Source: Promethearchaeota archaeon
GTDB taxonomy: Archaea; Asgardarchaeota; Lokiarchaeia; Sigyniarchaeales; SOKP01
Assembly (NCBI GenBank): GCA_048940925.1
Contig: JBHLOC010000039.1
Span: forward strand, 1-40,597
Length of the DNA: 40,597 nt
Direction: 5' to 3'
Part shown: positions 1-40,597 of the stretch, piece by piece
Numbering within the stretch: position 1 is the stretch's first letter
Layout: each line of letters starts with the position of its first letter
Made by a program: the position numbers and the translations under genes
Notes under the pieces: generated by a model
What the model was told of the DNA's origin: nothing
Database searches by the model: none
The model's input: only the letters and a program-made list of their open reading frames with translations

Positions 1-1
1 T

Positions 2-178
2 GATCCTGTTAAACGTAGAATTTATGATGAAGCTGGATATGACCCTAGCAAAATTGATTTCAGCGAGATTTTTAGGAGATATGATTATATTCAAATTAGA
101 CAGATATTTAGAGAGATTTTTGGAAGAAATTATAGATCTGCATATTATAAACCTCCTCCAGATGGAATGTATATTTAG
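2..178 (+). CDS. 3' end of a J-domain (DnaJ-like) protein, truncated by the window edge
   Basis: Hand translation DPVKRRIYDEAGYDPSKIDFSEIF...YI*; DPxKRxxYD is the J-domain helix IV signature; TAG at 176-178. Confidence 0.65.
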   Translation, partial: DPVKRRIYDEAGYDPSKIDFSEIFRRYDYIQIRQIFREIFGRNYRSAYYKPPPDGMYI

Positions 179-277
179 TTTCTTAAATTTTTCTATTTTT
201 TAAGAGCCTTAGAAGATAAGTATATTTATTTAATAAGTCATATCTTTTAATTTATAAAATGAAAATAGGTTTGATAA

Positions 278-1642
<1,365 letters not shown>

Positions 1643-1662
1643 GTTTCTTTCAATAATTAGAG

Positions 1663-3126
1663 TCAATTAATATATTCATTAATGTTTCTTTCTTCAACTT
1701 TTTTAATATAACTATCTATTTCTTTTTCCAAATTAGGCTTTAATACTTTTGGTTTGTGGTTTTTCAAAAGTTCTTCAATTCTTATTTGTGATTTAGTAAT
1801 AAAATCTAGTGATCCTTTTTTAATCCATGTATTTCTTGAACCTCTTTCACTTAATTTTGGGATATATAGCTCTTTTTTAATGTTTTTAGCAGTATGTCGT
1901 AATCCTAGAAAATATAGTCCTTTCTTTTGATCACTTGCCACAGATTTAATTTCATTTAAAGCCATAGTATTTGGATCAACTTTAATTCCATTTAATCCCC
2001 GAGATACCATACCTATCAATTCATCATCTATTACTAATAATTCTAAACTTGATGCTAAACCGCATTCATAAGTACCTGCACATGTGATATAATTAATTCC
2101 AGCATATGCTGCTGCCGAAAGAGTATTAAACCTTTCAAAACCGTTTTGTATATCAAAACCAATTGAATTTGTAATAGATCCAGAGGCACGAGAAGGGATT
2201 TTATAAAAACGAGCTAATTGAGCACTAGCTATTGTAATTAGGCTAGTCTCTATAGATCCCCAAGCAACATTACCTGTTCGTGGATCTATTGGAGTATTCA
2301 CGGTACCATATAAAACAGGGGCTCCTGAATTTATCAATTGAGTAAGAACTATAGAAGATAATACTTCTGCATTCGTTTGTGTTAATAAGCCTGCGAGAGT
2401 TATTGGTGCATTTAGACCCCCACTTGCAGAGGAAGCTATAATAAGTGGTTGTTTATATTGAGCAAAAATGAAGAGTCCACCAAGTAAGACTCTTGGTAAG
2501 GTAAGTGGACTAATAGGATTAAAGAAACCGAGTAACCGTGGTTTCTTAATTAATTTATCTTTACCATTAACAATGATAGAAAGAAGATACATCAAGTCCT
2601 TTGACATTATTTTTCCTCTACATCCAATTCCAAATGGTTTACGGCTATTTTTAACCCATTCTTTAATTGCATGACAATGAAGGGTGCTATAAGGAATGTC
2701 AACAGGCCAGACATCTAAATGTGAGCAGGAAATATATTCAAGCGAATCCGTAATCTTTAAAAATTTAATAAAATCTGACAATCTCGCATCTCGAGTTTGT
2801 AAAGGATTGGTATTGTCATAAATTTTTGTGGGAGCACCCTGAGTGGCAAAATGAATATTTTCTGTATTTATATCAATCCTAAATTGGTCGTCTGGTCCAT
2901 ATAAAGAAAAAGAATTAGGAACTTTTTTCAATTGGTCTTTTATAAGATATTCTGGAAATTTTACCAAATTCTTTTTACTATCTATTTCAGCACCATTATC
3001 TTTAAGAAGACGACACGCTTCCTCTGAATCTACTTTCACTCCAACATCCTCCATCAAAGCTATTGTAGAATTATGAATCATTATTATTTCTTCTTTCGTC
3101 AATACTTTTAATCTATTAAGTTTCAT
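1663..3126 (-). CDS. Trimethylamine methyltransferase (MttB) superfamily protein, non-pyrrolysine
   Basis: NPISPL, APITLAGLLTQTNAEVL, PVLYG, AQLARFYKIP, FDIQNGFE motifs; no in-frame amber codon. Confidence 0.9.
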   Translation of the reverse strand: MKLNRLKVLTKEEIIMIHNSTIALMEDVGVKVDSEEACRLLKDNGAEIDSKKNLVKFPEYLIKDQLKKVPNSFSLYGPDDQFRIDINTENIHFATQGAPTKIYDNTNPLQTRDARLSDFIKFLKITDSLEYISCSHLDVWPVDIPYSTLHCHAIKEWVKNSRKPFGIGCRGKIMSKDLMYLLSIIVNGKDKLIKKPRLLGFFNPISPLTLPRVLLGGLFIFAQYKQPLIIASSASGGLNAPITLAGLLTQTNAEVLSSIVLTQLINSGAPVLYGTVNTPIDPRTGNVAWGSIETSLITIASAQLARFYKIPSRASGSITNSIGFDIQNGFERFNTLSAAAYAGINYITCAGTYECGLASSLELLVIDDELIGMVSRGLNGIKVDPNTMALNEIKSVASDQKKGLYFLGLRHTAKNIKKELYIPKLSERGSRNTWIKKGSLDFITKSQIRIEELLKNHKPKVLKPNLEKEIDSYIKKVEERNINEYIN

Positions 3127-3244
3127 GATTAGTAACTTCTTAAAATTTAATCAAATGATAAAATTATACTAAATTATGATTTTATGGATAAATTGTAAAA
3201 AAAACTAAAAATGTATTAGAAGTAAAATTAATTAATCACATCTC

Positions 3245-4654
3245 TTACTTCTTTGAGCTAATAAACCTCTCTATTATAAGAACGATAATAATAATAAAGG
3301 CTAATGGAGGAAAAATTAATAAAAATAATCGAAACACCAAGGATTCTGCGATGTGATTAGCAAACACAAAAGTTAAACCATCAATAAATGTACTGATTAA
3401 AGAAAGACATGTAAATATAAATAAAATATCATTTATCTTGCTATCACTTAATTCTTGTAGTCTCTCTTTACCTCGTTCATGTAAATATTGAAAAACATCT
3501 AATTTATCAGTAAAAAATTCTTCCATTTGAGAGTTTCTCCAACTTAAAACTGCTTCATTATAAATGAAGTGGGCAAATGGAGCAAGATTTTGGAGGTAAT
3601 TTTGCTTACTTAAAGAATATAATTCCATTTCCATCCTTAATTTATTTATCCATCTAACTGTTCTTCTAACACGTCGTTTTTGTAAAGTCTGATATGAAGC
3701 TAATTGATTTACACGTTTATACAAAATATTATTGAATACTTGAAGAGTTCGCCATTCAATTTCCAAATATCTTAAAACTTCTTTCGCATAATTTAATTCT
3801 ACCTGATTTAAACCCGCCCATAAACTATTACCCCAACCAATATGGACAAAACCTTCTGTATCTTTAGCAAAGTTAATTGAACCCTCAGGATGACTGACTT
3901 CTATAACTTCATTCATAATTTTGTTTATTGGAATTACTTCATCTTTATTTATTTTATTTCTAACAAGCACTATATGCCCCCATAATGGAATACTAGATTT
4001 TTGAATACCAAATAAATCTTTATATGTCATTAGAGGTTTCTTTATTTCAAATTCTTCTAGTATCTCAATATAAGTTTCAAAAACATCAGTTCCAATTGAC
4101 TCTGTTCTTCTTAATAAATCCGAATTTCTCACTATTTTATCTAGTAAATCCGCCATGATTTTCCTAGGTTTAATTTGTTCAAAAGTCATAAAATCTTGTT
4201 TAAATTTTATATCAAGTTTACAGTAAATCATTCCAATTCCATATTCATGAAAACTCATGGTTTCTAAGTGAAGAGTAGGAGGGGAGTTAAAAATATCAAT
4301 TCCTATAATATCTAATGGTAACTCAATTCTTTGATTGATCTGAACCGTTATAATACTTTTGTCTCTCTGAGTAACACCACTACCTCCTGTTCCTTTAAAT
4401 AGCAAATCGTCCAGAGATCTTTGAATCATAACATCACCCCCTGTTATCCAATTCCTTATGCTTTCGATTGGATTATCACCATTTGCAAATTTTTCAATTA
4501 AAATTTGATTAGGATATTTCTTTTGTAATTTTGAACATAAAAGCTTTCTGAAATTATCATACTTTCCAATAAGAGATGAATAATCTAAAATCATGTTCGC
4601 ATTGAAAGGAGCGATAACATAAAATGTAAATTTTGGTATGGGTAAATTTTCCAT
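3245..4654 (-). CDS. Hypothetical protein with two C-terminal transmembrane helices (CorA-like architecture possible)
   Basis: 469-aa ORF; large soluble domain, long helical region, then two hydrophobic segments; no GMN motif seen. Confidence 0.6.
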   Translation of the reverse strand: MENLPIPKFTFYVIAPFNANMILDYSSLIGKYDNFRKLLCSKLQKKYPNQILIEKFANGDNPIESIRNWITGGDVMIQRSLDDLLFKGTGGSGVTQRDKSIITVQINQRIELPLDIIGIDIFNSPPTLHLETMSFHEYGIGMIYCKLDIKFKQDFMTFEQIKPRKIMADLLDKIVRNSDLLRRTESIGTDVFETYIEILEEFEIKKPLMTYKDLFGIQKSSIPLWGHIVLVRNKINKDEVIPINKIMNEVIEVSHPEGSINFAKDTEGFVHIGWGNSLWAGLNQVELNYAKEVLRYLEIEWRTLQVFNNILYKRVNQLASYQTLQKRRVRRTVRWINKLRMEMELYSLSKQNYLQNLAPFAHFIYNEAVLSWRNSQMEEFFTDKLDVFQYLHERGKERLQELSDSKINDILFIFTCLSLISTFIDGLTFVFANHIAESLVFRLFLLIFPPLAFIIIIVLIIERFISSKK

Positions 4655-4889
4655 CTTTATATCAAACTTTTACTTTTCTTTTCTACATTTTAATTACTAA
4701 TATTTATATTCTTGAAAATTAAAATATTGGGTTATTAGCTTTATACAAATTTATATAAATAGATTTGTTATCTATTAAATCAATTTAAATTAAAGTAATT
4801 CTCATTGACTATCTTTACTCCAATACAAAATTTTCCCTTTTCAATAAAAATAAATAAAACTATTTTTTTGTGATATTTTAGAGATTGAA

Positions 4890-6578
4890 TTGGTTAAGGT
4901 TAATGGATTGAGTGAGAGTAATAAAATATTATTAGAAAAAGTTAATTCAATGAGTGAAACTGAGGCCGTTAAATCACTACTTTCGATTTTAAAAGAATCA
5001 AAAGCGCTAGAAATTAAGATTGAAGCAATAGATCATTTAGTTCGATTCACAGATAATGAAGAATTACGTTTGCAAGATCTTAAAGACATTTTTTTAAGTG
5101 ATATGCATCCCCAATTAAGGTTGAAATTAATTAACTTATTGGTTATATATGATAACAATGAAGGGATCTCATTCTTAAAAGAACAATATAAGAACTGTAA
5201 CGATGGTGCTGTTAGAAAAAATCTTATTGAAAAGGTTGGAAATGATAATTTAGAAGAATCAATCCCTTTCTTAATCGAAGCATTAAATGACCTTAATTTT
5301 GAAGTCAAAAAAGCAGCAATTACATTTTTGGGAAAAGCAGGTCAGGAAGAAGCTTTAAAACCTTTAATTGAGTTATTACATTTTAGGAATACTGAACTAT
5401 ATAATGATTTAATTAGTTCAATTGTAAAAATTGGTAAAAAAGGAAATTTACAGATAATTAATGATTATACTAATACAAAAGATCTCAATATTAGAAGAGA
5501 AATACCTATAATTCTAGGTAAAATAGGAAATAAAGAAAGTGAGCAGATTTTAATAGATTTTCTAAAAGATAATAATCCCTTGATTAGGAAAAATGCAATA
5601 AAAGCTTTAGGAAAAATTATAGAATTAAGAAATGTAAAACACCTTTTAGAAACTCTTAATGATCAAAATATTGAAGTTAGAAAAGAAACAATTCGTGTAT
5701 TAGGGAAAGTAAAAAGTAAAAAGGCTATTAAACCATTAATAGAGATTCTAAAAGAGAAGGATGCAAAAGTTAGATATCTTGCAAAAGATTCACTCTATAA
5801 AATTTTCTTAAAATCAAATACTCATGAAATATTGTATGATATTGCGAAAGAAAGAAACCTCAATGCTAGGAAAGAAGCAATAAAATTATTAGGTATGCTG
5901 AAAGATAAAAATGCTATTACTCTAATGATAAAAACTCTTGAGAGCAAAGTTACTAGTATAAGAAGATCCGCTTATAAAGCTCTTTTAAAAATTTTAGATA
6001 ACAAAGTTGATGATTTGATAATAGAAGCTCTAGATGATAAATCTTCTCAAGTTAGAATGTATTGTGCCAAAATTTTGGGGGAAATTAGCAAATCTAATAC
6101 CATAGATAATGTTTTCAATCTAATAAGTGATAAGAACGGAAGTGTAAGAAACGCCACCATTGATGCATTAATTAGATTTAATGATAATAAAGTAGTTAAT
6201 TTAGCAAAAAATGCATTAGAATCTTCAAATTGGAAGACTAGAAGAGCAATAGTTAGATTATTAATAAAAACAGGCAGAAATGAAGCTATTAATACTCTTT
6301 TATCATGCTTAAATGATGATGATGTTTATATTAAGAGCTGGGCTGCCATGGCCTTAGGAAAACTTAAAGAAATTGATTCAATTGAACCAATTATTATTTT
6401 ATTAAAAGATAGAGATGCCAAGATACGCATATCTGCTGCTAAAGCCTTAGGTGAAATTGGAAATACGGAAGCAATTAATTCACTCATTGAAGCATTAGGT
6501 GATGATAATTGGGATGTCAGAAAAGAAATTGAAATTGCTTTAAATCGAATTGAACCAAAATGGATGAATTTCTTATAA
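4890..6578 (+). CDS. HEAT/PBS-lyase repeat protein
   Basis: Many ~31-aa repeats of type LxDxxxxVRxxAxxALGxIG. Confidence 0.9.
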   Translation: MVKVNGLSESNKILLEKVNSMSETEAVKSLLSILKESKALEIKIEAIDHLVRFTDNEELRLQDLKDIFLSDMHPQLRLKLINLLVIYDNNEGISFLKEQYKNCNDGAVRKNLIEKVGNDNLEESIPFLIEALNDLNFEVKKAAITFLGKAGQEEALKPLIELLHFRNTELYNDLISSIVKIGKKGNLQIINDYTNTKDLNIRREIPIILGKIGNKESEQILIDFLKDNNPLIRKNAIKALGKIIELRNVKHLLETLNDQNIEVRKETIRVLGKVKSKKAIKPLIEILKEKDAKVRYLAKDSLYKIFLKSNTHEILYDIAKERNLNARKEAIKLLGMLKDKNAITLMIKTLESKVTSIRRSAYKALLKILDNKVDDLIIEALDDKSSQVRMYCAKILGEISKSNTIDNVFNLISDKNGSVRNATIDALIRFNDNKVVNLAKNALESSNWKTRRAIVRLLIKTGRNEAINTLLSCLNDDDVYIKSWAAMALGKLKEIDSIEPIIILLKDRDAKIRISAAKALGEIGNTEAINSLIEALGDDNWDVRKEIEIALNRIEPKWMNFL

Positions 6579-6611
6579 AAGGATGATTCTAATTTATAAG
6601 AGAGTCTGAAT

Positions 6612-7007
6612 TCAATATAAACCACTAATTAGCTGGACATATTTGTTCAATTGGTTTAAAATTATATCTACTTGAGATTCTTTGTTTAAAATTAATATGA
6701 AAAATGATTTTTTGTCACATTCCACGATTATTGTCGTTTTTTCTTCTAATTCAGCAATAACATTATTAATTTTTTTACTACCAATTGTTTGACCTAACTC
6801 TGATGCTCCCTCTAATACCGAAGCACACATCGATGCTAATTTTATAGTATCAAAATTATCACCAATATTTTGAAAAATAAGTTCTCCATTTCGATAAGCA
6901 AATACAACACCAAAAAATTTACCTTTTTCTTTTATTTCATCAAAAATTTCTTGTAATGCCATAGTATTCTGCTTATTTCTTGGAATATTACTATTCAATT
7001 TAAACAA
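6612..7007 (-). CDS. Roadblock/LC7 domain protein (true start may be the ATG at 6962)
   Basis: GVVFAYRNGELI...KLASMCASVLEGASELG pattern typical of the roadblock fold. Confidence 0.75.
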   Translation of the reverse strand: MFKLNSNIPRNKQNTMALQEIFDEIKEKGKFFGVVFAYRNGELIFQNIGDNFDTIKLASMCASVLEGASELGQTIGSKKINNVIAELEEKTTIIVECDKKSFFILILNKESQVDIILNQLNKYVQLISGLY

Positions 7008-7065
7008 TCCCGTTAATAGTTGATAATTAAATTAATTAATTACTTAATTTAACTATTGAATATAT

Positions 7066-8463
7066 ATGAAATCATTAGATAAAATAGGATCATTAATCAC
7101 AGAAAGTAATAAAGAATTTATAGAAAATGAGTTGCAACCCTTTTTAAGAATTCCAAGCAATACGCTTAATAAAGAAGGTACCCTAAAAGCTAAAAATTAT
7201 TTAACATCCTATATTTCTGAATTTAGCGAAAATATCAATGAAATTGAAGGAGTTATTAATCCTTTAATTCTAGCTAGGGTTAAAGGCAAAATAAAGGAAT
7301 CGCTTTTAATTTATATGATGTATGACACTCAACCTATTAATAAAGAGGAAAAATGGATAAGTGCTCCATTTGGAGCGGAAAAGAAAGTATTGCCTCCACC
7401 ATTGGATGAGTTAGGCGAGTGCATCATAACAAGAGGCGCTTATAATTCAAAAACTCCATTAATATGTTTCTTAAACGTAATTAAAAAACTAAAAGAAATG
7501 AATGAATTACCAATCTCATTACTCTTGTTATTTGATGGAGAAGAAGAAATGGGCTCACTTACGTTGCTGAATTTTTTGGGAAATAATAAAGAGATGTTTA
7601 AAAATTGCATTGATGCTTATTATCCAGCAACTAAACAAGATCTTGATGGGACTGCCATATTAAAATTAGGTTATAAAGGTATCCTATCATTAACAATTAA
7701 AGTTTATTCAAAGAATAAAGAACCTCATTCTGGGTTTAGCGGAATGATACCTAATCCCGCAACAGATCTGGTATCAGTTCTAAACAAAATATATTCTAAT
7801 AACCGATTTCAAATAGAAAGCTTAAAAACAAGATATATACTTACAGAAGAAGAGAGTTCTTTAATAGATAGTTTGGTAGAAAAAATTGATATTGAAAAAA
7901 TTAAGAGAAAAGCTGGGATTATCGAAACTAAAGAAAAAGATCCTAGAAAAACTTTTGTTAGCTATTTATTTAATCCCACATTTAATATTTCAACTTTGAA
8001 ATCAGGATTCTTAGATGAAGGGATAAAGAACATGGTAGCAAATGAAGCTATTTGCAATATTGATATCAGATTCGCCCACAGTTGTTCGATTGATGAAATA
8101 TTTAAAGAGATTAAAGCCAAAATAGATAATTATACAAAAAACACAAGATCCCATTGTGAGTTAATAAAAAACATTGGTTATGAAGGTTCTAGAGTAGAAA
8201 AAGACTCTATTTTAGTTAAAAGTCTAATTAAAAGTGCTAAAATGTTAGAAATCCCTACCGAAATATGGCCAATTAGTGCTGCAGCTGCTCCTTTAAGTAA
8301 AATACAAAAAGAACTTGGTATAAATTTCATTACAGGTGGTTTAGGTATAGGAGGATTTGCGCATGCGCCTAATGAATTCATACAAATAGATTCAATTCTA
8401 AATACAAGACTAGGATTTAGCTATTTCTTGAAGATATATTCTAACAATTATATGAAGAAATAA
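7066..8463 (+). CDS. M20/M25/M40 family metallo-hydrolase
   Basis: YDTQP, RGAYNSK, DGEEEMGS, HSG, CNIDIR, AHAPNE motifs. Confidence 0.88.
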   Translation: MKSLDKIGSLITESNKEFIENELQPFLRIPSNTLNKEGTLKAKNYLTSYISEFSENINEIEGVINPLILARVKGKIKESLLIYMMYDTQPINKEEKWISAPFGAEKKVLPPPLDELGECIITRGAYNSKTPLICFLNVIKKLKEMNELPISLLLLFDGEEEMGSLTLLNFLGNNKEMFKNCIDAYYPATKQDLDGTAILKLGYKGILSLTIKVYSKNKEPHSGFSGMIPNPATDLVSVLNKIYSNNRFQIESLKTRYILTEEESSLIDSLVEKIDIEKIKRKAGIIETKEKDPRKTFVSYLFNPTFNISTLKSGFLDEGIKNMVANEAICNIDIRFAHSCSIDEIFKEIKAKIDNYTKNTRSHCELIKNIGYEGSRVEKDSILVKSLIKSAKMLEIPTEIWPISAAAAPLSKIQKELGINFITGGLGIGGFAHAPNEFIQIDSILNTRLGFSYFLKIYSNNYMKK

Positions 8464-8474
8464 TAAAAAAAGAT

Positions 8475-9635
8475 TTAATAAGAATGAATAAATCCTCCAA
8501 TTCCTCTTCGTTTCACATCAATAGCATGTTGAGGGCACATTTCCATACAACATAAACAAGCAATGCATTTTTTTCTTATAAATCTAGGATAATGCTTAGC
8601 TTCAAAATTAATAGCATCTGCAGGACAAATTTCAGAGCATTGCCCACATTTTTCACATTCCTTTTCATTTAATTTAGGAATTTTCTTTGCTACCTTATAA
8701 TAGGTTCTTCCTGAAAAGTAGCTATCTATTCGAGTTAAAAATTTACTAGGAATTTTAAATTTAGGCACTTGTTTTTTCGCATCTTCTAAAGCCATTCCTA
8801 CAATCTCAATATCTTCTAAAATCCCAACACCTAACTTTCTATCTTTGGCATTTTTCAAATGAGGAACGAATTTTGCATTATATTTTCCAATCTCTAAAGC
8901 AATAATATCTAATGCAAGTTCATCTGTCCCTACTAAAATCAGATTCCATTCGACCATCTTTCCTGCACCAGGACCTTTTGGCCCTTCCATAATTTCTTGA
9001 AGATCATAAATATTTAATCTATTAGGCTTATTATTTACTATCCAAGAGAAATTATCAGCTAGAACTTCCCCAAATTTTTGAGCAGATTTTCCTAAAAGAT
9101 GCAATTTAGCTTTCTGACCACCAGGTATTATCCCCCAATAGTTTTTTATTGCTCCTGTGATGGTTGCTTCCGCATGTGTTTTTAACTTTGGTAAATTGAT
9201 GAGAATATCACAATCATACACTGCTTTTGCTACATAATATTCTTTCATTCTGATTGCACCGTTAATCTTACCATTTAGTGGAGTACCCTCTTCAAAATCT
9301 ATAATTTTTAGACCTTCTTTTTCACATACTTCAAAAAGTCCAATTTCTTTTGCAACTTTATATGCACTTGTTTTATTTTGTCCTGGAGAATCTCCAATTT
9401 TCACCTTATCCATTGATACTCCTAATTGTTTAAGATAAGAAATAGCACCCTTAACAAAACTGGGTTGAGTACATGCCTTTTTATTAGCAGAGAGCAAATT
9501 TGGTTTTAATAAAATATCTTTTGCTTCTAAAAAGTCATATGTTAAATCGTTTTCAATTAATTTAATTCCAGCAACGACTGCCTTTGGAACATTTTCATAA
9601 TCATTTACATTTACAATACCTACTTTGGTTGACAT
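8475..9635 (-). CDS. DUF362 protein with C-terminal 2x[4Fe-4S] ferredoxin domain
   Basis: LLKPNLL, INLPKLKTH, TGAIKNYWG; CEKCGQCSEICP and CIACLCCMEMCP. Confidence 0.9.
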   Translation of the reverse strand: MSTKVGIVNVNDYENVPKAVVAGIKLIENDLTYDFLEAKDILLKPNLLSANKKACTQPSFVKGAISYLKQLGVSMDKVKIGDSPGQNKTSAYKVAKEIGLFEVCEKEGLKIIDFEEGTPLNGKINGAIRMKEYYVAKAVYDCDILINLPKLKTHAEATITGAIKNYWGIIPGGQKAKLHLLGKSAQKFGEVLADNFSWIVNNKPNRLNIYDLQEIMEGPKGPGAGKMVEWNLILVGTDELALDIIALEIGKYNAKFVPHLKNAKDRKLGVGILEDIEIVGMALEDAKKQVPKFKIPSKFLTRIDSYFSGRTYYKVAKKIPKLNEKECEKCGQCSEICPADAINFEAKHYPRFIRKKCIACLCCMEMCPQHAIDVKRRGIGGFIHSY

Positions 9636-9844
9636 CTTTTTTCAAATTTGGAAATTCAGTAAAGAATTAAAATATATCTCTGTAATTTTTTAATCAAAAA
9701 ATAATTGAAATATAAGGTTTCGTTATTCAAAAACAATTATTTTTAAAAATTAAATATATTATAATTATAAAAAAATATTAAAACATTTAGAACGATTAGA
9801 ATTAAAATATATGCATAGAAAGACATTAGAAATTTAACCAAAGA

Positions 9845-10414
9845 TTGAAATCAAGCAGATTGGTGAGAAAGAGTATTTCATTTAGTGATGCTTTATTCAA
9901 AGTGGTTTTTTTTGGAGATGGAGGTGTTGGAAAGACTACTTTAATAAATAGATATCTTACTGGTGTTTTTAAGAGTGATTCAGAGATGACTATAGGTGTG
10001 GATTTTCACGTAAAAAAACTTGAAATTGACGGTAAACGAGTTGGTCTTCAGATTTGGGATTTTGCTGGTGAGGACAGATTTAGATTCCTTATGCCTAGTT
10101 ATGTTATAGGAGCTTCAGGGGGAATTTTCATGTTTGATATCACACGTTACTCATCATTAAAAAATTTTAAAGATTGGATTGATATTTTTAAAAGAGGTTA
10201 TTCAGGGATCGGTAATCAAATCCCAGTATTAATGGTTGGGAGTAAAATTGATCTAGAATATAAAAGAGCAGTCCCAAGGAATGAAGCATATGAAATTGCC
10301 CGAAAACACAATATTTATGGATATATTGAATGTTCTGCAAAAAATGGTCAAAATGTAGGAGATGTTTTTTCTGAAATTGGTCGATTGATGTTAAAAAAGG
10401 CAGGATTACTATAA
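9845..10414 (+). CDS. Rab-like small GTPase (Ras superfamily)
   Basis: G1 GDGGVGKT, G2 TIGVDF, G3 WDFAGE, G4 GSKID, G5 SAK; no C-terminal prenylation Cys. Start may be GTG 9863 or ATT 9875. Confidence 0.93.
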   Translation: MKSSRLVRKSISFSDALFKVVFFGDGGVGKTTLINRYLTGVFKSDSEMTIGVDFHVKKLEIDGKRVGLQIWDFAGEDRFRFLMPSYVIGASGGIFMFDITRYSSLKNFKDWIDIFKRGYSGIGNQIPVLMVGSKIDLEYKRAVPRNEAYEIARKHNIYGYIECSAKNGQNVGDVFSEIGRLMLKKAGLL

Positions 10415-10442
10415 GTTTAATTACTTTTCAAAAACATACTTT

Positions 10443-11297
10443 TTATCTAAATTTTTTCTCAAAAATCTCATTTAAAGATTTTATTACTAAATCAGGTACT
10501 AAATGTGTATCGATTAATTCTGATTCTTTTAAACTATGTTTTAAATCATTAATCATATCTTCAGAGGTAACCCCTGTTAAAACAGCAATAGTCATAATTC
10601 CTGCTCTATTACCAGCAACTATATCAGTATTTAAACGATCTCCAAAAATACAGGCATTTTTCGCAGGTATTTTTATATCTTTTAAAATCAAATTAATACC
10701 AATTGGTTCTGGTTTTCCAAAAATTTTAATTGGTTTCTTACCTGTACATGTTTCTAATGCATTTACCATTGTACCTGCTCCCGGTAATATACCACTAGCA
10801 GCAGGTAACGTAGAATCTGTATTTGTAGCATAAAATTGTGCATGTCCTTCTAGAACACATTTTTGGGCAAATGCTAGTTTTTTATACGTAAACTCTCTGT
10901 CTAATCCTACAATAACAAAGTCAATATCATCAAAGCTCTTTGGATTGATTATAATGTTATGACCCATAAATTTTAATTCCTCTCTAAGTCCCTTTTCTCC
11001 AATAACATAAATGTTTGAATCTTTCTTTATTTTAGTTATTTCTGTGGCAGTTATCGAAGCACTTGTATAAAAATCATTTTTTTCACTTAAGATGCCAAAA
11101 TTCCTTAACCTCTCAACATACATTTGCTTTGTTGCTGTAGAATTATTAGAATTATAAATCACACGAATTGATAAATCTTTCAACTCTTTTATGACTTTAT
11201 CCACATTTGTAATTAATTTTTGACCCCGATAGACAACACCATCTAGATCAAAGATAGCCAGTTTGATATGTTTTAAATCTTCGATTAATTTAGACAT
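10443..11297 (-). CDS. HAD-IIA family phosphatase (NagD-like)
   Basis: FDLDGVVY, SNNS, GKP, GDRLNTDIVAG, VLTGV motifs. Confidence 0.92.
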   Translation of the reverse strand: MSKLIEDLKHIKLAIFDLDGVVYRGQKLITNVDKVIKELKDLSIRVIYNSNNSTATKQMYVERLRNFGILSEKNDFYTSASITATEITKIKKDSNIYVIGEKGLREELKFMGHNIIINPKSFDDIDFVIVGLDREFTYKKLAFAQKCVLEGHAQFYATNTDSTLPAASGILPGAGTMVNALETCTGKKPIKIFGKPEPIGINLILKDIKIPAKNACIFGDRLNTDIVAGNRAGIMTIAVLTGVTSEDMINDLKHSLKESELIDTHLVPDLVIKSLNEIFEKKFR

Positions 11298-11330
11298 AAT
11301 TTAATACAGTAAGCATTTTATAATGAATTA

Positions 11331-12476
11331 TTAAAACCAGCCAACAGGCAAACCTAATAAAAAAATAAATAACTGTATACCAAAAGGTATAAAAATAGGA
11401 TTTAAAATGTTATCAGCTATAACACTTGGGAAATAGTCAGTTATAAAGAATACAGCCGCTCCAATTATTGCATAAATTGGACCCACAAGAATTAAACCTA
11501 TACAATAGGCAACAGTTACTCCCGCAAGAAAACCTTCAATAGATTTAGTCTCTTTACTTATTACTTTTACTTTATGTTTCCCATATTTTTTCCCAATTAA
11601 AGCAGCTGCAGCATCTGATAGACATGCAATTAATACTCCTGAAAAAAATACTAAAATATTGATTAATCCTGCCATATAAAACATATAAGAAAAAGTAAAT
11701 CCTGTGATTATGTAAATTTGAGGTCCCATTGCGTTTTTTTCCTTATTTCTCAACATTGATTTTGTTAAAAAATTAAAAACTGAATATTCTGGTCCCCATA
11801 TAATCCTAATTAAATCAGATATTATTGCGAACATTAATGCACCTATTAAAGCCATCATAGTTAGGTCTATTACTGCTTGAATATCCCCTGTACTGTAAGG
11901 AAAAAGAGCAATATTACCCCATATAAATTCATATGCTGGTTTTATATCATTTATTAACACTATAACACTATTACTTATTATTAGTGTCACGGGGAGTAGC
12001 ATAAAGAATCCAAAATATGCTATTAAAAGTAAAAATCCTGTTAAATGAAAACTTTTTCTTATCACTTCCATTTTAAATGATATATCTTCTCTGTATGGGT
12101 TTTCTTTAGTCATTCTTTCTACATATCTTCTCAAAACTGACTTTTTATCTCCCTTAAAACTGTACATCTCTTTTTCAATTCTCGCTTTTTTTAATTCTTT
12201 TTTAATAAGGGAAAAAAAAATCAAATTGATCAGTAAATTAATACCTATCCACCACACCATAAACCCATTATATGGATAAGGGAAAAATCTTACAACTGAA
12301 TTATAATATCCGAATATTAAAAAACAAATACCACAAACAATAGTGGAGACTCCCCCATACCTATTTTCCGCTCTATATCCCTTTCTTCCGATATAAAACA
12401 TTAAAATCATTAAAAGAAAAAACGAAAGTGACAAAGTTAAATTATAAATTTGATCAACTACAGACCAATAATCCAT
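11331..12476 (-). CDS. Dolichol/phytol kinase-like CTP-dependent membrane kinase with N-terminal membrane extension
   Basis: RKSFHL, SDAAAALIGKKYG, KSIEGFLAG, DNILNP motifs; polytopic. Confidence 0.82.
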   Translation of the reverse strand: MDYWSVVDQIYNLTLSLSFFLLMILMFYIGRKGYRAENRYGGVSTIVCGICFLIFGYYNSVVRFFPYPYNGFMVWWIGINLLINLIFFSLIKKELKKARIEKEMYSFKGDKKSVLRRYVERMTKENPYREDISFKMEVIRKSFHLTGFLLLIAYFGFFMLLPVTLIISNSVIVLINDIKPAYEFIWGNIALFPYSTGDIQAVIDLTMMALIGALMFAIISDLIRIIWGPEYSVFNFLTKSMLRNKEKNAMGPQIYIITGFTFSYMFYMAGLINILVFFSGVLIACLSDAAAALIGKKYGKHKVKVISKETKSIEGFLAGVTVAYCIGLILVGPIYAIIGAAVFFITDYFPSVIADNILNPIFIPFGIQLFIFLLGLPVGWF

Positions 12477-12890
12477 CTTTTATCAGCTAAAGAATTATAC
12501 TAATTAATTTAATAATTAATAATTATATAACTAATCTTTGATTTGTTAATGCTCTTCCATACAAAAGAATTTCTAACAACATTTTAATAATTAATGCAAG
12601 AATAATTCCTGAGAAATAAAAATGATAATAGAAACTACAAAGAAATATAAATATAAATTATCTCTAAAAACTAAAAATCAAATTTTTAGAATACCCACGA
12701 TCTCTATATCATTAAATTATAAATTTGTCAAAACTAAATTAATAAAGCAGTAATAATATATTTTATTAAAAAGTAAGTAATACAAAAAATTAAATAAAAT
12801 TAAAATAAGTTAATTATATTTATACTAGTATATTTGTTATTGATATCTCTATCCTAAAAAAATAGATTCTAATTAAGAATAACAGGAAAA

Positions 12891-13268
12891 ATGACTTCTA
12901 TGGAGCCAACTAGCGAAAATCTTGATGAAATTCTAAAAAAATTGTTATCAGCTATTCCTGAAGTTAAAGCCGCCGCAATTGTATCCGCTGAAGGTTTACC
13001 TATCGCATCTGCGCTTCCACAGGGGGTAGATGAAACAAGAATTGCTGCAATGACCGCAGCATTGCTCTCCTTAGCTGAAAGATCTGTTATTGAAATGGAA
13101 AAGGGAGAATTTAGTGAATTATACGTCAAAGGTACAGATGGTTATTTATTGGTGATGGAAGCAGGTCCCAATGCGGTATTGACTGTTTCTACAACGAAAG
13201 ATGTAAGATTAGGGCTAATTTTTTTGGATTGTAAACGAACGTGCGAAAAAATCGCGAAATTGATTTAA
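12891..13268 (+). CDS. Roadblock/LC7 (MglB-like) protein
   Basis: AAAIVSAEGLPIASAL, IAAMTAALLSLAER, VKGTDGY, LGLIFLD. Confidence 0.93.
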   Translation: MTSMEPTSENLDEILKKLLSAIPEVKAAAIVSAEGLPIASALPQGVDETRIAAMTAALLSLAERSVIEMEKGEFSELYVKGTDGYLLVMEAGPNAVLTVSTTKDVRLGLIFLDCKRTCEKIAKLI

Positions 13269-13984
13269 TCCCTATCTAATTTTGTATCATTTATTACGTC
13301 ATACATAAGATGAAGGTATGAATGTTTCAATTTCTGGCAATCTTTAAGTTTTAGAGCTTTAATATTATATAAATCTTTTTCAGTTCGAGGAGCTGCGCCA
13401 TCTATAGAGGTAGGAGTATCTTTTCCACCTATTAAACACGGTACGATTATAAAAGAAATGTGATCGATAAGTTTATGCTTAAGAAATAAAGAGTTTAAGG
13501 TACCCCCTGATTGAATTGATATTTTTTCGATATTAAAATCTTGTTTCAGTTTTCTAAATAAATCTTCAAGATTAATCTGCTTTTGATAATAAATTATTTT
13601 AAGCTTTTTTTGATTTGAAAACTCAAAAGCAGGATGTATCTCATTATTGGTAACGATATATATTGATTTAAAAGACTGAATTAAGTAATTCATTCCCTTT
13701 TCTGTAAGATGTGGTTTGCGATCAATTACAATTAGGTTGACATCCTTATGATTATCAACTCTTTCACGTGAATTAATACCAATTTTAGCTAACACTTTTC
13801 CGCTGATTAAAGCATGTCTATCAGTTCTAAATAAAAGATCATAGTACTGATAATTACCTTCTTTAATACCTTTTATTTTAGGAAAATCAAGTTCTTGGTC
13901 TCGTTCATCGATATCTCCAGTTGAAATTTTTCCATCTAATGATTGCATTAGAAATAGAGTTGTTTCGGGTCTATTCTTTTCCAT
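13265..13984 (-). CDS. RibD C-terminal / dihydrofolate reductase family protein
   Basis: SLDGKI, QSGGTLNSLFL, LIDHI, PCLIGG. Confidence 0.85.
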   Translation of the reverse strand: MEKNRPETTLFLMQSLDGKISTGDIDERDQELDFPKIKGIKEGNYQYYDLLFRTDRHALISGKVLAKIGINSRERVDNHKDVNLIVIDRKPHLTEKGMNYLIQSFKSIYIVTNNEIHPAFEFSNQKKLKIIYYQKQINLEDLFRKLKQDFNIEKISIQSGGTLNSLFLKHKLIDHISFIIVPCLIGGKDTPTSIDGAAPRTEKDLYNIKALKLKDCQKLKHSYLHLMYDVINDTKLDRD

Positions 13985-14346
13985 TTATTACTCACTTATT
14001 ACTTTATAATTAGTTTTAGATTATTACGTTAATATATATCTATTTGTACAAAATTACCATTTATTGATTATGAATTTACTAAAGCGAATTCTTTTCTTTA
14101 GAGCAACTAAGAATTGCAATATAAATTTCTTTTCTTCATTTATATTTAACTAATATTATATTCATGACCATCAAAGTTTTCAATTAGGAGAATTCTTTTA
14201 ATCCTCGATTCCATCTTGCATAAGAATTCCGAAAGGTGACTTGTTTAAGGACATAAATAGACTATGTGTTCATTTTCACAAACTTTATTTGGAAAAATTT
14301 AAGTATTTAATATTAATCTTTTTAATCTTTTACAGAAAAATTAGCG

Positions 14347-16101
14347 ATGGCAAGTATGAAAAAAAAAATATTCAAATATTGGTTTTTTATATGTATTTTA
14401 CTAATAATGGTTAGATCATTAGTCTTTTGTAATAATAGCAGTGTCATCAACAATTTTGATATTGATGAAGAATCTTTTGATCTTAAAATGAGTAATTCAG
14501 GGTTTGACGATTGGGAGTTATTTCCTCTAGAAGTAATCTCAACTGAAAGTGTTAATGATTCAAGGTATCCTTCGCTAGCAGTAGATAGCGCAGGAAATGT
14601 TCATATAATGTGGGCAGATGAAGCTGATTATAACGGCTCTGGAACAGATTGGGATATCTTCTATAAATATTTTAATAGAACAACAAATTCATGGTCCAAC
14701 TTAGAAGTAGTTACTAGTGAAAGTACCCTTCAAACGAATACACCATCATTAGCAGTTGATCATAAAGGCAATATCCATGTTACTTACCAAGAGCATATGG
14801 ATATTTATTACAAGCGACTTAATATGTCTACACATTCGTGGTCAACCCCAGAATTAGTTTCATCTGAAAGCACACCAATATCCAGTTCCTCGTCGCCTTC
14901 GATAGCAATCGATAGTGCAGGAAATGTCCATATCGTGTGGGAAGATTCAAGTGATATTAATGGAGCAGGCATAGATCTAGATATTTTCTACAAACGTTAT
15001 GATGTAGCATTACGTAATTGGACAACAACGGAAGTTGTCTCCACTGAGAGTGCTAATTCTTCATCGGCACCTTGTCTTGCGATTGATAGCTCTGACAATA
15101 TCCATATAATGTGGACAGATTTTACTAATTATGCTGGTGCGGGATTAGACGCAGATATATTTCACAAATATTATAATGTAGAGACAAATTCTTGGACAAC
15201 TGTAGAAGTAATTTCTACTGAAAGTAATGCTGACTCGCTATATCCCTCATTCGCAATAGATAGTTTGGATAATCTCCACGTAGCTTGGGTAGATGGTACA
15301 AATTATAATAACGCTGGTAACGATTGGGATATTTTTTATAAGTTTTTTAAACAAAACACTAGTTCTTGGTCAACCACAGAAGTCGTCTTTACTGAAAGTA
15401 ATGCTGAATCACTCTTTCCTTCACTTGCAATAGATAAGGAAGATAATATACATATAGTATGGGTAGATAGCTCTGATTATGATTTAGCAGGCACAGATCC
15501 AGACATCTTCTACAAGAGTTTTCAACAATCTACAAGCTCTTGGACGAATGTAAAGGTACTTTCCCCAGAATGTGATTATGGTGCTACTCATCCTTGTCTG
15601 GTGGTTGATGATATAGGAACTATTCATGTCGTATGGGAAGATCTCACTCAGTATAATGAAGAAACCTTAGATGATGATATCTTCTTTAGAATTTTTGCTG
15701 AAAGGCTTCCAGAGTCAGAACTAGCTTCAATTGAACCAAATCCTACGCATTCTAGTAATATTGAGTTAGAATGGAAAGCAAATGATAAGGCAACGCACTA
15801 TTATGTGTATAGGAATGATACCATTATATGGTCCATAGAAGAATTAAAGCCTATAGCTGAAGTCACCACGAATAAGTATATAGACAGTTTACCCGATCAT
15901 GGAAAGTTTTTCTATACCATAGTAGCTGGAAATTATTTATTCAATAGCTCTGTTTCAAATTGCGTTTCAGTTGTTTATACAAGTAATCCTCCATTCTTCC
16001 TACAAACTTTAGAATTGAGATGGCTAGATCTAACTCTCATTATAGTTGCATTGGTTGGCTTACAGGTATTGCTTTTTGTGTTGGTTAAAAGAAAAAAATA
16101 A
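14347..16101 (+). CDS. Cell-surface protein: signal peptide, seven ~58-aa repeats (probable beta-propeller), Fn3-like domain, C-terminal membrane anchor
   Basis: Repeats EVxSTES...PSLAxDSxGNxHIxW.D...DIFYK...SW; LEW...YYVYR...Y.D...YTIVA Fn3 pattern; hydrophobic tail ending KRKK. Confidence 0.8.
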   Translation: MASMKKKIFKYWFFICILLIMVRSLVFCNNSSVINNFDIDEESFDLKMSNSGFDDWELFPLEVISTESVNDSRYPSLAVDSAGNVHIMWADEADYNGSGTDWDIFYKYFNRTTNSWSNLEVVTSESTLQTNTPSLAVDHKGNIHVTYQEHMDIYYKRLNMSTHSWSTPELVSSESTPISSSSSPSIAIDSAGNVHIVWEDSSDINGAGIDLDIFYKRYDVALRNWTTTEVVSTESANSSSAPCLAIDSSDNIHIMWTDFTNYAGAGLDADIFHKYYNVETNSWTTVEVISTESNADSLYPSFAIDSLDNLHVAWVDGTNYNNAGNDWDIFYKFFKQNTSSWSTTEVVFTESNAESLFPSLAIDKEDNIHIVWVDSSDYDLAGTDPDIFYKSFQQSTSSWTNVKVLSPECDYGATHPCLVVDDIGTIHVVWEDLTQYNEETLDDDIFFRIFAERLPESELASIEPNPTHSSNIELEWKANDKATHYYVYRNDTIIWSIEELKPIAEVTTNKYIDSLPDHGKFFYTIVAGNYLFNSSVSNCVSVVYTSNPPFFLQTLELRWLDLTLIIVALVGLQVLLFVLVKRKK

Positions 16102-16241
16102 TTTCAAATGATCTTTATTTAAAAAAATTCTTTTTTTTTTTAAATCTCCTTATTAATCTTTGGATTTACTTTAGAGAATTACACTTCTTTTTTATTTACA
16201 CTCTAAGGAATCAACCACTTATTTGAAATATTACAATAATT

Positions 16242-16450
16242 CATTACTCTCCTTAGCTGAAAGATCTATTATTGAGATGGAGAAAAGACAATTCAGCGAA
16301 CTTAATGTTAAGGTACTGATAGTTATTTATTAATCAGGGAAACAGATCCCAATGTTGTGTTTACTATTTCTACTACGAAAGATGTAAAATTGGAATTAAT
16401 ATTTTTGGATTGTAAACGAACATGTGGAAAAGATCGCAAGATTAATTTAA
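16242..16450 (+). pseudogene. Decayed duplicate of the 3' 209 nt of the roadblock gene at 12891-13268
   Basis: Colinear nucleotide match to 13060-13268 with a -1 and a +1 indel and missense changes; 5' part absent. Confidence 0.9.
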
Positions 16451-16797
16451 TTCTCTTATATTTTGAAAAGAATGATCAGTTTACTTTAAAAATAATATAT
16501 ATACACATATACATTACTATGCTAATTTTTTCTGAAATTTATCTAATGGCAACTAAAGAAAAATTTTCAATTAGTAGCCATAATTTAACAATGATCTTCT
16601 TCCTTATTATCATACAAAACTTGGTACTCCTAAAATGTTGAAAAAGAAGCACTAGGTCAATTCTTTGAGATTTGCTTGGGATATCTAAAATAAGTAGACA
16701 ATCAGAAATAGAACAAAATCATATCATCTAAAATTTGATATATAGATTAGAACAACTTAAATTTTTAAAAAAAAAAAAAATATAAATAAATTTAAAA

Positions 16798-17778
16798 TTA
16801 AATTCCATGAGCCCAAGAAGGTGCCGTCATTAAAAAGCCTGTTATTGCAATAATTAATGCCAAAATTAAACCAATACTAGCAAGCCTATCACGACCTATA
16901 GTTAATAAACTATCATCTTTTTGGATATCTGCTCTTACTTGGGAAATATAGCGTTCAAGTTTCTTTTTGGTAATTCTTTCAGACATCGCACTCGAAAGTA
17001 CTACTGCCACTGTTGTAAAGGAGACAGTAATCGCGAAACTATCTGCTTGACCAGCAAGTAAGTTTGCATTTTGTAGAGTTTGGACTGCTAAGTCGCGTGC
17101 TTCAAAAACGGGTTCATTTAACATATTTCGGTAAGATGATTCATTAAATTCAAAGAAATATAAGTCTGGTAATCCTTCAGTAATTTGATTTAAAAGATCT
17201 TCTGGAACACCTCCAACAATTACATTAATAAAGGTAACAGGTGGAATGGGAATTAAATTTGGATATGTATCGTTATATGATTTCCATAGTTCGCCAGTAA
17301 TGGTATAAACAAACCTATGTGTTAATTGATTTGCTAATATGCGTGAACCTGCACCATTACTACTATTAAAGCCTCTCCAGAGACCCATTACTGTACTCTC
17401 CATTTGATGTTCCCAACCTTCCTGGAACTTTCCTTGAATTTGACTTTTATGTGTAGCGTTTTCTAATTTTTCCATATCAGTTGGCAAGTTAAGAGCAAGT
17501 ATCTCTTGCCATTCAATTGTAAGCGTACGCCCCTCCATAAAAGCAATATTAGCACTTTTAAAAAATTCCTTATCTGTCTCAAATAATGACTGTACAAATA
17601 AATTCATAGATTCAGCAGTTAGTTCATATACAGTAGCATCTTCGTACAAAGTATTTGCTTTTGTTTCAACGGCACTATAAAAAATCCCGGAAACGAAACC
17701 TAATCCAGATATCAACAAAATAATTACAGTTAGAAAACGTTCTTTACTTCTATTATCTCTTTTTGACATAATCGTCAA
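16798..17778 (-). CDS. Hypothetical membrane protein
   Basis: 326-aa ORF; one N-terminal and two C-terminal hydrophobic segments around a large loop. Confidence 0.7.
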   Translation of the reverse strand: MTIMSKRDNRSKERFLTVIILLISGLGFVSGIFYSAVETKANTLYEDATVYELTAESMNLFVQSLFETDKEFFKSANIAFMEGRTLTIEWQEILALNLPTDMEKLENATHKSQIQGKFQEGWEHQMESTVMGLWRGFNSSNGAGSRILANQLTHRFVYTITGELWKSYNDTYPNLIPIPPVTFINVIVGGVPEDLLNQITEGLPDLYFFEFNESSYRNMLNEPVFEARDLAVQTLQNANLLAGQADSFAITVSFTTVAVVLSSAMSERITKKKLERYISQVRADIQKDDSLLTIGRDRLASIGLILALIIAITGFLMTAPSWAHGI

Positions 17779-18273
17779 CTTTCATAAAATATTTTGATTA
17801 GATTTTACCCATAATGATGGATTTCATTAGAAATTACAAATATATCATTAATATTTAAATTTTTTTTAAATTTTGTCCTTTAGAAAAACTTTTACAACTT
17901 TTAGGATAGATTATAAATTTATACTAATGTTATAATCTTTTGAGAAATAAATGCTACAGAAGATATAAAAGTATCCTATTAATGCTCATAATGTATGTTT
18001 CGAATTAGAGATACTGGAAGATGAAAAAATTATATCCTTTTTATCATTTTAAGATAAACTTATTATTGGAATTCTTTTGGAAGTTATATAACCCACTTAC
18101 GCATCTATTACTAATTTATATTATTAAACTAAAGGGCTTTCAATTTGTATCTTATAATGTGGTATATGACCTTGTTACAATTTTTAAATGCGATAAAGTA
18201 ATATCAAAGTGTAATGCTTGAATTAATTAGATTAGATTTTAACAGTTTTTAAAACATAATCAAAAGGAATAAA

Positions 18274-18669
18274 GTGAAAAAAATAACAACAGAAGAAAAC
18301 TTAATATGCGTTTTACTGTATGGAGAAACAGAAACTGAAGAACAAATTATAGAAATAGCCCGTGGTTATGAAAATTGTCCTTATATAAGGCTTATGTCAA
18401 CTAAAGGAAACCAACTTTATGCTATGTTTTTCCTACCAGTAAGACAAAAGTGGTGGATTGAATATATTGAAAAGAATCCAGGTGGCACATTTGGACTTAG
18501 AAATGCGAAAATTACTTTTTTAGATAAAGTATATTATCCTAAGAAGTTAACACTTAAAATTCCTGAAAAATTAAATAGTGTTAGTCCCTGTGGAGCATAT
18601 TGTAAGGAATGCCAGAGTCTTGATAAATGTAGCGGTTGTCCTGCTACTATTTATTATAAAAAAAACTAA
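18274..18669 (+). CDS. Hypothetical protein with C-terminal Cys cluster (metal or Fe-S binding)
   Basis: PCGAYCKECQSLDKCSGCP at the C-terminus. Confidence 0.7.
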   Translation: MKKITTEENLICVLLYGETETEEQIIEIARGYENCPYIRLMSTKGNQLYAMFFLPVRQKWWIEYIEKNPGGTFGLRNAKITFLDKVYYPKKLTLKIPEKLNSVSPCGAYCKECQSLDKCSGCPATIYYKKN

Positions 18670-18787
18670 ATAAAAGATATTTTTAAGAAGTATTAAAAAT
18701 TTTTAGATTAGTAGCTTTGTTTAACTGATTTGAAATTATTAATGTTGTAATACCATGATGTTCATACTCCAAATGATATTCATAAAA

Positions 18788-19591
18788 TTAAAGACTTAAT
18801 TCTTTTATTGTTTCGGGTACATCGTAATTTTCATGAACAATAAGATATAGCGCTTTTACAAACTTAGTAGGATCATCAGCTTGGAATACATTTCTACCAT
18901 AAGCTACACCCGCACCACCTACCTCAATTGATTGTTTAGTTATTTCTAAAATATCTCTTAATCCTGCTTTTTCTCCTCCTGCAATTATTACTGGGGCCAT
19001 ACAACCTTCCACAACTTCTTTAAAAGAATCAGGATCACCTGTCCAATTTGTCTTGACAATATCTGCGCCTAATTCAGCAGCAACACGAGCAGCTATCTTA
19101 ACGACATCAACGTTATATTCATCATCTATATTCTCTCCCCTTGGATACATCATAGCGAGAAGTGGCATTCCCAGATCTCGACATTCTCTTGAAACTCCTC
19201 CTAAAGTTTCTAACATTTCTGGATCTGATTTTGTACCAATATTAATATGAATTGACACTCCATCTGCCCCGAATTTTACAGCTTCTAAAACGGTATTTAC
19301 TAATATTTTGTAATTTGCGTCAGGACTTAATGAAGTTGAGCCTGATAAATGTAAAATTAATCCTATATCAGGACCATATCCTCTGTGTGCATATAACGGA
19401 ATTCCAACATGCCCTAAAACAGCGTTAGCACCACCTAAAGCGATCTTATTTACCATTTCTCCTATTTCTTTATCAATTCCTTTAATAGGTCCAACAGTTA
19501 ATCCATGATCCATTGGAACTATTATAGTCCTTTTTGTTTCCCTATTAATAATTCTCTCTAATCTAATTTTCTTTCCAATATATCCAGACAT
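18788..19591 (-). CDS. DhnA-type class I aldolase, probably 2-amino-3,7-dideoxy-D-threo-hept-6-ulosonate synthase
   Basis: [31 protein letters not shown] (Schiff-base Lys), IAGG, GRNVFQ; GGAGG SD upstream. Confidence 0.85.
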
Positions 19592-19837
19592 ATGTTAAAT
19601 TCCCTCCTATTTTAAAAAAGTTTTACAATTCTTTTAACTTGAAACGATTATACAAAAAAATGCATACAGTGTTAATAACTCTCTCTTATTAAAAAGATCA
19701 TAATCATAAGATATTGTTTTATTAGAATATATTTAAAATTTAAAAAAAATATAGATGTTCTTATTTTTTTAATATTTCTAAGTTTAAATGAGCCTTAAGA
19801 TTCTCAAAATGAAATTTTGAAGTTATTTATTCCAATA

Positions 19838-20650
19838 TTAATTTATTTTACGTATTGCATTGTCAAGTGCTTGTCTGAGTCTACTTTTTTCAATTTCTGA
19901 CCCTACTTCAATTTTATCTCCATTAACATAAATTCTTCTCTCAATACCATATTGCTGTAATATATTTTGGTCTATTGCTGAATATTCATTAAGGATAACT
20001 TTTTCTCCATATTCTGAAACCACTTCTCGCACTCTTTGAGCTTCAACATCACTAGTTTGACAAAATCTATTCCAAAATAAATCTATGACAATTTTTCCAC
20101 TAATAGGTTTAAATGTATAGTTTTCTTCTCGGAAATGAGGAGGTTCAGCGCTTTGTTCAAACTTTTTCCATAGAACTGCTTCTTCTCCACGTTTTTCTGC
20201 GACTTCAAATCCAAGTTTTAAAAAATATTTTGCTGGCATAAACCAAAAATCCCAAAAAAACCCCACAGTTGCGATCCCTTTACGATTTTGCCTTTTAGTT
20301 TCTTGTTCTGCTGCGTTAACTAATTTTTTCCCAATACCTAATTTAGAAAATTTAGAGTGCGAAACTAAGCAAGGAAATACCATCAATTCTTTGCCTTGCA
20401 TATTCCATGGGGCTATTTCAATTGGCATAATATATATAAATCCTGCGTGAATGCCATCGAAAAGTGCGACTTTGACTTTTAATCCGTGTTTTTCCATGCT
20501 TCTAAGCCAAGATATACGGCGTGGACAAGACATTTCATACTCTATATTATTTTCATTTACATGAGTACAAGTACCAACATAATATTCATCATCCTTGGCC
20601 ATATCTCGGATAATAATTGACATTTTTTTTTTAAAATCTATTTTACTCAA
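19838..20650 (-). CDS. GNAT family acetyltransferase with thioredoxin-like C-terminal domain
   Basis: AGFIYIMP, CLVSHSKFSKLGIGKKLV (motif A), YFLKLGF. Confidence 0.8.
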   Translation of the reverse strand: MSKIDFKKKMSIIIRDMAKDDEYYVGTCTHVNENNIEYEMSCPRRISWLRSMEKHGLKVKVALFDGIHAGFIYIMPIEIAPWNMQGKELMVFPCLVSHSKFSKLGIGKKLVNAAEQETKRQNRKGIATVGFFWDFWFMPAKYFLKLGFEVAEKRGEEAVLWKKFEQSAEPPHFREENYTFKPISGKIVIDLFWNRFCQTSDVEAQRVREVVSEYGEKVILNEYSAIDQNILQQYGIERRIYVNGDKIEVGSEIEKSRLRQALDNAIRKIN

Positions 20651-20891
20651 GAAATATAGATGTATTAATACTTTAAAAAACCTTAGCTTGTCGAACCAAG
20701 AAATCTAAATTACTATTTTGTATATATATTTTAACTTAAAAAAATTTTAATTTTAAAGAACAAAACAAAATTTTTCTAAGGAAATCATGTTTCCTATGAA
20801 TAAAATTATAGAGTATATGAAACAGGCAAAAAGATTATTTCTCTTTATTGACTCATAATAAAAAAAATCTATCGAGAAGAAAAAAATAAAA

Positions 20892-20996
20892 CTATAAAAA
20901 AAGACCGGCAAGAAGCAATATAACAAAACCTAGGGCTACCAAGCCTGAAAGTCCTAAGATTGATAAAACAATCTCATAAACCTCTTTCACAGTCAT
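20892..20996 (-). CDS. Small single-pass membrane peptide, 34 aa (not in ORF track)
   Basis: MTVKEVYEIVLSILGLSGLVALGFVILLLAGLFL*; GGGTGAG SD-like motif upstream, T-tract directly downstream. Confidence 0.6.
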   Translation of the reverse strand: MTVKEVYEIVLSILGLSGLVALGFVILLLAGLFL

Positions 20997-21186
20997 ATTT
21001 CGATATTCTCACCCCATAATTAAATAAACCCTAATTCTCATAAATATATATAAAAGTATATATATAAAAGTTTCGATTATATGCTTTAAAATACCTCTTT
21101 TTTAATAATTATTACATATTAATATATATAAATATATATATTGAAGAAAATAAGGATAATGAAAAAATCAATCTAATTTTATTTAT

Positions 21187-22173
21187 TTAAAGTAGTTTCC
21201 TTACACATTCTTGAATCAATAGTGCATTTGGAATGATCACTTTTTCTAATTTATCCGAAAACGGAATTGGAACATCTGGCGTATTAAGTCTTATAATAGG
21301 TTTCTTTAAATATTGAAAGCCCTCTTCTGCGACGAATGCTGCAAGTTCAGCACTCACAGAACAAGTTTTACAGCCTTCATCCACAATAAGTAATCTTCCT
21401 GTTTTTTCAACAGAATTTAGAATAGTCATCTTATCTAATGGAACTAAAGTCCTGGGGTCAATTATTTCGCAATGAATGTTTTCTGCTTCCAATTTTGTAA
21501 AAGCTCTAATACTTTCTGAGACCATAGCTCCTGTAGCAACTATAGTAACATCATCCCCTTCAGTGAATATCCTTGCTTGCCCAAATGGTATTGTGAATTC
21601 TTTATCTAGCGGAACTTCACCAATGTGGTAATAGGCTCTCTTATTTTCAAAAAAAATGACTGGATCATCATCTCGTACAGCGGTCTTCAGTAAACCTTTA
21701 AAGTCACGGGCATCCGATGGTAATACAACTTTCAGACCTGGTACATGCATAAACCATGATTCAAAAGATTGGGAATGTTGGGCCGCCCCCATTATGCCTG
21801 TTCCAAAAGGAACTCTTATTGTAACAGGAACAGAAATTTGTCCTCCGTACATATATCTTGCTTTTGCAGCTTGATTTACAATCATCTCCATACACACAGT
21901 TAAGAAGTCCGCAAACATAATTTCCGCAATAGGATGCATTCCAACCATGGCTGCTCCAATAGCACAGCCCAAAATCGCATTTTCACTAATAGGTGTTTCA
22001 CGAACTCTCTCAGGACCAAATTTTTCAAGTAAGCCTTCTGTTACAAAAAAAGGTCCTCCAAACTTACCTATATCTTCTCCTATTAAGAATACAGATTCAT
22101 CGCGGTCCATTTCTTCTTCAATAGCTAACCTTAATGCCTCCAACCCTCTCATCGTCTTAGTTTCTTCACCCAT
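21187..22173 (-). CDS. 2-oxoacid/acetoin dehydrogenase E1 beta subunit
   Basis: GEDIG, ETPISENAILG, AEIMFADF, AAQHSQ, IDPRTLVPLD. Confidence 0.93.
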   Translation of the reverse strand: MGEETKTMRGLEALRLAIEEEMDRDESVFLIGEDIGKFGGPFFVTEGLLEKFGPERVRETPISENAILGCAIGAAMVGMHPIAEIMFADFLTVCMEMIVNQAAKARYMYGGQISVPVTIRVPFGTGIMGAAQHSQSFESWFMHVPGLKVVLPSDARDFKGLLKTAVRDDDPVIFFENKRAYYHIGEVPLDKEFTIPFGQARIFTEGDDVTIVATGAMVSESIRAFTKLEAENIHCEIIDPRTLVPLDKMTILNSVEKTGRLLIVDEGCKTCSVSAELAAFVAEEGFQYLKKPIIRLNTPDVPIPFSDKLEKVIIPNALLIQECVRKLL

Positions 22174-22174
22174 T

Positions 22175-23176
22175 TCATTTCCCTCCTAAATTAATTGGAT
22201 TTTTATATATATCATCTAAAACAGTATTAGTATCTGGTTTTGGACTCTTTTTAGCTAATTTAACACTTAGATCTACTTGCGCTAAAGTTTCTTCTTCAAT
22301 TTTTTGAATCATAGCACGATCAATAACTTCACCTCTTATAAGCTTTACTTTATATGCTTCAATAGGACATTTTTTTTTCCAATCTTCCTTCTCTTCAGGT
22401 GATCGGTATTTATCAGCATCCATTGTCATTTGACCACCCCACCTATAAGTTTTGCATTCAATTAAGGTAGGACCACCCCCCTTTCTTGCGAGTTCAACAG
22501 CTTCTTTAATTGTTTTATATACTTCGATTACGTCATTACCATCAATTGTAAGACCTTTCATCCCATATCCATGAGCTCGGAGTGAAAGATCTTTAATACC
22601 ACTTGCATAATGAACAGGGGTGCTCCATCCATACATATTATTCTCTAAAACAAAAACAATTGGTAGTTTCCATATAGCTGCTAGATTCATTGTTTCATGC
22701 AACATTCCTTGATTTGCAGCACCATCACCAAAAAAAGTAAGAACTACCTTACCTTCATTTCTCATTTTTGAAGCTAAAGCAACTCCAAGGGCTAAAGGAG
22801 GTCCTGCTCCAACAATTCCATTTGCACCTAGCATATTTTTAGAAAAATCAGCAACATGCATCGATCCACCGTGACCCTTACATATTCCTCCTTCTTTTCC
22901 GTAAATTTCTGCCATTAGTGAATTAATATCCCCATCTTTAGCAATAAAATGGCCATGACCTCTGTGTGTAGAAGTAATATAATCATCTTCATTTATCGCC
23001 GCACAAGCTCCGACAGCTATAGCTTCTTCACCCGTATATGCATGAACAAAAATTGATTTGATTTTACCAGAATCCTTTGTAATTCTAAGTTCAAATTCAC
23101 GAATCAACAACATCTTTTTGTATAAATTAATTAGTTCTTCAGAACTCAATTCCTTAGGAAATTCATCACTACTCAT
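22175..23176 (-). CDS. 2-oxoacid/acetoin dehydrogenase E1 alpha subunit (TPP-dependent)
   Basis: STHRGHGH, GGSMH, GDGAANQG...ENN TPP-binding motif. Confidence 0.93.
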   Translation of the reverse strand: MSSDEFPKELSSEELINLYKKMLLIREFELRITKDSGKIKSIFVHAYTGEEAIAVGACAAINEDDYITSTHRGHGHFIAKDGDINSLMAEIYGKEGGICKGHGGSMHVADFSKNMLGANGIVGAGPPLALGVALASKMRNEGKVVLTFFGDGAANQGMLHETMNLAAIWKLPIVFVLENNMYGWSTPVHYASGIKDLSLRAHGYGMKGLTIDGNDVIEVYKTIKEAVELARKGGGPTLIECKTYRWGGQMTMDADKYRSPEEKEDWKKKCPIEAYKVKLIRGEVIDRAMIQKIEEETLAQVDLSVKLAKKSPKPDTNTVLDDIYKNPINLGGK

Positions 23177-23481
23177 TATTAAAACCTCATTTTAAAATAT
23201 TAATAATTGACCTTATTACTTTATAATACTAATCTATTATAAAATGAAATTTAATTGGGAGTATTTAATTCTTTCTTTTCAATGACATTTTTGCCCAATA
23301 AGAAAGATTTGCATAAAGAATTGAATATTATCTGATTTTCGATAATATAATAGTATAAAACCACAAACTATTAATTTTGTAATTCATTTAATTAATCATT
23401 AAAATTGATTTAATTCGTGGTATAATTAAACAATTTTATTTCACTGACGATATCACTAATAAATATTGACTTTTTTAATGG

Positions 23482-24087
23482 GTGTTCAATATATTTAAAC
23501 TTTTTACAATTGAAGGAAAGATCGAGATCCCTCCATTTCTATTCGACCAAGAGAAAGAAATAAGTGCTCGAATTATTCTTTCAGAGGATTATGAAGGAAT
23601 AATTACAAGAGATTTTGGGTTTATAATTGCTGTCGTTGATGTACTTAAGGTTGGACAAGGTACTATTATCCCTGGTAATGCAAATACCTTTCACGAAGTA
23701 GATTTTACAATTCTTACATTTAAACCGACAGTTTCCGAAGTAGTAGAAGGAACTGTTGTAGAAGTTGTTGATTTTGGAAGTTTTATTCGACTAGGTCCAC
23801 TCGATGGTTTAGTTCATGTATCACAAATATGTGATGACTATATTTCTTATGAACAAGTTGGTAATAGATTTATCGGTAAGGAGACTGGAAGAATTCTTGA
23901 AGTCAATGATCAAGTACGAGCAAAAATAATCGCTGTATCTTTGGGAACAGGAAGAAGTGGTAAACTTGGTTTGACAATGCGACAGAAATATTTAGGAAAA
24001 GAAGATTGGATAGAGAGTGATATTCAAGAATTAATTGAAGAGCAAGAAGCAAAAAAATTGAAAAAAAGTGAAGAAAAAGAAGAATAA
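23482..24087 (+). CDS. rpoE1: DNA-directed RNA polymerase subunit E' (Rpo7)
   Basis: EVVEGTVVEVVDFGSFIRLGPLDGLVHVSQI S1 domain, LTMRQKYLGK; conserved operon position. True start may be ATA at 23491. Confidence 0.96.
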   Translation: MFNIFKLFTIEGKIEIPPFLFDQEKEISARIILSEDYEGIITRDFGFIIAVVDVLKVGQGTIIPGNANTFHEVDFTILTFKPTVSEVVEGTVVEVVDFGSFIRLGPLDGLVHVSQICDDYISYEQVGNRFIGKETGRILEVNDQVRAKIIAVSLGTGRSGKLGLTMRQKYLGKEDWIESDIQELIEEQEAKKLKKSEEKEE

Positions 24088-24114
24088 AAAATAAATTTGA
24101 AAAGAGTGATTATT

Positions 24115-24303
24115 ATGAAGGAAAAAGCTTGTAAAAATTGTCATCTCATTACTAAAAATGAAACAATTTGCCCTAAATGCAAAACTCACACATTAAGTGA
24201 AGATTTTCACGGTGCTGTCATTATAATAAATCCAGAGCAATCTTTATTTGCTCAATACCTTAAGATTCATTTCCCAGGTAAATACGCATTAAGGGTCAGA
24301 TAA
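24115..24303 (+). CDS. spt4: Transcription elongation factor Spt4 (RpoE'')
   Basis: ACKNC...CPKC zinc ribbon, PGKYALRVR; ATG after GAGTGA. Confidence 0.95.
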   Translation: MKEKACKNCHLITKNETICPKCKTHTLSEDFHGAVIIINPEQSLFAQYLKIHFPGKYALRVR

Positions 24304-24405
24304 AAAATATCTATTATTTTTCAATTTCATCTTACATCACATTATAATTCCTCAAATGACTTAAGTTTTAGGTAATTATTTTTAAGATTTGGTTGATTTA
24401 ATACT

Positions 24406-25002
24406 TTGAATTATATGGAGTATAATTTACGAATTCCCCAAAACCAAAGACACCAATTTACAGATCCTTTAGATATATTAATCGCAGGAAATCGAGAAGA
24501 TACAATAGCACAAGTAGAAAATATTTTTAGAGAATATCTTAAATCTGGGACAAAAATAGAATTTTATATAGTTGGGGATATTGTTGCTAAAGATTTCTTC
24601 TCTAATCAATTTTTAAAGAATTATGTACAGGTTTGTATTATTGATGAGAAAACTAAGCGAAATCAAATTAAAATTACGTTTGGGGAATTTTTTGAAAAAA
24701 TTATTAAATTTAAAAATCCTGAAGGTACCATTAATAAAGATGCTTGGAAATTATTTGGAAATATTATTAAATCTAGAAAAAAAACCCTAATTAAAATAAC
24801 TGAAGGAGAGGAAGATTTATTAGTCCTTCCTCTCATATTAAAAGTTCCAACAGATGAAAAAGTTAAACATTTCGTTTTTTATGGTCAACCACCAATTACA
24901 GACTCGCAATTTATAATACCAGAAGGAATAGTTATTGTAACTATTGATGCTAATATTAAACAAAAAGTGCAAAAACTCATTAATATAATGGAGAAATATT
25001 GA
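24406..25002 (+). CDS. GTP-dependent dephospho-CoA kinase (DUF359)
   Basis: VGDIV, IIDEKTKR, NPEGTI, EGEEDLLVLP, YGQP; conserved position after spt4. Confidence 0.9.
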   Translation: MNYMEYNLRIPQNQRHQFTDPLDILIAGNREDTIAQVENIFREYLKSGTKIEFYIVGDIVAKDFFSNQFLKNYVQVCIIDEKTKRNQIKITFGEFFEKIIKFKNPEGTINKDAWKLFGNIIKSRKKTLIKITEGEEDLLVLPLILKVPTDEKVKHFVFYGQPPITDSQFIIPEGIVIVTIDANIKQKVQKLINIMEKY

Positions 25003-25156
25003 ATATACTAACATACTGAATTCATAATGATCTAAATCTTATCTTCTCTAAAAAGCAAAATTTTATTTTTTACTTATTCTTTTGAAAAATATAGTTTCAA
25101 TAAATATCCACAAAATGGCTTAAATTATCAAGTAAATAAAAAATAAAAGGTTCAAA

Positions 25157-25510
25157 ATGTCATATAATATTGAAGTTATTGAGGAAAAGAAAAACCCTTT
25201 AATAGATAGAGTAGAATTAAAGTTTAGAATCGATCATTTTGGAGAAAGCACTCCAAATAGATTAGAAGTTAAAAAAAAAATAGCAGCAACTCAGGGTGTG
25301 GATGACAAATTAACCATAATAAGAAAACTTAATTCTCATTTTGGATCATCATCTACAGTTGGAAAGGCTTATATATATGAAAATTCAAAAGATTTGCAAT
25401 ATTTTGAACCATTTCATATTCAAGTACGTAATCTTGATAAAGATAAGAGAACTGAAATATATCAATTAAAAAAGAGAAAAGAACCTTATAAACATCTTTT
25501 TGAATATTAA
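25157..25510 (+). CDS. rps24e: 30S ribosomal protein S24e
   Basis: NPLIDRVEL, TPNRLEV, FG...GKAYIY. Confidence 0.95.
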   Translation: MSYNIEVIEEKKNPLIDRVELKFRIDHFGESTPNRLEVKKKIAATQGVDDKLTIIRKLNSHFGSSSTVGKAYIYENSKDLQYFEPFHIQVRNLDKDKRTEIYQLKKRKEPYKHLFEY

Positions 25511-25533
25511 AATTAAAAATAGAAAAAATAAAG

Positions 25534-25749
25534 ATGGGAGCATCAGATTATTACAAATTGGAAGGAGATAAATTAGTAAGAACTCATCGATCTTGTCCAA
25601 AGTGTGGACCGAGTTTTTTCCTAGCAAACCATTATGATCGGTGGAGTTGTGGAAAGTGTGGTTATACTGTGTTTAAACGAAAAGGAGCAGCAAAAGGAAA
25701 AGTAGCTAGAAGAACCCCTCGAAAACGCACCAAATCAAGAGAAACTTAA
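25534..25749 (+). CDS. rps27ae: 30S ribosomal protein S27ae
   Basis: CPKCG...H.DR..CGKCGYT zinc finger; basic C-terminal tail. Confidence 0.95.
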   Translation: MGASDYYKLEGDKLVRTHRSCPKCGPSFFLANHYDRWSCGKCGYTVFKRKGAAKGKVARRTPRKRTKSRET

Positions 25750-25861
25750 AAATATTTTATATGATTAAAATCAGTAAATTAGATAGCTACTACTATTTTT
25801 TCTCTACATAATTTTTTATTAAAAGATATTATGTCAATAAATGAATTTTATGGCAAAATAA

Positions 25862-26866
25862 ATGAAAGAATTGTGTTTGGGCATTGAGAGTACTGCTCAT
25901 ACTTTTGGAGTAGGAATAATTGATTTTGATGGAAAAGTATATAGTCTCATAAACGATATTTTTATTCCTGAAAAAGGAGGTTTACATCCTGCTTTAATAA
26001 GAGAACAACATTTAGCTAATTTTAATAAGACTATAAACAAAGCTCTATTAGAAGCTAATATCTCAATTCATGATATAAATTTAATAGCTTTTAGTCAAAG
26101 TCCTGGTTTGGGACCTATTTTAAAGATTGGAGCACTAATATCTCGAATGTTAAGTCAACTCTTAAATATCCCAATTGTTGGAGTTAATCATTGTGTTGCG
26201 CATATTGAGATTGGGAGATTACTGTGTAAGCTTGAAGATCCTCTTACTTTATACGCTTCAGGCGGAAATACTATTATAAGTGCCTATGAATCCGGTAGAT
26301 ATCAAATTTTTGGGGAAACACTTGATTTAGCAGTTGGTAATATGATTGATTCTTTTGCAAGAGATGCTGGATTACAACATCCTGGTGGTCCAAAAATAGA
26401 AAAATTAGCATTAGAATCTAAGAATTATATCCAATTACCCTATGTTGTAAAAGGGATGGATTTATCGTTTTCTGGACTATACACTGCTGCAAAAAATCTA
26501 CTACAATCTGATGACTATGATACAAAATATAATTTAAATGATGTAGCTTATTCTTTACAGGAAACGACTTTTGCGATGTTAACTGAAGTTACCGAAAGGG
26601 CTTTAGCACATACAGAAAAAACTGAGGTTCTTTTAACCGGAGGTGTTGCTGCAAATAAAAGACTACAAGAAATGATAGAATATATCAGTAATGAGCATAA
26701 TGCAAAGTTTGAAGTCGTACCACTGAGATATGCAGGGGATAATGGTGCAATGATCGCATGGACAGGTATTTTAAGATATAAAGCTGAAGGAGCTCATGAT
26801 ATTTCAGATACTATTATTAAACCCAAGAAAAGAATGGATCAAATTTCAATTCCATGGAGGAAATAA
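25862..26866 (+). CDS. kae1: t6A synthase Kae1 (KEOPS)
   Basis: LGIESTAHT, VNHCVAHIE, SGGNT, GGVAANKRL, DNGAMIA. Confidence 0.96.
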   Translation: MKELCLGIESTAHTFGVGIIDFDGKVYSLINDIFIPEKGGLHPALIREQHLANFNKTINKALLEANISIHDINLIAFSQSPGLGPILKIGALISRMLSQLLNIPIVGVNHCVAHIEIGRLLCKLEDPLTLYASGGNTIISAYESGRYQIFGETLDLAVGNMIDSFARDAGLQHPGGPKIEKLALESKNYIQLPYVVKGMDLSFSGLYTAAKNLLQSDDYDTKYNLNDVAYSLQETTFAMLTEVTERALAHTEKTEVLLTGGVAANKRLQEMIEYISNEHNAKFEVVPLRYAGDNGAMIAWTGILRYKAEGAHDISDTIIKPKKRMDQISIPWRK

Positions 26867-27546
26867 TTAGTTTGACATCTAATGTGATTAAGGAAAAAAT
26901 CATAAGAAAAGGAGCTGAGGCAAATCTTTATTATGGGTATTGGTTTGGGAAAGAAGTGATTTTTAAGTGCAGAATCCCTAAAAAATATCGAAATGAAGAA
27001 CTTGATAAAATAATTAGAACAACAAGGACTTTAAATGAAGCACGAGCATTAATAAAAGTTAAAAATTATGGAATAAATGTCCCACAAGTATTTGAAATTG
27101 ATCCGTATAATTCAACAATTATTATGAAATATATTCAAGGTAATAAGCTAAAAGATATTTTAAATAATTTGGATAATATTAAAAAAAATCATTATTTTAA
27201 ACAACTAGGAAATATAATCGCCCTATTACATAAAAATGGTCATATTCATGGTGATATAACTACAAGTAATATTATTATTACTGATAATGATAGTATTTTC
27301 TTAATAGATTTTGGGTTACATGAATATTCTAATATGATTGAAGACAAAAGTGTTGATTTACATCTACTGAAAAGAGTTTTAGTTTCATCACATGGTAGCA
27401 ATTATGAGATTTGCTTTAAAGCTTTCTTAGAAGGTTATAGATCAATATATTACCAATATAATTCAAAAGAATGTAATGAGATTATTAAAAATATAAATGT
27501 AATTGAATCTCGTGGTAGGTATGTAAGTTCAGAAGATAGATTATAG
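26854..27546 (+). CDS. bud32: KEOPS kinase/ATPase Bud32
   Basis: GAEA, RTLNEAR, HGDITTSN, IDFGL, VDLHLL, RGRY. Confidence 0.95.
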   Translation: MEEIISLTSNVIKEKIIRKGAEANLYYGYWFGKEVIFKCRIPKKYRNEELDKIIRTTRTLNEARALIKVKNYGINVPQVFEIDPYNSTIIMKYIQGNKLKDILNNLDNIKKNHYFKQLGNIIALLHKNGHIHGDITTSNIIITDNDSIFLIDFGLHEYSNMIEDKSVDLHLLKRVLVSSHGSNYEICFKAFLEGYRSIYYQYNSKECNEIIKNINVIESRGRYVSSEDRL

Positions 27547-27630
27547 TTGTTTAAAATCTATCGAATTTACTTTATTTTAAGAATTTCTGTGAATGCTGTA
27601 AAATATTTTCAATCATCATATTAATTCATA

Positions 27631-27684
27631 ATGCAAAATGTTCATCTAAATAATTAAACAATTAAAATTATTTACATTTTGCAT
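27631..27684. repeat. Nested inverted repeat upstream of the RHH regulator
   Basis: ATGCAAAATG/CATTTTGCAT (10 bp) enclosing TAAATAATT/AATTATTTA (9 bp). Confidence 0.55.
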
Positions 27685-27829
27685 CAAGATTATATATTTA
27701 CTATTCTTATAGTATAATATTAGAAAAGAGTGAATAGACTAAGGGTAAAGAATATATCTGTAGTACTTTTTCACTTTTGTGTCTTCAAATAAGAAACAGC
27801 AAGAACTTAAATCACTTGGAGCTAGTCAA

Positions 27830-28039
27830 ATGGCAGAAAATAAACCAGAAAAAAAAAGAACCAAGATGGTGAATATAACTATCAATATACCAGAAATTTA
27901 TGACAAAAATATTCAAAACTTAATAAAAATGCATATTATTCCAAGTAGATCTGAAGCGATAAGAAATGCTATTAGAGATTTCTTACATAATGAATATGAA
28001 AATTTGAAGTTATTAGGTTATTTTGAGGAGGCAGTCTAA
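27830..28039 (+). CDS. Ribbon-helix-helix (CopG-like) transcription regulator
   Basis: NITINIP...PSRSEAIRNAIRDFL; ATG 27830 after GGAG. Confidence 0.88.
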   Translation: MAENKPEKKRTKMVNITINIPEIYDKNIQNLIKMHIIPSRSEAIRNAIRDFLHNEYENLKLLGYFEEAV

Positions 28040-28184
28040 TAGATAAATCATTAACTAAGACAGCGTTCTTTTCATTCTATTAAAATAAAATCATTATAGT
28101 TTAAAACTCAGTCTTTGTTAAAATTTAAAATATTAATTTACTTAGTCTTACTATATTGGATTAAGGATTAAATACGTAAAAATT

Positions 28185-28775
28185 ATGCTATTGTTTACTG
28201 TAACTGAAAATGGAGCTTTAAGAAGAGTTACTAAAATTGATTTCAACGAAAATAAGGTTTTTCTAATTGATGATTTCAGAAATCTATATCTATGGATTGG
28301 TTTAAAAGCGTCCAAAAAAAAGAAAGATTTAGGTATAAAAAGGGCAGAAAAGCTAAAGAAAGAGCGAGAAAATGAAGTTAAAATTCAGGTTATGGACCAA
28401 AATTACGAATATGGTTCATTCTTAGCAATTATTGATATACTGAAAAAAGGAATGAAACCAAATGCTTCTATTGAGAAGAGACCTGAATTAGAAATAGGTT
28501 TTGAAGATACAATGGAACTCATTGATGCGGGAATAGATCCTGATTTTGAAGCTGATATAACTCTAGATGCTCATAAATTGGCTCAACAAAATAATACTTA
28601 TGAAGATTTATGTCGGATGTTAGCAGAATTACAAATTAGTATTTTAAAAGGGACAGAAAAAGCTTCAAAAGACGATATTAAGAAAAAAGCTCAAGAAATA
28701 TACAAATCTTCTTCTACATATGATGAACTTTGTTGGTTAATAGCAGAATTACGTAAATTATTAGAGGAAAAGTAA
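28185..28775 (+). CDS. One-domain gelsolin-like protein with C-terminal helical repeat domain (1DGelX-like)
   Basis: FNENKVFLIDD..NLYLWIG..AS...MDQ..E...F gelsolin pattern; twin TYEDLCRMLAEL / TYDELCWLIAEL repeats. Confidence 0.75.
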   Translation: MLLFTVTENGALRRVTKIDFNENKVFLIDDFRNLYLWIGLKASKKKKDLGIKRAEKLKKERENEVKIQVMDQNYEYGSFLAIIDILKKGMKPNASIEKRPELEIGFEDTMELIDAGIDPDFEADITLDAHKLAQQNNTYEDLCRMLAELQISILKGTEKASKDDIKKKAQEIYKSSSTYDELCWLIAELRKLLEEK

Positions 28776-28906
28776 TAATTTTTAATTTTAATAAATTTCA
28801 TAGCCCTGCAAATTTATAAAGTTTTCAGAAATTAATATTAAATTTATAAATATTATATAATATCAAACATATTAAAGAATTAGAAATTATAATGATGTGA
28901 AAATCA

Positions 28907-29533
28907 ATGTCTAAAAGTAAAGTAAGATTGAATTTCAGAATGAAAGCTATTTTTTATGAAACTTGTGCCTCAGAGGGGCAATGCTCCTTTTATTTTGGTA
29001 GAGATAGAGAAGATCCTTGTAAATCATTTCAGGTGTTTCAAATACAAGAAGGTCATATCGGTGAAATTGACATCAGTGGAATTTTTGCGATTCACGTCAT
29101 TGACTTATATTCTAATAAAGCTGCTGATATGATGACAAAAGGAGGTGATGGAGGGATATATATAAGTGAATCAACCACGGAAGAGCAAAGAAAATATTTA
29201 GAGGCTTTATGGGGTCCGGGTGATTCTGCGGGACAGATGTTGAAGAAAGTACTGGGATTCAGGTATGTTGAAATTTATCTAAGTCAAGAGGACAAAACAT
29301 ACCATATCAAGATGCCATATGGAGAGATGAAATTATCCTTGACAACTGGAATGGATGGTAAGAATCCTCAGCGTATAGAAAATTCACCCTTCGGTGTATT
29401 CTTAAATGATATCAAAATCTGTAATACCCATTTCTGGAATTATAATGACTTCGGAAAGAATTGGCACTTTGAAAATCGGAGTGGGATAATTGCTGATATA
29501 GATCAACAAACCAAAGTAAGATTAGCTATCTAA
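28907..29533 (+). CDS. DUF1326 family protein
   Basis: ETC...C, FQIQEGHIGEIDISG, IYISESTTEEQRKYL, WNYNDFGKNW resemble DUF1326. Confidence 0.65.
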   Translation: MSKSKVRLNFRMKAIFYETCASEGQCSFYFGRDREDPCKSFQVFQIQEGHIGEIDISGIFAIHVIDLYSNKAADMMTKGGDGGIYISESTTEEQRKYLEALWGPGDSAGQMLKKVLGFRYVEIYLSQEDKTYHIKMPYGEMKLSLTTGMDGKNPQRIENSPFGVFLNDIKICNTHFWNYNDFGKNWHFENRSGIIADIDQQTKVRLAI

Positions 29534-29589
29534 TAGATTACATGATTATGAAAGAAGTTGTTTGTAGTATTTATTATAAAATTGAGATT

Positions 29590-31359
29590 TCACTTTAGAC
29601 TTAGACTAATGCCAATTGCATTGGAAATTACCGCCGCGAAAAAGATTTGAACAATACTAAATGAGATTATCACAACCGGATAAAAGATTTTCATATTTTC
29701 AAATAACTTTTCATTTAAAATTATAACTATTGCTAAAATTAGGTAAGTAAATAATAATGAAGGGAAATAAGACAACTTTTTAGTTAAAAACATTAAAACT
29801 ATTAGAACTAAAACCATTATAGTAATGAAAACTTTTGTTTTTGACCCCTTCGATTTTAAGAAACTTAGCTGAGGATATAAAATTTTCCTGAAAAAAATTT
29901 CTATTGATAAAAATACAGGGAATATTAAATATCCTAGAGCAAAATGAACGACGAAATTAGAGGGCCATATAAAGCTAAATGGATAATAAAAAGAAAAAAT
30001 CATATATATAGCTATGAAATATACAGCACTTATCAATGTAAAGATTATATATTTCAGTTTTAATTGATCTTTTATTACATTACTTATACTAACTTTATTA
30101 ATTTCATTTTCATGTTTTTTAATGTATAATATTAATTTAATAAGTGTATAAATAAATATCATGTTTAATGAAGCATATATGATCCCAATCAATCCAAAAA
30201 TTCTTTCAAATATCACCCAATTCAATACAAATAGACCAATAGAGACAGGTATTTTAAGAATTTGTTTCTTCTTATCAAAACTAGGTATTAATAAAGAGTA
30301 GTCTTGAGATGCTGACATCTCAAATTTTCGTTCTTCCTTAAAAAAAATACTACATGATACTGTTATAAGACATATAACGGTTAAAATCAATAAAGAAATA
30401 TTAAAAATAATTAAAATATAATTCCAGTAGAAAGTAATGTATATTGGACCGTTCAAAGTCTTCGAGTCAAAAAAATGTTGTTCAAACCAATTAATTGTTT
30501 TTATAAGAACCTTATCAGAATATAATTGATGTGCCCCACCAATCAAAAATCCTTTAACCGGAATTAATGTGCAATTGGTCAATTTCTGGACTTTCAATGC
30601 ATTTTCAGTATAATCTAATATCTCATCATTTACATGATGAATCACTAATAAGTTATGAGTATTTTTCTCATTCAATAAATTAGCTGGAATATAATTCAAA
30701 AAATTTCGATTGTAGACAAATCCAAATCTAGGTGGTTCAAAATTTATTAAGGGTGCTAAACCTACTGTGACATTAAATCGAGAATCTAAAGCTTGATTCA
30801 TAAGAACGACCATCCCACCAAGTGAATGACCAAGTAATCCGATTTGATTCGTGTCTATTTCTGAATAAAATGGCATTGTTTCTAATTTATCTAATAACTT
30901 TGAACAATCCTGTGCTAAAGCAGGAATACCTGTAATAGGATCGATATTATTAATATTTCCTCCGCTTTCACCATGACCTTGATAATCAAGTGCTACTAAA
31001 TAAAAACCCCGCTTTGTAAGTTCTATTGGGAATCTAAGATCAAAGTCCCTTTTACTTCCAATTCCGTGACAATAAATAATTAAAGGACTTTTATTTTGAA
31101 ATGTTATGGTTTTTGATGGATAATATAAATTAGCATAAAGAACAGCTCCAGCAGATTTAAATTGAACCCTCTCGTAGTTATTATAACTTTGAGTCTTATT
31201 AAAATGTAAACAAGTTAGAGATATTATAAGTATTATAATAAATAGCAATAATTTTCCAAGATGACTTTGTTCTTTATGAGTCATCTTATCGACTATGATG
31301 ATTTCTTCTCTTTCTTCCAAAAGCGCAGCATGATTTTTTGAAAAAATTTTCATCACCAA
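29590..31359 (-). CDS. Membrane-anchored alpha/beta hydrolase with polytopic C-terminal domain
   Basis: HGIG, DYQGHGES, GHSLGG nucleophile elbow; many TM segments. Confidence 0.88.
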   Translation of the reverse strand: MVMKIFSKNHAALLEEREEIIIVDKMTHKEQSHLGKLLLFIIILIISLTCLHFNKTQSYNNYERVQFKSAGAVLYANLYYPSKTITFQNKSPLIIYCHGIGSKRDFDLRFPIELTKRGFYLVALDYQGHGESGGNINNIDPITGIPALAQDCSKLLDKLETMPFYSEIDTNQIGLLGHSLGGMVVLMNQALDSRFNVTVGLAPLINFEPPRFGFVYNRNFLNYIPANLLNEKNTHNLLVIHHVNDEILDYTENALKVQKLTNCTLIPVKGFLIGGAHQLYSDKVLIKTINWFEQHFFDSKTLNGPIYITFYWNYILIIFNISLLILTVICLITVSCSIFFKEERKFEMSASQDYSLLIPSFDKKKQILKIPVSIGLFVLNWVIFERIFGLIGIIYASLNMIFIYTLIKLILYIKKHENEINKVSISNVIKDQLKLKYIIFTLISAVYFIAIYMIFSFYYPFSFIWPSNFVVHFALGYLIFPVFLSIEIFFRKILYPQLSFLKSKGSKTKVFITIMVLVLIVLMFLTKKLSYFPSLLFTYLILAIVIILNEKLFENMKIFYPVVIISFSIVQIFFAAVISNAIGISLSLK

Positions 31360-31570
31360 ATTATTAAATCTTAAATTTCAAATTTTGTGAACACCAATCA
31401 TTATATGAAAAATAAACTATTTAAATGTTTTCACACACTTTGAAATTTAAAAACAAAAAGAATAAAGAATTATTGAAGAGTTGGTAAAAAAATAAACAAG
31501 TGATAATTAAACTTAACTAAAAACGAGATTTATAATTAAAACGTTTACAAAATTACTATTATATTTGGTT

Positions 31571-31816
31571 TTATCGGCGTCCTCGAATCTTTCTAGCTTC
31601 TCTTTCAACTTCCCTTAAAATTACGATATCATTTAATTTTATTGGTCCTTTTACATTCCTCGTCAAGATTCGATTCTTGTCTGGACCTTCTAAAATACGA
31701 ACTTTAATTTGTGTGATTTCACCTGTAAGACCAGTTCGACCAATAACTTGTATAACTTGTGCTGGAATAGAACCATCTTGAACTACGACTCCTTTTGATT
31801 TATCAAGCTTAACCAT
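31571..31816 (-). CDS. rps28e: 30S ribosomal protein S28e
   Basis: [25 protein letters not shown]. Confidence 0.97.
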
Positions 31817-31835
31817 TTAACTTCACCATAATCTT

Positions 31836-32207
31836 TTATTTTTTTACTTCTTCTATTTTCTTAATTACATCATCTAAGACTCCTTCATTTCCTGTTCCTA
31901 CATTTTCTACTGCGATGGCACTCGCAGAAACGTTTATTCTCACAGAGTTTCCTAATTCCTTTTTACCTGAAACATAGCCATAGGGAATCCTTTTTTCCTC
32001 ACATAATAAGGGAATATGGAAGAGGATCTCGGGAGGACTTACGTCTTCTGCCATTACAACAAATTTAGCTTGAACACGTTCAATAGATTTTGTTACTTCA
32101 TTCATTCCTTTTCTAATCTTAGAATCTCTGGTCTCTGCGATAGTGTTTAAAGCATTCTTTATTTGATTTTTCAATTTATCAGGAATCTGAATTTTAACAT
32201 ATGATAT
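31836..32207 (-). CDS. rpl7ae: Ribosomal protein L7Ae (proposed ATA start at 32207)
   Basis: KGMNEVTKSIER, AEDVSPPEI, KKELG; frame extends upstream of the ORF-track TTG with (M)SYVKIQIPDKL, bounded by an in-frame TGA. Confidence 0.93.
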   Translation of the reverse strand: MSYVKIQIPDKLKNQIKNALNTIAETRDSKIRKGMNEVTKSIERVQAKFVVMAEDVSPPEILFHIPLLCEEKRIPYGYVSGKKELGNSVRINVSASAIAVENVGTGNEGVLDDVIKKIEEVKK

Positions 32208-32515
32208 TTTTAATCATCTCTTTCAAATATATTACTTCCATTATATATTTTCATAAATCATCGATATATGATACAATAAATAATTTGAGGTTAAAAATAA
32301 AATTTTTCATTTAGATCATTTCTTTTATTGGATTTAAGATTTTTAAAAGATCAACTATATTGATTATAAAATAATTTTGACAAGGTTTTCAATAGCGAGA
32401 AAGATGTAAAAGCAATAGATTTTCAAAGAATTTTTAAACTTAACAGATCGTTATTTTAGTAATTTTGGATCATCAGATTGCCATTGTAAATCCCATTTGT
32501 TTTATTTTGAAGATT

Positions 32516-33013
32516 TTAAGGAATTAAAACTATTATTCCAATAATTAAAGCAATTATTATTATTATTTCTACAATAACTGCTTTCTTTTCATAGATCCAA
32601 TCAGGAAGCCAAAAAAGCGTTTTTTCTCTAATTATATCTACCATTCTATGGAAAAAGTTGTTATGATGGTAATCTATTTTTCCATTTTTATTTCTTCTCT
32701 TTTGAATTCGTCTTACTATCATCCAATCCCAAATATCAGGTAAATTAGCAAATAACATACCTAAATAATAAGGGAAAAAAAGAATTATAGCAATATAACC
32801 AGAAACGCGTACACTAATATTCCAAGAAACCCAGAACTTATCATCCCAATGCGGTTCAGGAGTATGATATGTTATTTTTGAAAATGCATCAGTAATAAAA
32901 TGGGACAAAAAGGCAACGATTATAGTAAGTAAAAAGTTAAAGGGAAAGGTAAAGAATATAAAACATGAAATTTGAATGAGCACTCCCATCAAAACATGAG
33001 TAATTAAATTCAT
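32516..33013 (-). CDS. Small membrane protein, possible metal-dependent hydrolase
   Basis: TH...SHFITD...H...PD..D...H pattern within hydrophobic helices. Confidence 0.6.
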   Translation of the reverse strand: MNLITHVLMGVLIQISCFIFFTFPFNFLLTIIVAFLSHFITDAFSKITYHTPEPHWDDKFWVSWNISVRVSGYIAIILFFPYYLGMLFANLPDIWDWMIVRRIQKRRNKNGKIDYHHNNFFHRMVDIIREKTLFWLPDWIYEKKAVIVEIIIIIALIIGIIVLIP

Positions 33014-33388
33014 TATCTTTTTAGTTAAAATACATATAAAAGTTTATAAAAATGATATTTAAAAAAATCTTTACGTTTAGAAATAATTTTTTATTAGTAC
33101 ATCTGTGAACATGGTATTTGATGTGATTTTTGTCTATTGAATAAATTTTTCTGATTATTCAATAAATTTTTGTTACTATTATGTATGTACACTATAAAAT
33201 AAACACTTTTTCTTCATTATAATGGAAAGGATTATCATATTAGGTAAACTTGAAGTATACTGAACACTCCAAATTGACTCATCCGAATTAACATATTTTA
33301 TTTGAGCAATAACTGAAATTAATAAAAAACGATGCGTATTCTTATAATTTTTTTATTCATTTCTTATTATTAGAATTATTATTTAGTC

Positions 33389-34657
33389 TTATATTTCTGT
33401 AAAAAAATAAGTTATTCCTTCCTTTTTTGTACCTTTAATTGTTCCGTTAAAAATTAATCTAGCTAAGATATTCTCAATATTTCTTCTACAATAATCTCTT
33501 GCTTCAGAGTCTTCGATAATATCTTCTAGTCTATTTAATAGGGCCTGAATAGTAAAAGCTCTCCCTTTATTGGAATTAAAGTAATTGGCAAGTTTTTCAT
33601 CAACTTTATTGCTATATTTTTCAGTTTCATTCAATTGTTTTTCAAGAATTGTAGATTTAACATTTTTTAACTCTTTATAAAGATTATATTTTTCTGGAGT
33701 CTTTACATTACTGCTCAATCCTGCCTCCGCATTTTTTAGTCCATTTGTAAGATCATTTTGTTGCTCAAAAATTCTGGCTTTTTCTAAACATTCTTGAGAA
33801 TATTTATACCTTAAATTAATTATTAAATGATGAAATGCACTATATCGTCTAGCATATGTTTCTTCAGTCTCGAATCGCGGGTCACGAATTAATTTACAGT
33901 CAAAAGCAGGAGCTATTGTCATCTTCCCTCTTAAAGAAAAATCAGCATTGCTCCAAGATTCATAATAATAGCCTTTATATGGTTTATTCAAAGCAAATCC
34001 CTTATGAGTCATTAAAACATCAGTAGTTTGCATAAATTTTTCATATACTAGCTTAGTTCCAATGCGAGTAGTTTTCTTTCTAGGCCCCCTCCATGTTATT
34101 TTCATTATAGTACTATAAATAATATCATCTTCAGGAGGAATCACCATTAACAAGGGACTGCGTGTTACAGGTTTATAATAATATTTTCCAAACTTTAGTG
34201 CATTTTCTAAAACTAATTTAACTCGATGAATTATTTTATTACTTGGATCATAGATAAGAGCTTTCTTAGCACACTCTAATGCTTCTTTATAATTTTTACG
34301 ATATTCATAAACAAAAGCCAATTGGAGCCAGACTTCATTAACTCCTATTGTTAATGCTTCTTGACAATTCTTAATTGCTTCTTCATAATCACCATCTTCA
34401 ATTAATATATTGATTTTAATCTTCCATGGTTCTGGTATTGAAGGATTTAATTCTAAAGCTCTCTCAGCACTCTTTTTGGCAAAATCATACTTTCTCATAA
34501 AATAATATGACATACCTTTATAAATCCAAGCTAAATCAAAATCAGGATCCTTTTTAATTACTTTATCAAATTTCCTTATAGCACTTTTATATTTCTTCTG
34601 TAAATATAATTGGTATCCCTCTTTATATGTATTGTCTTCTGGCATATAGTTACACAT
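33389..34657 (-). CDS. TPR-repeat protein
   Basis: N-terminal TPRs (AWIYKG...AKKSAERALELNP; YKEALECAKKALIYDP); possible C-terminal winged helix. Confidence 0.85.
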   Translation of the reverse strand: MCNYMPEDNTYKEGYQLYLQKKYKSAIRKFDKVIKKDPDFDLAWIYKGMSYYFMRKYDFAKKSAERALELNPSIPEPWKIKINILIEDGDYEEAIKNCQEALTIGVNEVWLQLAFVYEYRKNYKEALECAKKALIYDPSNKIIHRVKLVLENALKFGKYYYKPVTRSPLLMVIPPEDDIIYSTIMKITWRGPRKKTTRIGTKLVYEKFMQTTDVLMTHKGFALNKPYKGYYYESWSNADFSLRGKMTIAPAFDCKLIRDPRFETEETYARRYSAFHHLIINLRYKYSQECLEKARIFEQQNDLTNGLKNAEAGLSSNVKTPEKYNLYKELKNVKSTILEKQLNETEKYSNKVDEKLANYFNSNKGRAFTIQALLNRLEDIIEDSEARDYCRRNIENILARLIFNGTIKGTKKEGITYFFTEI

Positions 34658-35046
34658 ATATTTATTTATATAAAATTATTAACGTTTTTACAAGAATTAT
34701 TTTATTTTCTTCAATATAATAACTAATTTTCTAAATAAGATTTTGAAAACTTAATACTTTTTATAAAGGATTTTATATATACTGATAAAATCAGTATTTT
34801 ATTACAAAGTATGCTTTTTTTTTCTGAGTTTTTATAGTATTTATTCTTTATCATTATATTTCTCATAAGTTTTAGCTTAAGGAGGGAAACTAATCGATTG
34901 GAAGAAAATGAAGAAAATGTTTAACTTTAAAAAAAGGAAGAAAAAGATTTTTATAAAAAAACATTGAAGAACTCAAGAATGAAATAATTATCGCCAAATA
35001 TAAAGAATCAAAATACAAAAAAGATAAATAACAAGGTGATAATCTA

Positions 35047-36531
35047 ATGGGAGAATACGGAGAGGGTGAATTCAATGAGAAAATTAAGGAAATTGAAACT
35101 AAACTCAATCAAATATCTCGTAATGAAAATAGTGGACGAATAAACGATTTTGGACCACTTGAAGAAATAGAGGATTTACATGAAGAAGTTGAATCTGGGT
35201 TTGAACCAAGAGATGAATCAAAATCCATTGAGTTTGAAAATTATTATGAACCATTAAATGAATCTGAAAAAAAAAAACCTTCAAAAGAAGAATATCCTAC
35301 AATGGATTTCATTGAAGATATAAGGGATGAAATCTCAAAATTAGTTCCCTCTCATGAATTACATGGTGGAAGAATCTCATACGACAAGCTTTCTGAATAC
35401 TTAGATATGCATACTCGCTATATTAGAGACACACGTAATAGAATAGTAAATTCGAATAATAAAAAATATAATCCAGATTTTAAATTTTCAAATGAACAAT
35501 TAAATAATTTTATATCTTCTTTCTCTAAAAAATTTAGCAATGTAGATATTAGCAGTATTGAAAAGTTAGTAAACAAATATGTCAATAGTAATGATCTTAT
35601 TGAATATAGACAACAACAATGGCATCTTCACAATCCTGATCTAAAATATGATTATTTCAAATCTCTTGACTCAACAAGTAAGGGATATTATTTTGGATTA
35701 TTACTTGCTGAGGGAACTATTTCTTCTAAAGGAAATCTAGGAATATTTTTAGAAAAAGAAGATATTAATGTAATGAAAAGATATAGAAAAGAACTTAATA
35801 TTGTAAATAAACTTGAATATGTAACAGATAAAAGAAAGAAAAAGCAATCAGGAGAGTATCCAGAACGATATGGTGTAAGAGTAGGATGTAAACCTATGAT
35901 AAACGATTTAAAAAACTTAGGATTTTTAAATTTCAAAGAACGAAATGCCTTAAAAGAAGGATTTTTTACAAACATGAGGGAAGATGTTGCTTTATCTATT
36001 TTACTTGGTTTTTATGATGGAGATGGTGAAGAAAGTGCTCCTATTATTCATTCTACTAATAAAAAATTTCTCAAACAAATTAAGAGAGAATTCAATATTA
36101 AACATGAAATAAAACTAAAGCGTAAAGCTGAAAGAACTAAAGTCTGGACTAAAGAATGTGATATAAAAGATCAATGGTATTTAAGAATTGGTCCAGAATT
36201 ATTTAATCGAATGATGGAATCGTATGACTATAGTATGGAAAGAAAAAGAGCGTATTATCCAATGAAGGGAGGTAAATATGCATATGATGCTCTTTCTAAG
36301 AAAATAGGTAATAGGGAATGTCTAAATGAATTATCTCTTATTGGTCCTAGAACTAAATTAGCTGACGCTTTTGGTTGTAGTTTCGAACTTTTTAAACGAC
36401 TATGCGATGAATATAATATTAAGACTTTACCTCATTCCTACTGGAAGAGAGCTGATAAAAAAGACTGGAAACTAAACTTCGATAAAAAAATTGAAGATTT
36501 CAAAAATAAATATTTGGTAAATAATCCATAA
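35047..36531 (+). CDS. Free-standing double-motif LAGLIDADG homing endonuclease-like protein
   Basis: GYYFGLLLAEGTI and SILLGFYDGDGE motifs; AGGTGA SD; no intein termini seen; acidic N-terminus. Confidence 0.82.
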   Translation: MGEYGEGEFNEKIKEIETKLNQISRNENSGRINDFGPLEEIEDLHEEVESGFEPRDESKSIEFENYYEPLNESEKKKPSKEEYPTMDFIEDIRDEISKLVPSHELHGGRISYDKLSEYLDMHTRYIRDTRNRIVNSNNKKYNPDFKFSNEQLNNFISSFSKKFSNVDISSIEKLVNKYVNSNDLIEYRQQQWHLHNPDLKYDYFKSLDSTSKGYYFGLLLAEGTISSKGNLGIFLEKEDINVMKRYRKELNIVNKLEYVTDKRKKKQSGEYPERYGVRVGCKPMINDLKNLGFLNFKERNALKEGFFTNMREDVALSILLGFYDGDGEESAPIIHSTNKKFLKQIKREFNIKHEIKLKRKAERTKVWTKECDIKDQWYLRIGPELFNRMMESYDYSMERKRAYYPMKGGKYAYDALSKKIGNRECLNELSLIGPRTKLADAFGCSFELFKRLCDEYNIKTLPHSYWKRADKKDWKLNFDKKIEDFKNKYLVNNP

Positions 36532-36641
36532 ATAAATTAGAAAAATTTTTTTTATATTGTTAATTTATCAAATTAAAGTTGTGATTTTATTTTAAATGTT
36601 AATTAGAATTACCAAATTTGGAATTATAGAGGTGATTTACC

Positions 36642-36873
36642 ATCATTATCCCAATCCGCTGCTTTAGTTGCGGTAAGCTCATAGCACATGTATATGAACC
36701 ATATTTAGAGTATTTAGAAAAAGGAGAGAGCTCAGAAAAAGCGTTTAAGGAGCTTGGTATTGAACGCTTTTGTTGTAAACGCATGATCGTAAATTAGTAG
36801 GCATTTTCGCCTTATAAGTGTAAGTCATGTGGATCTGATAGATGAGCTCCTCAAATTTCCGAGATTACAATAG
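36642..36873 (+). CDS. rpoN: DNA-directed RNA polymerase subunit N (Rpo10); split gene join(36642..36792,36824..36873), ATC start, 66 aa
   Basis: (M)IIPIRCFSCGK...LGIERFCCKRMIV + SHVDLIDELLKFPRLQ*; GAGGTGA SD 6 nt upstream; missed by ORF track. Confidence 0.92.
36793..36823 (+). other. Candidate 31-nt bulge-helix-bulge intron in rpoN mRNA
   Basis: 7-bp exon helix, two 3-nt bulges, 4-position central helix (3 of 4 paired), intron hairpin; removal restores frame. Confidence 0.75.
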
Positions 36874-36934
36874 TCTAAATTAATTATATAGTAATCTAAG
36901 TGAAATACAAGAGTAAAATTATGTGGATTTTCTT

Positions 36935-36976
36935 GACCTGATCGATGAATTACTTAAATTTCCTCGATTACAATGA
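36935..36976 (+). repeat. Second, synonymously recoded copy of the rpoN 3' end (DLIDELLKFPRLQ*)
   Basis: Same 13 aa as 36832-36873, with 8 silent nucleotide changes and TGA instead of TAG. Confidence 0.9.
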
Positions 36977-37015
36977 TTAAATCTTTTCTTTAATATTTAA
37001 AAGAATAAGTAAAAA

Positions 37016-37198
37016 TTATTCTTTCCCGTAATAAGCAGTCCATCTGGTTTTTCTTGCTTTTTTTTTATAAACCAGCATTGCTTTTCTACATTTGTTGGTA
37101 CAAAAATTATGTATTATACCGTTCTTTTGGATAAACATTATTCCTCTGCCTATAGGAATATCATACCCACAGAAAGAGCATTTCTTTACTTTGACCAT
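37016..37198 (-). CDS. rpl24e: 50S ribosomal protein L24e
   Basis: CSFCG..I..GRG.M...FCTNKC...RWT. Confidence 0.96.
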   Translation of the reverse strand: MVKVKKCSFCGYDIPIGRGIMFIQKNGIIHNFCTNKCRKAMLVYKKKARKTRWTAYYGKE

Positions 37199-37221
37199 GA
37201 GATATCACCACAAACATTTCA

Positions 37222-37626
37222 TTATTCTTTTTCTTTTTTAAATAGTTCAGCTTCTCCGTATTTTTGAACTTTTAGATTGATTAAAGTCATATCACTGGTT
37301 ACTTCATTACCTCTGACAGTTTTTCTCCTTTTTTCTCCCTTTCTTCGAGGGTTAAACCCAATATTTCTTTTAGAGGCAAGAATTTTCTTTTTAACGGGTC
37401 CATGTACATCTTTTCTCATGGGGAATCCTGAAGAGTCGCTTCCTCCAGTAATTACGAATTCATAATTGGGAAAGCCTACAATCCCTCCTTTAATAACATC
37501 ACCGATTTTCATCCCTTCAAATCGAAATTTTTTTTCATCAATTTCAATTAGCTTAGATAAACCTTTTCCAGGGCCTTCATTGCCACCGCTGATATTTAAC
37601 TTATATACAATTTTTTCAGAAGACAC
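37222..37626 (-). CDS. rps6e: 30S ribosomal protein S6e
   Basis: KIGDVI, ITGGSDSSGFPMR, RRKTVRGN. Confidence 0.96.
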   Translation of the reverse strand: MSSEKIVYKLNISGGNEGPGKGLSKLIEIDEKKFRFEGMKIGDVIKGGIVGFPNYEFVITGGSDSSGFPMRKDVHGPVKKKILASKRNIGFNPRRKGEKRRKTVRGNEVTSDMTLINLKVQKYGEAELFKKEKE

Positions 37627-37801
37627 GGTATATCAAATTTGAACTTAAGACAGCAAGAATAACTTCAAGAATGTTTATTTTCATAAAAATTTTATGGAAT
37701 TTTATGGTTTAGAATAATTTTCTAAATTGATACATAATATGAAATTTATTTTAAAGATAACAACCTTATAAATTATATAAGAATTTATTAGATAGCATTA
37801 T

Positions 37802-38626
37802 ATGCAGATATTTGAAGTTGTTCCACTTACCAAATTCCCGTATATGGAAACAAGAGAAGTACTGCAAGGGAATACAGTGCGTGATATTTTGAATGAAACC
37901 AGTAAAGAAAAGGTATATTTGCTGGTAGATCATGATACAAAGAAAATTTGGACTTTTAATGGTTCTCATAGCTCTTTCAAAGTCCAAATATACGGTGGTA
38001 TTTTAGCTGGAATGCTTCGACAACAATTAAGATTATTTTATAGAGTTTACCCATTAAACATGTATTCTAGCGATAATCAAGAATTTCAAAATATTATGGA
38101 AAAACCACTTGGGGCTGGGCGAGCTAAACCTATCGAGAAAAATGATTTTGCTAAACCTACTGAAGATAAATATATAAAAGATGTCTCGATTGCCAGCCCT
38201 AAAGCAAATAAAGCAATTGAATATATTAATAGTTTTCCCAAGCCAGATGATTTGATAAGAAGATTTATTGTAATAGGGGGAACTATATATAATGAAGAGG
38301 AAATTATAGAAGCTTTTGTTAAAGAAGAAAAGAATGTAACAAATACTGTGAAATTAGGACGTTTAAACAATGGTTTTACCTTTTTCAAAGATCATAATTA
38401 CTCCACTCGATTAATTATTAAAGATCGAAAAATTCAAGGGATCGAATTATATATCCATAAAGATGATAAATCTCCTCCATTGGAATCACAAATCCCGGTT
38501 TTATACGAAGAAAAATATAGTAAACCGGGTTCTTTCAATGCTTTAATCAAGGCATTTAAAATTCCAGATAAATTACCTGAAGACACTGAAACAACCGCTC
38601 AAGATGATTCTACTAATCAATCCTAG
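37802..38626 (+). CDS. Hypothetical protein with divergent N-terminal gelsolin-like domain
   Basis: [23 protein letters not shown] resembles the gelsolin V.L.D....I..W.G..SS core. Confidence 0.55.
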
Positions 38627-39944
38627 AACTTCTAAGCCTTTAGAAGCCCATACTGATTTTTTTAGAGAACCTAACTTAGGATTATTATATTTAGCAGCAA
38701 TATTAGATTTAAACAACATTCAAGTTGATATTTTAGACCTTGAGCAATTTAAACATTTGAATAAATCAGAATTAGAAAATTTAATACGTGTAAAAATAAC
38801 CGGTTATAATATTTTTGGAATTACTTCTCTTACAAACACTTTTCAAATGGCGCTTAATATTGCCAGAATCATAAAGTCTCAAAATCGAGATAATTACATA
38901 ATTATGGGAGGACCCCACGTATCTTTCTTGCATAGTGAAATTTTAAAGAATAATATAAAAGCAGAAAGACTAATCGATTTTATTTGTGTTGGCGAATCAG
39001 AATACTCCTTGTTAAATCTCGTCAAAATTTTACAAAATCATGTTAATAAAGAAAAAAAGTTGGAGGAATTAGAAGAAAGAATTAATTTAATTAAAGGAAT
39101 TTCTTATATTAATTCAAAAGGCAAAATAATTTTCACAGGTTTGCCTGAAGAACCAATAAATTTAGAATCATTACCATTACCCGCTCGTTATAAATTACCT
39201 CAAGAGAACTTTTTTTATACTGTTGCAAGTGTCATTGTAAACAGAGGTTGCCCCAATGATTGTTCATTCTGTTCAAGGCAAAACTTATTTAAAAAACCAA
39301 GAATTAGAAGCATTGGATCTATATACGCAGAAATAACTGACATTTTATCATTACAAATTTATAATTATATCAATTTTTACGATAATATCAATATAAATAG
39401 AGAATTCTTCAGAAATTTTTGTGAGATGTTTATTGAAAATAATATTTCTATACCCTGGGGTTGTGAACTCCGGGTAGACACTATCAACTATGAAGACGCA
39501 CTCTTACTGAAAAGAGCAGGATGTCAATTAGTTGCGACGGGGATTGAATCTGCTAATAAAACAGTTCTCAAGAAAAATTTCAAATACCAAGATCCAGAAC
39601 AAGTAAAAAATGGAATAATAAATTTAAAAAAATTTGATATAGCCATTCAAGCTTATTTTGTATTAGGACTTCCTGGTGAAACTGAAAAAAGCTTTTACCA
39701 GACTATTGAATATATTAACTCTTTACCTTTAGATAAAGGAGATGAAATAAATTACTTTGTAGCAACGCCATATCCTGGATCTCGTTTGTGGGATGAAAGT
39801 GAATATTTTGACATTGAAATATTCGAAAAAGATTTTACCAAATACGATTGTAATACTCTCATTTTTGAAACAAAAGATTTAACCAAAAAAAAATTAGAAG
39901 AATTCTATATTATTGCTAAAAAAATTGAAAATACATTTAAATAG
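38604..39944 (+). CDS. B12-binding radical SAM protein
   Basis: [48 protein letters not shown]. Confidence 0.93.
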
Positions 39945-39988
39945 ATTAAACTAAACAATAACATGATTATTAGAAATGGTGGATTCTT

Positions 39989-40315
39989 ATTCCCAGTGAT
40001 TTCACACAAAAAGTAATTTATATAATTAAAAAAATACCCAAAGGAAAAGTCTTAACATATGGATTTATCGCCAAATTAGCAGGAAATCCTAAAGCTGCAA
40101 GACAAGTCTCATGGATCCTTCACTCCTCAACAAAAAAATATAATCTTCCTTGGCATCGTGTCATAAATTCAAAAGGATTAATATCATTAAAAACCCGAGA
40201 AGATCGAGAATATCAAAAAATGCTCCTAAAACAAGAAGATGTTGAGTTTTTAGATAGTTTTAAAGTCGATCTTAATAGATTTCTTTGGAGAATTGATTCT
40301 ATTGATAAACTGTAG
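39989..40315 (+). CDS. Alkyltransferase-like (ATL/MGMT family) protein, proposed ATT start (not in ORF track)
   Basis: Hand translation: IPKGKVLTYGFIAKLAGNPKAARQV...LPWHRVINSKG; PWHRV marks non-catalytic ATL; no ATG/GTG/TTG between the in-frame TAG at 39971 and the conserved domain. Confidence 0.88.
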   Translation: MPSDFTQKVIYIIKKIPKGKVLTYGFIAKLAGNPKAARQVSWILHSSTKKYNLPWHRVINSKGLISLKTREDREYQKMLLKQEDVEFLDSFKVDLNRFLWRIDSIDKL

Positions 40316-40597
40316 TTAGTAAAACATGTACTTTTTGAATAATTTGTTTACTTTTTGATTAAATTTATCGTAATATGTGATTTTAGCCCTTCTTTTGAAA
40401 TTTGTCTGAATATCAATGTTATTTTCAAAACATTTTTTATAGGGTAATTTTAATAATAGAGAATTAACTCTAGAATAATGTGGATGAGATTTTTTTATAT
40501 TATCCATGACACACACTATTATAAATAAAAAAAAATATACAAATTATGCAAAATTTTGTGTTTAATGTAAAAAAATATTTATAGTGAAAAATATGCC

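What the first reader, a model, noticed from the sequence alone, without database searches (positions are those of the whole stretch)
36780..36831. Candidate BHB (tRNA-endonuclease-type) intron splitting the RNA polymerase gene rpoN in an Asgard-like archaeon
Seen: rpoN reads ...CCKRMIV, then hits AAT TAG TAG; the conserved tail SHVDLIDELL resumes 31 nt later in another frame. Hand folding gives BHB geometry. Exon helix CGCAUGA(36780-86) pairs with UCAUGUG(36825-31), 7 pairs. Central helix UCGU(36787-90)/GUGU(36818-21) has C-G, G-U, U-G and one U-U mismatch. The 3-nt bulges are AAA(36791-93) and AAG(36822-24). The intron stem is UUA/UAA plus AGGC/GCCU, closing an AUUUUC loop. Cutting after the second base of each bulge removes 36793-36823 and gives GTA A|GT CAT = V-S-H, a full 66-aa Rpo10. 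Established: EndA cuts BHB motifs at these positions and RtcB ligates; archaeal mRNA introns are rare, the classic case being crenarchaeal cbf5. Inference: a core RNA polymerase subunit here depends on mRNA splicing, in the lineage closest to eukaryotes. Alternative: the insert is flanked by a GTAA direct repeat with matched GTA codons and a hairpin, which also fits ribosomal bypassing or a target-site duplication.
Basis: partly seen in the sequence, partly recalled or inferred. Interest (0 to 1): 0.93.

Follow-up and report, generated by a model that had tools for sequence, protein, structure and literature searches.

The report
Mobile tRNA-type intron splitting rpoN
The only gene for the small RNA polymerase subunit Rpo10 in this Asgard-type archaeon is broken by a 31-base tRNA-type intron that very probably has to be cut out of the mRNA, and the intron appears to have arrived with a replacement gene end next to a selfish DNA-cutting enzyme gene.

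Summary
rpoN reads to ...CCKRMIVN-stop, and its conserved tail resumes 31 nt later in another frame. The insert has bulge-helix-bulge (BHB) geometry.

It is not an artefact. An independent mangrove metagenome contig carries it unchanged, and it is the only rpoN in a genome scored 100% complete.

The same insert sits at the same site in 10 of 48 rpoN-bearing genomes of the genus and on 7 metagenome contigs. Across the 17 aligned sequences:
- Five base pairs show compensatory changes.
- Cutting at the canonical bulge positions restores KRMIV(S/G)HVDL in all 17.
- In 14 full-length alleles, exon 2 varies in 13 of 15 codons, always synonymously.

Ribosomal bypassing and frameshifting fail in several alleles. 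The genome encodes two EndA subunits and RtcB. No RNA data exist, so splicing itself is inferred.

New here:
- A decayed second copy of the gene's 3' end lies downstream (36917-36976).
- A LAGLIDADG endonuclease gene lies beside rpoN (35047-36531).
- Comparing filled and empty sites shows that exon 1, intron and tail were imported, with the break at the intron site.

This matches the endonuclease "gene hybrids" of fungal mitochondria.

This scan had already reported the same rpoN intron in related genomes, and other mRNA introns in this genome. In print, only cbf5 is confirmed.

The parts
35047..36531 (+). Free-standing LAGLIDADG homing-endonuclease gene (494 aa, intact), co-directional with rpoN and 110 nt upstream of it
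   Evidence: The ORF appears. Pfam LAGLIDADG_3 scores 23.6 bits against a cut-off of 22.5. Two LAGLIDADG-type motifs about 105 aa apart can be read directly in the translation. Homologues at 54-67% identity lie beside intron-bearing rpoN in 8 other loci.
36629..36636 (+). Shine-Dalgarno-like GAGGTGAT, 5 nt upstream of the ATC start codon
   Evidence: Read directly. Many species of the genus have GGAGGAGAT followed by an ATH start at the same place.
36642..36792 (+). rpoN exon 1: codons 1-50 plus the first base of codon 51, with an ATC start
   Evidence: Pfam RNA_pol_N, E = 8e-23, model positions 1-49 of 58. Translation.
36780..36793 (+). 5' half of the BHB: exon helix strand (36780-86), central helix strand (36787-90) and bulge 1, AAA (36791-93). 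The predicted cut is after 36792.
36793..36823 (+). 31-nt BHB intron, carrying TAG TAG in the exon-1 frame
   Evidence: Absent from 38 intact rpoN genes of the genus and present at the same site in 17 sequences. A DNA contig from an independent study spans it with no differences.
36794..36817 (+). Intron hairpin (helix h'): 9-position stem 36794-36802 / 36809-36817, with loop AUUUUC
   Evidence: 4 of its 9 pairs show changes on both sides across the alignment, and 91% of cells are paired.
36818..36831 (+). 3' half of the BHB: central helix strand (36818-21), bulge 2, AAG (36822-24), and exon helix strand (36825-31). The predicted cut is after 36823.
   Evidence: The central-helix pair C-G changes to U-A in 3 sequences.
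36824..36873 (+). rpoN exon 2, the imported replacement tail: (S)HVDLIDELLKFPRLQ plus the TAG stop
   Evidence: 13 of 15 codon columns vary among 14 alleles, all synonymously. It is only about 82-83% identical to the native tails of sister species whose flanks are 93-95% identical.
36874..36916 (+). Spacer between the functional tail and the relic tail. In the related 'type A' loci the endonuclease gene sits here.
   Evidence: No endonuclease remnants were detectable in it.
36917..36976 (+). Relic of the native rpoN 3' end: NYVDFLDLIDELLKFPRLQ-stop, in a third frame, with the SHV part decayed and a 9-nt insertion
   Evidence: A second tail is present in 12 of 16 intron-bearing loci and in 0 of 25 intronless loci. 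In sister-species comparisons the relic is collinear with the native tail at 95-96% identity.
37016..37198 (-). Ribosomal protein L24e gene, convergent with rpoN: the conserved right-hand flank of the site
   Evidence: Pfam Ribosomal_L24e, E = 6e-17. It holds the same position in most loci of the genus.

Best explanation
**RNA level.** The rpoN pre-mRNA folds into a bulge-helix-bulge motif. It has a 7-bp exon-exon helix and a 4-position central helix formed by the end of exon 1 and the 3' end of the intron. Two 3-nt bulges and a 9-position intron hairpin complete it. The heteromeric splicing endonuclease EndA would cut after the second base of each bulge, that is after 36792 and after 36823. 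RtcB would join the exons, giving ...ATG ATC GTA AGT CAT... and a complete 66-residue Rpo10. The 31-nt intron is released, probably as a circle. The sequence, structure and selection evidence is shown. The cutting and joining are inferred.

**DNA level.** The intron did not arise in place. It came as part of a mobile block made of rpoN exon 1, the intron and a replacement 3' exon, usually with a free-standing LAGLIDADG endonuclease gene. This block replaced the native gene up to the intron site and left the native 3' end behind as a decaying relic.

The most likely driver is homing. The endonuclease would cut intronless rpoN alleles at or near codons 50-53, and repair would copy the block from a donor. 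The relic tail and the L24e flank would serve as the right-hand homology. The intron would split the recognition sequence and so protect the carrier.

My odds: intron spliced from the mRNA, about 0.85. Block imported horizontally, about 0.75. Endonuclease is the driver, about 0.6.
For: **Real and sole copy.**
- An independent-study contig matches 36578-36966 with no differences.
- Each of the 10 intron-bearing genomes (88-100% complete) has one rpoN match.

**Recurrence.**
- The insert is at the same site in 10 of 48 rpoN-bearing genomes of the genus and on 7 distinct metagenome contigs.
- It is 31 nt long in all but G030, where it is 30 nt.

**Structure.**
- 89% of cells are paired, against 31-49% when the partners are slid.
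- 5 pairs carry changes on both sides, in 12 cells; 0 of 500 shuffles reach this.
- These include C-G to U-A in the central helix, where the exon-side change is a synonymous ATC to ATT.

**Synonymous sites fixed where the exons form the helices.**

| Codon | Intron-bearing | Intronless |
|---|---|---|
| Arg47 CGC | 14/14 | 0/25 |
| Val50 GTA | 14/14 | 3/25 |
| Codon 51 AGT or GGT | 14/14 | 2/25 |

**Product and selection.**
- Canonical cuts give KRMIV(S/G)HVDL in 17 of 17. S and G are the two residues that predominate here in intronless relatives (20 of 25).
- Exon 2 varies in 13 of 15 codon columns, with no amino-acid change.

**Machinery.**
- The genome has two EndA-domain genes and one RtcB gene.
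- Asgard EndA is the broad-specificity (alpha-beta)2 type (PMC5829648).
- In cbf5, cleavage lies between the 2nd and 3rd bulge nucleotides (PMC2738675).

**Mobility.**
- A relic tail is present in 12 of 16 intron-bearing loci and 0 of 25 intronless loci.
- The endonuclease gene lies beside 9 of 16 intron-bearing loci and 1 of 25 intronless loci.
- Empty against filled sites:
  - G026/G030: native tail and flank are 95.2% identical starting at rpoN nt 154, 3 nt from the intron site; exon 1 is 82.6% and the tail 81.6%.
  - G019/mgL096: 96.3% against 82.7%.
  - G031/G001: 93.2% against 83.9%.
- Intron-bearing tips are scattered on a flank-gene tree, needing at least 11 changes for 13 tips.
- The endonuclease gene is frameshifted in G001 and G024, as expected in a homing cycle.
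Against: - No RNA run holds the locus, so no spliced junction, circular intron or peptide has been seen.
- In this window the central helix is the weakest of the 17 sequences (U-U, C-G, G-U, U-G). The minimum-energy fold leaves it open as an internal loop.
- The U-U mismatch is present in 14 of 16 distinct sequences, so the motif is slightly relaxed rather than textbook.
- The endonuclease's cleavage site is untested.
- In this window the endonuclease gene lies upstream of rpoN, not between the two tails. Seven intron-bearing loci have no endonuclease gene nearby, and their spacers hold no detectable remnants of one.
- The trees rest on short or adjacent sequences, and related genomes are not independent samples.
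- The genome bin has 8.4% estimated contamination.
Confidence: 0.8

Rival explanations
1. Translational recoding. The ribosome either hops from GUA (36789-91) to the GUA 31 nt downstream, as in phage T4 gene 60, or shifts +1 just before the UAG. The mRNA would not be spliced.
For: In this window a GTA codon, a stop and a hairpin follow one another, and a second GTA precedes AGT CAT. After a +1 shift at AAT, the tail frame is open through the insert in this window.
Against: - The landing GTA is absent in 6 of 17 alleles, where it reads ATA, AGA, GGA or GTT, while BHB pairing is kept by compensatory change.
- In G024, landing on GTA would give Cys in place of the conserved Ser/Gly.
- mg_L060 has a stop inside the insert in the tail frame.
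- The G030 insert is 30 nt and in frame, with two stops, so no frameshift can rescue it.
- A +1 shift would add about 10 residues inside a conserved helix.
Confidence: 0.04
2. The gene is broken or truncated. Either a 51-residue Rpo10 lacking the C-terminal helix is enough, or rpoN function is supplied from elsewhere. The downstream tail would then be an untranslated leftover.
For: Exon 1 alone carries all four zinc ligands (CFSCG...CC) and matches 49 of 58 Pfam positions. A truly untranslated tail copy, the relic, does exist in the same locus.
Against: - Exon 2 shows 13 variable codon columns with no amino-acid change across 14 alleles. The relic copies, by contrast, lose the SHV part, gain indels and acquire stops.
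- There is no second rpoN in any of the 10 intron-bearing genomes.
- The helix-forming synonymous sites are fixed only in intron-bearing alleles.
Confidence: 0.05
3. The intron is spliced, but it is old and inherited vertically. On this view it was lost many times, the neighbouring endonuclease gene is an unrelated passenger, and the second tail comes from a single ancient tandem duplication.
For: - 7 of 16 intron-bearing loci have no endonuclease gene nearby.
- The spacers hold no endonuclease remnants.
- Intron-bearing alleles partly cluster on the rpoN exon tree, needing 7 changes against 11 on the flank tree. This also fits a single origin.
Against: - Sister genomes with 93-96% identical flanks have exon 1 only 82-84% identical, and the switch falls at the intron site.
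- The empty sister's working tail is collinear with the filled sister's relic at 95-96%. Under repeated loss, this would require a decaying relic to be brought back into use.
- Endonuclease association is 9 of 16 against 1 of 25.
- All three distant paralogues of this endonuclease in the genome also sit beside genes broken by short hairpin inserts.
Confidence: 0.15
4. Assembly or binning artefact: the insert or the duplicated tail is a chimeric join.
For: The genome is a metagenome bin of 90 contigs with 8.4% estimated contamination.
Against: A 389-nt contig from a different study (mangrove) matches 36578-36966 with no differences, and another contig bridges the insert. The same architecture recurs in 16 independently assembled loci.
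Confidence: 0.01

Closest known systems
BHB intron in the cbf5 pre-mRNA of Crenarchaeota (Desulfurococcales, Sulfolobales; Watanabe 2002, Yoshinari 2006, Yokobori 2009 = PMC2738675)
   Same: Both are short (16-44 nt) introns inside a protein-coding sequence. Both are flanked by a BHB-type motif, cut between the 2nd and 3rd bulge nucleotides by a hetero-oligomeric EndA, and patchy among related species.
   Different: The gene (rpoN, not cbf5) and the lineage (an Asgard-type genus) differ. Splicing here is inferred, not shown by cDNA. The cbf5 paper notes that its intron is too short to encode a nuclease and names no mobility agent. Here the intron travels with a replacement exon and often with an endonuclease gene.
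Mobile endonuclease ORFs (mORFs) that create 'gene hybrids' in fungal mitochondria: Allomyces macrogynus atp6; Glomus atp6, atp9, cox2 and nad3; Rhizopus atp9; Mortierella cox2 (PMC3630166)
   Same: The architecture is the same: gene core, inserted foreign C-terminal part, LAGLIDADG (or GIY-YIG) endonuclease ORF, then the displaced native C-terminal part. As there, the native relic is close to that of the sister species while the inserted copy is divergent. In Glomus cox2 an intron (group I) even precedes the inserted C-terminal part.
   Different: This is an archaeal chromosome, not mitochondrial DNA. The intron is a 31-nt protein-dependent BHB intron, not a ribozyme. The endonuclease ORF is separate and convergent or upstream, not fused in frame. 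Exon 1 also looks imported.
Collaborative or trans homing in phages: a free-standing endonuclease gene beside an intron that has no endonuclease gene of its own (T4 mobE/I-TevIII, PMC2790892; cyanophage F-CphI at the psbA intron site, PMC6083498)
   Same: A free-standing endonuclease gene lies next to a gene whose short intron has no ORF of its own. The proposed logic is the same: the enzyme cuts the intronless allele at the intron insertion site, and the intron disrupts the site.
   Different: Those introns are self-splicing group I introns in phage genomes. The cleavage specificity has been shown there but not here.
Archaeal tRNA and rRNA BHB introns, some rRNA ones carrying LAGLIDADG homing-endonuclease ORFs
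   Same: The RNA motif and enzymes are the same. The insertion point is also tRNA-like: the intron follows the 6th base of a 7-nt loop closed by the exon helix, like position 37/38 of a tRNA (my reading). PMC2738675 states that archaeal rRNA introns carry homing-endonuclease ORFs.
   Different: The host is an mRNA coding sequence, and the endonuclease gene is outside the intron. The covariance model of this intron finds no other copy in the genome, so it is not a dispersed tRNA-intron family.
Programmed ribosomal bypassing (phage T4 gene 60)
   Same: In this window there is a take-off codon followed by a stop, a hairpin and a matching landing codon.
   Different: The matched codon is lost in 6 of 17 alleles. 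I do not file this feature under bypassing.

Membership tests
Archaeal BHB (EndA/RtcB-spliced) intron | Two 3-nt bulges on opposite strands, separated by a 4-bp helix and flanked by helices (hBHBh') | tested here: met
   The geometry is present at 36780-36831. Across 16 distinct sequences the exon helix is 93% paired, the central helix 78% (one U-U position in 14 of 16) and the intron helix 91%. The motif is slightly relaxed.
Archaeal BHB (EndA/RtcB-spliced) intron | The structure is maintained by compensatory substitutions | tested here: met
   5 pairs and 12 cells carry changes on both sides; 0 of 500 shuffles reach this. Slid controls give 0-1 such pairs.
Archaeal BHB (EndA/RtcB-spliced) intron | Cutting after the 2nd nucleotide of each bulge yields the functional product | tested here: met
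   The product is KRMIV(S/G)HVDL in 17 of 17, matching intronless homologues. The cleavage rule is taken from PMC2738675.
Archaeal BHB (EndA/RtcB-spliced) intron | The host encodes the splicing endonuclease and the RtcB ligase | tested here: met
   Two PF01974 matches (102 and 70 bits) and one PF01139 match (556 bits) in the genome.
Archaeal BHB (EndA/RtcB-spliced) intron | Spliced RNA and the excised (circular) intron are observed | not testable with these tools
   No RNA run is listed for the locus.
LAGLIDADG homing endonuclease acting on the intronless allele (homing cassette / mORF gene hybrid) | The protein carries LAGLIDADG catalytic motifs | tested here: met
   Pfam LAGLIDADG_3 scores 23.6 bits against a cut-off of 22.5. 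Two motifs about 105 aa apart can be read in the translation. There is no sequence match in the PDB, so the assignment is weak but consistent. Paralogues match LAGLIDADG_3 or LAGLIDADG_1 more strongly.
LAGLIDADG homing endonuclease acting on the intronless allele (homing cassette / mORF gene hybrid) | The enzyme cleaves the empty (intronless) site but not the occupied one | not testable with these tools
   This needs an enzyme assay. The only indirect support is that native homology resumes within 3-10 nt of the intron site in filled loci.
LAGLIDADG homing endonuclease acting on the intronless allele (homing cassette / mORF gene hybrid) | An inserted, divergent gene end plus a displaced native gene end that matches the sister species | tested here: met
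   The relic is 95-96% identical to the sister's native tail and flank, while the functional tail and exon 1 are 82-84% identical. The relic is found only in intron-bearing loci: 12 of 16 against 0 of 25.
LAGLIDADG homing endonuclease acting on the intronless allele (homing cassette / mORF gene hybrid) | Patchy distribution among close relatives, and association of the endonuclease gene with the occupied site | tested here: met
   At least 11 state changes for 13 intron-bearing tips on the flank-gene tree. The endonuclease gene lies beside 9 of 16 occupied and 1 of 25 empty loci. Caveat: related genomes are not independent, and the tree is built from adjacent genes.
Programmed ribosomal bypassing (T4 gene 60 type) | Matched take-off and landing codons are conserved | tested here: not met
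   The landing GTA is absent in 6 of 17 alleles.
Programmed +1 frameshift | The tail frame is open across the insert in all alleles, and the insert length is not a multiple of 3 | tested here: not met
   mg_L060 has a TAG in the tail frame inside the insert. The G030 insert is 30 nt with two in-frame stops.

The most novel reading that the evidence does not exclude
In this Asgard genus a composite selfish element spreads between species by cutting intronless rpoN and being copied into the break. The element comprises a free-standing LAGLIDADG endonuclease gene, a 31-nt tRNA-type mini-intron and a recoded replacement exon. The mini-intron's job would be to split the endonuclease's own target.

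All four members of this endonuclease family in the genome sit beside genes broken by short hairpin inserts. Endonuclease-driven homing would therefore be a general engine that seeds protein-coding genes of Asgard archaea with introns removed by host proteins, not by ribozymes.
Probability: 0.5. Interest if true: 0.88.

Novelty: new variant of a known kind. Interest (0 to 1): 0.78.

Why it matters
In the papers I could search, protein-dependent (EndA/RtcB) splicing of an archaeal coding sequence is confirmed for one gene only, cbf5, and no mobility agent is known for it.

Here a core RNA polymerase subunit would depend on that pathway, in the archaeal group closest to eukaryotes. The locus also preserves the scars of how the intron got in: an imported exon-intron-exon block, a displaced native gene end and a neighbouring homing endonuclease gene.

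That makes intron gain in coding genes directly testable in Asgard archaea. It can be tested with one RT-PCR, one EndA cleavage assay and one endonuclease assay.

It also links archaeal mRNA introns to a mechanism so far described in fungal mitochondria and phages. On the practical side, gene callers miss this rpoN and similar split genes.

Tried and rejected
- **RNA evidence.** No RNA holder is listed for the locus. Only DNA contigs could be laid. Two of the four runs laid no contigs, which means nothing.
- **Generic BHB-plus-ORF scan of the whole genome**. It was too noisy in this AT-rich genome. A decoy pairing rule gave more hits than real pairing, and most long-exon hits were adjacent genes. 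I draw no genome-wide count from it. It gave one convincing-looking 30-nt case, in an AIR-synthase-like gene at C30:66092. Pfam supports exon 2 only (AIRS positions 43-97).
- **Covariance model of the rpoN BHB against the genome.** It finds only itself, so this is not a dispersed repeat.
- **Spot checks of earlier scan claims.** PF00204 (gyrB) and PF03764 (EF-2) showed intact domains. Any introns there must lie outside those domains, so those claims are not verified.
- **PDB sequence search with the endonuclease.** No match.
- **Endonuclease remnants in the spacers of loci that lack the endonuclease gene.** None found. I cannot say whether those forms are ancestral or deletion derivatives.
- **The 485-aa and 163-aa ORFs between rpoN and L24e in G025.** No Pfam family.
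- **Relic tail as an alternative 3' exon.** Rejected for this window: its central-helix strand does not pair and its SHV codons are decayed. Only the G030 relic keeps an intact 3' BHB half.
- **rpoN exon tree**. One intron-bearing genome (G018) was mis-extracted and left unlabelled, and the alignment is only 174 nt. I use it as a weak hint only.
Full report
**1. The observation**

The sequence is exactly as described.
- rpoN starts at 36642 and reads ...CCKRMIV, then AAT TAG TAG.
- The conserved tail SHVDLIDELLKFPRLQ-stop lies at 36824-36873 in the +1 frame.
- The hand-drawn BHB is all present: 7-bp exon helix 36780-86/36825-31, central helix 36787-90/36818-21 with one U-U, bulges AAA and AAG, and the intron hairpin.
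- Pfam RNA_pol_N matches exon 1 over model positions 1-49 of 58 and stops at the break.
- The 61-nt region folds far better than shuffles (z = -4.2). However, the minimum-energy fold of this particular allele leaves the weak central helix open.

**2. Real DNA, and the only copy**

- A 389-nt contig from an unrelated mangrove study matches 36578-36966 with no differences. It spans exon 1, the insert, the tail, the spacer and part of a second tail. Another contig bridges the insert.
- The genome (100% complete, 8.4% contamination) has one rpoN match.
- It carries five strong eukaryote-type actin-family genes, which fits the 'Asgard-like' label.

**3. Recurrence**

- In the genus (54 genomes, 48 with rpoN), 10 genomes have rpoN truncated at the same model position. 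Each of them has a single rpoN match. The other 38 have an intact gene.
- A pattern scan of metagenome contigs added 7 distinct intron-bearing alleles.
- All inserts sit at the same nucleotide and are 31 nt long. The exception is G030, where the insert is 30 nt and in frame but carries TAG TAA.

**4. Structure and selection**

On the 17-sequence alignment A1, the BHB I specified has these properties:
- 89% of cells are paired, against 31-49% for slid partners.
- Five pairs and twelve cells change on both sides; 0 of 500 shuffles reach this.
- In the intron stem, G-C changes to A-U and C-G to U-A.
- In the central helix, C-G changes to U-A. There the exon-side change is a synonymous ATC to ATT.

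The exon bases that form the helices are frozen only in intron-bearing alleles:

| Codon | Intron-bearing | Intronless |
|---|---|---|
| Arg47 CGC | 14/14 | 0/25 |
| Val50 GTA | 14/14 | 3/25 |
| Codon 51 AGT or GGT | 14/14 | 2/25 (AGT) |

Neighbouring synonymous sites vary freely in the same alleles.

Cutting after the second base of each bulge is the rule documented for cbf5 (PMC2738675). It gives KRMIV(S/G)HVDL in all 17 sequences. S and G are the residues that predominate at that position in intronless relatives (20 of 25).

In 14 full-length alleles, 13 of 15 exon-2 codon columns vary and none changes the amino acid. Exon 2 is therefore translated in the frame that only removal of the insert provides.

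**5. Rivals at the expression level**

- Bypassing needs matched GUA codons. The landing GTA is missing in 6 of 17 alleles, while pairing is retained.
- A +1 shift is blocked by a tail-frame stop in mg_L060 and is meaningless for the in-frame G030 insert.
- A truncated or dead gene is contradicted by the selection on exon 2 and by the lack of any second copy.

**6. Machinery**

- The genome encodes two EndA catalytic-domain proteins and one RtcB.
- Published work assigns Asgard archaea the broad-specificity (alpha-beta)2 EndA with the L1 loop (PMC5829648). That enzyme type tolerates relaxed motifs such as this one.
- ARAGORN calls introns in 22 of 34 predicted tRNAs (rough).
- No RNA run holds the locus, so splicing itself remains inferred.

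**7.

- A second tail lies 43 nt after the rpoN stop (36917-36976), in a third frame: NYVDFLDLIDELLKFPRLQ-stop. Its SHV codons have decayed.
- Such a relic is present in 12 of 16 intron-bearing loci and in none of 25 intronless loci.
- ORF 35047-36531, just upstream of rpoN, is a double-motif LAGLIDADG endonuclease.
- In six loci, homologues at 58-67% identity lie between the functional tail and where the relic sits, convergent with rpoN: G001, G008, G024, G069, mgL081 and mgL092.
- In two other loci (mgL095, mgL096) the gene lies upstream and co-directional, as it does here.
- Overall the endonuclease gene is beside 9 of 16 occupied sites and 1 of 25 empty sites (Fisher p = 2.6e-4, with the caveat that relatives are not independent).
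- It is frameshifted in G001 and G024.

**8. Filled against empty sites**

| Pair (empty / filled) | Native tail or relic + flank | Exon 1 | Functional tail |
|---|---|---|---|
| G026 / G030 | 95.2%, from rpoN nt 154 | 82.6% | 81.6% |
| G019 / mgL096 | 96.3% | 82.7% | not aligned |
| G031 / G001 | 93.2% | 83.9% | 83.3% |

In the first pair, the native tail and downstream flank of G026 align with the relic and flank of G030. The alignment starts 3 nt from the intron site, which lies between nt 151 and 152.

So the relic is the recipient's own old gene end. Exon 1, the intron and the working tail are imported from a more distant allele, and the break point is the intron site.

On a tree of the flanking genes, intron-bearing tips are scattered, with at least 11 changes for 13 tips among 37. 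On the short rpoN exon tree they cluster more, with 7 changes (weak).

Repeated gain explains this better than repeated loss. Loss would require decaying relics to be brought back into use.

**9. Mechanism and precedents**

- The architecture is gene core, inserted foreign C-terminal part, LAGLIDADG ORF, then displaced native C-terminal part close to the sister species. This is the 'mORF gene hybrid' of fungal mitochondria (Allomyces atp6; Glomus atp6, atp9, cox2, nad3). In Glomus cox2 it even includes an intron (PMC3630166).
- A free-standing endonuclease beside an ORF-less intron parallels collaborative homing in phages (PMC2790892 and PMC6083498).
- I therefore propose that the endonuclease cuts intronless rpoN near codons 50-53 and that repair copies the block. 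The relic and the L24e flank would provide right-hand homology, and the mini-intron would split the target and confer immunity.
- The cleavage step is inferred. Which came first, the form with or without the endonuclease gene, is unresolved.

**10. Generality in this genome**

Three distant paralogues of the endonuclease (25-27% identity) each sit beside a gene broken by a short hairpin insert.
- Two acetyl-CoA-synthetase-like genes on C17 and C57 have the same in-frame, TAA-containing insert between AMP-binding model positions about 208 and 222.
- A DUF6125 gene on C70 starts at the endonuclease gene's stop codon and is frame-shifted after about 23 codons.

I did not define those introns precisely.

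**11. Literature and earlier scan notes**

- The searchable literature confirms mRNA BHB splicing only for cbf5 (PMC2738675).
- A 2026 preprint on Asgard tRNA introns does not mention mRNAs.
- No paper links Rpo10 with an intron.
- This scan had already reported the same rpoN intron in related genomes, including a note that it is mobile and often beside a homing endonuclease gene. It had also reported other mRNA introns in this genome.
- I re-derived the rpoN claims independently. My own genome-wide scan could not confirm the 'dozen more' claim.

**12. Verdict**

- The BHB-intron interpretation is supported at about 0.85 without RNA proof.
- The feature is a new variant of known kinds: a cbf5-type mRNA intron, and a mitochondrial-type endonuclease gene hybrid.
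- It is of high interest because it makes both mRNA splicing and intron gain testable in Asgard archaea.

Noticed in passing
window 36629-36644, and L007, L008, L011, L014, L021, L025, L026, L032, L033, L035, L036, L040: In this window and many species of the genus, rpoN has no ATG, GTG or TTG start. A strong GGAGG-type Shine-Dalgarno is followed 5-7 nt later by ATT, ATC or ATA at the position of the conserved Met, and here a TGA lies three codons upstream. Other species have ATG behind a TTTAAAAT box and no Shine-Dalgarno (leaderless type). The two 5' types are scattered on the flank tree, independently of the intron.
   Followed up: partly
G000 C17:3200-10200 (L126: 863-1915, 1937-2962, 2971-4080) and C57:72600-79600 (L124: 2849-3955, 3982-5004, 5026-5997): Two acetyl-CoA-synthetase-like genes are each split, between AMP-binding model positions about 208 and 222, by the same short in-frame hairpin insert containing TAA (...SWMMV-stop-VFLIPAKMW...). 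Each has a convergent LAGLIDADG endonuclease gene immediately downstream. The junction regions of the two copies are nearly identical.
   Followed up: partly
G000 C70:57200-64200 (L125: 2404-2954 and 2958-3845, minus strand): A DUF6125 gene starts directly after the stop codon of a LAGLIDADG endonuclease gene. It changes frame after ...WLAIDGKF-stop, across a hairpin insert of about 30 nt. The downstream ORF matches the Pfam model only from position 61 of 164.
   Followed up: partly
G000 C30:65704-66516 (L123): A 30-nt insert with a good BHB (central helix ACGU/GCGU, bulges AAA and AUC) lies in an AIR-synthase-related gene. Exon 2 begins at AIRS model position 43. Exon 1 gave no significant Pfam hit.
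   Followed up: partly
L035 (G030), about 150 nt after the rpoN stop: The relic tail of G030 is almost intact (SHVNLIDELLKFPRLQ). It is preceded by GCGTAAG, a complete 3' half of the BHB, so a long alternative intron from exon 1 to the relic is structurally possible in that species.
   Followed up: no
L040/L045 (G012): This is the only intronless rpoN with the endonuclease gene beside it. Its site is recoded (ATT ACG TCT CAC GTC GAC, giving ITSHVD). The rpoN-endonuclease block is inverted relative to L24e and S6e. It may be a resistant allele.
   Followed up: no
L046 (G025) 941-2924: Between the intron-bearing rpoN and L24e of G025 lie a 485-aa ORF, co-directional with rpoN, and a 163-aa ORF. 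Neither has a Pfam family or similarity to the LAGLIDADG gene.
   Followed up: partly
whole genome G000: ARAGORN finds only 34 tRNAs in a genome scored 100% complete, and 22 of them have predicted introns. Many tRNA genes are probably too interrupted to be detected.
   Followed up: no
window 37802-38626: A conserved 274-aa ORF with no Pfam family lies next to S6e. It is present at this position in most genomes of the genus at 59-84% identity.
   Followed up: no

Follow-up and report, generated by a model that had tools for sequence, protein, structure and literature searches.

A second, silently recoded rpoN tail in an Asgard archaeon as the probable native 3' end displaced by an endonuclease-associated cassette

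The rpoN locus, its insert and its two tails

The window, by which we mean the whole 40,597-nt stretch of DNA that was analysed (contig JBHLOC010000039.1 of a Promethearchaeota archaeon), carries on its forward strand the gene rpoN (Rpo10), and this locus gave the single rpoN match in the whole genome. Exon 1, identified by its translation, occupies 36642..36792 with an ATC start behind GAGGTGA. It is preceded, 110 nt upstream, by an intact free-standing LAGLIDADG homing-endonuclease gene of 494 aa on the same strand (35047..36531; Pfam). Around the start (36629-36644) rpoN is without ATG, GTG or TTG; the ATC, 6 nt past GAGGTGA, aligns with the initiator of MIIP in relatives, where the first codon reads M, I, V or L depending on the species. 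Exon 1 closes with ...CCKRMIV at 36792 and runs into stop codons, and the conserved tail SHVDLIDELLKFPRLQ with its stop picks up 31 nt later in another frame, ending in TAG at 36871-36873. This tail, referred to here as copy 1, makes up the second exon (36824..36873, forward strand), which we regard as a cassette-borne replacement end for the reasons given below.

Excision of the 31 nt at 36793-36823 restores ...KRMIVSHVDLIDELLKFPRLQ with its stop (SHVDLIDELL), as in 38 uninterrupted alleles of the genus. The insert was checked for the features of a tRNA-type (BHB) intron, namely two 3-nt bulges with a 4-bp helix between them, flanking helices and frame-restoring cut sites, and all of these were found, the central helix forming 3 of its 4 pairs. 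When the helix-bulge-helix-bulge-helix geometry was applied to ten insert-bearing alleles, 89.5% of the cells were paired, as compared to 32-51% with slid partners as control on the same ten alleles, and five pairs had changed on both sides. The genome encodes two EndA-family genes and one RtcB. We take the insert (36793..36823, forward strand) for a BHB-type mini-intron, predicted to be spliced, at the left edge of the foreign segment.

The initial annotation had reported that DLIDELLKFPRLQ with its stop is encoded twice, 103 nt apart from start to start, and both copies were indeed found where it placed them. Copy 1 reads GAT CTG ATA GAT GAG CTC CTC AAA TTT CCG AGA TTA CAA TAG (36832-36873) and copy 2 reads GAC CTG ATC GAT GAA TTA CTT AAA TTT CCT CGA TTA CAA TGA (36935-36976). 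As had been noted, the copies show 8 differences in 7 codons (32/40 identities), all of them synonymous, and end in different stops, TAG and TGA, respectively. The noted echo of the acceptor is present as well, GTAAAATTATGTGGAT (36914-36929) resembling the acceptor GTAAGTCATGTGGAT (36820-36834). It lies in the spacer between the copies (36874..36932, forward strand), a remnant of the inserted segment which is without counterpart in G067, the nearest relative of the window genome, whose rpoN is intronless. The stretch 36914-36929 is a decayed fragment of a cassette-type acceptor and tail start (GTAA..ATGTGGAT); the spacer is alignable in part with that of the insert-bearing genome G018, with a 20-nt indel, and a comparable 14-nt fragment, GCGTAAGTCATGTG, stands ahead of copy 2 in G047.

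Copy 2, (V)DLIDELLKFPRLQ with stop TGA, occupies 36933..36976 on the forward strand, as delimited by colinearity with G067 and by nhmmer, and was matched by a profile of intronless rpoN tails with E = 4e-10. Because of this match, and since second tails are confined to insert-bearing alleles, its resemblance to an rpoN tail is not a matter of chance. It is followed by a native intergenic spacer and by the convergent ORF of rpl24e (37016-37198), the usual right neighbour of rpoN, which together occupy 36977..37198 on the minus strand; in intronless relatives rpl24e comes after the single tail, and in G018, G016, G047, G052 and G024 it comes after copy 2. An in-frame 9-nt insertion in copy 2 (HVD-FLD-LID) was considered and ruled out by the alignment with G067, in which the native V-D is GTT GAC. 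The extra in-frame 'FLD' ahead of copy 2 in the initial annotation therefore has to be given up: native sequence resumes at TTGAC (36933) and the ATGTGGAT upstream of it belongs to the inserted segment. Copy 2 is not translated as part of rpoN, and for annotation purposes the second tail should be called neither gene nor exon.

rpoN alleles in the genus and the origin of the two copies

We gathered rpoN loci from 48 of 54 genomes of the same Promethearchaeota (Asgard) genus. In 38 of the 48 the allele is uninterrupted and has one tail, ...KRM[IV][IVT][SG]HVDLID[ED]LLKF[PS]RLQ followed by the stop, and in the other ten an insert stands at the identical place (G000, which is the window genome, G018, G016, G047, G008, G052, G001, G024, G055 and G059). 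The insert measures 31 nt, or 30 nt in G047. Using a DNA profile of the uninterrupted tails, a second tail was found in 7 of the 10 insert-bearing alleles as against none of the 38 uninterrupted ones. Two layouts occur. In G000, G018, G016 and G047 the tails start 55-150 nt apart, with a short spacer only, and in G008, G052 and G024 exon 1 and the intron are followed by copy 1, then by an endonuclease gene on the minus strand and then by copy 2. rpl24e comes right after copy 2 in G052 and G024, and two further ORFs intervene in G008. These two ORFs (locus L031, +1923..+4045; 512 aa on the plus strand and 199 aa on the minus strand) are absent from relatives and make up a further insertion at this site, between copy 2 and rpl24e.

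The tail profile search did not find copy 2 in the remaining three insert-bearing alleles, G001, G055 and G059, and in G001 it has been deleted. The alleles of G055 (L049) and G059 (L053) carry the insert without a second tail and without a nuclease gene nearby, and their downstream gene order is rearranged; the Arg codon of their tails is the native-like CGA, as against AGA in the cassette, and copy 1 and copy 2 may have recombined to give these alleles.

The survey bears on the possibility of an assembly artefact, in which two strains with different rpoN tails were joined in one contig. The window does come from a metagenome-assembled draft of 90 contigs with an estimated contamination of 8.4%, but the two-tail layout was found in seven genomes, each assembled on its own and from different species, whose sequences have diverged and whose spacers vary in length, and the G024 contig is 1.05 Mb long. 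We therefore consider an artefact extremely improbable.

To determine which copy is native, we chose for each two-tail genome the nearest relative by rpl24e plus rps6e identity, which was intronless in nearly every case, and compared the last 36 nt of the tails; the consensus of the ten insert-bearing alleles served as the cassette tail. Across the seven genomes copy 2 matched the tail of the nearest relative at 29-35 of 36 positions and copy 1 at 26-31; in the window the values were 35/36, against G067, and 28/36. Copy 2 was closer than copy 1 to the tail of the relative in six of the seven genomes, with a tie in G052. The comparison with the insert-bearing consensus gave 31-34 of 36 for copy 1 and 24-31 for copy 2 (34/36 and 29/36 in the window). 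The flanks behave in the same way. BLAST and alignments revealed that homology with the closest relative lacking the intron ends, in each of the seven genomes, at about +149 of rpoN and restarts at native position 154-169, i.e. at copy 2, from where it extends for kilobases. In the window, the 142 nt from 36791 to 36932 replace 8 nt of G067; homology restarts at 36933, and colinearity with G067 from there on covers 3 kb at 88.5%. The spacer after copy 2 and rpl24e also track the host relationship. Since both the tail identities and the downstream homology follow the host relationship, copy 2 is identified by sequence comparison as native and copy 1 as foreign, and the working rpoN as a chimera. 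The initial annotation had pointed to a comparison of each copy with intron-less alleles, and that comparison thus singles out copy 2, which matches the intronless G067 together with the sequence downstream of it.

The same values bear on a local tandem duplication of the rpoN tail in the lineage of the window, with both copies kept by selection and drifting silently. Two tandem copies with silent differences only are what such a duplication would give. However, copy 1 is nearer to the tails of distant insert-bearing species (34/36) than to its own copy 2 (27/36), copy 2 matches the single tail of the nearest relative at all but one position, and a duplication leaves unexplained both the endonuclease gene between the copies in relatives and the co-converted end of exon 1 described below. 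We regard it as extremely improbable.

The initial annotation had further read the purely silent divergence as a sign that both copies were under protein-level selection. This holds historically, each copy having been a working tail in its own lineage, but it does not show selection on copy 2 in its present place: the silent divergence is that of two alleles under selection in separate lineages, not of present selection on both. Amino-acid changes have accumulated in copy 2 of G047 (D>N), G024 (I>F), G008 (D>N, E>D) and G052 (I>L). The end of copy 2, LLKFPRLQ and the stop (the last 8 sense codons plus stop), shows zero amino-acid changes in the seven genomes, and is more conserved than simple neutral decay predicts; renewal at each homing event would explain this conservation. 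Between G000 and G018, 2 of 44 positions differ over copy 2, both silently, and about 16% differ in the downstream spacer. Selection on copy 2 in place was considered on these counts and set aside, as the counts are suggestive but too small and post hoc.

It had also been proposed that copy 2 serves as an alternative 3' exon, exon 1 pairing with the UUAUGUG before copy 2 and 36792 being joined to 36918 to give an isoform ending in VNYVDFLDLIDELLKFPRLQ. The elements of this proposal are present as described: CGCAUGA/UUAUGUG can pair as an outer helix, joining at that point keeps the frame, and the 14 nt that precede copy 2 in G047 (GCGUAAGUCAUGUG) match the true acceptor exactly. Copy 2 probably lies within the rpoN transcript, the first T-rich tract coming after it, and its last 8 sense codons and stop are free of amino-acid change in the seven genomes. 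But the central helix forms just 2 of its 4 pairs in the window, as had been acknowledged, and the minimum-energy fold (36770-36945) pairs exon 1 with the proximal, copy-1 acceptor. The arrangement is not conserved in G018, which shares the insertion event of G000 because it has the same right junction and a partly alignable spacer: the outer helix has 7/7 pairs in G000 and 5/7 in G018, and the linker reads NYVDFL in G000 and IYIDQL in G018, with 4 of 6 residues differing. For G008, G052 and G024 the proposal would require an 'intron' of about 1.6 kb that crosses the endonuclease gene in antisense orientation. Three of the 10 insert-bearing alleles lack copy 2, and in the four genomes named above copy 2 has amino-acid changes. 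In the isoform, other residues would take the place of the SHVD motif, invariant within the genus, and the in-frame relation follows from common descent, with no need for selection. On these grounds we regard the alternative exon as highly improbable, and we retain the reading of copy 2 as the displaced native end.

The endonuclease gene and the extent of the foreign cassette

The protein encoded upstream of rpoN matches Pfam LAGLIDADG_3 with 23.6 bits, just over the cut-off of 22.5 (E = 6.3e-5), and its translation contains LAGLIDADG motifs with acidic residues, LLLAEG and FYDGDG. LAGLIDADG_3 was the sole Pfam match, without any match to Hint or zinc-finger domains, and a PDB sequence search with the endonuclease returned nothing significant. 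Homologues with 57-66% aa identity lie between the tails in G008, G052 and G024 and beside rpoN in G001 and G012. The initial annotation had proposed to look for larger elements between the copies in relatives, and these three genomes carry one, in the form of a homing-endonuclease gene of 1.5 kb. An endonuclease gene was found within 3 kb of rpoN at 5 of 10 insert-bearing loci as compared to 1 of 38 others (hypergeometric P about 8e-4, in a sample of related genomes which are not independent). No endonuclease gene lies within 3 kb of rpoN in G018, G016 and G047. In the window it lies upstream of rpoN and not between the copies, and homology to G067 restarts exactly past its stop, at 36532. 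A search for relatives of the endonuclease across the genomes of 185,579 species returned a single locus, that of G024.

Several further loci were noted in the course of this survey. G012 (L067, G012:C75) has an uninterrupted rpoN at 279-480 with the silent codons TCT CAC GTC GAC at S-H-V-D and no second tail, and a minus-strand ORF of 912 aa (+276..+3014), the C-terminal ~410 aa of which are the nuclease homologue; this allele may be protected by recoding alone. The genome of the window encodes three distant nuclease paralogues, two of which are convergent with acetoacetyl-CoA-synthetase-like genes (L063, G000:C57, ~3470-3500, minus strand; L065, G000:C17, ~440-470, plus strand). Both synthetase-like genes contain a 30-nt insert with an in-frame TAA within the conserved motif SWMM|WNW, with ATG at both ends. 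These inserts form a hairpin with symmetric internal loops, to which no canonical BHB register could be fitted, the best fit being 28 nt; the synthetase loci may be a second pair of nuclease and mini-intron. Self-comparison of the three paralogue loci revealed no duplicated gene ends. The 4.15 kb from 32378 to 36531 of the window contain, besides the nuclease gene, a membrane ORF of 165 aa and a TPR-like ORF of 422 aa. G067 has a different stretch of 1.6 kb in place of these 4.15 kb, and the interval between rpl7ae and rpoN is variable in the genus.

The foreign segment reaches into exon 1. G000 and G018 agree at 122/122 positions over the intron and positions 60-150 of exon 1, as compared to 89% identity in their host genes, and the two share nine silent differences from G067 at exon-1 positions 101-149. 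These nine sites include AAA CGC ATG ATC GTA, i.e. the outer and central helices of the intron. At least the last ~50 nt of exon 1, from the first of the nine sites (about 36743) onwards, are of the cassette type and co-converted with it. Between G047 and G066 identity is 82.6% over the entire exon 1 and 94% in the flank. In G018 (L034) the first ~45 nt of rpoN and the upstream sequence diverge, 15-17 of the first 50 nt differing from G067 and G000, and the downstream host genes are 96% identical to those of G067; G018 thus has a second recombination boundary within exon 1.

The identity between G008 and G052 is 78% both for host genes and for exon 1, 98% for intron plus tail and about 80% for the endonuclease genes. 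A single recent transfer of the whole cassette between these two was considered and rejected, as just ~130 nt around the intron are at 93-98% and the endonuclease genes at ~80%. The cassette thus does not always move as one piece, and its pieces can move separately. On the host-gene tree the eight insert-bearing rows require eight state changes, of which at least five are forced by well-supported branches, and G018 differs from the intronless G067 by the whole insertion at 96% identity in rpl24e plus rps6e (rpl24e, 179/183). Because of these tree changes, and because G018 and G067 are so close despite the insertion difference, the segment is taken, from the sequences compared, to be mobile or highly polymorphic. 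Both a patchy distribution and discordant 5' and 3' histories of rpoN were thus found.

The repeated tails might also be viewed as attL/attR-like repeats of an integrase-mediated element, a virus or plasmid, which entered at the rpoN 3' end and has since been largely deleted. Elements that integrate at the end of a gene often bring a substitute end with them, the displaced copy staying behind. However, the stop-to-stop ORF lists of the loci contain no integrase-sized ORF between or beside the copies, and the cargo, where present, is a LAGLIDADG gene only; identical core repeats at both ends were not found. The copies are 80% identical with a longest shared run of 9 nt, unlike a recombinase core, and the left boundary falls together with the intron and with a tract of co-conversion in exon 1, which is what break repair would give. 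An element of this kind is very unlikely.

Proposed mechanism and comparison with known systems

We conclude that copy 2 is very probably the original rpoN 3' end of its lineage, displaced by an endonuclease-associated cassette which entered at codon ~51. The initial annotation had offered displacement by an incoming intron-bearing allele or element as one of its readings, and this reading is supported by the native character of copy 2 together with the endonuclease gene between the copies in relatives. The cassette would consist of the end of exon 1, the 31-nt BHB mini-intron, the recoded tail and, originally, the LAGLIDADG gene; the end of exon 1 would belong to it because the outer helix of the intron needs the exon-1 end. 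According to the mechanism we propose, the nuclease would cut uninterrupted rpoN near the intron site, at codon 51, and the break would be repaired from a cassette-bearing genome, so that the donor sequence is copied from exon 1 onwards, with the intron, replacement tail and nuclease gene. Homology would be provided on the left by exon 1 and on the right by the displaced tail together with rpl24e, repair resolving within the displaced tail or within rpl24e. The native tail would thereby be pushed downstream, outside the reading frame, and the intron and recoded tail would make the new allele resistant to cutting. We infer both the cleavage of uninterrupted rpoN and the resistance of the insert-bearing allele from the arrangement of the alleles. 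In the window, to judge from its relatives, the nuclease gene between the copies would later have been deleted, leaving a remnant of 59 nt. The acceptor fragments before copy 2 in G000 and G047 would fit imprecise or repeated events. Under this model copy 2 looks fresh in each genome because the right part would be renewed from the recipient at every event.

A more far-reaching version of this model, which in our judgement stands evenly balanced between right and wrong, is that the displaced tail is no debris but serves as the right homology arm of an archaeal homing element that is still active, that each event renews the tail from the recipient, and that the free-standing nuclease carries the mini-intron and recoded end into rpoN of new Asgard species. 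If true, this would be the first concrete and testable route by which BHB introns enter archaeal protein-coding genes. To our knowledge, introns in archaeal protein genes are very rare. The duplicated tail is physical evidence that the intron-bearing rpoN allele came as foreign DNA and did not arise in place, and it marks both the end of the foreign segment and the native half of the gene. Ten alleles with the insert and 38 without it, together with nuclease genes both intact and decayed, provide before-and-after pairs such as G018/G067, and the locus allows the mechanism of intron gain to be tested in the closest prokaryotic relatives of eukaryotes.

The closest parallel is offered by the WHO elements at the yeast aldolase gene FBA1, in which an endonuclease gene lies beside an essential conserved gene (Coughlan et al. 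2020, eLife, PMC7282813). In WHO homing a resistant version replaces the 3' end of FBA1 and the previous end is displaced downstream as a fragment, which those authors argue to be the homology arm of the next homing event; the 5' and 3' parts of FBA1 are discordant in history, and fragments and nuclease genes decay (PMC7282813). All of these sequence-level features were seen at Asgard rpoN. An endonuclease gene stands between the full gene and the 3' fragment in G008, G052 and G024; in the window a remnant of 59 nt stands between the copies and the endonuclease gene upstream; and the fragment is the former 3' end of the recipient, the working end being foreign. The differences lie in the nuclease, the host and the structure of the element. 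The rpoN nuclease is of the free-standing LAGLIDADG_3 type, with no match to Hint or zinc-finger domains, and so lacks the Hint/intein-like fold plus zinc finger of the WHO protein family; the host is an archaeon and not a yeast in meiosis; the replacement end of rpoN starts with a tRNA-type (BHB) mini-intron, which WHO elements lack; and no tandem cluster of several nuclease genes was seen at the rpoN loci. By analogy, then, the rpoN element appears to work like a WHO element while standing outside the WHO protein family.

Replacement of gene C-termini by mobile endonuclease ORFs (mORFs) is known from fungal mitochondria, namely from atp6, atp9, cox2 and nad3 of Glomus (Beaudet et al. 2013, PMC3630166) and, as cited in that paper, from atp6 of Allomyces macrogynus (Paquin, Laforest and Lang 1994). 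The order there is foreign C-terminus, endonuclease ORF and native C*-terminus; of the two termini it is the native fragment that lies much closer to the gene of the sister species, and the protein sequence is nearly unchanged (PMC3630166). The identity pattern of the native fragment is the same as that of copy 2 versus copy 1 of rpoN. In contrast to rpoN, mORFs reside in organellar genomes, the ORF is often fused in frame with the host gene and there is no intron at the junction; the target here is the chromosomal gene of an RNA polymerase subunit in an Asgard archaeon.

Collaborative, or trans, homing is reported to occur in phages, examples being F-CphI with the psbA intron of cyanophage S-PM2, and mobE and I-TevIII of T4. 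In these systems, as reported, a free-standing nuclease gene lies beside an ORF-less intron proposed to interrupt the target site, and the presence of nuclease and intron is associated across relatives, as at rpoN. The phage introns are self-splicing group I introns and are not known to come with a duplicated gene end, whereas the 31-nt BHB intron of rpoN would rely on tRNA-splicing enzymes of the host and a displaced tail is left behind.

For the intron itself, a precedent is found in the BHB intron of cbf5 pre-mRNA in Crenarchaeota, which is short and of patchy gain and loss (Yokobori et al. 2009, PMC2738675). It is likewise a short tRNA-type intron, patchily distributed, in an archaeal protein-coding gene, but it concerns another gene in another phylum, and the abstract of that paper describes no endonuclease gene, replacement end or displaced tail. 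A search of the full-text literature for Asgard archaea found neither an rpoN intron nor an element like this one described. Elements of this kind are known; what is new is its archaeal host, an essential transcription gene as its target and a BHB mini-intron at the left edge of its replacement end.
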